Part shown: positions 1 through 64,000 of the stretch, one piece after another | Layout: every line of letters begins with the position of its first letter | How positions within the stretch are numbered: position 1 is the stretch's first letter | NCBI GenBank assembly: GCA_020536535.1 | Contig: JAHLWZ010000702.1 | Location: 62,001-126,000 of the forward strand | Length of the DNA: 64,000 nt | Source of the DNA: Pelomyxa schiedti | Taxonomy: Eukaryota > Protista > Evosea | Direction of reading: 5' to 3' | Program-made: the position numbers and the translations under genes | Notes under the pieces: model-generated | The model's input: only the letters and a program-made list of their open reading frames with translations | Told to the model about the DNA's origin: nothing | Database searches by the model: none

Positions 1-1251
1 CAGTTGTGATGCTACTGCCGATGTTGTTTACTTTCCTGTATGTTATGAGATGCACTACTATGTTTGGCTTGTTCACCCAAAATGCTTTAGGGGGACGTAC
101 AAAGTATGAGAGAGGAAATGTTAGAATCGTATGTCCGTGCTTAGTCTAATGCATGATAATTAACTAAGTGAGAAATGTTATTAAAGACGGTTGGTGTTAG
201 GGACACTTCACGGGACTACGTGGAGTACTGCTTTGAGAATATGATTGAACTCCTAGCAAGTAAATTTGCTCCGTGCAATGTGTTTCTTGTTAAGTTGGTT
301 CACACTCTTTTGTTTTCAATTTTTCATGACCAAGGGCTAGGCCGGTAAGGTATGATGGCTCCTTCAACCACTACGACGACTTGATAATGCCAGGAATTGC
401 TGTTGTAAACCTTAAAGCCATGATGGAGGATGCACGTACTCAGTTCTCTACATCTGGTATAAATTCTTTCAGTCTGTGGCAAAAATTTATTCTCTTTCAG
501 AAGGAGGATTCCCCACGCGAAATGATCTTCCTGTAAAATTAATTGCGTTCAGCAAAGGTAAAACCTTCGGAATGTGTTAGTGAAACATCTTTACAATATT
601 CAAGGAGCCGTGGCTATTAACCACCTTCTTGCGGAACTGGCTACTGTCTGTGCAAATGGTTGAATCTTGTTATACCATGCATTCATTAACGGGGATTCCA
701 GACCCTTCGGGTCTTGTTTTGGACTGGGAAGTTGAAAACAAGCAAGGACGATGGAGTCTACCTACCTGGGGTATTTTTAACGTTGATAGTATTCGTACAT
801 TTACTGTTTCTCCTTGTAGAACCATCAATGCGCATTTCCCGGACAGCGAGTCGTAACAGTTTTCTTCTGGCTCATAAAAGTGATGTAATTGATTTCTTTA
901 GCCATGTTGAGCAACTGCACTGGGTAGACTGTCACAGATTCCCCACAAATCCTGTTGTTGTATCTGCTATAACAACTTCATTCCCAAGTCTCATCAAACC
1001 ACTTGGCGTTTTCTTACATTCCACTCCAAGACAAATGAAGGCATACTTTTTTTTTCACGACCTATTGCATTCCTAACAATAAAACCCAGGATAGAAGTAG
1101 AAAATGGATTGCTGCCGAGCACAATGAATTTGTGGCACAAGTGCAAACCCACAATGACCCAGCAAACTTGAAACTGCACGTGAAGGAGTACCTATCAAAC
1201 GAGCCTCCTAGTATGGAAAACCACTTTGCAGTCCTCAAACTCTTCTGCTGA
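1..1251 (+). CDS. C2orf69: C2orf69/UPF0565-family alpha/beta-hydrolase-like protein (multi-exon, 5' end outside the window)
   Basis: Manual splicing gives DVVYFP-GDVQ, KFAPCNVFLVK, KLIAFSKG-AVAINHLLAEL, LHWVD, FLHSTPRQM, KWIAAEHNEF and NEPPSMENHFAVLKLFC*. These match recalled C2orf69 motifs (YFPGDVQ, GFSKGCVVLNQLL, HVTPYQV, SIENHF). TGA at 1249-1251. Confidence 0.8.
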
Positions 1252-1377
1252 GTTCATTTGCCTCTTTGTCTCAACTCGCCAGATTCCTGTTATGCGCCAA
1301 ACCTTTTTTTGGTACACAAGTACCTTCGTCTAAAAAAAAACAACAAACCAATCACACAACGGGAAACAAAACAAAAA

Positions 1378-4300
1378 ATGAGCCAACAGGACGAGTGGGG
1401 GTTCACTGAAGCTCAACTGACGACCGACGACGGTTACGGCTCAACGACCTCCGTCGCCGCCGGGGGTGCCGACTACTCCATTATGGGAGCCTACTCCGCC
1501 GCCACCACCTCGGAGTACCCCGTTGCCGTCCCCGGGCTCGTGGGGACCGACGACTACGCGTCGTCCCCCTCCTCCTCCTCCTCCTCGGCCTCGTCCTCCC
1601 TGTCCTCGTCGGCGGACGACTACGTAGCGTTCATGCCGCCCCCGCCGCCCCTGGCCGCCCCGGCCTCGTCGGCGGACCTCCTCCTCGGCAGCCCCAGCGT
1701 GGTGGCCGTGAAGCCCTCGGTGTCTCCCCCTCCCCCGCCGCCGCCCTCGCCCCCGCACCCCTCGGCCGACGCGGTCACCACCTCCAACGCCGAGGACGAG
1801 TACGGCGGCGTCACGCTGGTCCTCAGGAAGCTCTCCTCGCCAAAGCCGTCCCCGGCCCTCCCCGCCCTGCTGCTTCCGCGAAAGGCCAGCGGCCCAGTGG
1901 GCTACACTCCCACTGCTCTGTGTGGGAATGGGAATGGAAATGGCAATAATGGGAGTTCCAGTTGCTCCTTTGCTTCTTCTTCTCCTAATATTGCTTATGC
2001 TCCTCAAGTCTCACAGCAGCAACAATCACAGCAGGGCAATGTGAATCCACCTATATCACCACCTTTTTTTGCTTCTATACCACCTCCAATTGTTCAGGAA
2101 GGAATTATACCCCCACCACCGCCTTTTGATGTGGCTCCCCCTCCCATGATTGATGTGCCACCGCCACCACCACTGCAGATGGAGACATCTGCTGATGCGA
2201 TTCCCCCACCACCGCCTCCATCAAATAATGTTGATGACTGCATGGCTATCCCTCCTCCGCAGCCATCTCCATCTCCAACTATTGTTTCCCAGGCAGTACC
2301 GATGTCACCCCCTCCATCACCAGTGTTTCTTCTACCCAAACCTCCGCACAGGGCACCACATCCACCTCCAGGTGAAATAGCAGCCTTCAGTCCGCCACCT
2401 TTTGTAGAATATTTACCACCATCAAATGATCTCCCTCCACCACTACCTGCAAATGATGTACCACCACCTGTAACTGATAACTTACCCCCGCCCATGTCAG
2501 ATGGCCTCCCCCCTGTAAATGCTATTACACCCCCTCCCACATGTGACATGGGTACTCGACAATAGGAAATTGTTGACTCTAACTCTTTTATGCAACAGAC
2601 ATTCTCCCACCTCCTGATATTCCACCTCCAACTGACTTTATCCCACCTCCCAGTTCAAGGTATATCTGCCTTCCCTTAAGATCCTTCTATAACAATTAAA
2701 AGCACTGGGACAACTCCCACCCGTGAATTTCGACAGTCAATGCCACTAGTATTTCTTAAAAGTGTTCTCACAAACAATCTCACATACTCCAGAGGCGCGG
2801 TAGCATAGAAGACGTTGATGAACCCGCACCCATAAGTAGTAGTTCTGCTTCCTGGCAAAGATCATTTATCGCAAGACGAGGTAATTTAAAATCTCTTTAA
2901 AATTCTTCGACGAGCAGTGCACCCTGCTTCTACCCAATATCACAAAACAGAATGACTAAAAAATTTTAGGACCAGCCCCAGCACCCTCAGCAGCTGCAAT
3001 ACAAGAGAACATCAGACTGAGAGGAGAACTAAAAATGTTGCGTGAGCAAGTTGAACTCACAAAGAAAAAGTATTTATCGTGTTCTATTTATCCTCTAATT
3101 CCCCATTTTAGCCTTGCTGGGAATGTAGGACTTGACCCACTCCTCCACTTCAATGACTTGAAGATCTCAACCGAATCCTTTGATACGTTAGCAGAAAATT
3201 GTATTTTACGCATGGAACGGAATCACATTCAGTACCAGATGCTAGCAATTGTATCTCCTAAATATCTGATTTTCTGGCTTAAAATTTTCTTCTAATTCCA
3301 GAAAACTTTTTTCAGCCTCTCAGAAGAAGTTGCTAAACTGAAAACAGGAAAGGAAGTACTTCAAGTAGGACTTCTCACTGCCATTTCGTTTGTGACTTAG
3401 TTTAGAAAATGTGTAAAACCCTCCAAGGACAACTTGAAGCAGCACTTAATACAACATCAGACTATGTGTGTAGTAAACCATAAAATGCTCATTAAAGCTC
3501 CACTAGTCTGAGGAAGGAATCATCTTTACAATAGACAAGAAGAATCCTAATAATACTGAAAAAGAAATCAAAGGTGGAACAATAGAAAAACTCGTTGCCC
3601 GCTTGTTTGCCAAGAATGTTGAATGTACTACCCTGCTTTTTTACTTGTTTCCCTTAATGCTACAAAGCACAATATCTGGACATATTTCTTCTGACATACC
3701 GAAGCTACACTGATGCAAACACGGTATTAGGAATGGTAATTAAAGCGTATGTAATGCAACTTCATAAAAGCAAAATAAATAAATAAGGATACATCAAAAG
3801 ATTTGATGACAATACCTCTACGGCAGAGGAGGCCAATGACCCATCTGTTTCAGCACAACAACGAACAGTCAAAAAAAAGACAACCCGGCTCAGGTATTCC
3901 TGTTAGCAATAGAATTGCTGAGTGAATGCAGGATTTGCAACGTTTTGCGTCGCTGGACAGACAATTACTGGCATGACTTCTGGGATGACCCGGCTCTTCT
4001 TGAAACCTACAAGCGTTTTGTTGAGGCCAATAAAGAAGTTCAGGGACTTCTTAAACCTGGCTTAGACAAAAGATTGGTACTTCCATGTGGGAAAATAAGT
4101 TGTATTAAGGCGATTTAGGCCTTGGGAAGTGCCATTCTACAACGAACTTGGGTGTTCAGTACGGATCCTCCCCCACCAATAGTTCCTACAAGGGCCACAT
4201 TTGAGGAAATTGACCCTATTGAAATTGCTCGTCAGATGTCTTTGCAGGAATTCGAGTTATATGTGGTATGTAGAGAAGCTATCTCTCGCAACTGAGATTG

Positions 4301-5190
4301 CTAGAATATACAAGCAAAGGAGCTACTATCTCTGTCATGGTCAAAGAAAGACAAGGAAAAGCGGAGTCCAAACTTGTTAGCAATGATACATCGGTTTAAT
4401 ACAGTACTTCTGCCAAACCTTTACTGTCGTAGTCAGTTTTGAAACCAGGTTAGTAACTGGACAACAGCAACAATTGTCAAAGAACCAGACCTCAGAAAAA
4501 GAGCAAACATTGTTCGCAAGTTTGTTCGAATTTTAGAGGTAGCTCAAACTGGTTTCAAAGCATTGCCTAACAGTTCTTAGGAACTGTTGAAGCTAAATAA
4601 CTTCAATGCAGTCTTTGAAATATCTGCTGGATTAAATTCTTCTGCTATAACTCGATTAAAGCTCACTTGGGCTGAGGTTTGTATTTGACATATTCTTGAC
4701 TCTATAAAAAATAACTGTATCTACAGGTTAAGGACACCTCCAAAATTATGGATAAAATGGGGTCAATAACGGCGCCGACTTCCAGTTTTGCAAGCTTAAG
4801 GCAGTTCTTACATAGTGCCAACCCCCCTTGCATTCCGTACTTGGGGGTCTACCTTACCGATCTGACTTTTATCGGTATGGAGGGAATTTTTTGTAAGTGT
4901 TTGTAACACACAGCAGAGGAAGGCAACACAGATACTATTGAAAATACTTATGTACACTTTGCTAAGTTCAGGATGGTTGCCGGCGTCATTCAAGAGATGC
5001 AACAGTACCAACAAGTAACAATACCGCGCCGCTTCTAACTGATTCTCACTGTTGCTTGTAGAAACCCTACAACTTTTCTCGAGTGGATTCCATACAAACA
5101 TTCCTGAATAACCTTGACAGTCTCTCAGAAAAGGAGGCCTTTGACCTTTCACTAGCCATTGAGAGAAGGCAACCCGCAGCAGGCTCCTGA
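1378..5190 (+). CDS. Ras guanine-nucleotide exchange factor (Pro/Ser-rich N-terminus, REM + CDC25 domains), multi-exon
   Basis: Exons encode GGTIEKLVARL, FLLTYRSY, RICNVLRRWTDNYWHDF, IDPIEIARQMSLQEF, LNNFNAVFEISAGLNSSAITRLKLTW and PCIPYLGVYLTDLTFI. ATG at 1378 follows an A-rich leader; the protein ends AIERRQPAAGS* at 5190. Confidence 0.93.
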
Positions 5191-5309
5191 ATCGGCTCAT
5201 CATTATACTATTAATTAAATGTAAAATTTCTGGTTTTGGCATTCCCTCTTTTCCCTTGTTCAGAAAATGCTTTTTCTTTTGTGGCTTAGAAACACGTTCT
5301 TCTTCTGCA

Positions 5310-6140
5310 CTAATCCTTATGAAGTGCAGGTGCTGAAGCACCCACAAATGCCATGAAGTCACACACCAGCCAGGACCCAAACATAGCAGCCCACACAGCC
5401 CCGGCAAAATGCCACATAGAGTGAGCATCAAAAATCCTCCTCCAAGGTAGGAACTCATGTACCTCAAACCATGCTCCCACCATCATTACAACAACACACA
5501 AGGCACCAAGCAGTCCCCTTTTTTCCCTGTGCCGGAACAGCCTCACGCAATTCCACGAAATGAACAGTGGTGCGTGTATGGCCACAAACACGCCGTTGTA
5601 GATTATCCCCCACCCATAATCCAGTCTCACCTTGGCCGGGTCGAAGCGCACCTGGTACCATATGTACCTCAGGTCCAGAATCGCAACGCAGAGCACGAGA
5701 ACTGCTCTGGCCCGCCGGTGGGACGAGAAGAATCGATCAAACACCCTGAGGACCGTGAGCATGGCCAGGAGTGATGAACACGCTGAGGCTGCCAGGTAGT
5801 CCCCAAGTTCGGTTGTCCTGGTCTCGTGCCAGTGAAAAAAGACTGAGCACAGCTGAGAGCCCAAACACACGAGTAGGAAGCAGGAGGCCAACCGCGAGAA
5901 GTCCCATAATGCCCACTCACGGGGGTGCCTGTGCCCACTCAAGTGCAACCAAGACCAGCACACGACCAGGAAAATCGCAGCGCAGCACGAAAAACACACG
6001 CTTGCTGGCTCCTCTATTCCCCAGAGTCTGCGGACCCTGAGGAATTTGTTGGGGTTGATTGCCCCCTCCGCATTCGCAACAATCAGCACAACAACAAGAG
6101 TTGCCGCTGCGAAAATGGGACTGGATGATCGCAACTTCAT
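5310..6140 (-). CDS. PGAP3: Per1/PGAP3-family GPI-anchor remodelling membrane protein (intronless)
   Basis: ORF 5310..6257; likely start MKLRSSS at 6140 with a signal peptide. Motifs GIEEPASVCFS, VFFHWHETRTTELGDY and RIFDAHSMWH (CREST-superfamily His motifs); several TM segments. Confidence 0.85.
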   Translation of the reverse strand: MKLRSSSPIFAAATLVVVLIVANAEGAINPNKFLRVRRLWGIEEPASVCFSCCAAIFLVVCWSWLHLSGHRHPREWALWDFSRLASCFLLVCLGSQLCSVFFHWHETRTTELGDYLAASACSSLLAMLTVLRVFDRFFSSHRRARAVLVLCVAILDLRYIWYQVRFDPAKVRLDYGWGIIYNGVFVAIHAPLFISWNCVRLFRHREKRGLLGALCVVVMMVGAWFEVHEFLPWRRIFDAHSMWHFAGAVWAAMFGSWLVCDFMAFVGASAPALHKD

Positions 6141-6561
6141 TTCCTCTACACGCCCGTTGTTTGGGGAAGTTGGAAGGGCGGAAAGTACAAACAAATAATC
6201 TTGATTTCGGTGAAGTCCCCTTTTTGGTTTACCGACGAGTATCAATCCGTCAATCAACGAAGAGTGAGATAAAACGGACCTTCACTCATGAAAGGCAATG
6301 CAAGCAACAGCAGCCACAACAAATTCTTGCCTTCGGGGGTAGCTACCCTCTGTGTGCATGGCTCAATTGTCACTCCCAGGAATCCTTTACTGGTTTGAGT
6401 CGTTTTTTATTGTGCTATTCCGTGTTGTGCATTTGTCTAAATGGCCACTGGTTTTCATTGGCTGATGGAGAGTTTTAGATGACGTTGTGCGTAGAGCAAG
6501 GGTGGAGAGCCACACATGATATTTCTACGGAGAAGATTTACAGTTCAGCACTTCGTGCTGC

Positions 6562-7470
6562 ATGTCTCAGTTCTATCTCGTTGGAAGGTTGGCTGTTTAT
6601 CTTTCAGTTGTGTTCAACTCACAACAAATAGAGGTAAAATGTCAGAATTACCATTGCAAAGGTAAAATCGCCGGCTCCATCCGGGTTGTGGCACGACAGA
6701 GAGTGCCACAAACTAAGGGAACTTTTGAACAATATGAATTCGATTTATTCAATATCTGCACTTCCTCAAGGTTAATTTTTTTTTCCCCGTTATTACCTTA
6801 AGGATATAAATCACAGAATACATATGCAAGTTCCTTCCCTGTGTATAGCTGTTAAACTATTACCTGACGCTACAGTTAAAAGCATGCCAATACAACTACA
6901 TTCGAAGTTTTTGAGATCAACACGTACTTACTTTTAACGACACATAACATACAAATCAAACCCTTCATTTCACAGAAATTCAGAATTCCTCACAGAGCTT
7001 GACTACAACGCAGAGTACATCCCCACCAAGTTCGGCCTTGTGCCGGACTGTTCCAATAGACACTCATTACTTCGCATTTGGTTCGCCAGCCCATCCTCAA
7101 CATTTAAAACTAAAAAGGTGCAGGTCTAACAATTAATGTACGGCTGGTTTTGCTTTCACCTGACTTCACTGACCAAATGTGCTATACAATGCTAGCGCAT
7201 GGCGCCAAGGCATATCCAATTCCCGGGCGGATAAATTTCTCCATTGTGGGGGTTCCTCACCCTCAATCGTCGTTTCAACCTTCGTGCAATACCGGCTACA
7301 GATTGAAGCTATTGCTTTCCTCCTTCAACAACGTGAGCGCTGCACAGAAGGCTATCGACATGTATTTTAAGTACATACGGAACGCATGTGAATACCCAAA
7401 CATCTTCAACACGGACATTGAAGCAAATTTGATGAGCCAGAGCCTAGCCTTCTTTGGAACATGGGACTAG
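6562..7470 (+). CDS. hypothetical protein (multi-exon; boundaries uncertain)
   Basis: Protein-like ORFs at 6562..6801 and 7150..7470 are separated by intron-like segments. No family recognised. Confidence 0.4.
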
Positions 7471-7687
7471 CCACCGTTTCCCCATCACCTAGACGAAATG
7501 TACATACATAGTTTGCTGTACTCTAGCTGTTGAGTTACCAATCAATATCCCAAACCAAATAATGGTTTGACCTACTACACTCACATCGAGCTTAATAGAA
7601 ACTCATCGCCTGTATCTCCCAAGTTGGGTCTAAAACCAAAACAAAAAGAAAACCAAACCGTTTGTACAAAAAAACCATCCCAAAACG

Positions 7688-10600
7688 ATGAGCGACTACG
7701 CCTCGCCCAGCTGCGACCTGTGCCACGAGAGGTTCGCTGCGTCAACAGCCAAGTTGGTGGCCCACGGAGGGGCCCCAGACGACGACACCCCCACCACTTC
7801 GGGGGCACCTGAGCAGGCATGGGTAGACGACGGCCTCCCGCGGTCTCTCGACTGCCTTCACTCATTTTGCACCGGGTGCGTGCAGCGCCTTGTCGACCGG
7901 GCACTGCGCCCTGCGACCAGCGGGGGTGGTGGCCCAGGGTGCACCACCACAACAACAGCGGTCAACGGTGCGCAACTGCAGGGTCAACTGGGGCAGACAC
8001 AGGGAGGCAGCGGTGATGGGGCGCAGGAGAAGGAGAGGGTTCGTGTTACGTGCCCTGTGTGTGGCACTGGGACGCCCATCCCACATCGCGGTATGCATTT
8101 GTGCTGTGCTGTTGGTATTATGGGATTGGTGGTTGTGGGAGAATATTTCTCTAACGCGTGATGAATGACCACTAGGTATCGGGGGATTCTTGATTGACTT
8201 CCGTGTGTTGAGTGCCGTGGAAACTGCACAGCCACTTTGTCACTACTGCAAGTCCAAAAATAGACAGACTCCTGGGGTGATATGGTGTCAACAGTGTGGT
8301 AAATTGATGTGCCAGGACCACAAGGCATTCCATGACGAGATAATGGAGGTACTTTGCCCCACTATCAGTAACTGGGCTACTCTTCTTAATTATTGTTGTA
8401 TCTGGTATAGGGACATGTCACTGTTCCGGCAGGAAATACACCTCGTCCAGATATAAGGATAAAACCAAGGAAACCAATTTTTTGCGAGATCCATCCACAG
8501 CAGGAACTGACATTCCTGTGCGGCTGCAAAAAGGTAACACTTATCACACTGGAGAGCCAATTTTTACATGTCGTAACCTAGTTCTTAGGTAATATGCAGA
8601 GACTGTGCCATTCTCTCACATCGTTCCTGCACACAACCTATGCCTGCTGAAGATGCAGTTAAAAATAGCCTGGGAGAAATTGGCACACTCACCAAAGATA
8701 TAAAGATCCGGCTCCCTGAAATTGACAATGGTTATTTCGTCTTAATTTGTTGACTTTGTTAATTTTCTTGTTCAGGAATTTCCACACTTGACAGGACATT
8801 GTCTCTTGTAGATGAAAATGCTAAGAAAACAAAGAAGGATATTGATGCGCACATAAACATGTTGTATGAAGCGGTGAAAAATCGCCATCTGGACCTGAAC
8901 AAGGAGGTTGAGGAAATTTCAAGCCAAAAAGTTGCAATGCTGGTTTCTCAAAAAGAACAAATCTCCATGGTTCTAATTGTCAAATGTAAGCTCACCAACT
9001 CACCCCACGAAAGGTTAGAACACAAATGCTCCAAGAGGCAAAGGTAGCTGACACATTAGAGGAATGGAGTCCAGTTGAAGTCCTCCTTGCCCAAACTAAA
9101 ATCAAGTCATGTGCTAAGACTCTTCTTCAATTTCCCCTTGCATCCATGGCTCCAGTTGTTGACCCTGAGATCAGCTTCTTTGGGAATATGCGCTCCTCTT
9201 CTGCAGCAAGTGCGCAAAGAGATCAAAAACCTACTGCTGCAGCATCACCTAACGATTCTGGAAAGGGTGAAGTACAATACTTGAAAGGGCATACGGCACA
9301 GGATTGCATCAAATGTGATGGCGTAGTTTCATCAGGAGTTTGTCTTGAAAAGTGCAAACTGCTAGGAACCGAAAACTTGTTCCGAATCGGAGTCACTAGT
9401 ACCATTTCACTCATTCCACATGATAACCTTGGCAACCCATGTTCCCCTGTTGATCCAATAGTCACTGTCAGTCCCTCTTCCTGCAACCTCGGTTAGTTGA
9501 CATTGTCTCTCACTAAATCTCACTGAAAAAAAGATGTGAAAAGGAAAGCAAGTGACCCTGGACCAGCGTCACAAGAAACAGCCACCTCAGCTTCTTCATC
9601 AGCACCACTAAAGTCACCAGCTTCATTCCTTATCTCCGTCACACCCACCGAGTCTGGACTACACCGCCTCTCCATTAGGTTTGGTAAAAACCAAAGCCAG
9701 CAGTTGGAATTCCGTGCACATGCAAGGGCCTCAGCGAGCCACAGCAAACTCACAGCTCTTTGCAAGGAAATACACTATCCTACTAGCTTCTTTGTCAACA
9801 ACGCTGCAACGTCCCGGTCTCAGCATTGCGCGGAAATTTCTCTAGTGGATGCCGATGGAGGCCCATATGAGCACGGGGATGTGACTCCAACAGTTTCCGC
9901 GTCAGTCCTCACTAAGGACGGTGAGAGAATAGCTCTGACTACTCATTTGTCACCAGGCAAGAGGCCAGGGTCCATCAACATCGCAGTTGGCATCACAGAC
10001 CCCCCCACTACACGGAATTTCAAAGCAGGCAAATTGGAGATACAAGCGGAGCTCACTGATGGACATGTGACAGGCAGCCCGCTGAGCATCACCGTGTGGC
10101 CGCTGATCTCTGTGGGCAGGTCAACTCTGGTTGCCCAAGCTGGAACAAGCACCAAAGCTACTGCGACACTTCAATTACTGGACTACGACGGGTTGCCTGT
10201 GCTGCCGGAAGTACTGGATGCTTCTGAAGTCCAAGTCACCGCCACTTGTACAATTGCCAACCATCCCGTAAATGCCCGGGTGCTGCCGAGGGCCAATGAT
10301 GGGAGCAGCAGCTACGCGATTGAGTGCGGGCCATTTGGGTGGTGCGGCGAGGCGACGGTTGGGGTGCAAGTGGTCGTGGCATGTGGGATGATGGAGGGAG
10401 GATCGACGGCGCCGGGGTTCACGCTGTCGGCGCGGGTTGAGATCCCCAGGGACTTGTCGTGGATGGACACGTCGGATGGGTGCGGGGGGTTCAGGCAGAG
10501 CACGTACGACAAGAGGGTGAGGTACGCAGTGTCCAAGGACAACAACTGGGACAAGGACCGTGTGTATGACTGCCCACCAGGGTACCACTGGGCATCAACC

Positions 10601-10837
10601 GCTGAGGCCGTGGCAATCTTCAAGAACAACGGCAACACCAGCGGAGTGTGCGTGTACGGCGGCCAAGGAGGCTGGAGCGGCTACACGTGGGGTGGCAAGG
10701 AACGCTGGCTGTTCAGGTTCAGCGACTCTCAGCAGACCAACGGGTACAAGCACGCGGGCAACTACGATGAGTGCCGGGTCGAGTTCGACGCCCGAACAAC
10801 GAGTTTCGCCGGCATTTGCTGCATCGCCGACACTTAA
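7688..10837 (+). CDS. TRIM-like protein: RING + two B-boxes + coiled coil + filamin/Ig-like region + unassigned C-terminal domain
   Basis: RING: CDLC...LDCLHSFCTGC...CPVC. B-box 1: CHYC...WCQQCGKLMCQDHKAFH. B-box 2: CEIH...FLCGCKK-VICRDCAILSH. Then a coiled-coil exon (8799-9047), beta-rich GSPLSITV-type segments and a Cys/Gly/Trp-rich C-terminal domain. Confidence 0.8.
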
Positions 10838-10880
10838 ACGAACTGTGTAGATACGAGAAAAAGAGAAAAACAAAAAAAAA

Positions 10881-13200
10881 ATGAGTGATGGTGGTGCGCC
10901 AGGGGACAGCGGCACTTCCAACGAACCCAGCGTCGCCCCAACTGCCACCACGGTGCCGTCGGTAGATAAGTCCACGAGCCACAGACAACACCGGCAACAG
11001 CAGCAGCCACAAGGCGCAGAGGGCCCCAAGCTGCACCGCCGCAAGTCCGCCGCGGACGTCAATCTGCCCTCGCAGTCCCTCATTGCCACCGCGTCGTCCT
11101 CTTCCCCCAGCACCAACTCCAACAAGCAGTCCTCTTCATCCTCCTCCTCCTCCGCCACCACACACAGGCACCACCACCACACGGCCAGCGTCAACCACCT
11201 GACATCGTCGGTAGATTTGAGTGACCCATTCAACCCAGGCGTCGGCGTCGGTTGCTCCTCCCCGTCGGCGTCGTCCTCCCTGTCGTCCTGCAGCGGCGCA
11301 CCCACAATTGCGCTTTCCGCCACCGCCACCGGCGCCATCCTGCCGCCCAGCGCGGTCCGGTCCTCGACCGCCACCTCTTCGGTTCCCCTGCCGTCGCCGT
11401 CGTCGTCGCCGATCCCCGGCGACGGCTCGCCATCAGGCGAAGTCGGGCACCACAAGAAGAACAAGTCGAACGACTCGGGGCACCACCACCACCACTCGTC
11501 GTCACACCACTCGTCGTCGCACGCCGGGGGATGCTCGTCTGCGTACCTTTCGGCGTCGTCGCCTCCGGCCTCGCCGCCTTTGCCGTCGGCTTCTCGGATG
11601 TTCAAGAAGTCGTCGTCTTCTGTGAGCCTGCGCGACCACATTCCTTCATCTTTTCGGCTGGGCAGCAGTGAGGTGGTGTTTGTGCCAAATAACAGCCAGG
11701 AATTCGAGTCTGCTGCTGAGAGAAGTATTGGCATTGAGGAAAGTAAGAGAAGAAGAAGGCGGAGACGGGAGTCAATGGACTTTCCCCCTTCTTCATTCAC
11801 AATCTCTGATAACATTCCTCCACCGCAAATTTCGCCCCAACTTTCACTTCGTACCTCTCTGTCTGCAACACCCTCACCGGTGCCAACAGAAGAGTTTCAA
11901 GTGAGATCAAACCCAACTAGTCCTCTTATACCTCCACCTTTGATTGCTCCAGCTGAAGTTATTGAAAAAATGGAGCGTGAACTTCTGCTTCCGCCTCCTT
12001 CTTTGGAAGGCGATTCGCAACCTCCACCTGTGTTACCCCCACCACTGGAGACGATGGTTGATGTTCCTCCACCTTGTGATGACGTGATGGAACTGTTACA
12101 GTTTATACCACCACCTCCACAACTTCCACTCTCTTCCCCACCTCCACCTCCATTTGATCGAATAGAATTGCCAGTTGATATCCCCATTGAGGCACCAATT
12201 GACATTCCGATTGATGTTCCACCCCCTCAAGACACTGACAAGATTGATGTTCCCCCTCCTCCTCTTCCCGTAGAGGTTTCCACTCCGATCTCTTATTAAA
12301 AACGAAAATAATCCGGTAAATAACTGAATAAAAATACGCGACAGAACCCTTCTATGCCAAGTGGCTGGGAACAAAGATTCGATCCATCAGTCAATTGCCC
12401 ATATTATATCAACAAATCACTTAAGATATCTCAGTGGCATTATCCTTCAGTTGATAGCTTTCAAGTACTCTTTCAGATACGATTTTTTTTCTTGTAACAG
12501 CACGAAGTCCAATGAATTATTACTGCCACCAGAAGTTCCTGCACCCTCACCCCCCAGTGAGTTCAAATTTTATCATTTACTTCCCTCATTTTTTCCTAGC
12601 CAAAATACCCGCTCTCTTTGGTCCTCTGCCTCTTATTCCTGTTTTCAATGTCCGACGTAAACCCAAGGAAGGAGCTGAATCCCAACTCGATAGTGAATAC
12701 AAGCAATCTATTGTAAATGGCCTCTGGCTATTTCTGAAAACCAGGTACGTTGTGCCCATTGGTGTTATCGTTGGTTTAATCTGTTAACCCAAATAGGCCA
12801 TCTTTAGCGGAAGGAGGCAGTAAGAAAATCGTAGATACTCCATGCCTTTCTGACAGAGGACCGCGCCAACCTGAGGTATCCACGGAAATTGCCGCTTTCC
12901 TTCTCATTCTCAATAGCCACAACCTAGACCACGTCGCAGTGAAACGATTTCCTTTAAAAAGGTATACCACTTGACAACTTAACATGGATCCGACACCGCA
13001 CAGACTTCGCAGGATGACGATGCTCTGTCCAAGCCCAAGGGCCGGTCTTCACTAAGAATTCCGCACATTTCTACTCTTCGTCCCGCCCTTGACCCAGCCA
13101 TGTTTGATCCAGACCAAGAGGTACTTCTACTTCTACTTCCTACAAATTTGACTGGGTTTCTTTCCCCATAACGCTCGCACAGCATGGTAAAAGGCACTGA
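10881..13200 (+). CDS. Ser/His/Pro-rich protein with a WW domain (multi-exon)
   Basis: ORF 10881..12299 is low complexity. After a GT-AG intron the next exon reads MPSGWEQRFDPSVNCPYYINKSLKISQWHYP (WW signature W...YY...QWxxP). Further exons lead to a putative stop at 13198-13200. Confidence 0.65.
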
Positions 13201-13640
13201 CGATGTTTGTACATCCTAGCCTTGTATATTAGACCAATGTCCCTAAATGATTGTCTGTGGTCTTTTGTGTAATTTTGCGTGAACGCACTCAAGGACACAA
13301 ACAAAACATCGGTTCAACGTTTTCTTTTTTCTCCCAAAAACAGGGTTCCGGTCTCTTGATTATCTTTTTTATGACCCAATCCTGGTTGTAGGAACATCAA
13401 CCATTCCCCTATTTTACCATTGTTATGCGTCTCTGTGATCAAAGAAGGAAGTCCCGGCATCAGCTAATCCACGTAAATTCGGTGACCTTTCAGTTCACTC
13501 CCACTGTGAGCTAGTCCAGCGTAATCTTTTCCTTGTTCGGTACTAAGCGTTTTCTCCAAACATGCCAAGGCAGAAAAACGCAGCAGGGGTTACAAGACGG
13601 TAAAAACACAAAAAAAAAGAAAGAACCAGGAAACAGAACA

Positions 13641-16600
13641 ATGAAGGCGGTTTTGCACAGCAACAAAGTGGGCGATGACGAGTCAGTGGACGAGACAGCT
13701 GCATCCTTTGGTGGTAGCAATGTTCAGCTTTATGCTATTGGGAAGCCAATAGAGGCCCACGGCCTGCTAAATGAAAAGAGGTAGGAGTGTTGTTTTACTG
13801 GTTGGTTTGTCTGCTCATTTTCTTGGCAGGATGGCTGGCATTTTTTCATTGAGACTTATTGTGCCACTCGCGGCCGTGGTTGTTGTAGTCACTATTGTAA
13901 TGGCCTGTTTGGCACCAATGACTACATTGTGGGTCACATCATTGAAGGGCCTCACTGCCACTTGTACGGGGAGCTTATCAAAAGTATCTTCCTCTCAGTA
14001 TTTTGTCAACCTCTCACTGTGTGCTTAGGAAATGGACGTATATAGAAACTTGCTTGTAGACAAGAGTGTCGAGAGTATTTCCGCACAAATGAACATTCCT
14101 CCAATGGTAGCCGATGCCTTGAAGGTAGCGGTTCCAGAGGCGGCTTACACATCCACTGTACCACTGCACAATGACAGCAGTGAATTCCAATTGTATTACA
14201 GAGGACTGGCCAAGCAATTTTCTTCAATAAGCAATCTGGTAACTAGATTTTGGAGTGCGAATTGCTTTAACGTCTCCCAGATGGCCGCATGGGAGAATTC
14301 TAATGGAAATCATCTCTATTGCGATCAGCAGACATATTGGTGTTATCATGACAGTACGGTTGACACCAATGTGACATATTTTTGGCTGGATGGAGATACA
14401 CCAACTACGAACCCAAGAGGCGGAGATATAACCAACTATAATCTTACAATAAGGGGCTGGTGGTAAGCTCTTTGGTCCAATATCGTGTACTAATTTGGTC
14501 TCAGGAAAATAGGACTCAAGGCGTGGAATGGCTCCTGGACATCTGTATATAAATCTGCAAATCCGTCAGAGGGGCGTGTGATGGCATACACTATTAGACC
14601 TAAGTTCTCTGTCCCTGTCGTAGTCCAAATTACATACACAATGGCGTTCTTGCAGAACTTCTTCTCCAACTTCAACCTCACTCAGAATGGATTGGCCTTT
14701 TTGGCCGAGGATATGACTCTCAAAGTCATTGCCGCGACAAGAGGAATTCCAATCCTCACCCCCGCGGGAGGAGATGTATATGCCACAAATTGTTCGAATA
14801 CAACGATAGTTGAGGCTGCGCTGAAGGTTTATCTCATTTCGTAGATTAAACGTAGGTAATGGTCTCTTCAGTGGTTGAACCTCACGGGTCATGAACCCGC
14901 AGAACAGCATTTCACTATCTTGCAGGATGGCGGAACGTCTTATGTTGATGTGGTACCAATTAAAGCAAAAGGCGGACTTGTTTTGTGGCTCTATCTCATC
15001 ACTCCAGAAATTGTATTTTGACAAAGTAATAATGTGAACTAATCCAGAAAAAAAGGATTTTATGCAAGACATTCAAGAAGAGCAAACCAAGTCAGTCGAT
15101 CATGCTTACTTCTCTTTGTGGGTGGTTCTTGCTGTTGAAATATTCATTGGACTTCTATCCGTTATAGTCAGTCTCACACTTGCGCTTGTATTAGCTCGGG
15201 CACTTGATGATGTAATAAGTAAGCTCCAGAAAGTATCCAGTGGACATTTATCCAAGTATTCTCTCTTTTGCTAGTAGGGGAATAGATTTTGACTTCTTAC
15301 AGGAGTATGAGCACTTCAGATTTAAAAAGGAGTGTTTTGAAAGAAATTGATTCGGTATCACGTATTCTCACTCTTCAACGTGCTGAATTATTCTAGCTCA
15401 ACTCAGAAGTGACGATTATGCAGTCTGCATTGGACTCGTTTAGTCAGTATGTTCGTTTATTGTCGTCTGCTGAGTCTAATTTTCTTTCTCAGATATGTTC
15501 CAACGCAAGTTGTCAGGTAGAGTATCGTTCAATACGAGAGCAATCATTCATTTATTTGAAAGGTATCTATGCAAAAACCACATGAGACCAGTTGTTGGAG
15601 TCACAGCAATGCACTGCACTGTTATGTTTCTTGATGTGGTGGATTTTGTAAGCTTTCCCGAGACTTGGATTTTTCTTACAGTATCAGACTCAAAGTATGG
15701 AGCAATATGGTGCTCAAGAGATTATTGAAATTCTCTCTGTCATGTTTGAGTCATTTTCGACAATAATCACGAAGAACAATGGTTGCATTGATAAGGTGTG
15801 CACCTTACAATCAAGTGGTTCCATTATGTAATTCCTTTACAGTACATTGGAGATGCAATTATGGTATCCAGTTGGTCTTACGTTAACGTGTAAGTAAAAT
15901 ATGAAAAGGCCTTATGGGGATGTCCTGTTGCAGACCCTAACTCCGAAATGAATGCGTGCAAGGCAGTAGCTGAGATACAAGCAGAATTGGCAAGATTGAA
16001 TGCAATTTTTATTTTGAAATCAAAGCCTTCAATGCGAATTCGAATTGGGGTATGTTGTCTCACTGGTTTCTCCAAGTTAATGGCAAGTAGTTGCATGCAG
16101 GGGAAGTTAGAGCCGGTAATGTTGGGTATGGCACAAATACATTATGCACAATTTCAGTAATGCCATTCACAGATCCAGTCAGAGGCTCAACTACACAGTG
16201 CTAGGAAATACAGTAAACTTGGCTAGTAGACTGGAACCCCTGAACAAAGAGTTGCTCACTTCCGTACTGGTATCAGATAGTATCAGAGATGCATGCAAAG
16301 ACTCCAGCTTTGCCTGGAGGGCCCTAGGCCACATCAAGGTTAGTGTTTCCCAACTCCCTTAGAGATTGGTTTGTGTCATTGTTATTCGGTGTTCATTCCT
16401 GACATAGGTAAGAGGATTCAAAGAACCTGTTCGCGTGCATGAATTCTTTGGATACTCAGAACAGTAAGAAACAATTCTTATCTTTATCGCATCCTCCCAC
16501 TCACAATGCTCCTCTACCAATCGCCACCCAACAACAGATTAAAACCCGAGGTCAAAAAGCGAATGGAGGATTACACTCACATTGACAAGTTGCTCCAACA

Positions 16601-16757
16601 AACAAACAAGAAAGGCAGCAAGGCAGCGACGCCAGGGGACGTGGCCGATGCCATGGACGAATACCTAAACCAAAACCCCGACGACTTCACAATCGCTCGG
16701 GCCAGAGAGGTCCTACTAGATCTCAGAAGTCATAATGGCAGTGTGGCTCGTTTGTAG
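13641..16757 (+). CDS. Class III receptor-type adenylyl/guanylyl cyclase (TM - extracellular sensor - TM - HAMP-like - cyclase)
   Basis: Two hydrophobic helices (near 13850 and 15120) flank a ~350-aa loop. Catalytic motifs: TVMFLDVVDF, GCIDK-YIGDAIM-ALWG, MRIRIG-LHAGEVRAGNVG, RLNYTVLGNTVNLASRLEPLNK. The Lys in DKYIGD suggests ATP specificity. Confidence 0.9.
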
Positions 16758-16921
16758 AATTATGTATCTGAGTTTTGATTGGTACTGGAATTTTACTCGG
16801 TGTTGTTGAGTGCCCTCTCTGCCCCGTTTTGTACATAAATGCAAAGAATAAAAAGTCTTGAGTTTCTTTTGAAACTCCACTGATGCTTTGTTTTTAGTAT
16901 ATGTTGGTGACTGTGCTTGTA

Positions 16922-18082
16922 TCAATAAGCAGAGGCTTCTTCAGTTATGGTGGAAATAGGGCAGACTGTAATCTGCCTAGATAACAGGCCAGAGGCAAGG
17001 GATATGATATGGGCGGGTGCTCCCGTAGTGTGTTCTAGCTGTGGGAGAGCTGCCCATGAGGTAGTGCACCCACTGACTGTGATTGTTGGGGGTGCCCCAT
17101 TGACTTCCGGTGTGGTGCAGGTGAGTATGAACTCAACAACAGCAATATCTGATTTCACTCGTGGAGGGAAGTGCCGGACCTGTACAACTCCAGAGAGACT
17201 GCTTGTGGATGACCAGGACTTCATTAATTGAGTGGCGTAGTCAAGTATAAAACAAGACGGTTGCATTATTCCATGCGGTACGTTACAAGCCCCATCTCCT
17301 TCTGTTCCAACTTAGAAAAGATTCACATAGTAATTATGCCTACCAGAGATGATAAGGATGCGATCCTGACAAGTGAAAAGAAGAGATACACAGAAAGTAA
17401 TTTTGCACACGACCTTTTCATGATCTACCAAGTCCATATCTTGTCCCCAAAAAAGACTCAATGGATAAACCGGAGGTCCGCGCTCCACCCACTTGAAAAT
17501 TTTTAGTACTTCCATACTCCGAAGCCGTTTGGTGGCTAGTTCCTCAGTAGTTACCCTGCATAAGAAAAGTTACTTTGTTCCTCGCCAAAAAAAGTTACCA
17601 TCGAGCCTCGAGAGTCTCCTCGTCTGGTACTGTTTTAAGAGGTGTATTGTCTGCTGGATGTGCAAGAAATATTACTCGGAAACGGTGGAATCCAACAAAA
17701 GAGTGCTGCACACATCAAAAAGATAGTGAATTAATTCCCACAATCTGAATGAAGGAATGACAACTAATTACCTGGATTCTCAATATTCCTTCCAAGTTGA
17801 CTGGTATTCCTGCCTCCTCAAGCGTTTCTCTCACAGCCCCAGTCGGAAAAGTCTCCCCATAGTCCACTCTAAACCCGCCCTCGTTAGAATCAACGACCTC
17901 CTCCCCATTGAGTCTTTTGGTAATGGCAGTGTAAAAACAAACCTGCCAGCAGGCAAATACCAGCCGTCTCTTTCGCGAACGGAAACAAACGAGTGCGCGT
18001 CATTCGGGGGTGTGACCACGCACAAGGACACCATGACACCATTAACCGCCGCCCTCCTTTGCTCACCGCCAGTGTCCGCCAT
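16922..18082 (-). CDS. Nudix hydrolase with C-terminal extension (multi-exon)
   Basis: Exons spliced: [47 protein letters not shown] (Nudix box GX5EX7REUXEEXGU), FRVIFLAHP...PDEETLEARW, VTTEEL...FKWVERGPPVYPLSL. Confidence 0.85.
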
Positions 18083-18153
18083 TAATTAACAAATCCCGAA
18101 ACAATAATTTGGTAACCGAGTCCTTGCTTTGTCGGAAATAAAAATAAAAAGAA
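18083..18153. promoter_or_regulatory. 71-bp divergent intergenic spacer (putative bidirectional promoter)
   Basis: Lies between the Nudix ATG (18082, minus) and the inferred vWA-Vint ATG (18154, plus); AT-rich. Confidence 0.45.
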
Positions 18154-20524
18154 ATGTCTGCCCATACGACGTCGGCGGTGGAGAGGGTTGTTGGTGTTAC
18201 GGTGAATGTAGACAACAGTGGTTTTGGAGTGGTAACAGTACAGCCGCCCGAGCAAACAGCAAGGACACCTGTAGATCTTGTGTGGTACGCTGCTGGTGTT
18301 CTCATTTTTCTTTAATAAAAAAATGACAATGGATTCTGTTACTAGTGTAATTGATGTTTCTGGTTCAATGGGGATCAATGCCAGTTACAAGGCTGCTGCT
18401 GGAGAAGTGGAGTCGACTGGCTTAACTATTTTAGGCATTGTCCCTTATTCCATTCCTCCTCCACTTGCAATGTAACGTAAGTACAGATGTTGTAAAGCAT
18501 GCCGTGAATACCATAGTACATACTCTTGGTAATCAAGACCGTATTGCGTTGGTTCCATTCAGTAGCAGTGCTGATGTGGTTATGCCCCTCACGAGAATGA
18601 ACACCGTTGGGCAAGAAAGAGCTATGGTAACATCTCTAATTTATATTTGGATATGTGGTGATGGTACCCAAGGCTCTCTTACAAAAAATGGACAGTGGTG
18701 GCGGAACCAACTTAACTGATGGCATATTAAGGTTACCCCTGCTCACATTACTACGCCATTAATATAGTTGAAGAGGTTTGGACGTGCTCAAAACTCAACC
18801 CCAAACCACTGGAGAAAGGAGAACCTCTGCAGTTGTGATACTTACTGATGGACAGCCAGACTCTGACCCAAAGCCTGCTCTGGAGGAGTATCGTATTAAA
18901 AATGGGCTCAATTGCACCATAAACTCTTTTGGTTTCGGGTATGATATATATTTTAACAACTTCAAAACTGACGTTCGTTTACCAGATACAATCTGGATAG
19001 TAAACTCTTATATGATTTTGCCACTATAGGAAACGGCATTTACGCCTTTATACCCGACTGTTCGTGAGTTATCTTTAAATTAATCGCAAGGCACTAATGA
19101 ATTGCATAGATTTGTTGGGACTGTATTTGTGCATACGCTAGCCAATATTCTTACACAGATCTCGACTCCAGCCAAACTCACACTCGAGCCTTTAGGAGGA
19201 GCTACCATTAACCTGTGCGGTGGTCTACCCTCAGTTCAGACCCCACATGGGGTGTCCGTAGATATAGGCGCACTTCAAGGGGCGCAACCAAAGCATATCT
19301 GCTTCAATTTAGGAAGTGTACCTTCTACAGCGCCGTGCCTCCGCGCAACGCTATCCTATAGGGATGCAGGAAGTCCACCCACCTATCCAGAAACAAAAGT
19401 TTCTCTGGAAAGTGCTGCCGCAGTTGAACCAATTCCCGAAATTGAAGCGCAACGATGTAGAACTTTATTCATTGACACTGTCAGTCAAATACTGCAGAGA
19501 CGCACTTATTCCCCCTCTTCTATTGGAGAAGTCCAACATCTTGTTGATACCCTAACACATTCTCCTGCAATCAGCGAGGAATGTGTTGCTGCACTATTAC
19601 AAGATGCCAGTGGCCAAGTTACTGAAGCAGTTTCAAGGTATCCTTCCAACTAGTGTTAACATAGTCACTGAAGAGAATAGGGCAGACTGGTTTGCCAAAT
19701 GGGGAGTGCACTACCTCCCATCTTTAATGAGGGCTCACATATTCGAACAGTGCAACAACTTTAAAGTTTTCCTTTTTTTTGTATACCAATCTAACTATCT
19801 TTAAGGATCCCGGGGTTCAACTTTATGGAAGTGCCCTCTTTTCCTCTATTCGTGATACCGCCGACGACATATTCTGCAAACTTCCTGCCCCAGTTCCACA
19901 CGATCCATTTGACTATGCTGCATATGGAATGCCCCCTCCCACAGTGGCCTCAGTCAACATGGCCTCCTTCAATAGTTCCTACAATCCTTGCTTTGCTGGA
20001 AAGTGTCACGTGGCGATGAGCAACAATGAAACCAAACGTGTGAGCGAAATAAAGGCAGGTGATATTGTACTGGGAGGTGCAAGAGTAGAATGTGTTGTGC
20101 AGACAACTTGTGCAAATGCGAAGGAGTGGCTGGTGCAGTTCGCAGATGGACTCCTTGTGACACCCTGGCACCCAATTCGCATGGGGGAGAAGTGGATGTT
20201 CCCATGTGAGATGGGGAAGCCTACACTTCAGCACTGCGAGTCAGTCTATAGCTTCATCCTTAATGAAAAGCACATCCTAACAATAGATGGAGTGGAGTGT
20301 GTAACGCTTGGGCACAATTTCAAGGGTATGTACATGTGGTATCCTTTCCTAACTGACCACAAACAACAGGTGAGAAAGTTGAACACCCTTACTGGGGAAC
20401 AAAGAGAGTGATTGAAGACCTCAGGATGCAGGATGGCTGGACCGATGGCCGTGTAGTCCTACAACCCAACTGCGTCCTCCGAGACCCAATCACTGGTCTT
20501 GCTTGTGGCCTCAGCACAAACTGA
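18154..20524 (+). CDS. vWA - Vwaint - Vint (Hint-superfamily) protein
   Basis: vWA MIDAS: VIDVSGSM, GGGTNL, ILTDGQP. Vwaint region: ADWFAKWGVHYLPSL...QCNNFKDPGVQLY. Vint/Hint: NPCFAG, VTPWHPI, CVTLGH, EHPYWGT. TGA at 20522-20524. Confidence 0.9.
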
Positions 20525-20760
20525 AACATGTGTTCTGTTTATGTGCCAAAAAAAAAACCTCCCCTTTTCTCAAGATATAAGAAATTTTCAGTTCTCTCAG
20601 CGCATACAGGCACTATCACAATTGGCGGACCAAGGTTTTACATTGCCTTTCCATAACAGGCATCAACAGCCCGCTGGAACACTCACAGCCTTGTGCACGT
20701 CCTTGTCAACACACTATTTCGGAGAAGTAAAAATCAAGAGTTGCTGGTGGGCAGACGGCT

Positions 20761-21564
20761 ATGGCGTTGCTGCCACCTCCGCGGTTCTCTTTCGCCTTCC
20801 CTACTCACGTCTCAGAAGAGACCCTGCTAGCCTTCCTAGCTCGATCATTGTCGAGTTCGCCGTCTCGCACCCTACGCCGGATGTGTCGCGACGCCCCCCA
20901 CGCCGCAGCCGTGCTGGCGAGCGTGATGTCGTACACTGCAACAGGCTATGCGAATGAAATCAGGCTGGTGCGGGGCCAGGCCTACGTGGTCGTGGGCTCG
21001 GCTGCCGTCGACGGCGTGACTCCTGATAAGTTCTTCTTCTCTGAGCATGAGCCGAGGGACACTTTTGAGCCTGGGGAGTGGGTAAACATACATTTGGCTG
21101 TGGGTGAAGCTGACACTGACGGTGCGGATGGCGCGGAAAGTTACGGGTGTTGCAGTGGAACAGGTGCGAACAGTTGTAGCGCAAGCAGGGGAAAGTGGGC
21201 GAAATTCTTCCCGCGGGTGTTTGCACTTGGACAGTTCTATATGGCCTCTTTGAGGCCCGCTCACATTGTAGTTACTGCGTGGCTGTGTGCCACTGCCGCC
21301 CGGATTCTTGTCAAGGATTCCAGCACTTCGAACTGCGGTGGTATTGCTCATCAGGCCGAGTGTTTGCTAGCGCCGCTATTGTGTGAGGACACCTGGACAC
21401 AGGCCAGGATTGACTGTGCCTTTGCATGCAATCTGCTATCTATTGCGGCTCAGACTTTTGAGGGTTCAGTGACTGCCACTGGAGGAGATCTCAGTACTGT
21501 TCTCGCTGCCTTACATGAGGCCGACAACATGTGCCCCTTGCGCCAGTCCCTTGTGTATCATTAA
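20761..21564 (+). CDS. hypothetical protein, single exon, 267 aa
   Basis: Long ATG-initiated ORF with protein-like composition and a GC-rich 5' end. No family recognised. Confidence 0.55.
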   Translation: MALLPPPRFSFAFPTHVSEETLLAFLARSLSSSPSRTLRRMCRDAPHAAAVLASVMSYTATGYANEIRLVRGQAYVVVGSAAVDGVTPDKFFFSEHEPRDTFEPGEWVNIHLAVGEADTDGADGAESYGCCSGTGANSCSASRGKWAKFFPRVFALGQFYMASLRPAHIVVTAWLCATAARILVKDSSTSNCGGIAHQAECLLAPLLCEDTWTQARIDCAFACNLLSIAAQTFEGSVTATGGDLSTVLAALHEADNMCPLRQSLVYH

Positions 21565-21644
21565 TCCACTACGAATAACAGATGTTGATTGCTTTAGCGG
21601 AAAAAAGCGTTTTCATCGTATCAAATCAAAGGGTGGTTATCGCC

Positions 21645-22463
21645 ATGGGTTTCCGTCGTCTTTTGTTGGTGCTCATTTTAACAATAACATTGTACTCTGG
21701 TTCGATAAGTGCGTGTTGCTACATTTTGATCTTTTATGTTTTTTTTTTTTTTCCAACATCAAAAGTATGTTGTATCCTGTGCATGTTGCCAGATTCAGAG
21801 TGGTATCGATTGACACTGTCAGCTTGTGCGTTAAGTTCCACCGATTTTTCTGTTTCAGATGAGACTAATGTATTTCGTATTTGATACAGTCACTGAATAC
21901 GAAACGTGGAACAGTGTGAGCAAAACAGACGACGCCCTGCTTGAATTATACCGTATTGTATATTCGTTGTTGGGTGCTGGGTGCGGCTTCAGCTTTTTAA
22001 CTGTTCTCTTTGCTGTTATACTGGCTTTTTCTGTGTGTGTGAGAAGCAAGCATTCTAAAGCATTCAAGTATGATTTCTTTAAGCCTTCATTTTGCTTCGT
22101 TAAAAAGAAAACCTCCTAAATAGCCTCAAAAAGGGGTTGTGCTGTTGCATTTGCAGCGGTGGCGTGTATATTGTCCCTTCTTGGGTCTCTTTACTTCATC
22201 CGTAGACCATGGTACTACAATCAGACCACCGCCTGCGTTATCTCCATTGGGCCTTGCACATCATTCCGCGGTTCAGAAAGTGGCTTTAGCTGGGGTCCAG
22301 GTAGTTCCCACTTTCTCCACACTCATGTTACTTACAAAACGAACCAACAGAGAAAGCGTGGATAGGCTCCGTTGTTGGTGCTGCTTTGACAATACCTGCA
22401 TTCTTTGTGGTACTAGTTTCAAGTTCTTCACCCAAGAGAAAGAGAGGCTACACCCAACTATAG
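21645..22463 (+). CDS. small four-TM (claudin/amastin-like topology) membrane protein
   Basis: Spliced hydrophobic segments MGFRRLLLVLILTITLY, GFSFLTVLFAVILAFSV, GCAVAFAAVACILSLLGSLYF and AWIGSVVGAALTIPAFFVVLV; ends RKRGYTQL* at 22463. Confidence 0.55.
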
Positions 22464-22622
22464 GTCCATTTTCTTTGGTCAAAATTCCTCCAGCCATCTC
22501 ATTACAGAACTCTCACAGTCCAACGTGGGTTTTCCAACAAATCAAATCTTTGTTGTTACGCGAAAACTGGCAGCGGAATCAAATAAATATAATTTGCGCC
22601 AGTGCGGGGAAGGACGAGCACG

Positions 22623-25010
22623 ATGTGGGTGTTCGGCGTGGCACGGCATTATAACTGCATTGCCGTCATCGCACTTGTGGGACTCTCCGACCTTGCCACC
22701 TGTGGGTTGTGCGGGCGGTGGGCCACCAACTTGGTGTGCTCCTCTTCGTCGTTCGTGCGGGCCTCCTCAGTCTCAGGATCTGGGGTGTGGGTGGGTCCTC
22801 CGTCCAATCTGGTGGCGGAGACTGAGGAGCTGTGGTGGGTCGTGCCCATTGGGTACCCCTGCGCGGACCAGCCGGGTTGGTTTTGGCACGGTTTCACCGA
22901 TTTGGTATGCTCAATCCCAGTTGATTCTGTTCAGTGATAGCTTGATTGGCTACGTTGTTTACTGAATTGACTGTTGCAGAGAGGAATTATAGGAGAGACC
23001 CCGGGGTGCGTGGAATCTCTTGGCGCTACGAATTCGGGGGATTTCATCGAGATGTACCAACCAGTGACCGTATTTGTAGACCGAGATAGAAATGGTTATG
23101 AAGAAGCCTTCTTTTTGTCTCTGGGCGGACTTCATTTGTGTGTTTTCTGCATTCACTATAGCGCTGTTAGACCCTAACTGGCTTAAGTTCTCAAAACAAT
23201 AAAGGAAATTTTAGTGAGTCTGAAAGACTGTGTCAGTTCACCATTGATGTTTTCCTTTTTGGTAGTGTTGCACCCTCTGTATTTTTTTTTACTAAGGAGT
23301 GGTTAGAGTATACCCTAGATATTGATGAAGATGGGGTAGAGGATCTTCTTCTTTACAATGACTCTCTCTGGTGGTTGAGCCTTAGTAATACCACTTGCAA
23401 TCTGAATTTAATCTCTGATGACTTCAAAAGCCAGCATGCTTCACCTTGGTATTTTTCCTAGCAAGTGGCATTTCCATCTTACTAGCAACAGGGCGATGGG
23501 CACAGTAAAATCTCTACCTGGGATAGATAAGGCGCTGCCGACCATTATTTATGGTGATATTGAGGTACAAAAAAAAAAAAAAAAGGAAGTAACTCGATGA
23601 ACAACTTCTTCAGATTGCCAAATTATTTGTTACTCCTGATGGTGGACTAACTTGGAGCACATTGGGACTATCCCTTTCTAACCTATCGAGCGCCCAAGTA
23701 CATAGATTTTTAATACGACTGTGTACTAACGTGTGTTAGATAGTTGATGCGAATAAAGATGGGTTCAATGAAATAATAACCTGGCAAAACACTCAAAATA
23801 ACCCTTTTTGTGTTCATACATTTGAAAATGACACCTGGTATTCAGTATGTGACAGTGCAGAATCTCAGAAAATTATCGCGCCAATCTACCCTGATAGCAA
23901 GTTTTCCTTATTCCCCTCGCATCACATTAATATGGATGAATTGAATTGCAGTAATACTGAAACTTCTTACTGTTCTTACTGAAGTGTTTGCGATGTCGTG
24001 ACATTTGATTCCCTATCTGTGCCATTTCAGCTTTCTGCTGTATCCCTGAAATCGGCAAGATATTTACCTGTGATGAACTTGGATCTTGTGGTAGCAACCA
24101 CAGGAAAATTTGGATCCCTTTTTCAAGGTGAAACATTCTTATGACCAGAAAGCTTCTAATGGGCTTGCAGAAAATTTGTCAGATCAGGAAATCGTTGACT
24201 TTATTCTTGAAGTAATTGATCCAATTCTGAATGTAACATATATACTGTGGCTCCAAAATGGCAGATCAGTTTTTTGTGTAGAAAAACAAATTGTGACATA
24301 TACTTTATTTGGATTTGCACTTGGAATGTTACCTATACTGTACTAATTCTCGTGCAATCCGGTTATCTCTTCTAATATTGACTAGGATACTCATATCTGG
24401 CCGGTGTACCAAGTACGCAGATGCTTACTGCACATGTGGCTAATCTAAGGATTTTTAGAAACATCGATCTCCCTGCCTTTGATAACATGATTACCACGTT
24501 GTTGGCAGCACTGCTCATGATGTCATTGGTCTGTTTACCTGCTGGGGGCTCATCTTTCTGGTCCAAGTAATTCCCGTCCATCTTCCCGTTGTCTGTCTGT
24601 TATAAGATTTATTTATCCATACAAGTTGTAAAGGAGTTATTGTAATGTTCTCTGGAATTTGCTTGGAAATTACAGTGGTGATTCTTATATTCTTCCGGAC
24701 TTGGTACTTCTTCATTGCTACCTTCTTTGCAATTGGAGGATTTGTAATCACCACCGTGGCAATAAATAGTCTCTACAGCCAAATTCTAACCCAGATATTT
24801 GATGCCACATTGGTTGCAAGTGTGCCCCTCTGGGGAACTGCATTTGGAAGTGGAATTGGCATCGCTTGTGGTTTTATGATAACCAGTGCACTTGGTGTCA
24901 AAGACCAACACCTGTGTGCCAGACTTCGAAGATATATTAAAGCCAGGACAAGAAGGAAAAAGCACCAACATGTTGAACTTGAACGTCTAAATTCACCATC
25001 TCAAAGCTAA
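22623..25010 (+). CDS. secreted FG-GAP-like (DxDxDG) repeat ectodomain plus multi-pass C-terminal membrane domain
   Basis: N-terminal hydrophobic leader. Repeats VDRDRNGYEEAFF, LDIDEDGVEDLLL and VDANKDGFNEIIT. Several TM helices in 24290-24910 and a basic cytosolic tail ending at 25010. Confidence 0.55.
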
Positions 25011-25166
25011 TTTCTGCAAGTAAAAAAAAATATTATGCCAAAAATTAAGTCGTTTTTACTTTTACTCATACAAGTCCCTAAGTGTAAAATACAAGGCTTG
25101 CTTTAAGATAGCTAGAGCCGCAAAATTGGCAAGCCTGTGTCCAGGGAGAAAGCCAAGAGTGATTGA

Positions 25167-28100
25167 CTATAAGTGTTTTGGAGGCGGTGGTGGGGGTGAT
25201 GATGGTGGTTGTAAGGAGAGTGGGTGCAGCAAAGCCGGTGTATTGGTGCGAACGAGATTGGCTGGGGGCGAGGGTGGCGGCGGAGGGGGCGCCTGAAACG
25301 CGGGAATCGGCGGTGGGGTGATTATTGGGTGGTAGGTGTGTGTGGGAAGTGTGGAAGAGAAAAACATATCTGGGGACGGATCCGCGGCGCTGCTGGCTGA
25401 TTCCGCCGCTGCTGCGGCAGCGGAGCGCTGCTGGGAGAAGTGCACATTATGGGCGGCCCGGGATGGTGATGATGGGCTGTCTGTTTTCTTGTGGGCACTG
25501 AGCCATGATGACGTTGCCGCTGAGGGGCCACCTCGGGGTGATTTGTGCCCTTTGAGGTTGATGTGTACACCAAGGGACGGCGAGGAAAGTGAGTGGGAGT
25601 GCCGGTTGGCGTCGGATGAAGACGGTGACGTCGACGTGGACTGTGTTACCTTGTGATTCACCGAAGGAATGCGTGGTACTGACGGCGGTGCTGGGGTGTG
25701 GGGAACAGGGGGGCTGTTGGATGGTGATGCAGTGCTTGGGGGGTTTGGGAGTGGAAGAGGCTCTTCACTGGGAACAGTGGTATTATTGGTAACAGGTATG
25801 GTGCTGGGTGTTGTACTAGTTCCTACAGTTTCTTTCGGTGCGAGCTCTGACAATAGAAATCCGGACACTATTTGGTGTGTAGATTGGTGTTTAGCATTCA
25901 CCGATAATATTTGAAAGTTTACTGGCAGAGATTGCTTTGGCTCCATTTTTCAGAACTTCATCAGTCTTTAGTTCCATGATAAAAGCGAGACATGTTTGAA
26001 ATGTGACCAACATGTAACCCTAAAAAATGAAATGAGACTATGAGTAGTAGGTTTTTTCCTTTCTCACCCTTTCCCCAGTGAGTTCGTCATCTCGGAGGAA
26101 ATCCTCCATGTACTTACTCGCTGTGAATGGAATTAGTGTTTCGAAAACAATACCCCCTAACAGGTACCTGTGTATGGGTGATCGGGGTCACTGCGGATGG
26201 TAATGAAAGCAAAAAGTGGCAAAAAGTCATCAGCTGCACTGTTACAAGGGATGAGTTGCTGAAACGGGAAGTGTAGCATACAGTGTGAATTTCCCTGCCG
26301 AATATTTTTCTTGTCCCCAGTAGTTTCGAATACAATTTGCAATTTCGTGACCGACTTTTACAAGGCAATCCACCTTTTTAGTGGGAGAATCCTTCTTGGA
26401 AATCAAGTGGATAGCTGCATGTGGATGAGAACTTGGTTTATGTCCACAAAGAAAAACCTTCAATGGCACTGGCATAAGAGACATCCGCATTCTTGAAGAC
26501 TCTTAAGTTGGTATTTGAGGTAAAATTGCATACCTTTTCCCCCTTGCCTGGGTCAAATAGGCAAAAGTTTGGCGCGATACCTAAGTGTGCGGGTGTTGTC
26601 TCAGGCAATTCTCTGATTTTGGTGCTGTGGTTGAGATCTTCGTCAACGTACTGTCCAGAGTCACACAGAAAAGTATATGGCAATGAATAACCTGTCTGCA
26701 ATACTTGGGCCATAGTGTAGAGTGAAGCTGTTCCATTGTATATTCATAAATAGAATCATCCAACCAGATACCAGCAGATCTTAAGTCTTTGTATGCTTCC
26801 AAAAAATTTTCAACTGTCTTTTCTGATAGATTACAGTTAGGGCATTTAAACTGGTAAGAAAATTTTACCAGTGCAATTAGAGACACAATCTAACACTGCT
26901 GGTGCGGCTCCAACTGAACCCAGCTTCGGGATGGAAAGGATTTTTTTCTTGCACTCTTCCAAATTGGTCATTATAGGTTGATGCAGCGGATGGTTTTCTT
27001 GTCTACAAAGCTCAGGGAAAAAAAAGGAAACTAACGGAAGTACCGGGCAATCTCAGTCAAAATAGGTAAAAAGTCCACAGTTGCGTCACTTGCAAGTTTT
27101 TTGACGGACTTCAACCAAGTAGAGTCAAAGGCTTTAACCTGGGCACAGTTACTAAAGGGAGAGATAAGGTCTCATACTTCTTTTTTTGACATCTTTGTTT
27201 TTCCTTCAGTCGTGGTAGACTTGGGAGTAGACTTTACCGGAGCTGGTGCTATTGGAGTATTACTTGGCAGTACAGCTTTGGGTGCTGGTTGCTTTTTTGG
27301 ACTGGCCTGAGGTGTTTCTATCCGCGTTGGGGTAGTTGCAACATCCTGCATATTTCGGATTTGGGTCAACTGAGCATACTGAGAGAGTTTCTCTTGGAAA
27401 ATAGTTCTGTTTTTAGGACTGTTACTCGTTCAATTAGTCAAGAAGACAGAAACACACGTAGAATTCCTGGTAGACATAGTTGGACTAAGGATTGTATTGG
27501 TCTGTGTGCACATTATTTCTTGTACATAAATGAAATTTAGTACATACAGCTGGTAATGTTGGCTTCAAGTGAAGAGGCTGATAATAAGTAAGATAAAATG
27601 TCTAAGAGAATACACATACATATAAAACACCTGGGCTGGGAGGAGAATTGGGCATAGGTTGAGGCACCATAGGGACCAATCTTATGGTTACGTTTAGTCC
27701 AACCAGTTGTGTTGGGGGAAACCAAAAACCTTATAGAGAGAAGGGGAGACCCATTTGCTGTTCTTCGGTAATTCATTGTGGGTCTGCCATAGGCAGAGGA
27801 TACAGATGGAGGTGGGCCAACCGAAGAGAGAAATGCTGAGTTTGGAGGCCCAAAAGAGTTGGAAGATGGGGGGGACTGTGGCCCCAATGGTGAAGATGAG
27901 CTGTTGTAGTTACTGTAATTGCTAAAAGCGCCACTATCCACGCCATAGCTATTGTTTTGAAGCATCATCATTTGCTGCTGCAATAACATAGCTTGCTGTT
28001 GTTGCTGTTGCTGCTGCAACAGAAAAAGGGCCTGGACTTGGGCCTGGGCCTGAGCAACTGCTGTCGCAGCGGCCTCTGGTGAGCCTGGCATTATGTTTTG

Positions 28101-29018
28101 ACGCTGCTGGTGCTGTTGAAGCATCATTTGCTGGTGCATGAGTATCTGCCTCTGTTGTTGTTGCCCCACCAAGAACTGTTGCTGTTGCTGTTGTTGTTGC
28201 TGCTGCTGTGGCAGCACGCCGGTATCCGGTTTCTTTGGGCTAAGTACAGCCCCGCACACCCCCTGCGTTCCACACGCACCCTGTTGGCAATTTTGCTGTG
28301 GTTGCGCCGCAGAACATCGATTATGGGTGTCCCCTGGAAGCTCTTGTTGAGACTGTTGATGATGTTGGTTCTGTTTCGTTCTTTGGGTTTGGTTCTGAGT
28401 CTGAGTCTGGGCATGGGTCTGGTTCCGTGGCTGCTGATTGTTGTTATGTTGTGTTACTGCTGGAGCCGCGCATGTACCCGTACAAGCAACAGCAGGAGTT
28501 GCTGAAGCCGATGTGCGAGTTTGTTGAGCTGGGGATTGAGCTGCCTGAGTTTTGGAATGAGGTTGTGGCTGAGTTTGAGGTTTGGGTTGAGGTTGGGCAC
28601 TTGTCCCATGAGCTACAGCTTTGCCCTGTTCCACATTGATTGGTTTCGTTGTGGTTGAGGTTTTAGACGGCGACGGGGACGACGCGGCCGTGCCTGTTTT
28701 GGCCGCGGTTCCCGTGGCCGATTTTGTTGGTGATCCAACAGGCCCACCACCCGTAGTAGATGGCGACGAAGTGCGCGATGTAGATGGCTGTTGTTGCAAC
28801 TTGGGGAGGCTGGGTTGGCGGGTTGGCGTGGTAGGGGGTGCTGGTGTGCGATTATGGGAGGTTGGGGTTGGGGTTCTCGGCGGTGCTGGCGTGGGGGACG
28901 ACGTGGCCACGGTTTTGAGGGGCGACAAGGGAATTGTGGGTGCGTTGGGGTTATTGGCGGGGGAGGGCGACGAAGGCGTGGTGGTTGGTGACGTCGGGTG
29001 GCGCGGTTGAGGCTGCAT
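25167..29018 (-). CDS. VPS9-domain (Rab5-family GEF) protein with Gln/Pro/Thr-rich N-terminus and Pro-rich C-terminus
   Basis: Exons LISKKDSPTKKVDCLVKVGHEI, ADDFLPLFAFITIRS and YMEDFLRDDELTGE match the VPS9 signature. Joining to the low-complexity ORFs 27537..29018 and 25167..25946 through GT-AG introns is inferred. Confidence 0.7.
27990..28210 (-). repeat. imperfect CAG/CAA repeats encoding polyglutamine tracts
   Basis: (CTG/TTG)n runs on the plus strand correspond to QQQQQQQQQ tracts in ORF 27537..29018. Confidence 0.85.
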
Positions 29019-29295
29019 CTTTTCACAATTTGATTTTCTTTCTTATTTGGATCAATTTGATTGGTTTCTTTTGCTGCTTTTTTGCTTTTCAACGCGCATT
29101 GTCCGATACGGCAAGATGCTCAAACGAGCGAAAGGTCATTCACAAAAAAGTCAAAAGAATAAACAACAGTTTGTGATGTTTGGTTGTGTACAGAATGCTC
29201 AACTACTATGTCTGCATTCAGACTGGTCTTGGTTTTGGTTCCCTAGGATTCAGATAAGAATAAGAAGTCCAACAATAACCCTTGCTTGAAAGGGG

Positions 29296-29994
29296 TCAAT
29301 GCATTGAGGCCATAGACACTGGGAATATCTTGTGTTCAAAGGGGTGCTTGGAGCGGTTACGAGAACAATTTGAGCAGGTGAAGGAGTTGCACGCTAAACA
29401 CCAACCTGCTTGGTAAACATGTTGTGAGTTGTAAGATTGGGAATTGAAGTGTATGTAATAAGAGAACTACAATATGTCGTGTGCGTCTTTCTAACGCTTA
29501 TAGGTGTAATCATTATAGGAAAAAACTGCGTTTGAGGGGGGATGAAACACACCAGTGGAAATGGCTGAGCAGTCCTGGCATGGAGGGATCATTATGGGAG
29601 TTATTTGGCCTGTTGTTTGTTCTGGAGGAGGCGCAGTCTTTTTCCGCCTTGTGTAACGCCTCACCTCCAATGATACTTGAGTGCCCAGGTAATTTGACCA
29701 TTGGACATCGAACTGACCACCACGGTTGTCGATCTTACTGTTTTTGGACAGATTCCACAGTTCAAAAGTCTCTGTTAAATTGAAGTGCTGCATCAACTCC
29801 TATGCAACAATTAGTGTAGAGAAACTCCGTGATAGAGTACTGCTTGACGAGTCCCTTCGTTGGTTTTTTTTTTTTTTATGAGGACTAAAACACACGGCAA
29901 CGGTTATTGTAATGGGCACAGTCTTGACTACGAAGTACTCCTCGCTAGGCTCGCCTTTCAATCGCACTTCGACAAAAACGTCCGTGTCGCCCAT
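29296..29994 (-). CDS. small protein with a C-terminal B-box-like zinc finger
   Basis: Exons MGDTDVFVEVRLK..., ELMQHFNLTETFELW..., PPCQDCSAI... and GWCLACNSFTCSNCSRNRSKHPFEHKIFPV...* (CxxC...CxxC..CxxC...HxxxH). Confidence 0.55.
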
Positions 29995-30073
29995 CACGAA
30001 TGGCGCCACCAACTTGCGGTAAAATTTAGATTAGTGAAACGGGCTATCCGATAGAAAAGGCATTAGGGGATGG

Positions 30074-32209
30074 CTAGAGCCTGGTGCAACGGCAGAAGAT
30101 ATAGGGAATGTCACATAGTCTGACAGCGGTGGTGCTTGGTTGTGGCTTGGGGGTGACAAAGGCTTTGGGGCATTCGAGAGTCTCTAGGGTGTTGAATCCT
30201 GCGTTGGTGAGGTGGTGTATAATTTGTTCCCGGGATAAGCCGGTGATGCTCTGGTGTTCTGTGGGGTTTTCTTGGAAGGTTTCCTCGTGCCATTGGAACG
30301 ATACCCAGAGCTCCGCGCGCGGTCTGAGGGCCCGGTGGCATACGCGGAGCACTGAGGCGACGTCGAGAAGCTCGATGGAGCCCGAGCAAACCACGACATC
30401 CACAGTGGAATCCGGAACGCAGAGAGTTGTCTGTGAATCGGCGATGTAGAGCTCATCATAGCAGCAGCGGAGCGCGGCCTTATTCAGCATTCCTTTGGAT
30501 ATATCGCTTCCAACAAGACGGCCTGTGAATCCCATCAGCCTGAGAGTTTGGCCAGGGAGGCCTACTCCACAGCAAAGATCCAGAACTGTAAGGGATCGAG
30601 AGCCATCAGACAGTTGGCTGTTGGTGTGCGATAGGGGGCGTTGTGCCATGTTGCACAGCCACGACCAAACTGGAGAGTAGCCACAAGATACAACGAACTC
30701 CTCCCAATGTGCAGAGAGGCGATCGAACTTGGCAGCCATTAGTTGCGGTGTATTAAGGTCCTTGATACTGAAGCCCTTCCCTGAGGCACTGCATAAAGCG
30801 TGCAGTAGCTCCTTCTTCTTTTTAAAGACAGTTCGATGAGCCTTACGGACACTTTTTAGGCAGGCCAGGGTAACGGCATCCTTATTGGCGGCACTTATTG
30901 CATCAATCTGATACGGTACCGAGTCAATGAGTGCCCGCAGCATGCAATCACAAAGATGTGGCTCAACTCCAGAGCGCATGGTGGCGCAACGTAATTCATC
31001 CATCATATCTTGTAGCTCCCATTGCCTTGCCCACAACTCATCTGTGTAAGTAGTTTGTGGGATGAAGGGCACAAGCAGGGATTTGAGGGATAGGGAATCT
31101 AGTACAAGTACATCAAGCTTGGAAAATCCCAGACCCTCATACACACAGCGCCCCGCATCGGAGGCGTAGATTAGGCTTATTTCTTGAAGACTCAGCTCTT
31201 CAAAGTAACGGAAAATATTTTTCATGAGATGGGTGGCGATTCCTCGGCGTCTGAACTTTGGTTGCACATACACAGCCCAGACAGCACCAGTGCGTGGGCA
31301 GAGCGACGAGGGTGCAGTTCCAGCATGAACTTGGCAACTTACACTCCCAACTGGAAGACCGGTTTGCATATCAATTGCAGCAAAGGTCTGGTAATGCAGG
31401 GAGGCTCTGGCTTCAGTAATGAAATTCATTGTCATATTTTCATGCTCTGGCTTAATTAGGGAGGAATTAACACCAGCTTCTTCCCACATTTTCAGCCAAT
31501 TTTCGTGAACTAGCCCATCGCCCTCTTCTCCAAGAGGCTTAAAGCTAATTCCTGTGTTAAATTTAATAAAGTATAAAACACATAATACTAGGTAAAAACA
31601 AAAACAAACAAACAACAAGAAGTATGCTAAATTGTTACCTGAAATCTCTTTATCAGGAACTTCATTCGTGGATGGAAGAATCTTCACCAGGGCATTGCCG
31701 TGGCTAAATCCCATAATTCGCATCAGGATTTCCCTATGCCTCGCACTAGGCACCCTGGCAACGACCTTATTGACACCCAAGTCCCTCAAATGACCAACGG
31801 CCCTCGCCACCAACATCTTCACGATCTCTTCCTCAATCTCAGGCTCCAATCCACCCACGGTCCTCAGTCCCCAAAAAGTGCCAATACACAAAGCCTGAGG
31901 CTCAGGTACCAGCGGCAACGGCCCCTGCCACAAATGGCAGCACACTGCTCCCACAATTGCTCCCGCACCGACCTCCGAAGTTGATGCCGTAGCCAGCGTC
32001 GAGGACGCCAAGCACTTATGGGCCACGAACGTTGCCGTTTTCAGCCCCAGGTCCCTCGAGCGAGCCAAAAAGTCAATAACGTCGTTGGCCGAAGACGGCG
32101 GGCACCGTGGGTGACACAGATGCCGCGCCAACTTGATGTCCCACTCAGCACCAACCTGTTCCACCCTCACTCGATTCGAACACGCAACGAACGGCACGTG
32201 GCTGGTCAT
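30074..32209 (-). CDS. tandem GNAT acetyltransferase domains fused to a class I SAM-dependent methyltransferase
   Basis: Second GNAT has motif A: VWAVYVQPKFRRRGIATHLM...GRCVYEGLGF. First GNAT is degenerate (VGAVCCHLW...ILMRIMGF). MTase motif I VLDLCCGVGLPG, then GSDISKGML and VDVVVCSG. The ORF reads through an 87-nt intron at 31552-31638. Confidence 0.85.
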   Translation of the reverse strand: MTSHVPFVACSNRVRVEQVGAEWDIKLARHLCHPRCPPSSANDVIDFLARSRDLGLKTATFVAHKCLASSTLATASTSEVGAGAIVGAVCCHLWQGPLPLVPEPQALCIGTFWGLRTVGGLEPEIEEEIVKMLVARAVGHLRDLGVNKVVARVPSARHREILMRIMGFSHGNALVKILPSTNEVPDKEISGNNLAYFLLFVCFCFYLVLCVLYFIKFNTGISFKPLGEEGDGLVHENWLKMWEEAGVNSSLIKPEHENMTMNFITEARASLHYQTFAAIDMQTGLPVGSVSCQVHAGTAPSSLCPRTGAVWAVYVQPKFRRRGIATHLMKNIFRYFEELSLQEISLIYASDAGRCVYEGLGFSKLDVLVLDSLSLKSLLVPFIPQTTYTDELWARQWELQDMMDELRCATMRSGVEPHLCDCMLRALIDSVPYQIDAISAANKDAVTLACLKSVRKAHRTVFKKKKELLHALCSASGKGFSIKDLNTPQLMAAKFDRLSAHWEEFVVSCGYSPVWSWLCNMAQRPLSHTNSQLSDGSRSLTVLDLCCGVGLPGQTLRLMGFTGRLVGSDISKGMLNKAALRCCYDELYIADSQTTLCVPDSTVDVVVCSGSIELLDVASVLRVCHRALRPRAELWVSFQWHEETFQENPTEHQSITGLSREQIIHHLTNAGFNTLETLECPKAFVTPKPQPSTTAVRLCDIPYIFCRCTRL

Positions 32210-32334
32210 CGTTGGTCTTCTTGGTTTACGAGAAAAAATCGTGAAAGAGAATTCTCGAGGATCAGGAATAGAACTTGGGTCTGTGGTGTTTTTTGTTTAT
32301 TGTCCCACTCATAACAATGAAATGGTGGTACTGC

Positions 32335-33993
32335 TTAGGAATTGTTTTCAAGAGCTCTTGCTCTGGACTCAATTCCACCTGGGATTCCTTTTAGACCAGC
32401 ATTTTTGCCTACTTGCCACAGTACGTGGATCCAGTCACCTACACCAACGTGGGCTTCGTCTGTTATCTTTGATACTTTGACAAAGCCATTTCCACTAAAG
32501 CTATATTGTGTTCAGTTGCACTGAAAGTTATTTCTTAGGGTATCTCACCTTATCCAGCCGTCACTTCCATCTGTGGCATACCACCCACCAGGGTTGGTGC
32601 TCATAAAGTCCGTAGCACCATAGGTTATCTGGAAAAAAGAGGTTTTGTAAAGGGCGATTCTGGATATTATTACCTTATAGGGTTCATTCTCCGTTGACGC
32701 ATCACCAGAGGGATCATAGCGGGTCTTGTGGAAGCATATGTGGAATTTTGTTCCATACCGAATAGACATCTTGGCTAGGTCTTGGGGCCGAAGGTTAGTT
32801 TTAATGTCCCCGTATGTACTGGTCTCAGTTATTTGACACCATGCCCCTCTATCATCAAACTTTTGAAAAATTAACAAGAGAACGAGAGTGTAGAGGACCT
32901 ACGGTAGCTTTTTGTGGTCTTTCAGGTGGAGGGATGGTGACATCTTTCAGTTGATCAAAGTGATAATCTCGGGGTTTCCCAAGTGCAATGTACCGTTCCA
33001 GCTCACGGAATACAGTTTCTCTTTCTGCTGGATTGCAGTTGCAATGGCCATTGCGCCTCACAAACCACATTGCAACAGGTGGGTGAGCAGGGTTGGCGGC
33101 CTCCACCTTTTCACACCACCGGATTTGAAGGGTTGTCTCATCACTGGTCGTGAGGTGAATAACAGGTATCTTCGCCTCATAGTCCATTTTGAATCCCTTT
33201 TCCTTGGCCAAAAGGGCAGCACCACAGGTCATAATGGCATCGAAAGGTGGAGCCCCAGGATACCATCCAGCTCCTCCCGCAATATGTGACGAAATGCATC
33301 CTCCCATAGACTCGCCTTTTGAACCATGTTAACACACCCACAGCAACAAATATCTCACTTCACATTTTTGATTCAAATTGAAAATGAGGAATTCCACCAA
33401 CCTTCCAGAATAGTAACAGGAGGAACCGAGCCCTTCTCCCTCAGTGCCACTTCATGCACCTTTTGCCTCAGCAGAATCACATCCTCCACCGCGTCCCTCA
33501 CAATAATTCCGTCCCTCCGATACGACGTCATAGCCACAGCCCAGCCCTCCCTCATCAGCTTGTCATAAAGTCCGTCCGGCAGGCCCCCCGCCTCCTCCTC
33601 CCCGCACCCCCCGGGCTTCTGCCTGAAGCACGAGGCCGGCAGGTCCAGGGCGTCCCCGAGTCCCGTGGGCTTGCACCCGTGGGCCCAGAGGATGGCCCCT
33701 CGGAGGGGAGCCGTGGGCAGGGCCACCGAGTAGCGAGACCCCTGCAGGGTGTTCTCCTCGACGTAGGAGACGTAGCCGAGGAGGGGCGGTGGTGGGGTGG
33801 CCGTGGCCGTGGCCGTGGCCGTGGCCGTGGCCGTGGCCGTGGCCGTGGCCTCTGCGGGGCTGTGGGGCGAGGCACTGGCGGGTGTGGTGGATGAGGCAGT
33901 GGAGGGGTTCATTATGGACTGATACTGGTGCTGTAGTTCACATGACTCGAAGAGTTTGCTACGTGGTGGAGCTGGTTGTTGTTGGTCCTGCAT
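32335..33993 (-). CDS. alpha/beta-hydrolase-fold protein with unassigned C-terminal domain (multi-exon)
   Basis: AILWAHG, EGWAVAMTSYRRDG and a spliced nucleophile elbow ILEG-ESMGG. Further exons end ...SRARALENNS* at 32335. Confidence 0.7.
33797..33850 (+). repeat. perfect hexanucleotide microsatellite (GTGGCC)9 encoding (Ala-Thr)9
   Basis: Directly visible; lies in the first exon of the minus-strand hydrolase gene. Confidence 0.95.
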
Positions 33994-34151
33994 TTCTCTT
34001 GGTTTTTTCGTTTGGTGTTTGTGTTGCCTTTGTGGCGTTTTGTGTGACGGGGGGATCACTTCACCTAACGCGATTCCAGGGCTTCATCAAAATAATGTCG
34101 AAAAAAGTTTTTTTTGGGAAAAATAACAGATGCGGTTATATGTTGGGTACA

Positions 34152-35315
34152 TCAAGTTCGTGCTTGAGCGCCTGAGAAGAGGCGAAGAACAAAGGAGAAT
34201 AGTCCCAGAAAGTCCACATATAACGCGATCGAGGTTTCCAACGCATCACTGCCGTTGCTATTGTGTCCTCCAATCTGCTCGTAGTTGGCAGTAGTTGCCT
34301 GCTTCATCACCCTCGACGTGTCAGCCAACACAGCGAAGCTGAAAGCCACACAACCAACAAGCGAGTATACGAGTCCCATGGCTCTGACGTGAAAAACCAG
34401 TGACATAATTCCCCAGACCAGAAGCACCACCATTGCCATCATGGCCCATTTGGATAGGAATCCAAAGTCACGCTTGGTCAATAGAACGATAGCACTGAGG
34501 GCCAGGAACCCAGCCACGGTGCTGCACAATCCCATAGTAACGATTTTGCCCAGCCCCATATAAGTGTACACTGCACACGGCACGGAGACAGCCGTGGACA
34601 GAGATGCTAGGAATACAATCATTGCAAATCCACGTGCGAGGTGCTTTTTCCTGTTGGGCATTAACTGCAGTTAATACTATGGAATTCCATTATATTGAAT
34701 AGGTTCAAGAGGGCATTGCCCGAAGCTATACCTTAGGAGCTGAAGAGCGATCAACGAAATGAAAGTAATTACTAGGAGCAGAATCATTGCGAGTGGATTT
34801 GCACACATGTGTAATAACCACGCACGTGCTTGATTGTGCAAACAAAACAAAGCAACAATGAGGCCAGAGAATGCCAACTCCAGGGTAAGCCAGCTGTAAA
34901 CTCTACTCTTTTCCGAGTCAGAATAACATTATAAACTCAAGCTTCACCACACCTGGAAAGAATATTCAGAAGCACCTGGGGGAGCTGATTGCTCCAAACT
35001 GGCTGTTTCAATGTCACCGATTCCACCTTGGGTCCCCCCGGTACCTCTCCCAATCCCCCCACCATTCCAGTTCAAAGGCACGGCATACAGCTGAGGATAA
35101 GGGCAGTACAACAAATTCGGCACCGGACCCCCCACTCCCTGCAGACCACTATAATTGTATGTCCTGCTGTAATCCTGATGTGGCGGGGGCACCTCTGCTG
35201 GAGGAGGAGGCTGTGGATGCGGAGGTGGAGGGGGTGGAGAAGGAGGTGGATACACAAGGGGCGGTGCACTGGGCTGCGGTGTATCTTGCCTGAAGTCGAA
35301 AGAACTCTCCTGCAT
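34152..35315 (-). CDS. Bax inhibitor-1/TMBIM (YccA/LFG-like) membrane protein with Pro-rich N-terminus
   Basis: FQ-SRVYSWL after splicing, TKRDFGFL, AVLADTSRV, SIALYVDFLGLF; about seven hydrophobic segments. Confidence 0.8.
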
Positions 35316-35441
35316 CGTCTGCGGTTATTTAGTAAAATTGTCGGGTGTGGCTTTGCACTGTTTCCACTACCACTGATTGCTAAACAAGTCATCAAAAAAT
35401 TGAAATCCGAATTCTTTTCTTTCCTTTTTTTGGATGCAAAT

Positions 35442-37180
35442 TTACATGAGAAGGCATCCATCTGTGGTTTCATCATCCTCTTTGACAAAGTTGAGGGGAA
35501 CCTCAGTTGTGGCCACAGAGTCGCCTTCAGCACCAAAGCACATTGTGTGCTTGGCAATGAGTTTCATGCCATTGTGGGGTGCCTTGAGGAATATTTGCCC
35601 TGTGACTTCAAGTTTCCTCAGAGGTGGAGTGACTGACTGTGTGATTGTGAAAGGGGGTTTGGTGGCTGTGAGGTGCTCATACTGGCACCATGCCGGCATC
35701 TTCCACTTTACTACGCGGATGGCGCCCAGGAATTCTGGGGCCACGGAAAGTGACCACTTGTGAGCTGTGCCTTCAATGATGTGGTGAGATTGAATGAGGA
35801 CCAAGGGCCGGGAGAGTGCCGGCGGTAATGGTGTGAGGGCGGGAGCTGGGCTTTCTTTTTTCCAAACTTGAGGGTGCACGTTCACTACTGGTATCTGTGG
35901 AACAGCACCGCGCAGAGCTGCATCCACCCACCAGGTCCCAAGCGGAACTGGGTTCAACTTCTGGAAGCCAATGAGGTAGTGACCCTCTGGATCCTTTCCA
36001 AGAATGCTACCAGTTTTCCCAAATTCAACAGAACCAGAGGGAGCGACTTTCACTTCGATATCTTCCCGGAGATCAAGCCTCATTCTCACGGAGTCGTCAT
36101 ATGCTCCGTTCTCGTTGTATGGAATGTCATATATATCTCCTGGAGGAAGTGGAGCGGGGTGGCCTGGGGGTAGTGGAACTCCAGGGGATGTAAGACCCAA
36201 CTCCACAGCTAAAAGTTTAAAGACATCATCCAGGCGTGCCCATATTCGCACTGAGGCCAATGCGTCAAGCGCCGTTTGTTGTAAGTTAATAATGACAGTC
36301 CCTTGGCCGAGTCCCTTTTGCTGGTTCGTGGCAGCAGTTCTCGGAATTTGATCAGCATTCTTTTATCCATCAGTATACAAAGGGAAATACCAGCACACCA
36401 TTCCAGAAAGGGAAGTACCGAGGCAAAGGCACATATCCATTTGAGATTCTGTTTTCAGCATCCACTGATAGAAATCAGTGCGAAGTGAACCGTCAAATGA
36501 AACAACGGGGTAAGATGGGTCAAACCAAGCGCCGTGGATCTGTTTGTAGATGACTTAAGGAAACTAAGGTATGCCCTCACTTCATTGACTTTTTCTTGTG
36601 GAAATCCCGCTTTTTCAGGTAAGCCATCATGGTTTTGGTTAATACATTCCCATAATAAGCCAGCTTTCTGCATAGCTGCCAAAACATGGTGCGCATATCT
36701 TCAATATCCATTTGTAAGGAAGCACGCCAAATATTAGCTCCTGCATACGTTGGTTGTGCCCTATAGACATTTACCAATGTCCTAGAGTTTGCAACTGAAT
36801 TCTCACTCTTGGTTGCATAGTCCGGTATTCTACATCCCAAAAATTCAGAAATGCAGCTTGGCTCCACACCACAACCCACAAACTGTCAACCAAACCAATA
36901 CCAACACTCACCCGCTAGCTTTGCTTAGCCCCGCGCCACAATAAGCCACGCAGTGCGCGCTTTTCCTCAGCAGCGAAGCAACCAGCCTCACCTTGGCAGC
37001 CAAAACAGGCTCCGGGTCCACAAACTCGTTTGCGCATATCGTCCCGCCTTGGTCTTCCCTCGCGGCCCTGTCACTCCTCAGCGCCAGTGCCGGCATGTCC
37101 CACCCTGGGTCGCCCAGAACCCCGTGGGCCGCCCTCCAGTCCTCAAAGAATCCTCCTCGTGTTGTGGTTGTAGCGGCCAT
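35442..37180 (-). CDS. Sir2-family NAD+-dependent deacylase with a C-terminal YEATS-like domain
   Basis: AYCGAGLSKASG-IPDY, PTYAHHVL, NQNHDGL, IHGAWFDP, LCLGTSL and IINLQQTALD. C-terminal HKWSLSV...IRVVKW...TKPPFTI segment. Confidence 0.85.
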
Positions 37181-37268
37181 GCCACAGCACAATAGGTTTT
37201 TCTATTTATTTAAACAAAAGAAAAAGGAACCACCGGTGTCCACAAGGACTGACTGGGTCCTTGTCCAG

Positions 37269-39380
37269 TCACCGGCCACTGGATACTACAATTTTGGAGA
37301 TGGAATTCTGGGGGCATTCTCCAATATCGGGAATTCCATTGTAGGGTGTATCCTGTGTTGTGTTACCCCAGGGTGACTGGAAGGCCGGCCGTAGGGTAGC
37401 AAAGTCTTGGGCAAGCATAAGGAGTACAATGGCTGCGCAGCCTATGACTATGTATGCAAGTGGGGTATTGACCAGCATCAAACTTGACATCAGAATATAA
37501 AGCCCTTGTTGGCCAAACCTATCCACAGTTAACCTTTTTATTGGAATGAAATTGGAGAAGTAGACCAGCACAAGGAGAGCACAAATCCTTGTTTGGAAAT
37601 TAACCGATGGTTAACTGGAAAAAACATACCAAGGTACTGCTCAGAGGCGGCAGTATTAAGAAGATAGAAGGAGAAAGACACCATGTAGTAAGACGGAACC
37701 TGTGCTATCGTAATTGAAATCATGCTCAGAATCTAGATCACTTGTTAAGTGATTAGAGTTATTTTAAGGGATGTAAACCGAATTTTTGGATGCAAGTAAG
37801 ACGAGAACAAAACCAAGTGATATTGCACATAAAAGCGGGAATATACGTCCGAAATATCTCAGAGGTGGGCAGTCCACAAGGAAGATTCGATAACTGTCAA
37901 GTGTTACCAATACCCGGGAATTCGTAAAATACAGGACAGCTGTGACAATGAACACAGCATTTAATGCCGCTCCTTGTACAAGCAAGCGAGGAAGTAGACC
38001 GTTGCATTGGTTACTTTCAGTCGGTTGGTTTGAACTATCAATAAATGCACTGTTCTTAAATTCAGGTTGGTATACAAAAAATCCATGTCAAAAAATTCAG
38101 GTTGGTATTCAAAAAATCCATTTTTGGAACAAAAAATAGAAGATAACTTACTCCAAACACTGTTACAGGATAGGTAAGCAAAAGGAACAGTAACCAAGCA
38201 AGCAATGTGTGCACTAAAGTATTCCTAACAGCAGGGGATCCCCACAGGTAGGCACCCCTTTGTTGTAATCCAGAATTGAGGCTTTTAACTGTTGATACAA
38301 CACTGCTCCAAGATGGTGATTTCCAAAGTTCACCTGGTGATTGTTTAACGTGTGCTAGATGCCTGTGATAAATCTTGGTTCCGTGCTTTAACAGAGGAAT
38401 CATACTTGTCACGAAAATAAAACGCGAGTAGAGCCGTGCCGGCGTTACAAAAGAAACCCCACACACAGACGGCAGTAAGGTTAATTTCAAAGTCCAGGCC
38501 CAAAACTTTGAATCAATAAGAATTTCACAGTGAGAAACATTTGCTGTAAAACCTGCTAATACGCCTAGTGATAGAGTATTGCAGACCATACTAGTTATGT
38601 CGCCTGTGTTCCCACAAGAACTTGACACTGCATTGTATGCATCCTTTAGAGCATTACTATAGTTTCAAAGAATCAATTTATGTACGCTGCTTGCAGATCC
38701 ATCATCCGAACATATTCTGATTTTAAGCAATTTCCAATAGCTAGACATTATTTGTGCCATGCATATTTGCCTTATTTGGTAGCAAATCTGGGAGGTTTCG
38801 GATGAGATGAGGAAATTGGAGAAACCTTTCCTTACCACAAGACCAACATACTGCCCGTAGAGACCACAAGCAACTTGACAAGAAAGCAAGGTTACATTAA
38901 GAACTGTAACAGATTGAAGCACTCTGTGCTGGAAGCGTGCCGTGCTGTCGGAAATCCAACCAATTATAAATGATACCAGAGGTAAAAGAAGGTTGGCAAT
39001 CAAAAGCATGGATGAGTACAATCCTATGATATCACACCCGCCCGTGCATCTAACCAATAGGTAGTAGAGGCTCTACCATAAATGTCAGGAAGAAGAAAAA
39101 ATAACAGTAACACAACGAAAACAATGGAATTACCACCAAATAAAGCAGCCACTACCACCAACTCACACACATATTTCTCAAAGTCCTGCTCTGTCAATGC
39201 GAAACCCCACAGCACCCCGAACAACAATTTTTCGCCACCAGACAATACGCTCGCAGAATGTTTGTGCACAACAGCGTCAGTGTTTACAGTGGTCAGTGCA
39301 GCATCAGGCGGGGTCGTAATACTAGTGTTTACAGTGGTCTCTTTGGTCCCGTCCGGATCTGCGAGCCGGCAGTCATCCAT
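37269..39380 (-). CDS. multi-pass membrane protein, probably MFS-like transporter (multi-exon)
   Basis: About 10-12 hydrophobic segments across ORFs 39024.., 38665.., 38062.., 37764.. and 37269..; IIGWISD resembles the MFS motif A region. Confidence 0.55.
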
Positions 39381-39606
39381 ACCACTCACCGTAGGAGTCA
39401 CTACAACAGCACCACCGCGAGCAATACCGTGATTAGCCGACGGTGATTAGTGCAATTCACCGAATGTGCGGCGATAACGAAAAACACAACCGGAACGCTG
39501 TATTTGATTCAGCAAGAAGTTGATTTCTTGGTCGGTGCCCCAGAACCCTCCTGGTATGTCACACTTGTGTGTGGATGTGTTATCACCAGTTCCATTTCAG
39601 CTGAGC

Positions 39607-42600
39607 CTATGAATCCTCAGACTCATCATCAGACAAGAAAAAGTTCCTTTCCAAACAAAAAAATGGGTCTTGCATTACAAAGCGGCCGAGTGGGGGGCAG
39701 TCCTTGAAAGGTTCTAGATAGACAGGAAGAGTGGGTTGAATTTGAACCAGGCAGCAGTCTCCGGTCTTGATGGCCTTGGGGTTATCCTCGACAACTGTGC
39801 ACTGGTTAGTTGCTTTGTGAAGAAGGAGTAGAAAAATGGGGAATTAAGTACCGGTGCCGGAACGGCGGTCAATTTTTTGAATGAGCCTTACAAACCTTCC
39901 TGCAAAGGAAGCTGTGTGCGCAAAGAAGAACGGGGTGTAGCCTACATGAAGTTGTCCAGGGTGACTGAGAACTATAACCTGAGCTACGAATGAGCCGACA
40001 GAAGGGCCTTGAGGAACTCTGTGAGAATTATGTGTAAAAAGGGTCGGGTTACCAGGATTGATGCACAGAACCATCCCTCTTGATACGTCATTACACGAAA
40101 CGTTTCTCAAGTTCAGACCCAGGTTGTCACCAGCCTGGCATGACTTGAGCTGGCCATGATGAATTTCCATTGAGCCCACAGTAGTTGTAATGCGGCTTGG
40201 CATGAGAGTTACCACATCACCCACTTTTACAGAACCAGATGCCTGACATGGAGAATTGATTGAAAAGGGTTAATGATGAGAGAGATAGAAATAAGCTAGA
40301 TACCACTCTCCCAATTGCCACTGTACCAACTCCTCCAATCTTATTGCACTCCTGGATTGGAATTCTCAGAGAAGAGTCATACATTCTTAGGGGTATGTCG
40401 CATGCATCTATGGCATCCATCAGGGTGTACCCAGTGACTTGTTCCCCGCTAGAAGCAACCCTTGTCCACCCGGCATACCTTTTGCATTCTGTAAGTGACT
40501 TTTATTTAACCTTAAAATTTTTCAAACCAGGGAATTGAAATTTGTTTTTCCGTGAGACCAACACCTTGCCATCCAGAAATTGGAATCACTGCAACTTTGT
40601 TGCCTTGGACACCCATACTTATGTGTGTTAAAGGACAAAGAGTAACTTTGGTGCTTACCTTGTTAAAAGTTTCACCAAATTTTCTTGAACTTCTGTAAAT
40701 CTACTAAACTGGTAGTTGACAGTGTCCATTTTATTCACAACAATGATCTTTCATTAAATTAAAACAAAGAAAATTGGATAGGAGACAGACAAATTGCTTG
40801 ATCCCTTGTGTAATAGCAATCTGTGCTTCCTCTCGGGTCATCCCACCTCGCATAATTCCACTCTCAAACTCGCCTGGAGCAGCGGATACAAGTAATACAG
40901 CAACGTCTGCAAGACTTGAACCAACAGCCATATTTTTGACGAATTGTCTTGTGCCGGGTGCATCAAGGATATCAACCTGGTTTTCCAGATATTATTACTC
41001 GACAGGATAGAAGGGAAAAAACCTCGTATTTAGGTGTAGAAATTCCCCAAATTGCTGTTTCTATGGTGCATGACTGTTCACGCTCTAACGTGTAAGTTAA
41101 ATTACCTTCCCATAGAACATGTTAAACCTGCTCTCAGTTTATCTAAGATCCATGCAAACTTCGATGCAGTCTGTGTAGGGTTACATTACAGAACAATACT
41201 GAGTGCAAGACCTTGCCAATACTTGAGGCAGCGTATTCAATTCTGTCCAATGTTCGCTGGTCAACGTGCCCACATTTGACTACAAGATGGCCAATGGTAG
41301 TACTTTTCCCAGAATCTTTGTCACCAATAAATATAAGGCACAATCGAGGCTTTCCAGTAAATGATCGTGCTTGCTGAGTCATTACCACATGATTCGCTGC
41401 GCTCAAGCGCACTACTTCAGGCTTGGCTGAAACAAAGCGTGCGTAATTGGCATTTCTCCACTCTTTTGCCGCATTGTATTCAGAGAGTTGAGTTTGAGAA
41501 AGGGAATCAACTAGTTTGCTGTCAGCAATTGCACGAACTACATCCCAATCCACTTCATGCAAGCCGTAACAGCTTGATGCAGATCCCCTCCAGGACCACT
41601 GTCCAATTATGGTGCTAAATGCATTCCACGCTTTGCACAAAACTTTTGGATCTTTTGAAGGGTCGACGCTTTCACAGCCAAGGAATTTACCCAACGAAGT
41701 ACTACGTCGGATAGAAATAGAAGAGTCAGAGTTGACCATCAGCGAGGCAAATACAGGTGTTAATGTCTCTTGTTCACATTCTAGCCAAGAAGTGATAACA
41801 TTCTCCCACTTTTGGCAGGAGTTTTGCAGGAGAGCAAGATTGCAGCTTAGGTGTTTCTCAAAAGTTGTTGGGGCTTTGAAGGCGCGATAGGCATCCATAA
41901 TTTCTTGGACAGGATAGGTTGCTGTTGAAAACCACACGTACATCATTCGCATTACATTCTGCCACTGCAAATGTGGTGGCAAAGCAGCTGAAAGCTTGTC
42001 AATAAATATCTTCCGCAAGCAACTAAATACAAGGCTGCAAACTTTAGGATTGGCCAAAAATGCAGTAACTTCAGTCTCTGAAGCATCATTTAACAATGCA
42101 GAAATTTTCTTGGCAGTATTCAAAACTCCTACAGGTATCTGCGCTGTAATATCTGTTGGTGCAGTAGTGGAAGAAGCTGGAGCTCCTTGGTCACCTTGAG
42201 CAAGTTGCTCCACAAGTTCTTTCATGAACTCACGGGTTACGATCTGATTTTTGGCAAGTTGATCCGGCACACGACTGTCGGTTTGATTTGGTTTTTGTAG
42301 TGCCAGTACGAACAACTGCTTCATATATCTTCGCATAGTTTCGGAATTAATCACCTCAAACTTAGATGGCACTGGATGCTTTGTATCAATCAACGTATAT
42401 GCAAATGCTTTTTCGGGCCTATACTTGCCAGGGGAGTCAGCTGTTGGTATAGATTGATTTTTAATCCAGTTAACAAGCATTTCATCAAATTCTTCTTGCT
42501 TGGGCTGTGTGTGTGGGTTTTGAATCCAGACAGCAAGTGAAGATAGAAGTTCAGCTATTCGAGTAACGTCTAGGCCTGTGTGCCTCTCTGCTCTCATGTG

Positions 42601-45600
42601 AAGATTTAGGTAACCAATGTATAGATGCCCAGTGGCTGTAAGAGGTGCCATGGGTGTGCCAGTAATGAATTCACTGCGCCACATAAATACATGGGTGCAA
42701 AATAACAATAATACCTCATAAGACCAGTCATTAAATTTGAGAGCACCATATTTGTCAGTGGCTCTGGGGCTAATGGTAACGCAAAGTTAGCCTTGTGGAA
42801 ACACCCAGGAACAGTGACAGCACTCGCATCTTCCTTCTTTGCTAACCTCCAATACAGCCTAAAGTAATCGAAACTTGTCATGTCAGCCCCTCCAGAAACG
42901 ACATATAGTAGTTCCTTGGCATTGAAAAGTAGGCCAATGGACTGCGAGGGTGCAATAGTATACAAACAAGCAGGAAGTGTATTTCGCTCGCGAATAAGTT
43001 CAACAAAAGTGGCAAAACTGAGGGGGTCAATAAAACGTTTGCAGGCATCCTCTAGATCTACTGTTTTTGGCTACAGGGAAAGTTAGGTATTGGCGGTTGG
43101 GTTTTGAAAGTCTCACATTGCAATGATATTTGCAGAGAATTTTGGGATAACACTCATTGATTGACATATCGGCTTCCAATCTTTCTGAGGTAGGAGGATT
43201 TGCAAGCTCTACAACAACATGAACCCTTACTTGACCCTCGCGGTTATGAGAAACAGTCTCCGTAAAAGAGATTTGTGTTTGAGGATTGCCTAAAAGAGCC
43301 ACTGCTTGTGGCTTGGAGGAGGCCAATTTCGTAATCACTGGGGGAGTAAGAACTTTTCTTTTGTGAACATAAAAAAAAACCTTGCTTTCGTGCTAGAGAA
43401 TGCTCATCCCCTTCAACAACAAAGAGAGAGAGGCGTGTCTCATCACCATTGGGTGTCTCTGCAAGAATGCACACCCTGTTTAACATTTTTCTGGCTCTGG
43501 GGCCTTGCATTGCAACTAGTCTTTGAACTAAAACCAGTGTGACATCTCCATCAAAAAAATAAAAATAAAAATAAAAATAAAAATAAAAATAAAAATAAAA
43601 AAGCTGAGACACACCTTGACGGTCCAGGTTTGTTTGGGATACAAAGCCATGTCCAAGTCTCACTCTCATGGATTCCAAGCCAGCAGATAGAGCTTCTTTA
43701 TCACTTTGTCTAAGAAATAGTTTCTCCGCACGTGAGTTTTAGTGGTTTTTTTTACCTAAATAAACCAGTATTTTGTGCCGCAGTGGCATTAAACTTGTCA
43801 GTGTCTCTAATTTGATACTGCTCAAGTAGGCGCGTAAGACTGTCCATCTGAGATTCCACACTATCAAGTACTTTTTCCAAATACGCCTGTAAAAGGGTTG
43901 AGTAACTTAATTGGAAGACAAAAATATGTTACCTGCAGTATAGTACCTGACCTCACTGCCTTGCTTAAAAGTGCAATACTTTCCACTTGCGTCTTTAGTT
44001 AAATGAGAAATTAAGAAAAAAGATAAGAACTCACAGCGCGAAGTGTTTTTACTTCTGCAGCTTTTTCAGTAAGCAAAGCAGGGGTTATTGTTGCCTTTCC
44101 AAGTTCAGTGATGATTCGTGAAAGTCTTTCCTCCACTCCTATCACTGCTGAAATGGCGCCTTCAACACTCTTGCCAAGTGTGCTCACTTGATAATTTTGC
44201 ATTTCGTAAAGCTTGGACTGCTTTCTTATTGTTATCATTCCTTTTGCAGCCCAGTCGCACAGTGGGTCAGAGAGAACGCCTCTGCAACATAAAGCGCCAT
44301 CACTAAATCCTGCAGGGAAGCTACACTCTACAGCGCCTGAGCCCTTCCCTCCTATTATGGACATGGAGCTTTGTGTGCTACTAGCCTGAGCTCTAAGCTC
44401 ATTTGCGATGTTGGCAACATCTCTAACAGGATGAAAATGGCCTCCAAGAGCTGCCCTTAACCCTTGCAAAAAACTCGCTTGTGCATCCTTCATGTGACAT
44501 ACATGGAAGTCAATGATACACTTTGTATCTCCCATATCAGTTCGAGCTTTTTGTATTGTTTCTATCATCTGCTGTTGGTAACTTGCCAATAGTGAGACCA
44601 ATTAGGTACATGTAATCAAATACCCTGTGAGGCCTTTCGAATCTTTGGCAGTGAAAAATTTGTACCGTGGATGACTTGTATTGGAAGGGATCTGATCTGG
44701 CGCCCCAGATTGCAGATATACAGTTTCTTCACCATCAGTGAGAAACCAGATTACTATACTTGAGGCCTATATTCCAATATGAATAATGGAGAAATTGGCG
44801 GGTCTCACATTTGAGAAAGCTCGGAGTTGAGTTCCTATATCCAGCAGGGCCGCCTCAATATTGGTTCCGCCCTTTGCCTTAAATATATTATCACTCACGA
44901 GATTTTTGATTTCTTCAGTCATTCGCTCCTCTGAAAACAACTCCCCAGATTCCGTGTCCGTGAATTGTGCTAAGAGCACTGTTAAAACCAAGAAAAGAGG
45001 TGTGCCATCATAGAACCTGCCGTAAATTTGATTGCAGTAGAGAGTTTGTAGTTCCAGGGCACAACTGTAACAGACGAACCCCGCCTTACAGCCCCAATGA
45101 CAAGAGGTGGAATTAAATCGCGAGCTACGAAAGAAAGTAATTGAGATGACATCATCTAAAAAAAAAGAGGCAATACCCTTCTTTATACTACTATCAACGT
45201 GGTCTGTAGAGTTTGGAGCACAGTAAAGTCCTTCGCTGTCGTGATTCATGGAAGCACTAATATCCAGGTAGAAAAACACTTGCTCCTCAGTGGTGTTGGC
45301 ACTTGTTTCAGAGCCCTGGGGAATTAGATATGGATAAAAAGGATAAATGCCACACCTCCTCTTCCTCAATATAGCAAAAAACATTGTTTTTCCTCTCCAT
45401 CTGAACTACAAGCATTTGTGCATTTTCACCCCAAAGGTGCAACATCCGTGATCTATTGGAGTCCTTTGAGAATATTAAATTGTTATCACTGGCATTTTAG
45501 GTAAGCAAACCAGTGCAGCCGAACTTGCAGAAGGGATGGTACTTGCTGAGCACAATGATGTAGCGGTGGGCTGCGTGGCACTTCCTTGTACAAAAGGCAG

Positions 45601-46040
45601 AGTGCGAACATATCTTGCAAGTTGTATGAACACATTTTTCTGCTCCGCCGAAAGCAATTCATCAAATACTCTATAAACTGTATCTTTGTGAAGCCATTCT
45701 ACAAGGAGGGAAGCAGTCAATGAAATAGTTTGAAAAAAGGGGGGAGCAACATACCAAGAACATCGCCTACAGAAGACACCCCAAGCTTGCTTATTACAAT
45801 GGCTAAATCGTCCTTGTGCTGAGGCGTGATCAATCCCATTTGCTTTTCCATATCAGCCCTGAGTACAGACAGCAACGTCGTAGCATTTGCCGTCGCCGAT
45901 ATACTCCCATAATTTGCCGAGGCAGTCGTGGCGGGTGCCGCAGTTTCCTGCTGTGCCACAGCCACGTAGTGCTGGAATTCGCTCTCGGTGATTAATCCCG
46001 CGTCGTGCAGCGCTGACAGAGCCTCTCGTGCACTTGACAT
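39607..46040 (-). CDS. large fusion protein: SHOCT-like + vWA + unknown region + eEF1A-like translational GTPase (domains I-III)
   Basis: N-terminal LSALHDAGLITESEF; vWA FYLDISASM / GGTNIEAAL / WFLTDGEE. C-terminal IGDKDSGKSTTIGHL, KFAWILDKLRAEREQSCTI, DAPGTRQFVKNM, VNKMD, PISGWQG, LRIPIQECNKIGGVGTV, VAQVIVLSHPG and PPLGRFVMQD. In-frame continuity was traced through GT-AG introns; the exact 3' end is uncertain. Confidence 0.75.
43555..43596 (+). repeat. (AAAAAT)7 intronic microsatellite
   Basis: Directly visible. It lies in a putative 69-nt intron (43546-43614) and appears as FYFYFY in the ORF track. Confidence 0.9.
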
Positions 46041-46307
46041 CGAGAGTGCTGTTGTGCATATGGTTTTGTTTAGCTGTCATACACCAATCTCACCCGGGTG
46101 GTTGTGTGGTGCGTGGGGAGTGCGTTGAGTTACGGACCTCGTTGAATGAGCTTGGCTTTGGTTGCATTAAAAGTGTCCCCTAGAAAGTCGCGCAAAGAAA
46201 CTAGGGCGTGACCTTGGCGATGAAACGTATCCATGGTTCAAAAATTGACAAACAACAAACGAGAAGAAAAGAATAAAGTCGTGTATTTTATTCCGGGACA
46301 GGATATT

Positions 46308-48913
46308 TCAGTAGTCGTAGTTCTCATTCAGAATCCAAGTCAGCTTGACACCGCATTTGGTGAGAAGGTGTGTGGTAGCACCCATGAAGGCATTTGGGCC
46401 ACAGAGATATACAAGCCGTTCAGAGATTTGAGGGACTTCCCTGTGTGGGGTGAGTAGGGGTAAGATGGACCCAAACACAACAACCTCTGCAAGAATTCTT
46501 CTGTGAGGTGGCCATAGCAAACACCATCCACTCGATAATCAGTGGGACCGTCCCAGAGATTTGTTCTGGTAAGTGCCACAAGAAATTTCCGGATAATCGG
46601 GGTGCCTGATGTAAGGGACTCCCAATCTGTCTTGAACGGGATATCTTGATATTCCCTTTCAACTGCCAAAGATAAGTTGGAGTAAGAGAAAGAAGAAGTA
46701 TACCATGAATCGAGACAATATCAGGAAGCTCGTGTTCTGTTACAATCTTCTCAGAGAAGGTATTTCGTAGTCCCCGTAGCATACTTATGACAGGTGTAAC
46801 TCCTGAACCTGCTGTGATCATTAAGACCCTCCACCAGTTTGAAAAAGGATAGGTCGGTGCTCTGTTTCCAAGCTTGCAGAAGTTAGTTGAAATTTAAGAT
46901 TTGAAGTGCTCCAACTACCTGAATGTAGAAAGAAACTGGGAGAGTAAATCCTCCTTCGATCCCTTGCATCACACCTGATGTCTCACCGATAATTGCAGTA
47001 TCGTGAAGCCAACCAGTCACTTTCCCTTGCCTCTTAACGGAAATTTCAATTTCATATCTGTCTCTGCGCGTTTTACTGGTAGCGCTCTCTTCAATTGTCG
47101 GTACAGTAGCAAACGCCGCAGTGGAAATAGACCAACAACGTAGGTACTCTTCACCTCCAATGTCAAATCTGAATGTTGAATATTGCCCTGGTTCCCACCT
47201 GACGCTCCTACTGGTTCGCCAAATAAACGTAGTCACGTTCGCAGATTCTTTACGTCGCCCTACAAGTTGCATTGCCACATCCCAGGAAGTGCCCAAATTC
47301 TTCCATTGGGCAGCTGCAGAATGCCACTTTGGGAGTGCAAAGTCTGGTTGAAGGAGGATTACACTGTTGGCGGGAATATCAAAGAGGGGTGGATGGTGAG
47401 TCGAGAACGACAAGAACTTCCAATGAAAAGGACTTGCACATGCTGTGAGACGCCAACGTGTCGCTAGGAAAGTAGTGAATGCATTGTTCAGAATCAGGAA
47501 ACAAACATACGTGTGAAAACGCATAACCTATCACAGTTGTCAAGGGACTGGTGCGGTGGGAGCCAATGTACATCCAAAACGCCAGTAAATTGAAGGGTGT
47601 GTCCTCTCTCGAAATCGAGAAAGGTTATCCCAGCATGGTGGTCAATGAGTGTATTCCCTAATACCTGACACAGTCAGGTTGGCAGATAGGCGTCAGGTAC
47701 CTGGAACATTCCTTTTCCATGGTAATCGCCCCACGCAAGTTTATGCCCATCGATTATACGCACGAATCCTGGTCTGGAGAGGTTTAGCTGCGAAATATGG
47801 AAGATGGCATGCCTTCCCCCACGGTGGGATGTATCTACACCGCGAACAAGCTCAGGGTTGGCAGTGGATATAAAGAAAGTGTCACTACTGGTAATAAAGT
47901 TGATGTAGCTGTTTGGTAATTTGTGGCCATCAGACAAGGTAGTATCATCCAGGCAACTTGGTGTGCATTTCCTCACTGAATCAATTGTGCGGGATTGAAT
48001 ATAACGTGGACAAATCGAGAAAGCTTCCATAACAGTTACAGAAAAGCCATTCCTTTTTTTTTTAGTGAGTTTCGCTACTATAAAGAGTCTCCTACGAAGA
48101 GACGGGGTCACAGACAACGCCAGCTATTCTGTATCGCTTACGCGTTTCAAACTCTAAAAACGTGAGACTGATAGGCGTGCCACTGTTGGCCCCAACTTTC
48201 CATAGAGGATCCCCAACCGGTGGCGGCTTAAGCACACGAACAAGGCAAGGTTTCTCAACGCAAACAAGTTGCCTGTATGCGTTAGATTGGAACACTCTAG
48301 CCATTCTTGCACTGTCTGGATATACACCACAAGCGTCGCAGAAGTGTGCAGAAGAAGCGATGCTGCTTGTAGTTGGGGGATAATCTTCCTGGCTCTCACT
48401 TGAAGGGGTAGGAGGCGGAACTGCAGATAGGCTCCCAACTACACATGGTTCATCCCCAAAGGAATCTTCAGAAAGTGGAGTTGCATCAGGATGTTCAGAG
48501 AGCCCCTGCAAAACCTCACTGGAACAAGGGATCAAATCTGTGGGATCGGCATATATCGGAGTAAGCCACACCTAGGAGTTAGGTCTAAAAAAAGGACCCA
48601 AAAGGAAATAGGAAAATCACCTCGCCTGTTTCCACATCGCGGTAACCCACGTAAATGGCATGCCTTGTTGACAAAAAATTGATCGAGTCAGGGTGCACTT
48701 CTGTAGCAACCTGCGGTAATTTACGTGTTCAAAATCCTCGCAAAGTGAACATCCGGTGCAAGAGCCGCAGTAACAGTAAAATCGGACCTTGTGTTCTCCC
48801 AGAGATTGAGCACGGTCCCTCATATTGTCACGTTGTTGCATCTCCTTCTCACCACGATTGAATATGTCACTTCGCCAGTCTGAGATCCATGGTGCCGTTG
48901 TGGTTTGTTGCAT
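46308..48913 (-). CDS. pyridoxamine-5'-phosphate-oxidase-like split barrels fused to an FNR-type FAD/NAD(P)-binding oxidoreductase
   Basis: FNRGEKEMQQR, SLTFLEFETRKRYRIAG, DTFFIST...GVDTSHRGG, WGDYHGKGMFQ-GNTL, WEPGQY...RCWSIS, ITAGSGVTPVISML and VYLCGPNAFM...ENYDY*. Confidence 0.85.
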
Positions 48914-49214
48914 TTCGAATGCCACACTGACTACCGAAACCACTTGTCAAGTGTCAATATGCCAAACGGATGCAACATTTCCCCGGCATCCTGTGATGAC
49001 AAATGCTGACAACAACGACGAAGAAACGAACGGATCTTTCGGAGACAGAAGTGAAAAAGTAAACAGAAGAAGGCAGGGGAGATCTCACTTTTTGTGAACT
49101 GATTTCGTAAAAGGAGCACGAGCAGGCGTTCCCCACAACGACAACGTACTCGTTAGTTGATGGAGTTTAACACCGACTGTGAGATGGGGACTCACTCATT
49201 ACAGATTAAACAAG

Positions 49215-49487
49215 ATGAGAAACATGGCATCCTTGACGGCCGCCATTTTTGTTGCGTGGATAAGCCTTGTGGCCGGATCGTCCTCCTCATCTGGTTCTTC
49301 TTCTTCCTCCACGAGTAGTTCTGTCTACCAACCACACATACACTGGTATGGCTGGCTGATTGCTGCCATTACTTTGTGCATCCTTATTGGCGCCATTGCC
49401 ATCTGTGTAGTAGCCGGCCTTACCAAAACCCCACACCCAAAGAAAGACGACGACAAGCCGCTCGTATCTGACGGTTCAACGGTCTAG
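49215..49487 (+). CDS. small (~90 aa) single-pass membrane protein with signal peptide and Ser-rich ectodomain
   Basis: Signal-like LTAAIFVAWISLVAG, poly-Ser, TM WYGWLIAAITLCILIGAIAICVVAGL, charged tail. Confidence 0.6.
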   Translation: MRNMASLTAAIFVAWISLVAGSSSSSGSSSSSTSSSVYQPHIHWYGWLIAAITLCILIGAIAICVVAGLTKTPHPKKDDDKPLVSDGSTV

Positions 49488-49719
49488 ACCCAAGTACATC
49501 CCATGGCACCACCACTTTCATATACCTGCCGTGGCATCTATTTACCCTTGCGTTGCTGGCTCACCACAGTCCCGGACAGCGCAAGCTAGGATGTGAAAAT
49601 GCAACCACAAGAAGAAACAAAAACCGTTAGTTGGTTTTCTTCCCCGAACCGCACCATCAAAACAAAACACACTTTCATAACCCTTAAATAACCAAGCGGT
49701 GGTTGTTTTGAAGCGAGCG

Positions 49720-51302
49720 ATGTCAGCCAGCAGCACCCCCGACCCTTCGACGCCGCCGTCGACGTCGACAGCGACACCCACGCCGACGCCGCCTGCGAGC
49801 GCATCCGCGCAACACAGTTTCTTCCAGCCTTCGTTCTTGAGGTTACTTGAGGACCCCAGTGTCAGGACAGTGATGATGTGTGGGTGTGGTGGCGGCTTCG
49901 ACTTTGTAAGTGGCCCCCCCCCCCGTTGTAGCCGTTGTTGAACGACATTTGATTTATGGTTCAAGGTTCACAGTATGGCGTTGTATCCTGAGCTTAAACG
50001 ACTCGGAAAGACTGTCATCGTCGGTGAGCTGCTTTTTATTTTTATTTTTATTTTTTGAAATAAATTGTTACGATTCCATTGTAACTTGAGACAGGGAGTT
50101 TCTCTTTTGGGAACACTTCCGAGATAAAGGAACCTGTATATTGGCGACACCCAGTCCTCACTGACTGTGTCGTCAAGGTGAGTTTTTGCACGACTTCCCA
50201 TATGGTTCCTCCACTTCCATTTAGAAAGTTACTGCTGCTAGCGCCTGCTCGTCATTCTATGCCCCAGAGCACCATATATGTGAGTACTTGGATCTCAAAT
50301 ACCCTGACGAAGCTCCACACTTTGCCTATGCTTATTATGCACGTAGCTTTACACCAAAAGCTCTCAAAGACTTGTACTCGGTCTGCTATCATTCTTACTG
50401 GTAAAATGGTAACCATTTTAGAAATTTGTCACTGATCACTCCATTGATGGAATACTTGCTGTTGATGGTGGATCAGACTCTCTTATGGTTGGTGATGAAT
50501 CCGGTTCGCTAGTGGCACAAAGATTTCCCTTCTTATTTGCTTTGTAGGACTTGGAGATCCCATCGAAGATGCTGTTACCGTTGCAACAATTGCTAGTTTG
50601 GAACAGGTTAGGATGCGTATTTTGTGTGTGATGGGGCTTGGCTGCGACCGCTTCAATTGTGTTTCTGATGCTGCAACTTTAAGGTTTTTTCCTGATTACC
50701 CTTGCGACTCTCTCACCCAAAACAGAGCAATTGCAGAATTGACCTTGTTAAATGGTTTTCTTGGTTCGGTTATGATGGAGCCAACGTTTCCTGGATTTAT
50801 TTTTTACCGGGACTTACTGAAATTCATGTACAAACGGCAAGGCTTCAGGTTCGTAAATGGCTTCCCAATGCATATAACAAGTAATATCAGATCAGTCATT
50901 GCAGGAAGTATTGTAGCTTCTGGGGAAGGACACTTTGGAGGCAACTATGTCCCTGATTATCTTTCTTCTAGAGTTAGACCTGGGGAACTATATTTGTGGC
51001 CTCTCATGGCTGCCCTGTGGACATTCGATCCCGTGGTTGTTGCGCAGCGGTCACACATATGCACCGTGATTAAGGATTGCAACACGATAGACCAAATGTA
51101 CACTGAGGTTGCCAAGATGAGAAGAACTGTTAGAAACAGGTCCATTTGTTCTCCAAACCTGCGCTCACACTCTCAAAAAACACAGATCTCTGGAGACGTT
51201 ACCAACAACCAACACAGGCTGGTCCCTACTGTGAAAAGATGTTTAAAAACCTCAACCCCCACGAGCGTGGTTGCTCTAAGATTTCTCTTTTTCCCCAAAT
51301 AG
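49720..51302 (+). CDS. DUF1152-family protein (multi-exon; 3' end uncertain)
   Basis: MCGCGGGFDFV-HS, YAPEHHIC, ILAVDGGSDSLMVGDESG-LGDPIEDAV, GLGCDRF, SVIAGSIV and LYLWPLMA match recalled DUF1152 motifs (GxGGGxD, VDGGxDSL..GDE.GLG.P.ED). Confidence 0.75.
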
Positions 51303-51455
51303 CAAGGAACAAATTAAGAAATCTTATGAATTGCGAAAAAGATTGTTGTTGTATTTACAGAACCAAAACCTACGCGACTTCACCCAGCAGCAGTTAGGCG
51401 GGAGAGCCACCTGATAGTACACTCAACTGACTAAAATGATTTCGTTGTCCTGCCA

Positions 51456-52832
51456 TCAGAATCGGCGGAACAAGTCGCTCTCGAGGAGTGCAGCAGCCGA
51501 TGGGCGGCTGCTTGGGTCAGGGCTGAGCAAACTTGACATAACCTTGTTGTGAGTCAGTGGGGAGTTTCTGAACAGAGAGGGTCTACGTGTTCAAACTGCC
51601 AAGAATGTGGCCACCCAAGAGGGGCTGCAGGGAATGACCACCCAGAACGGAGTGCACACCACAAGGGACCCTATAAGTAGATAAGTTACGTTATTAACAT
51701 TTTAGAACACAATACCCGCGTCGGGATCTCTACGTTGTATGCTAGTTCCATTATTGAAATCCCCAAGCTGAACATGTCTGCAGCCGGAGTGACTGTGTCG
51801 GAGTTATTTAGGAGCTCTGGGGCCATGTATGCACTGTCGCCTTCTGTTTTGTTCTTTGAACGAATTTGACAGCTATTTCCAAAGTCCCCCAGCTTCACTG
51901 CGCCGTTGGCAATAAGGCAGTTTTCCAATTTTATATCTGAGTCGGGTTAATACAAATACTGACAATGTGAAACTTACCCAAATGCAGGAGGTTCTTAGAG
52001 TGGATATGAAAGAGAGCTCTGAGGATATCCCTCATAAAACCTAGTACAACAGAGGGGCTCAAGTAATAGCCAGGTTCGCCGGGTTTGTGCTTGGATAGAT
52101 GCTTGAGATGGTAGGTCTTGAGATTGCCTTCTGGACACAATTCCATCAAGATGTTCAACGTATTTCCTGCTTCCCTAATTGCATGTTACTGATACTACAG
52201 AGAAACAATATTCCGGAGACTCACCAGTAGCTGTAGACTTGAACAATATTTGGGTGAGATCCCAACAAACTCACTGATTGTATTTCGGAGTCCTTAGTCA
52301 AAGGCGATCTTTGGGAGCATTCTTTGAGTGCGTATCTTTTTCCATTTCCATTGTATGTTACGACAAAAACCTGCAGAAAAGGTAAGTGAGAACGCAAATA
52401 CAAGATATTAGGCACCTCGCCAAAAGTGCCCCTTCCAATTGGAGGACCCTCTTTCTCAAAATCTGTAGAGGAGATACGCTTTGACTTCTTTTTCCATGTC
52501 AAGGCCACAGGGGTCGACGTTCTAGTCGAATGATGCCCCGCCATCATTGCTTTATTCTTTCGCTCCTGCTTGATTGATGGTGGTAGAGTCAGCCTCTGTG
52601 CCGAAGTCGTGGTTTTTGTGCGTAAGAGAGAGCACAGAGCAGCCGGGTCAGATCCGCTTTGTGTAATGCGTTCAGCCATTGTGGAATCTGGAAAACCAGA
52701 CATGTCAGGAAGTGCTCTTGTTGAGCTAGGCTTTGGTGGCTTGGGCATTGGGGAGATCTCCTGAGCTTCATCGGGTGCCACCAGATCCAATTTTTTTGAC
52801 GCAGTGCCAAGTTCCTCGTCGGAGGCCATCAT
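51456..52832 (-). CDS. wee1: Wee1/Myt1-family protein kinase
   Basis: IGRGTFGE-VF, YALKE, HPNIVQ, HL-DIKLENCLI, KLGDFG, EGDSAYMAPELL, ADMFSLGISIMELA..VEIP.RGPLWCALRSG and PDPSSRPSA. The symbol is a family-level call. Confidence 0.85.
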
Positions 52833-53302
52833 AAAAAACCCAGGACAATGCTGAGATATCACGCAGGCAATTGGTGTCAAAAACGTTGATTGTTGGGATT
52901 GGTTGTGCTTGTGCGCAAGGTAGTTTAAGTGTCTTTTTTTTATTATTATTATTTTTCTTTTTCTCGTAGTTTGTTCCGGTTAACTGATCAAGAAAAATTG
53001 GTCCTGTGCCGGTTTTTTTTTGCGAGAAGTCTGGTCGAACATGTCGCTCGAGACATGAGATGAGAAAGTTTCCCCTTTAAGGAACTCAACGACCCAATTC
53101 TGGGTTGTGCAATTCTGTTGCATGGATGTGCCATTTGTTCCATTTCCAGGTACGGGGCAACACCCGAGACCCGTGGGCCCCAGGACCCGGCATAAAAGAA
53201 ATGTGTATTGTATTGCATAAGAAGGAAGGACGAAGGAATCGTGGGGGGCTTAAAGAGGCTGGATGGACTGCTTCCCAGCCCAGTGTTGATTGATTTGTGG
53301 AA

Positions 53303-55607
53303 ATGAAAACTATGGGGTGGTTGTGGGTGGTCGTCGGTCTTACGGCCGTCGTTGAGGCCGCTATAAGGGTCGACAACGCTACAAAGATGTTTGTGGACGA
53401 ATACGGCAGGTTTGTGGCTTTTCTGACTCGCCTCCGTTCGAACGGTTTTTCTTTAGGCAAAGATTCTTCCACGGAGTCAATGCCGTGTACAAGACGGATC
53501 CATACATGCCCGTCACGGACTATTTTGATCCGCAGCTGTCACTTTGTGTAAGCAGTGCTATTTTTTTCATTTTAGGCACGCAAATTGTGCTAACACGTGA
53601 GCAGGAACAGGACATGGAAGATTTGTGGAACTGGGGAATGAATGCTGTTCGGTAATTCCCTTTTTACTACAGACTCTCTACGCTCACTTTCTCAATAGCC
53701 TTGGTGTCATGTGGCCCGGTGTCGAGCCATCTAAGGGTCAATACGATACGACTTACCTCAGTTCTATGGCTAAAATTGCTAGTGATCTTTCTGCACACGG
53801 AATATACACAATAGTCGGTATGCAGCTCTTCCGACAATCGGACTTGGGTAATATTTTCCAGACTTGCACCAAGATGTCTATAGTAGGCATGAATGTGGCG
53901 AAGGTAAATGACTTTTTTTTTTTTTGAACATGAAGAACAAGAAATCACGTAAACTTTCCAATAGGCGTTCCTGATTGGGCTACGTATATTCCCGCTGATG
54001 TTGAACCATTCCCTGCTCCTTTACGCAATGTCACCCTCGACTTTGACCCCACAACAGGTTTTATTTACTCCCAATTCTATTTTCCCAACCATCCCAGGAT
54101 ATCCTACCATTGAAAGCTGCCTTCTGTATGATTTCTTCAAGTATTACTTCACGAAAGAAACAGGTTAGACACTTATTCTTTTTCCCTTTATTTACGCTAT
54201 CAGGTGCTGTGTTCCAGGCCCTGTATGATAATACCAATGGTATACAGACAAGGTAGAAGGTAAAAAAAAAATGAACTTGATTTAAACATATGTAGCTGGG
54301 TCAACTTCTGGGTCGAAGTTGCAGGATACTTCAAGGATATTGACGGAGTTTTAGGCTATGAACTTATTAATGTAGGGCTTCTTTCTTTTAGGCATAACTC
54401 TCACCTCCACATAGGAACCGGTAATAATGGCAGGTATTTATTTTTCCATTGATTTGGAATTAGTGGGCTGGTGACATCTATGGGAAGAGAGGGCTTTTCA
54501 TCCCTGGGGAAGCTGATAGAGTAAATTTGGCTCCTATGTACGAAGCTGCAAATGATGCCATTCGACAAATTGATGATGTGAAAATGCTTTTCTTTGAGAA
54601 GGCTACAGTTAACGTGATTGGACCAACTGGATTAGGCTATGGTAGGACTGAGTCTTTTGGGCATCCTAATTATCATCGAAGGTCCTGGAGGAGCTGCCTA
54701 TAGTGACAGACAGGTGTACAGTTACCATAATTATTGTGGATCTGTGGATGAAGATGGGAATCCTGTTAAAGTAATGCTTTGCGACGGTAGCCTCACAACA
54801 AGTTGTAGCTATCTGATCAGCCATTCAGGGGAAGAAGATGTACAATGGCAACAAGAAATGCGAGACATTGAAAACTTGGGCTGTGGTGGTTTCATGACAG
54901 AGTATCCTTTCACTTCTAGAAGTTTCTACTCACTTCCCAGACAAGGTTTGGAGCTGTCTCTGGAAATTCTTCTATAGTCATCCGTAATCTTAACTTTTTA
55001 ATGGATCTTGTACCTTCCTCCAACGTTTCTCTTAAGTTTAACACATTTCCCATAGACTGACAAATACCAGCAAAGTTGGGCGTACTGGCAATTTAAGAAA
55101 TACAATGACTTTACTACAGTCAATGGCACTGACTTTATTACCTTCCAAGTTTCTGCTTACTCTAAGATCAGGTGGCGAGTCCTTTTACTCTGATGATGGC
55201 ACTATTCAAACGGAGAAGGTATGATGACGGAAAGGAAGAGAGTTCCTAACCTTTACGGCAGGTGGCGGCAATCACTCGGGCCTATCCACAAGCTATTGCG
55301 GGCACAATTAACTCATACCAGTTAGATAGAGCAACTGGAAAACTAACTGTTGACTACAACATCAACAAGGTTGCCGCAAAAAACCCTCCATACATTACTA
55401 GCCCTAACGACAATGCAGGCCATATCGCAGCCCACGGATATCTACGTAAATGTTGCTATGAACTACCCAAAAGGTGTCAAAGTATCAATGACACCCGATA
55501 ACGTTGCCACCTACAGCTACAGCAACAACCACGTACACATTACTCCGTTAGCCTCCACCCCCGACGGCACCAATATTGTTGTTACCGTCACAGAGAGCCT
55601 TTTGTAA
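53303..55607 (+). CDS. secreted glycoside hydrolase family 5, endoglycoceramidase-like (GH5_28-like)
   Basis: Signal peptide, FVDEYGR-QRFFHGVNAVYK, WGMNAVR-LGVMWPGVEP, DLHQD, GVPDW, GYELIN-EP-WAGD, YSYHNYC, FMTE-FG, WAYWQFK and RAYPQAIAG. Confidence 0.92.
54415..54420 (+). other. 6-nt micro-exon GAACCG (Glu-Pro) carrying the GH5 acid/base catalyst
   Basis: Flanked by ...cacatag and gtaata.... It is required to rebuild ELIN-EP-WAGD between exons ending at 54371 and starting at 54464. Confidence 0.85.
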
Positions 55608-55637
55608 ACGCGTTTGGGAACTACATAATGAAATCTT

Positions 55638-58600
55638 TTATGGGTTTGCAAGTCTTTCAATTAGTTGTTGGGCTGTGGGTCTTTCCTCTGGGGTGTGCAA
55701 AAAGCACTTGAGCATGATGTCATGAGCCCATTGTGGGCAAACGGGTACGAGTTTGTAGTTGCCGGATGTAGTTGCAAGGCCAGTTGAGGTGGAAATTGAA
55801 TCAGGAGTTAGACTTGGCGAGAGGGTGGGGCTCAGCGGGGGTAGCTTGGGCGAAAGAGAGAGGGAGCGGCGGTCCGAGTGCGGGGAGAGGGGCGGGGCGG
55901 AGGGGCTTGGTGGCCGCGGGGCAGGTCCGGGTGGGAGCGGAAGCTGCAGTGGCTGTGATGTGGGAGAGCGGGGGGGTGGTGAGTGGGGTGGGGGCGGCGG
56001 TGAAGGGGTGAACCGCGTGGTGGAGGGACTGGAAGCAGAGCTCGAGGTCGAGGTGCTTTTGGCTTTGTTACGTGGGTTGTGGGTGGTGAGCCGTGCAAAA
56101 ATTGAGAGGCGTTGTTGTTTGGGTGGTGACGCTGGGGGTGTTGATTCTATAATGGCCAACTGTTTGTCAGTTGGAATTGTTGGTTGGAGTCTGGGCGACG
56201 AGGTTAATGGAGTAGGGGGGAGCGCCTTGGAGTGGGGCATAAGTGTTGGTCTGCTGTCACCGTCATTTGGAACGACTGATTGTGAATGTGGTAGATTACT
56301 GTCGGCAGAAGGTACTATCGTTGAAGTCGGGGCCGCCGCTGTTATACTTGATGCAGCAATCAACGGTTCTAGTATAATCACATTTCGAGGCGATAGCGGG
56401 GGCAATGTTGGTGACAACTGTGGAGATGCTGGTGTAGACATGAACTTGGGGGTTCCCACAGTCTTTGTCAGACATTCAGAGTTTTCCTCAATGACTGATT
56501 TCATTGGAGGGGAAGGACCAACAAGCCCTTCAATCAAGGCTTTTCTCACAGAATCTTGACGCAAGGAAAATTGGGTTCGAGTGAGCCCTGTTGTGTGATC
56601 AAGACGAAGTTGTGCTTGACTGTATAGAGGATTGCCATATAAATGTGAGAAAGGCGATGTGAAAGGGTCATTCAACTGTCGGAGGAGAATGCCTGATCAC
56701 AGTTACAACAATAGCTTTTGTCTGTACGGTATACCGTAACACCAGATATCAGCTTTGGTGTCATGCTTAGCTCCTTTTAAGACTTCAGGTGCAAATGTGT
56801 CCATTTCCGGTCGGATATCTGCTGTAGTACCGCCATAAAGGAATTCTGATAGACCGAAATCCGAGATCTGCAATAGGATTAAATTTGCTGTTTAAACCCG
56901 TCTAAAGTTTACCTTGGCCCATGGGCCTGATCCCTCCATCTCCAAGCTGCATATAAATATATTCCCTCATGAAATATAAGAAGGTGTTTGCATATTGATG
57001 TTTAACTACCTGCATGCAAGTCACTGTGTACAAGAGGTGGTGACTGGTTGTGAAGGTGAGCCAATCCACAGGCTATATCCAGCATAATTTTTTTCCTTAA
57101 TTCTGAGGGAAGTATGGATTCCATGAAGTCTCTCTTTTTTTGGAGATCCGTCTGGAAGTCCTGATCTTGGCTTTTAGAGGGAGTAGTTGCAGTGGTCGAT
57201 GGACTGGGCTCTTCAAGAGACTCTGAAAGTTCCAAAATAAAAGAAATTAAGTTGTGCAAATCAGGCTTTTTCAAAGAGAGCTCTCTCCCGTTGCACTTCG
57301 TTACAGGATGAATAAATTCCATCACAAGCCTAATTTGTGGTTGCAAGCAGACACCGTAGAAGCGCACTAAATTTCTATGGTGGCCAATGGTGTTCATTAT
57401 ACCGGCTTCGTACACGAACTCAGCTAATCCCTCCTGGGAATGTGGCTCTTTGACAGCAACCATATTTCCCCGCCATTCACCTTTCATAACTTTTCCATAG
57501 CCACCTTGAGCAAAAGCAGAATGGGCTACTACAAGATCGGCAGGGGCAATAACTGGCAAGTGTGATAAAGCAATATCGGGAGCCACGATTGCAATCGGAA
57601 CCAACGAACCCGTCAGCGCTGCAGAGACTAGAGCGGGGACTAGAGCGGTGCTAGTCCGCCCAGTTGAGTGTACTGAAGGACAGTGCAAGTTCCCGTGACC
57701 AGACTTTACAGCGGCAATGCAGTCTTCCAAAGAGAATACATGGATGGAGTCAAGATTTGTCACCTCAGAGGCAGATTGCTAAGAGTAGTGTGAGAATGAG
57801 TACTCTGTCATTATGTTCATTTTACCTTGCACAAAGAGCACTGCGATCTATGCTTGCGGGCAGCACAATATGAGCAGGGAAAGACTTGAACAACGTCAGG
57901 CATTATACTTGGGTAGCAACTTCGAATGAAAGCCATTGCAGCGCTGATTACATTTGCAAACATCATGCACACGTCACTTTTCAACCGTACCTCAGACCCT
58001 TCTCCATGGGTATCGGCAGAAAATACTTGAATGGACAGACAGTGTTTTTGTTGTTCGTCGGTACATTCTATTAAGAGAGTTGCAGTTTCCACCTTAGTAG
58101 CTACGGCGGTCGAGGAAAACTGCAAAATTAAACCAGATTTCCACATGGATAACGGTAGAAGTCCAGGAATTCCCAATAGGCGGACAGTGAATCTGGAGAA
58201 AAATCCAATTGGAATAAAAGGTAACTCAAATTCTCTGCTACTCAAAGCGGCAATGGGTTTCAGTGAAGTCATAGTGGCAGGAGAAAAAAAGGGGCACCAG
58301 GGGGTTGAGCTATCATTCAATGGGCAAAGTGATGGAAGTAGGCAAGGGATTAGAATTTTCCCTTCGGACATGCAATGGGCAATCTCAAATAACTGCAACA
58401 ATTCCAGAAGCGAGTTATGCATGTCAGAGTGAAACTTGGAGAAAACGTGCTTAAGGTTTCGCTTTTCTAAAAAGCCATTTGATAACCAGCCACTACTGCC
58501 ACTGATAGTTATCACAGTTTTCATCACATCAGACAACCATTGAGGTTTAAGAACAACAATATCTGACAGAGCATGAGGAGCATTATCCTGAGCCAGAGTC

Positions 58601-61600
58601 GCTTTAGTGTCTTCAACAGATACAGCTGTAGGCGTGCTAGATCTTTTAGCAATACTACCAACTGTCATGAATCGGAAGTGAATGATTGCACCAGAGTCAG
58701 CAAGAAAATCTGAACACCTTAACAAAGTGAACTGTAACTTACATCTGAGAGTGGGATTTACATGTTGATTTCCTGCCAGTCTACACTTTGTTCACAAACT
58801 GAAGAAATTGGAGCACTATCCAAGACTTCGGCCGTTCCAGTGCCTACCCTGGAGTTTAACGCTATCAGTACAAATTCATTCCAATACATGGTAGGCTGGG
58901 ATTTCGATTTCTTTGTGATATGGTTGTACAAGGTTTCCCAAGTTTTGGGAACTTGTACAACGGTCTTACAACATAGTTCCTCCAAATATGATGCTACATC
59001 AGCAACACCAGTTGATGAGTATTGAGCTTCCACTGGATTGGAAGGGTTCATTGTGAGACCATCTCCAGTTTTTGTACTCAACGCAAATGACCCTGCAATA
59101 GCGGATTTCCCACGAGAACCCAACATTCGATCTTGTTTGAAGAGAGAGTTCAATCTATTGATTACATATAATAGCGAACTGACAACTGCATCGTCACTGG
59201 CTACTTGATCCATGTGAGTTCCAACAATTACTGTGATTTGAGGGGATGATGGTGCCACAGAGTTGGCTCTGCTTCTCTGAGATGCCTTGATTTGCTTCAA
59301 CCAATATATAACCCGATGCATAGAAGGGGGAACGGATTGAGGCGCGCTATGGTTCGCACTGGCGGACTCCTTTTCCAATAGTGCTAGTTCTTGAGATATA
59401 GCAGCAATGTTAAACAGAAGGAGATAGACAGAGTCAGATGTCAAGAAGAACTGATGGGAAGGGTAGAGCACTTCCTGCCCACCTGTTTCCATTAATAAAA
59501 AAGCTACAATGCGCTCCTACACACCAAGATCCCAAGCAGTCCAGAAAAATTTGCCAGTTTTTGTCATTTTGAATTCCTTTTGAACTGCAATGCCATCTGT
59601 TGCAACATTTTTACCTCCTGTATTGACCGCCTTCCTTTTAGCAAGACATTTCAGGAGTGTAGTTTTTCCAGCTGCCTCCTCGCCTACCATTAGCAATTTT
59701 TTGTTCCACCAACACACAGGCACTCCATTGTATTTCAGAAATTGGCTCAATTTACTCCATGGTTGGTGCCTGAATGATTCTGGAATCAGAGACAAAGGGT
59801 TACCATCCAGTGTCACTTCAGGGATTTCATGCAGGCTGCTGGGTAACGTTTCCAGTAAGTTGGCAGAAACGTCAAGTGACGTACAGCCAGCGTACAAAAG
59901 GCCCTCACACAACAGGGGTGGGAATGACTTCAAAGCTAGGTTGCTGAGATCGAGAAATTTCATGACTCCACCAGAAAAAGAAACAGCCACGTTTACAGCA
60001 TCCCAGTTTCCAGCCTTAGCCCAAATCCTTGCCATAAACTCAACCAATGTTTGTGTTGTGTCGTCTTCCGATTTTTCTCTTTCCATCAGGATGCACAATA
60101 ACTCAGAGGCATGCCAGCTCTGAAATTGGTCAATGAAGACACAGCCTTTTTTCATAAGCTGTAGGGCGACATGGAGTGTTTTACATGAAGCCATCACACT
60201 CAAAATTCGAGATGAATCATCAATCAAGGAACAGCTGCCAAGTCGAGTTGAGTTGAGCCAGTGATGTTTATGGTTTTGAATGAGGCCAACAGCTAGAGAC
60301 AGAACGTTGCAATTTCCGGTGAGAGCTGATCGCTCAACAATGTTTGCAAGAGCATTTCTACATTCCCCAGTAACACAGATCGAATCAAAGTCTATACCAG
60401 ATAAAAGTTGTTGCTGTGTGACTTTGTTGTGCTCCACTGCTGAGTTGCAAGCAGAAATGGAAGATTCGGACATGCTATTACCTAGACGGAATGAGAAGCG
60501 ATTGTATTACGGACCACTAACAAGTAAAATCTACAGAAATAAGAGTACAGTTGTCTACAATTGACGAAAGGAAATATGTTGAACTTTCGTCACTGAGAGA
60601 GTTCCCTGTTTACAAGAGGTTCACAACGAAAAAGACCAAAGGGGGGGTGAGCTGGGACACACAGCCTAAGTTCAATGTAGTTAATGTACTATTACGCCTC
60701 AGTGCAGTAGCAATTTGTTTGAATCCGGGGTCGCCAATAGAGTTACCTGGGGAAAGACTGTACCAATAACATAGAAAAGGCATGGGTGAATGAGGGACCT
60801 CTAATATCGAGAGATGTCACAGTGTTGTTCGTCTTTAACCAGGTTCCTAGTACTTCTGCTCCTGGGTCTTCGAGGGCATTACCTATTTATTTAGTTAATT
60901 TTTTTTTTTTTTTTTTTTTTTTGCAGGTTGATGACCTCCAATGTCAAGTATACTTAAAGTTGTATTAACATCCAGTGCTTCCAGAATGATGGATGTCCCA
61001 TCGATTCCAATTTCGTTCTCTTGACGAAAGATAAGTTTACTTTCCAATTTCGGTTGGCACACCTCTCAAGTTCAGGTTTGTGAGGGAGGAATTGAATTTT
61101 AAGGCTTCGGAAAGATATTCAGCACCCTCTTCACCAATCATATTGTCTTAGTATGGTAAAATAAGACATCGACAATATCAAGAGCAAGAGAACTTCGTAG
61201 TTGCAAATTTGTCAAAACTTTGTTTGTTTTCAGTGCCTCAGAGAGCACTTTTGTCCCAGGATTTCCCAAATCATTCTCTGCAATGCAAATTGAGATAGAA
61301 ACAGAGGAAGGTGGAGAAACTCTGTAAAAGCAAAGAGGTAATGGAAGCATTATCTCTCAAAAGATCTGCAAGGGCTTTTGCACCCACCTCCGAAATAGAA
61401 TTATCTTTTCGTATTAGAGACTGAATACCGTGATTTACAAATACTTCCAAGATCAAGCAAAGTAATGGAACTGAGCCTAAGAGCACTGGAGACAAATCTC
61501 ACACCCTCATCACCAATAAAGGTTTCTTTACATAGGGAAATTTAGTGCAAGAAACGCAAGGAAAAACAAGGGGAAGAAAGAAAAGAAAAGACCCTAAACT

Positions 61601-61812
61601 TTGCATGTTCAGAGACGTGACTGATTTACATGATTTTAGAGAGTCAGCAATGAGCCTGGCACCATCTTCGCGCACACGGAGGCCTGTTTAGTTCTTTTAG
61701 TTCCATAAATACTTCACCTCTGAAGCAACCAACCCAATAATTAATGAAAATAACCTGAGAAAGACCAATCACGGGTGTCTTTCAGTGCCACCAAGGACTT
61801 GGCGTCGAACAT
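55638..61812 (-). CDS. Roco protein: RNI-like LRRs + LRR + Roc GTPase + COR + TKL kinase
   Basis: KLLMVGEEAAGKTTL, ATDGI, WDLG-GQEVLYPSHQFFL; COR VVLKPQWLSDVM and FIPIGFFSRF; kinase GGYGKV, VAVKE, HRNLVRFYG, HSDLHAG-N, SDFGLS, APEV, KADIWCYG and ERPTA. Confidence 0.92.
60522..61683 (-). repeat. array of nine one-LRR-per-exon cassettes (84,81,84,84,84,84,84,84,84 nt)
   Basis: Exons 61683-61600, 61525-61445, 61404-61321, 61277-61194, 61146-61063, 61019-60936, 60882-60799, 60746-60663 and 60605-60522. All are AG/GT bounded and phase 1, each encoding NxIxxxGxxxLxxxLxxNxxLxxLxL. Confidence 0.88.
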
Positions 61813-61959
61813 TTTGTGTCTGTCTTTTATTCGCTCGTTTCGTTTAAGGTGACCTTCACAAACAGAGAAAAGACAAGCAACACATCACTCAACGCGGCGC
61901 GTAATATTCAGTGATTGTGCATATCTGATGGACGAAAAATTGCGCAATTTCACAGCCAC

Positions 61960-64000
61960 ATGCGGAAACGATCCAACACGAGACCGGTACGAACAGCCAA
62001 GGCTCCGCTACCGAAACAACCCAGGCTAGTCGCCTCTGATGCAATAAAAAGCGACACTCAGATCGACGTTACTACCTCCTTGTGCCCGTTGCCACGTGGA
62101 TCCAGTACCGACGTAAGTGCAAAGGAGACTTCTAGGCCACCTGCTAATCGCTCTGGTACTTGATTTACACTCTACCATTTGTTGAAGTTTTCAGGCGCGT
62201 CTGCCCCGGAATGCGAGGTGCAGCTGTTTGAGGACGCCTACGACGACGCCCATTGGGGCGAGCGGGAGGTCATCGGCGATGGCGGCGTCGTGGGTGACAT
62301 TGCTGAAAGCCCGTGCGTGGAAGACGTCGACGGTACACAACTCTCGGATTCTGAAGGGGAAGAAACCCCTCCAATTACAACGGACCCACTTGACAGTTGC
62401 AACGCATCACAGAGAAATAAGCTCTCTCGGGAAAAGTCAGAGGTAGTTCTTGTAAGAAATTCTCGTTACTTAATCGCACTTGTAGTCTTCAGTAGCTTCG
62501 GGCTTTCCCTCACTTGGTGAAGGAAAAAGACCCACACAAACACCTCAGCTCCCTCCCCCACCACCACCAACTGTGGACGACAATTTTTCCTCTCTTCCAC
62601 TATCAGAGCCAACACTGCGAGCAATATCAAGGGTTCTCAACTTCACCACAATGACACCAATTCAACACTCAACCATACCCCTTGGGTTGCAGGGATACGA
62701 CATTTTGGGAAAAGCACCTACTGGGAGTGGGAAAACCATTGCATATCTAGTGCCTGGTGTAGAACTACTGCACAAAAATGCTTTCACTCAATCAAGAGGA
62801 GTTGGTGTAGTAATTTTATCACCAACCAGAGAGTTGACAATACAGATTGCATGTGTAGCCGAGCAACTTGTTACCTATCATGGCTTTACCCACACTGTTA
62901 TCATTGGGGGAGCGAATGTGGACAGTGAGAGAAGTGCATTACTCCGCGGTGCAAATATCGTCGTTTCTACAGCCGGTAGACTTATAAAGAACCTGGTTTT
63001 TGGTGGTGGGGGCTTTTCCCTCGATGCTGTGCTTTATCTAGTTGTTGACGAGGCAGACCTATTGTTGGAGATTGGACACCAGCCCCAATTGCTCGAAATT
63101 ATATCGCGGCTACCACCTAAGAGGCAATCCATGCTTTTTAGTGCCACTATGTCACAACGCGTTCACGCTCTGGCGCTTTTATCTCTGAGTAATGCCGTTT
63201 TTGTTGATGTGGAACGTGACAGCGAAAATCCCACTGTTTCTACGATCGAACACCATTTCACAGTGGTGTCTACAGCACAGCGAGTGGATATGCTAATTGC
63301 ATTCCTGAAGGCAACAAGAGGGGAGCAAAAGGTCATGGTGTTCTTTTCCACATGCAATGAAGTGAGGTATAAAAACGTCCATATCCTTAGTTTCTCCTCA
63401 TTTGAACTTCAGATATTTTGGCCTTGTAATAAGAAAGATGCTTGGGGATTCTTATAAGGTCATACAATTGCACAGCAGACTCCGTCAAGACCTTCGAACT
63501 TCGCTTTTCCTCGAGTTTGCGGCCTGTGGTGTTGGAATACTCTTCACGACTGATGTTGCTGCCCGAGGTGTTGATATACCCAATGTAGATTGGATTGTGC
63601 AGTTCGATTTACCCCGAGACACCCAAGATTACATCCACCGTGTCGGCAGATGTGCCCGTGCAGGTAAGTCGGGGCACGCACTGCTTTTACTCCAACCACA
63701 CGAGAAAAAAGTTGCTGATTCTATTGCAGCAATGGGAGTCCCAATTTCGCAACTCCCAGTACCTCCTAACCTCAAACCACAGTATTACGTTCTAGCTCGT
63801 ATGCACACCCACCCCCATGTGAAGCAATTGGCCATACTCGCAATGCAAGACTATGTCACTGCATACAATATTAATACACATGGTGTGAATTTCCAATACG
63901 TTGATGTCAATACTCTGGCTCGCAGTTACGGGCTGGAAGTACCACCTCCCACTGTAGTTACCATGCCACCAACGGAGGATATTATCAAACAGTATCAGCA
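61960..64000 (+). CDS. DEAD-box RNA helicase (HAS1/DDX18- or DBP4-like ribosome-biogenesis clade), runs off the window
   Basis: Q-motif MTPIQ, APTGSGKT, SPTREL, VVDEAD, LFSAT, TDVAARGVD and YIHRVGR. Confidence 0.92.

Follow-up and report, generated by a model that had tools for sequence, protein, structure and literature searches.

A family of giant amoebozoan proteins joins a MIDAS-type vWA domain to an eEF1A-like module

Across Amoebozoa, there is a conserved family of giant proteins that has not yet been studied. About 20 full-length relatives have in common a vWA domain, one type of middle region and, at the C-terminus, a module that resembles the translation factor eEF1A. The Pelomyxa schiedti member on which this analysis centers lies in a 64,000-nucleotide stretch of contig JAHLWZ010000702.1 (positions 62,001 to 126,000), here called the window, and all coordinates below refer to this stretch. 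The reading to which we incline, if only by a little, is that of a ribosome- or tRNA-directed EF1-family GTPase with a MIDAS scaffold, of which the Pelomyxa copy may be a stably bound, adaptor-type representative.

The vWA and eEF1A-like parts form a single spliced gene

In the public model, the gene occupies positions 39509..46234 on the minus strand and comprises 26 exons, separated by 25 GT-AG introns of 40-89 nt, with 1,827 codons and a reading frame that is open throughout. An earlier note on this DNA, made from the letters alone, had proposed that exons could be joined in frame into one protein running from a vWA domain into an eEF1A-like module. Translation of the joined exon chain indeed reproduces exactly the public 1,827-aa NCBI protein P0001, which is annotated as "translation elongation factor 1a [Pelomyxa schiedti]". 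The exon of about 1.5 kb that had been seen to lead unbroken from the unassigned sequence into G1 is likewise present; it extends from 42673 to 41212 and measures 1,462 nt. Since this single exon spans the junction, and since four further amoebozoans (Mastigella, Soliformovum, Cavostelium and Pyxidicula) have full-length de novo Trinity transcripts of identical architecture, the vWA and EF1A parts belong to one intact spliced gene and not to two neighbors. RNA contigs of the Pelomyxa locus itself cover it in patches (39700-40212, 41391-41596 and 41699-43178) and confirm three introns, namely intron 15 (42674-42714), intron 23 (40008-40052) and intron 24 (39795-39851). Some of these contigs are unspliced and retain introns, and none among them joins vWA to EF1A in a single transcript.

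Both ends of the gene had to be corrected. The start codon had been placed at position 46040, where MSSAREALSALHDAGLITESEF begins on the minus strand; the true start is located upstream, at 46234, and the alignment reveals that the first exon added in this way is conserved with the N-termini of the relatives. This exon encodes a helix motif (residues 8-32, GHALVSLRDFLG..KAKLIQR; 46139..46213, minus strand) that aligns with the N-termini of P0016, P0020, P0021 and P0056 and is also visible in P0178, P0180, P0181, P0182, P0184 and P0185. At the other end, position 39607, with which the feature had been closed, is unreliable. In tblastn comparisons, homology to the relatives ceases at codon D (39669-39667), and the DNA contigs from runs X3 and X4 split into branches at 39667-39696. 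Beyond this point (39509..39666, minus strand), the public model adds PFF, the opening base of a Cys codon, then intron 25 and a final exon (SAEMELVITHPH..), all of it without homology to the relatives. The alternative branch, for which a 30-letter consensus is available, reads GHLTIGVGIV in frame, and this corresponds to the conserved last strand of domain III. A search of the window below position 39667 failed to detect this strand, and the 30 letters of the alternative contig are absent from the window. Because the organism's own DNA contigs branch here, we consider the 3' end of the gene below 39667 unreliable.

The architecture is conserved across Amoebozoa

The search for further architectures and paralogues that the earlier note had called for recovered the about 20 full-length relatives; they include proteins of Mastigella, Soliformovum, Cavostelium and Pyxidicula, genome models of Balamuthia, and a second Pelomyxa paralogue. 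The family ranges across Amoebozoa and some unidentified protists, and it is present in one or two copies per species that are orthologous across Amoebozoa. All long homologues of the middle region carry GTP_EFTU domains, and a profile search for stand-alone relatives of the middle region yielded only family members or fragments. The extension that precedes the eEF1A-like module measures about 1,000-1,700 residues in the family and about 1,370 in the Pelomyxa copy; it is composed of short N-terminal helices, the MIDAS vWA domain, a coiled coil and family-specific domains, and the family alignments contain many invariant columns. One clade additionally possesses a 2H phosphoesterase domain, positioned near the N-terminus in P0016, P0020 and P0021 and in front of the G domain in P0205, with scores of up to 7e-28 for PF13563 and 1.9e-7 for TIGR02258, the RNA 2',3'-cyclic phosphodiesterase. 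A Pfam search found no such domain (PF13563/LigT), which is marked by two Hx[ST] motifs, in the Pelomyxa protein.

Our literature search produced no paper on a vWA–eEF1A fusion architecture or family, and a survey of translational GTPases published in 2015 does not mention a subfamily of this kind. The architecture had been put forward as undescribed and as the best candidate of its kind in the window; it is undescribed in the sense that no paper reports it, but it is not special to the Pelomyxa genome, since it characterizes a conserved family. Since the fusion modules fall outside the canonical eEF1A group, and since the Pelomyxa module is only 46.6% identical to canonical eEF1A, the deposited names "elongation factor 1a" and "eRF3" mislead, and they conceal the family.

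A MIDAS-type vWA domain is followed by folds without solved counterparts

Residues 40-58 (45972..46028, minus strand) form a helix with a resemblance to SHOCT, and had been taken for such a domain. The Pfam match (PF09851; E 1.7e-4) reaches 21.7 bits, below the cut-off of 27, and the N-termini of ten relatives gave no SHOCT match; we therefore regard it as no more than a resemblance.

The vWA domain (residues 238-480; 44380..45291, minus strand, exons 5-9), for which an intact MIDAS had been claimed, stands on structural alignment with VIA-align, on Foldseek and on the conservation of the MIDAS itself. Its model adopts a Rossmann-like fold and matches many vWA structures at Z 17.3-13 over model residues 14-256 (VIA-align), the Foldseek probability is 1.0, and the pLDDT of the model lies at 80-90. 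The metal ligands of the DxSxS...T...D pattern are all present (D247, S249, S251, T347 and D376), with the motifs DISAS at 45250-45264, GGTNIE at 44854-44871 and TDGEE at 44725-44739 on the minus strand, and these columns are invariant or conserved to at least 90% in 18 relatives. Pfam does not recognize the domain above its gathering score: VWA_2 attains E 0.11 and 13.5 bits in this protein, E 2.7e-4 in a paralogue, and at best 21.9 bits in the family against a cut-off of 27.

The middle region that follows had been described as roughly 900 residues of unassigned sequence, and AlphaFold2 modeling, which the earlier note had suggested, led to no convincing structural match. Long coiled-coil-like helices occupy residues about 550-654 (43770..44172, minus strand; model m74264242cff9, helices 326-430, pLDDT 65-83). 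They precede a compact alpha/beta domain without an assigned fold (residues 706-826; 43032..43483, minus strand; model m58dc2b403354, residues 50-170, pLDDT about 90), for which structural comparison gave Z about 3 at best. The ribosome hibernation factor (pY/HPF) domains that recurred among them at Z 3.0-3.2 were rejected as too weak.

The most conserved segment of the family comprises residues 828-945 (42634..43028, minus strand) and contains the RNA-confirmed intron 15. Its many invariant alignment columns are summarized by the consensus DPLSF..TLPA.LY..GLLF.AKE..TSF.YFRL..VPG.F..AN.ALP.AP.PL..ITGTPMAPL, and AlphaFold2 does not succeed in modeling it, with a pLDDT of 26-45 in both models. 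Directly upstream of G1, and within the same exon, lies a family-specific helical domain with a four-stranded sheet (residues 946-1346; 41431..42633, minus strand; pLDDT 85-96), over which RNA contigs cover 41391-41596 and 41699-42673. Foldseek found no match to this domain in the PDB or the AlphaFold DB. Sequence searches of the extension with Pfam at lenient thresholds, NCBIfam, PADLOC and a family profile against PDB sequences were empty. Beyond the vWA domain, so were the structural searches of the middle region with Foldseek (PDB and AlphaFold DB clusters), with the ESM Atlas by shape and with a VIA recheck of the Foldseek matches. Multi-domain matches in the AlphaFold DB to unnamed vWA proteins (TM 0.12-0.23, rmsd > 20 Å), long alignments of low TM, were not counted as homologues. 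Collectively, about 700 residues of the extension adopt folds without any match that would suggest an activity.

The C-terminal module derives from eEF1A, and the Pelomyxa copy has lost its catalytic histidine

The C-terminal part is an EF1-family module by all three Pfam profiles, each above its gathering score: the G domain (residues 1372-1610; 40376..41355, minus strand) matches GTP_EFTU (PF00009) at 1.4e-37, and domains II and III (residues 1611-1792, ending with ..PPLGRFVMQD; 39667..40375, minus strand) match GTP_EFTU_D2 (PF03144) at 1.7e-16 and GTP-eEF1A_C (PF22594) at 2.6e-23. The claim of a complete three-domain module thus stands for the domains as such, while the last strand of domain III is doubtful. 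Bit scores place the module with eEF1A (442 bits for the yeast protein), ahead of archaeal aEF1A (356), eRF3 (227) and Hbs1 (220), and an orthologue gives the same order. Its origin thus lies in eEF1A rather than in Hbs1 or eRF3, and membership in the Hbs1, eRF3 or Ski7 subfamilies was rejected. A canonical eEF1A orthologue it is not either. Its identity to canonical eEF1A is 46.6-51%, where about 75% or more would be expected of a canonical orthologue. In a tree of canonical eEF1As and fusion modules, the canonical proteins group at 100/100 apart from all fusion modules. The same tree points to an archamoebal duplication that gave rise to copies A and B. Terminal branches measure 0.6-3.0 for the fusion modules vs. 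0.03-0.15 for canonical eEF1A. The family departs from canonical eEF1A at about 60% of the sites that are invariant there; hence, partner binding may have changed.

All of the altered and retained GTPase motifs reported earlier were located on the minus strand: G1 GDKDSGKS (41302-41325), switch I EQSCTI (41062-41079), G3 DAPGT (40950-40964), G4 NKMD (40724-40735) and G5 SGW (40569-40577). The nucleotide-binding signatures, i.e., G1 (GxxxxGK[ST]), G4 (NKxD), G5 (S[AG]x) and the switch I Thr, are thus complete, while the catalytic His of G3 (DxPGH) is missing. The changes do not carry equal weight. In 13 of 17 family members, the G1 His has given way to another residue (D, N, A, E or S), so that its replacement says little. 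The G3 His-to-Thr (H95T) and switch I Gly-to-Ser (G70S) substitutions are unique to the Pelomyxa copy and strike sites that do not vary in canonical eEF1A or in any of the eight close relatives compared. Across the family, 14 of 16 modules keep the G3 His, and only one other member has lost it (to Asp); the loss is a peculiarity of the Pelomyxa copy. Because the G3 His and the switch I Gly are replaced while the nucleotide-binding motifs are kept, poor GTP hydrolysis is predicted, and the Pelomyxa copy is probably a GTP-binding but hydrolysis-deficient derivative, as Ski7 is of Hbs1. The earlier note had also allowed for a decaying locus. This is contradicted by the open frame through 26 exons and by the universally conserved positions, 8 of 107 of which are changed in the Pelomyxa copy vs. 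4-11 in its relatives; its branch length is 0.83 vs. 0.63 for the Mastigella orthologue.

Proposed function and competing explanations

From the homology of the module, and by analogy with eRF3, Hbs1, Ski7 and GTPBP1/2, EF1-family GTPases that each bear an N-terminal adaptor, we infer a role at the ribosome or on tRNA. In the proposed mechanism, the eEF1A-like module would most likely dock at the ribosomal A site, the GTPase center, a tRNA or a tRNA-like partner, where the MIDAS-vWA extension would recruit or scaffold further factors that serve translation surveillance or the processing of RNA ends. The Pelomyxa copy should still bind GTP, given its P-loop Lys/Ser, switch I Thr, NKMD and SGW, but would hydrolyze it very poorly on the ribosome; it would represent a stably bound, adaptor-type derivative comparable to Ski7 from Hbs1. 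A more far-reaching version, which we hold only tentatively and think improbable as a whole, pictures a translation-linked surveillance or defense machine. Here, the eEF1A-derived GTPase would read the state of the ribosome or tRNA, and the MIDAS-vWA and family-specific domains (one of them perhaps E3-module-like, with the hyper-conserved segment of ~120 residues perhaps serving as a new active site or docking element) would couple this to an effector; in the sister clade, the effector would be the RNA 2',3'-cyclic phosphodiesterase, and the Pelomyxa copy would be GTP-locked.

The occurrence of the 2H phosphoesterase at two different positions in relatives, the HxT motifs visible in P0205 and the conservation of segment 828-945, which is as strong as that of an active site, also suit a tRNA or RNA end-repair enzyme. 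Its module would hold the acceptor end of a tRNA or another RNA, and its extension would act on 2',3'-cyclic phosphate or 2'-5' ends, via 2H in the one clade and perhaps via segment 828-945 elsewhere. Such an enzyme would overlap with the ribosome- or tRNA-directed GTPase rather than exclude it; we judge it a minority possibility, given that 2H is missing from the Pelomyxa protein and from all identified amoebozoan members, and that no known catalytic fold or motif turned up in the extension. Less probable still is an integrated decoy or sensor, an eEF1A copy that baits eEF1A-modifying pathogen effectors while the vWA scaffold signals the modification. In its favor, sequence change is much faster in the fusion modules than in canonical eEF1A, catalysis is predicted to be lost in the Pelomyxa copy, and several relatives keep the GK.SFK[YF]AW loop, which we take to contain the serine that Legionella Lgt effectors glucosylate; vWA domains, moreover, occur in conflict systems. 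Against this stand the catalytically competent motif set in 14 of 16 members, which is unexpected for a bait, and the one or two orthologous copies per species without lineage-specific expansion. Pfam found no NTPase switch, death-like, TIR or other signaling or effector domain, and PADLOC was empty.

That the protein might be a ribosome-associated ubiquitin-ligase-like factor, with the helical domain related to the UBR4 E3 module and recruiting an E2, we regard as quite unlikely. The suggestion stems from one structural outlier, 8btl_A (UBR4 E3 module with UBE2A), which aligns over 238 residues at Z 9.6, with the next value at Z 4.0 and yeast Ubr1 at rank 2, and from a protein-language-model search with residues 932-1370, whose named matches are all E2-type families (scores 0.60-0.64). 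By the tool's own note, however, Z values below about 13 are unreliable for helical folds, Foldseek gave no match at all, and the aligned range contains no invariant Cys and a single invariant His (H957), so that the hemiRING zinc ligands are missing. The E2 signal was not reproduced with a subregion of an orthologue, and Pfam, applied to ten relatives, gave no match even when E values as high as 10 were allowed. An E2/UBC fold was accordingly rejected; it has no profile match and no conserved catalytic Cys (HPN..C). According to a passage in PMC10873205, the UBR4 module is defined by its hemiRING zinc finger, next to the UZI helical subdomain. Finally, the abnormal 3' end in the window with DNA contigs branching at 39667, the introns retained in some RNA contigs and the lost catalytic His might recall an artifact or a dying gene, i.e., neighboring genes fused by the predictor or a pseudogenized eEF1A paralogue. 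With one exon across the junction, three spliced joints, an uninterrupted frame, an architecture shared by about 20 relatives and conserved positions kept at the relatives' rate, this is very improbable.

Known routes of termination, ribosome rescue and mRNA surveillance are defined by eRF3, Hbs1, Ski7 and GTPBP1/2. If it acts as a ribosome- or tRNA-directed GTPase, the family would add a further EF1 branch that is derived directly from eEF1A and conserved across the major lineages of Amoebozoa, with Balamuthia, a human pathogen, among its carriers, and it would point to a translation-linked process that is missing from model organisms. Its extension combines a metal-dependent adhesion domain with folds that match nothing solved. 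The catalytically intact members and the two independent losses of the catalytic His would amount to a natural experiment parallel to the transition from Hbs1 to Ski7. Should the module have been repurposed away from the ribosome, the family would be equally informative about the recruitment of translation factors to new roles.

Comparison with known systems

The fold of the vWA domain is shared, at Z 15-17, with proteins that combine a MIDAS vWA domain and a beta-sandwich (the ArnB/Sec23-24 core, TFIIH p44, Rpn10, ITIH and pilus adhesins), and so are the DxSxS, T and D metal ligands. The sequence similarity is sub-threshold, however, and in none of them is the vWA domain fused to a translation factor. 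For residues about 876-1291, the resemblance to the UBR4 E3 module (hemiRING + UZI; Z 9.6) is a single structural outlier, and since the vWA–eEF1A family lacks conserved zinc ligands as well as support from sequence or Foldseek, we treat it as a lead only.

With canonical eEF1A, the fusion modules share all Pfam domains, and the Pelomyxa copy keeps G4, G5, the P-loop core and the GG.GTV..GRV motif of domain II. They differ in falling outside the canonical group, in evolving 5-20 times faster, and in family-specific substitutions at canonical-invariant sites (e.g., T88D, H136E and Q132M); canonical eEF1A has no giant N-terminal extension, and the catalytic His that it possesses is lost in the Pelomyxa copy. 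The same three-domain module is present in eRF3, Hbs1 and GTPBP1/2, whose N-terminal extensions tie the ribosomal A site to other machinery (PMC4342817). These factors are not orthologous to the fusion module, which is closest to eEF1A, and none of them has a vWA domain or the middle region of this family.

Ski7 offers the closest parallel to the Pelomyxa copy. It carries a G3 His-to-Ser replacement and binds GTP, but has no GTPase activity even with ribosomes (PMC4933942). Most vWA–eEF1A family members, in contrast, keep the G3 His, and the Pelomyxa module is eEF1A-derived rather than Hbs1/eRF3-derived; its extension of about 1,370 residues, with the vWA-MIDAS and folded family-specific domains, also differs from the short exosome- or Ski-binding region of Ski7. 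What the two have in common is a C-terminal EF1-family G/II/III module behind an N-terminal adaptor region, a replaced catalytic His in G3 (Ser in Ski7, Thr in the Pelomyxa copy), and an origin by duplication of a catalytically intact paralogue, represented in Pelomyxa by the archamoebal copies A and B.

Gene structure and expression of the fusion gene

The minus-strand open-frame pieces of the region hold the sequences quoted in the earlier note, and Pfam recognised EF-Tu/eEF1A domains in several of them. In a homology search, the stretch of the large exon that lacks a domain assignment proved 100% identical to a public protein of 1,827 residues (P0001), which carries the database name "translation elongation factor 1a [Pelomyxa schiedti]". 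Mapped to the window, P0001 falls into 26 exons that run from 46234 down to 39509 on the minus strand and are separated by 25 introns of 40-89 nt, all of the GT-AG type; the exons of the EF1A part, spliced independently by hand, match those derived from P0001. Exon 16 (42673-41212, minus strand) passes without a break from the unknown region into G1, just as the earlier note had read it. Its proposal that the exons can be joined in frame is borne out as well, the 26-exon chain being the public protein, and the locus is one gene. This gene does not begin at the previously chosen ATG (46040): an additional, conserved first exon lies upstream and places the start at 46234. This exon encodes the first of two short N-terminal helix motifs (residues 8-58) that are conserved in the relatives. 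The SHOCT domain suggested for the N-terminus is a sub-threshold match found in P0001 alone.

The RNA data holding the locus comprise only two single-cell libraries, stored as contigs. These contigs cover three islands of the gene and contain three spliced joints on its strand (introns 15, 23, and 24). Introns 14 (43071-43116) and 15 (42674-42714) are retained in contigs of RNA run X1, and intron 15 is spliced out in RNA run X2; the libraries therefore also contain unspliced RNA or DNA beside mature mRNA. Intron 12 (43528-43614), which with 87 nt is among the two longest, contains a dinucleotide-type microsatellite that translates as FYFYFY/FIFIFI. The upstream neighbour (46300-47524, minus strand) resembles a FAD/NAD-binding oxidoreductase, with motifs like GSGVTPVISMLR; no more than roughly 100-200 nt separate its end from the start of the P0001 gene, and the intergenic spacing is therefore very tight.

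The fusion architecture is conserved in a family of long proteins

A profile search combined with cluster look-ups yielded about 20 full-length family members of 1,500-2,160 residues, and all long proteins homologous to the middle region have a C-terminal eEF1A-like module. The family includes a second Pelomyxa paralogue (P0007), two paralogues from Mastigella eilhardi, proteins from Soliformovum irregulare, Cavostelium apophysatum, and Pyxidicula operculata, a pair of almost identical entries from Balamuthia mandrillaris that carry the annotation eRF3, an MMETSP transcript, and several metagenomic or unidentified sequences. Invariant columns are numerous along the entire extension, and the order of vWA, middle region, and eEF1A is conserved across the relatives. 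When a profile of the middle region was run against 5.8 billion clustered proteins, it recovered family members and their fragments, and nothing else.

At two intron-poor relatives (L001, 3001-8742; L003, 3001-8686) the EF1A module is called as a separate downstream gene of 414 and 156 residues, respectively, probably owing to a short intron or a frameshift. Full-length members are thus under-counted in public protein sets. Some relatives additionally possess a PF13563-type 2H phosphoesterase domain, positioned near the N-terminus ahead of the vWA domain in one clade (P0016, P0020, P0021), whereas in P0205 and P0186 it follows the middle region and precedes the G domain. Its presence at two different sites suggests independent or shuffled acquisitions.

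Full-text literature searches retrieved no description of a vWA-eEF1A fusion family, and two surveys of trGTPases, a 2015 review (PMC4342817) and a paper on the EF1 family of giant viruses (PMC6582330), do not mention it, which supports the initial statement that no characterised protein of this architecture is known. The family proteins are already public, but under generic or wrong names.

Domains of the extension

Residues 238-480 adopt a vWA fold (Z 17) with MIDAS ligands that are invariant among the relatives; beta strands come next, an arrangement also seen in ArnB or Sec23/24. The MIDAS is intact, in agreement with the first reading of the sequence. Long helices follow in the structural model (residues ~550-654). 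AlphaFold modelling of the middle region succeeded in part: an alpha/beta domain (residues 706-826; window 43032-43483) and a helical domain with a four-stranded sheet (residues 946-1346; pLDDT 85-96) are confident, but AlphaFold2 fails to model residues 828-945 (pLDDT 26-45), which are conserved more strongly than any other segment of these proteins. The alpha/beta domain gave recurrent, very weak matches (Z 3.0-3.2) to N-terminal domains of the ribosome hibernation factors pY/HPF, and also matched other small alpha/beta folds. Neither Foldseek nor the ESM Atlas returned a match for residues 657-1372. A language-model search hinted at E2-like families, but this signal did not repeat in later searches and was discarded. 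Within residues 1372-1792, Pfam recognises all three domains (G, II, and III) of an eEF1A-like module.

The 3' end of the gene

The homology of the relatives ends at ..PPLGRFVMQD (window position 39667), and the contig graph of both DNA runs forks at 39667-39696. One branch is the window's own continuation (59 nt; depth 9 in run X3 and 24 in run X4), the other an alternative contig (1,762 nt; depth 11 and 57), which exceeds the window branch in X4. The alternative branch (..QDGHLTIGVGIV..) keeps the reading frame open: its initial 30 letters translate into GHLTIGVGIV, the strand that closes domain III and is conserved in the family (Mastigella counterpart, QDGHMTVAVGVV); looked for across the window, these 30 letters were absent. 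Below 39667 the window may be either mis-joined or, of two alleles, the one with a broken C-terminus, and a mis-join is credible for amplified single-cell DNA. Most family members (e.g., P0178-P0185, P0007, P0016, P0021) end in a short basic/aromatic tail (SKYFR, KSRYLK, KHWGNKKHR, KGKHFK), which may be a conserved terminal motif of the family and is absent at the window's predicted C-terminus.

An eEF1A-like module with a copy-specific lesion

Compared with PDB families, the P0001 module scores highest with eEF1A (442 bits), followed by archaeal aEF1A (356), eRF3 (227), and Hbs1 (220), an order repeated by an orthologue; the identity of the module to canonical eEF1A is 47-51%. Judged by these comparisons, the module is closest to eukaryotic eEF1A and is eEF1A-derived. 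A maximum-likelihood tree of fusion modules and canonical eEF1As is unrooted; in it, canonical eEF1As form a 100/100 group separate from all fusion modules, whose terminal branches measure 0.6-3.0 vs. 0.03-0.15 in canonical eEF1A. Two archamoebal paralogue pairs cluster (94/94), which indicates a duplication predating the Pelomyxa/Mastigella split.

Among the GTPase motifs that the earlier note had described as altered, G1 does have its His replaced in P0001, but this residue of GHVDSGKS is changed (D, N, A, E, or S) in 13/17 family members, being retained in two relatives and two canonical-like cases, and the change is therefore uninformative. All 16 complete modules retain NKxD, and most members retain G5. 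The G3 His places the hydrolytic water in EF-Tu and eEF1A. It is present in 14/16 modules and missing only in P0001 (Thr) and the MMETSP sequence (Asp), so that the substitution by Thr is a lesion specific to the P0001 copy. Of 107 positions that do not vary among eight canonical eEF1As and that seven or more of eight close relatives share, P0001 changes eight and the relatives 4-11; hence, the module is not decaying, a possibility entertained at the outset. The eight changes include G70S (switch I Gly) and H95T (catalytic His; yeast-like numbering), which substantiates the reported alteration of switch I and G3. Four others affect the region of the last strand: R425Q belongs to the homologous part, and T430C, V433T, and G434H to the doubtful 3' end. 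From its sequence, P0001 is predicted to bind GTP and to hydrolyse it poorly.

Proposed function and relation to known systems

[quoted passage not shown] The repeated fusion of the 2H phosphoesterase suggests a link to RNA ends. The Pelomyxa copy might then serve as a non-hydrolysing adaptor.

Several rival explanations have to be weighed with this adaptor role. The fusion could be an artefact; the Mastigella, Soliformovum, Cavostelium, and Pyxidicula sequences are de novo transcriptome ORFs, and each is therefore a single mRNA. The family could comprise E3-like factors: VIA-align returned a single outlier for residues 657-1372, the UBR4 E3 module (Z 9.6; next match 4.0). The defining feature of the UBR4 module is a hemiRING zinc finger (PMC10873205); zinc ligands are not conserved in the family, and we consider this identity unlikely. 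The family might instead be an RNA repair enzyme; P0001 itself lacks the 2H domain. Finally, the module could act as a decoy for effectors that target eEF1A.

The adaptor reading has its closest parallel in Ski7, where a His-to-Ser exchange in G3 leaves no GTPase activity, ribosomes included (PMC4933942); P0001 differs in carrying Thr at this position. We rate the vWA-eEF1A family as a variant of a kind already known, the EF1-family GTPases with N-terminal adaptor regions.
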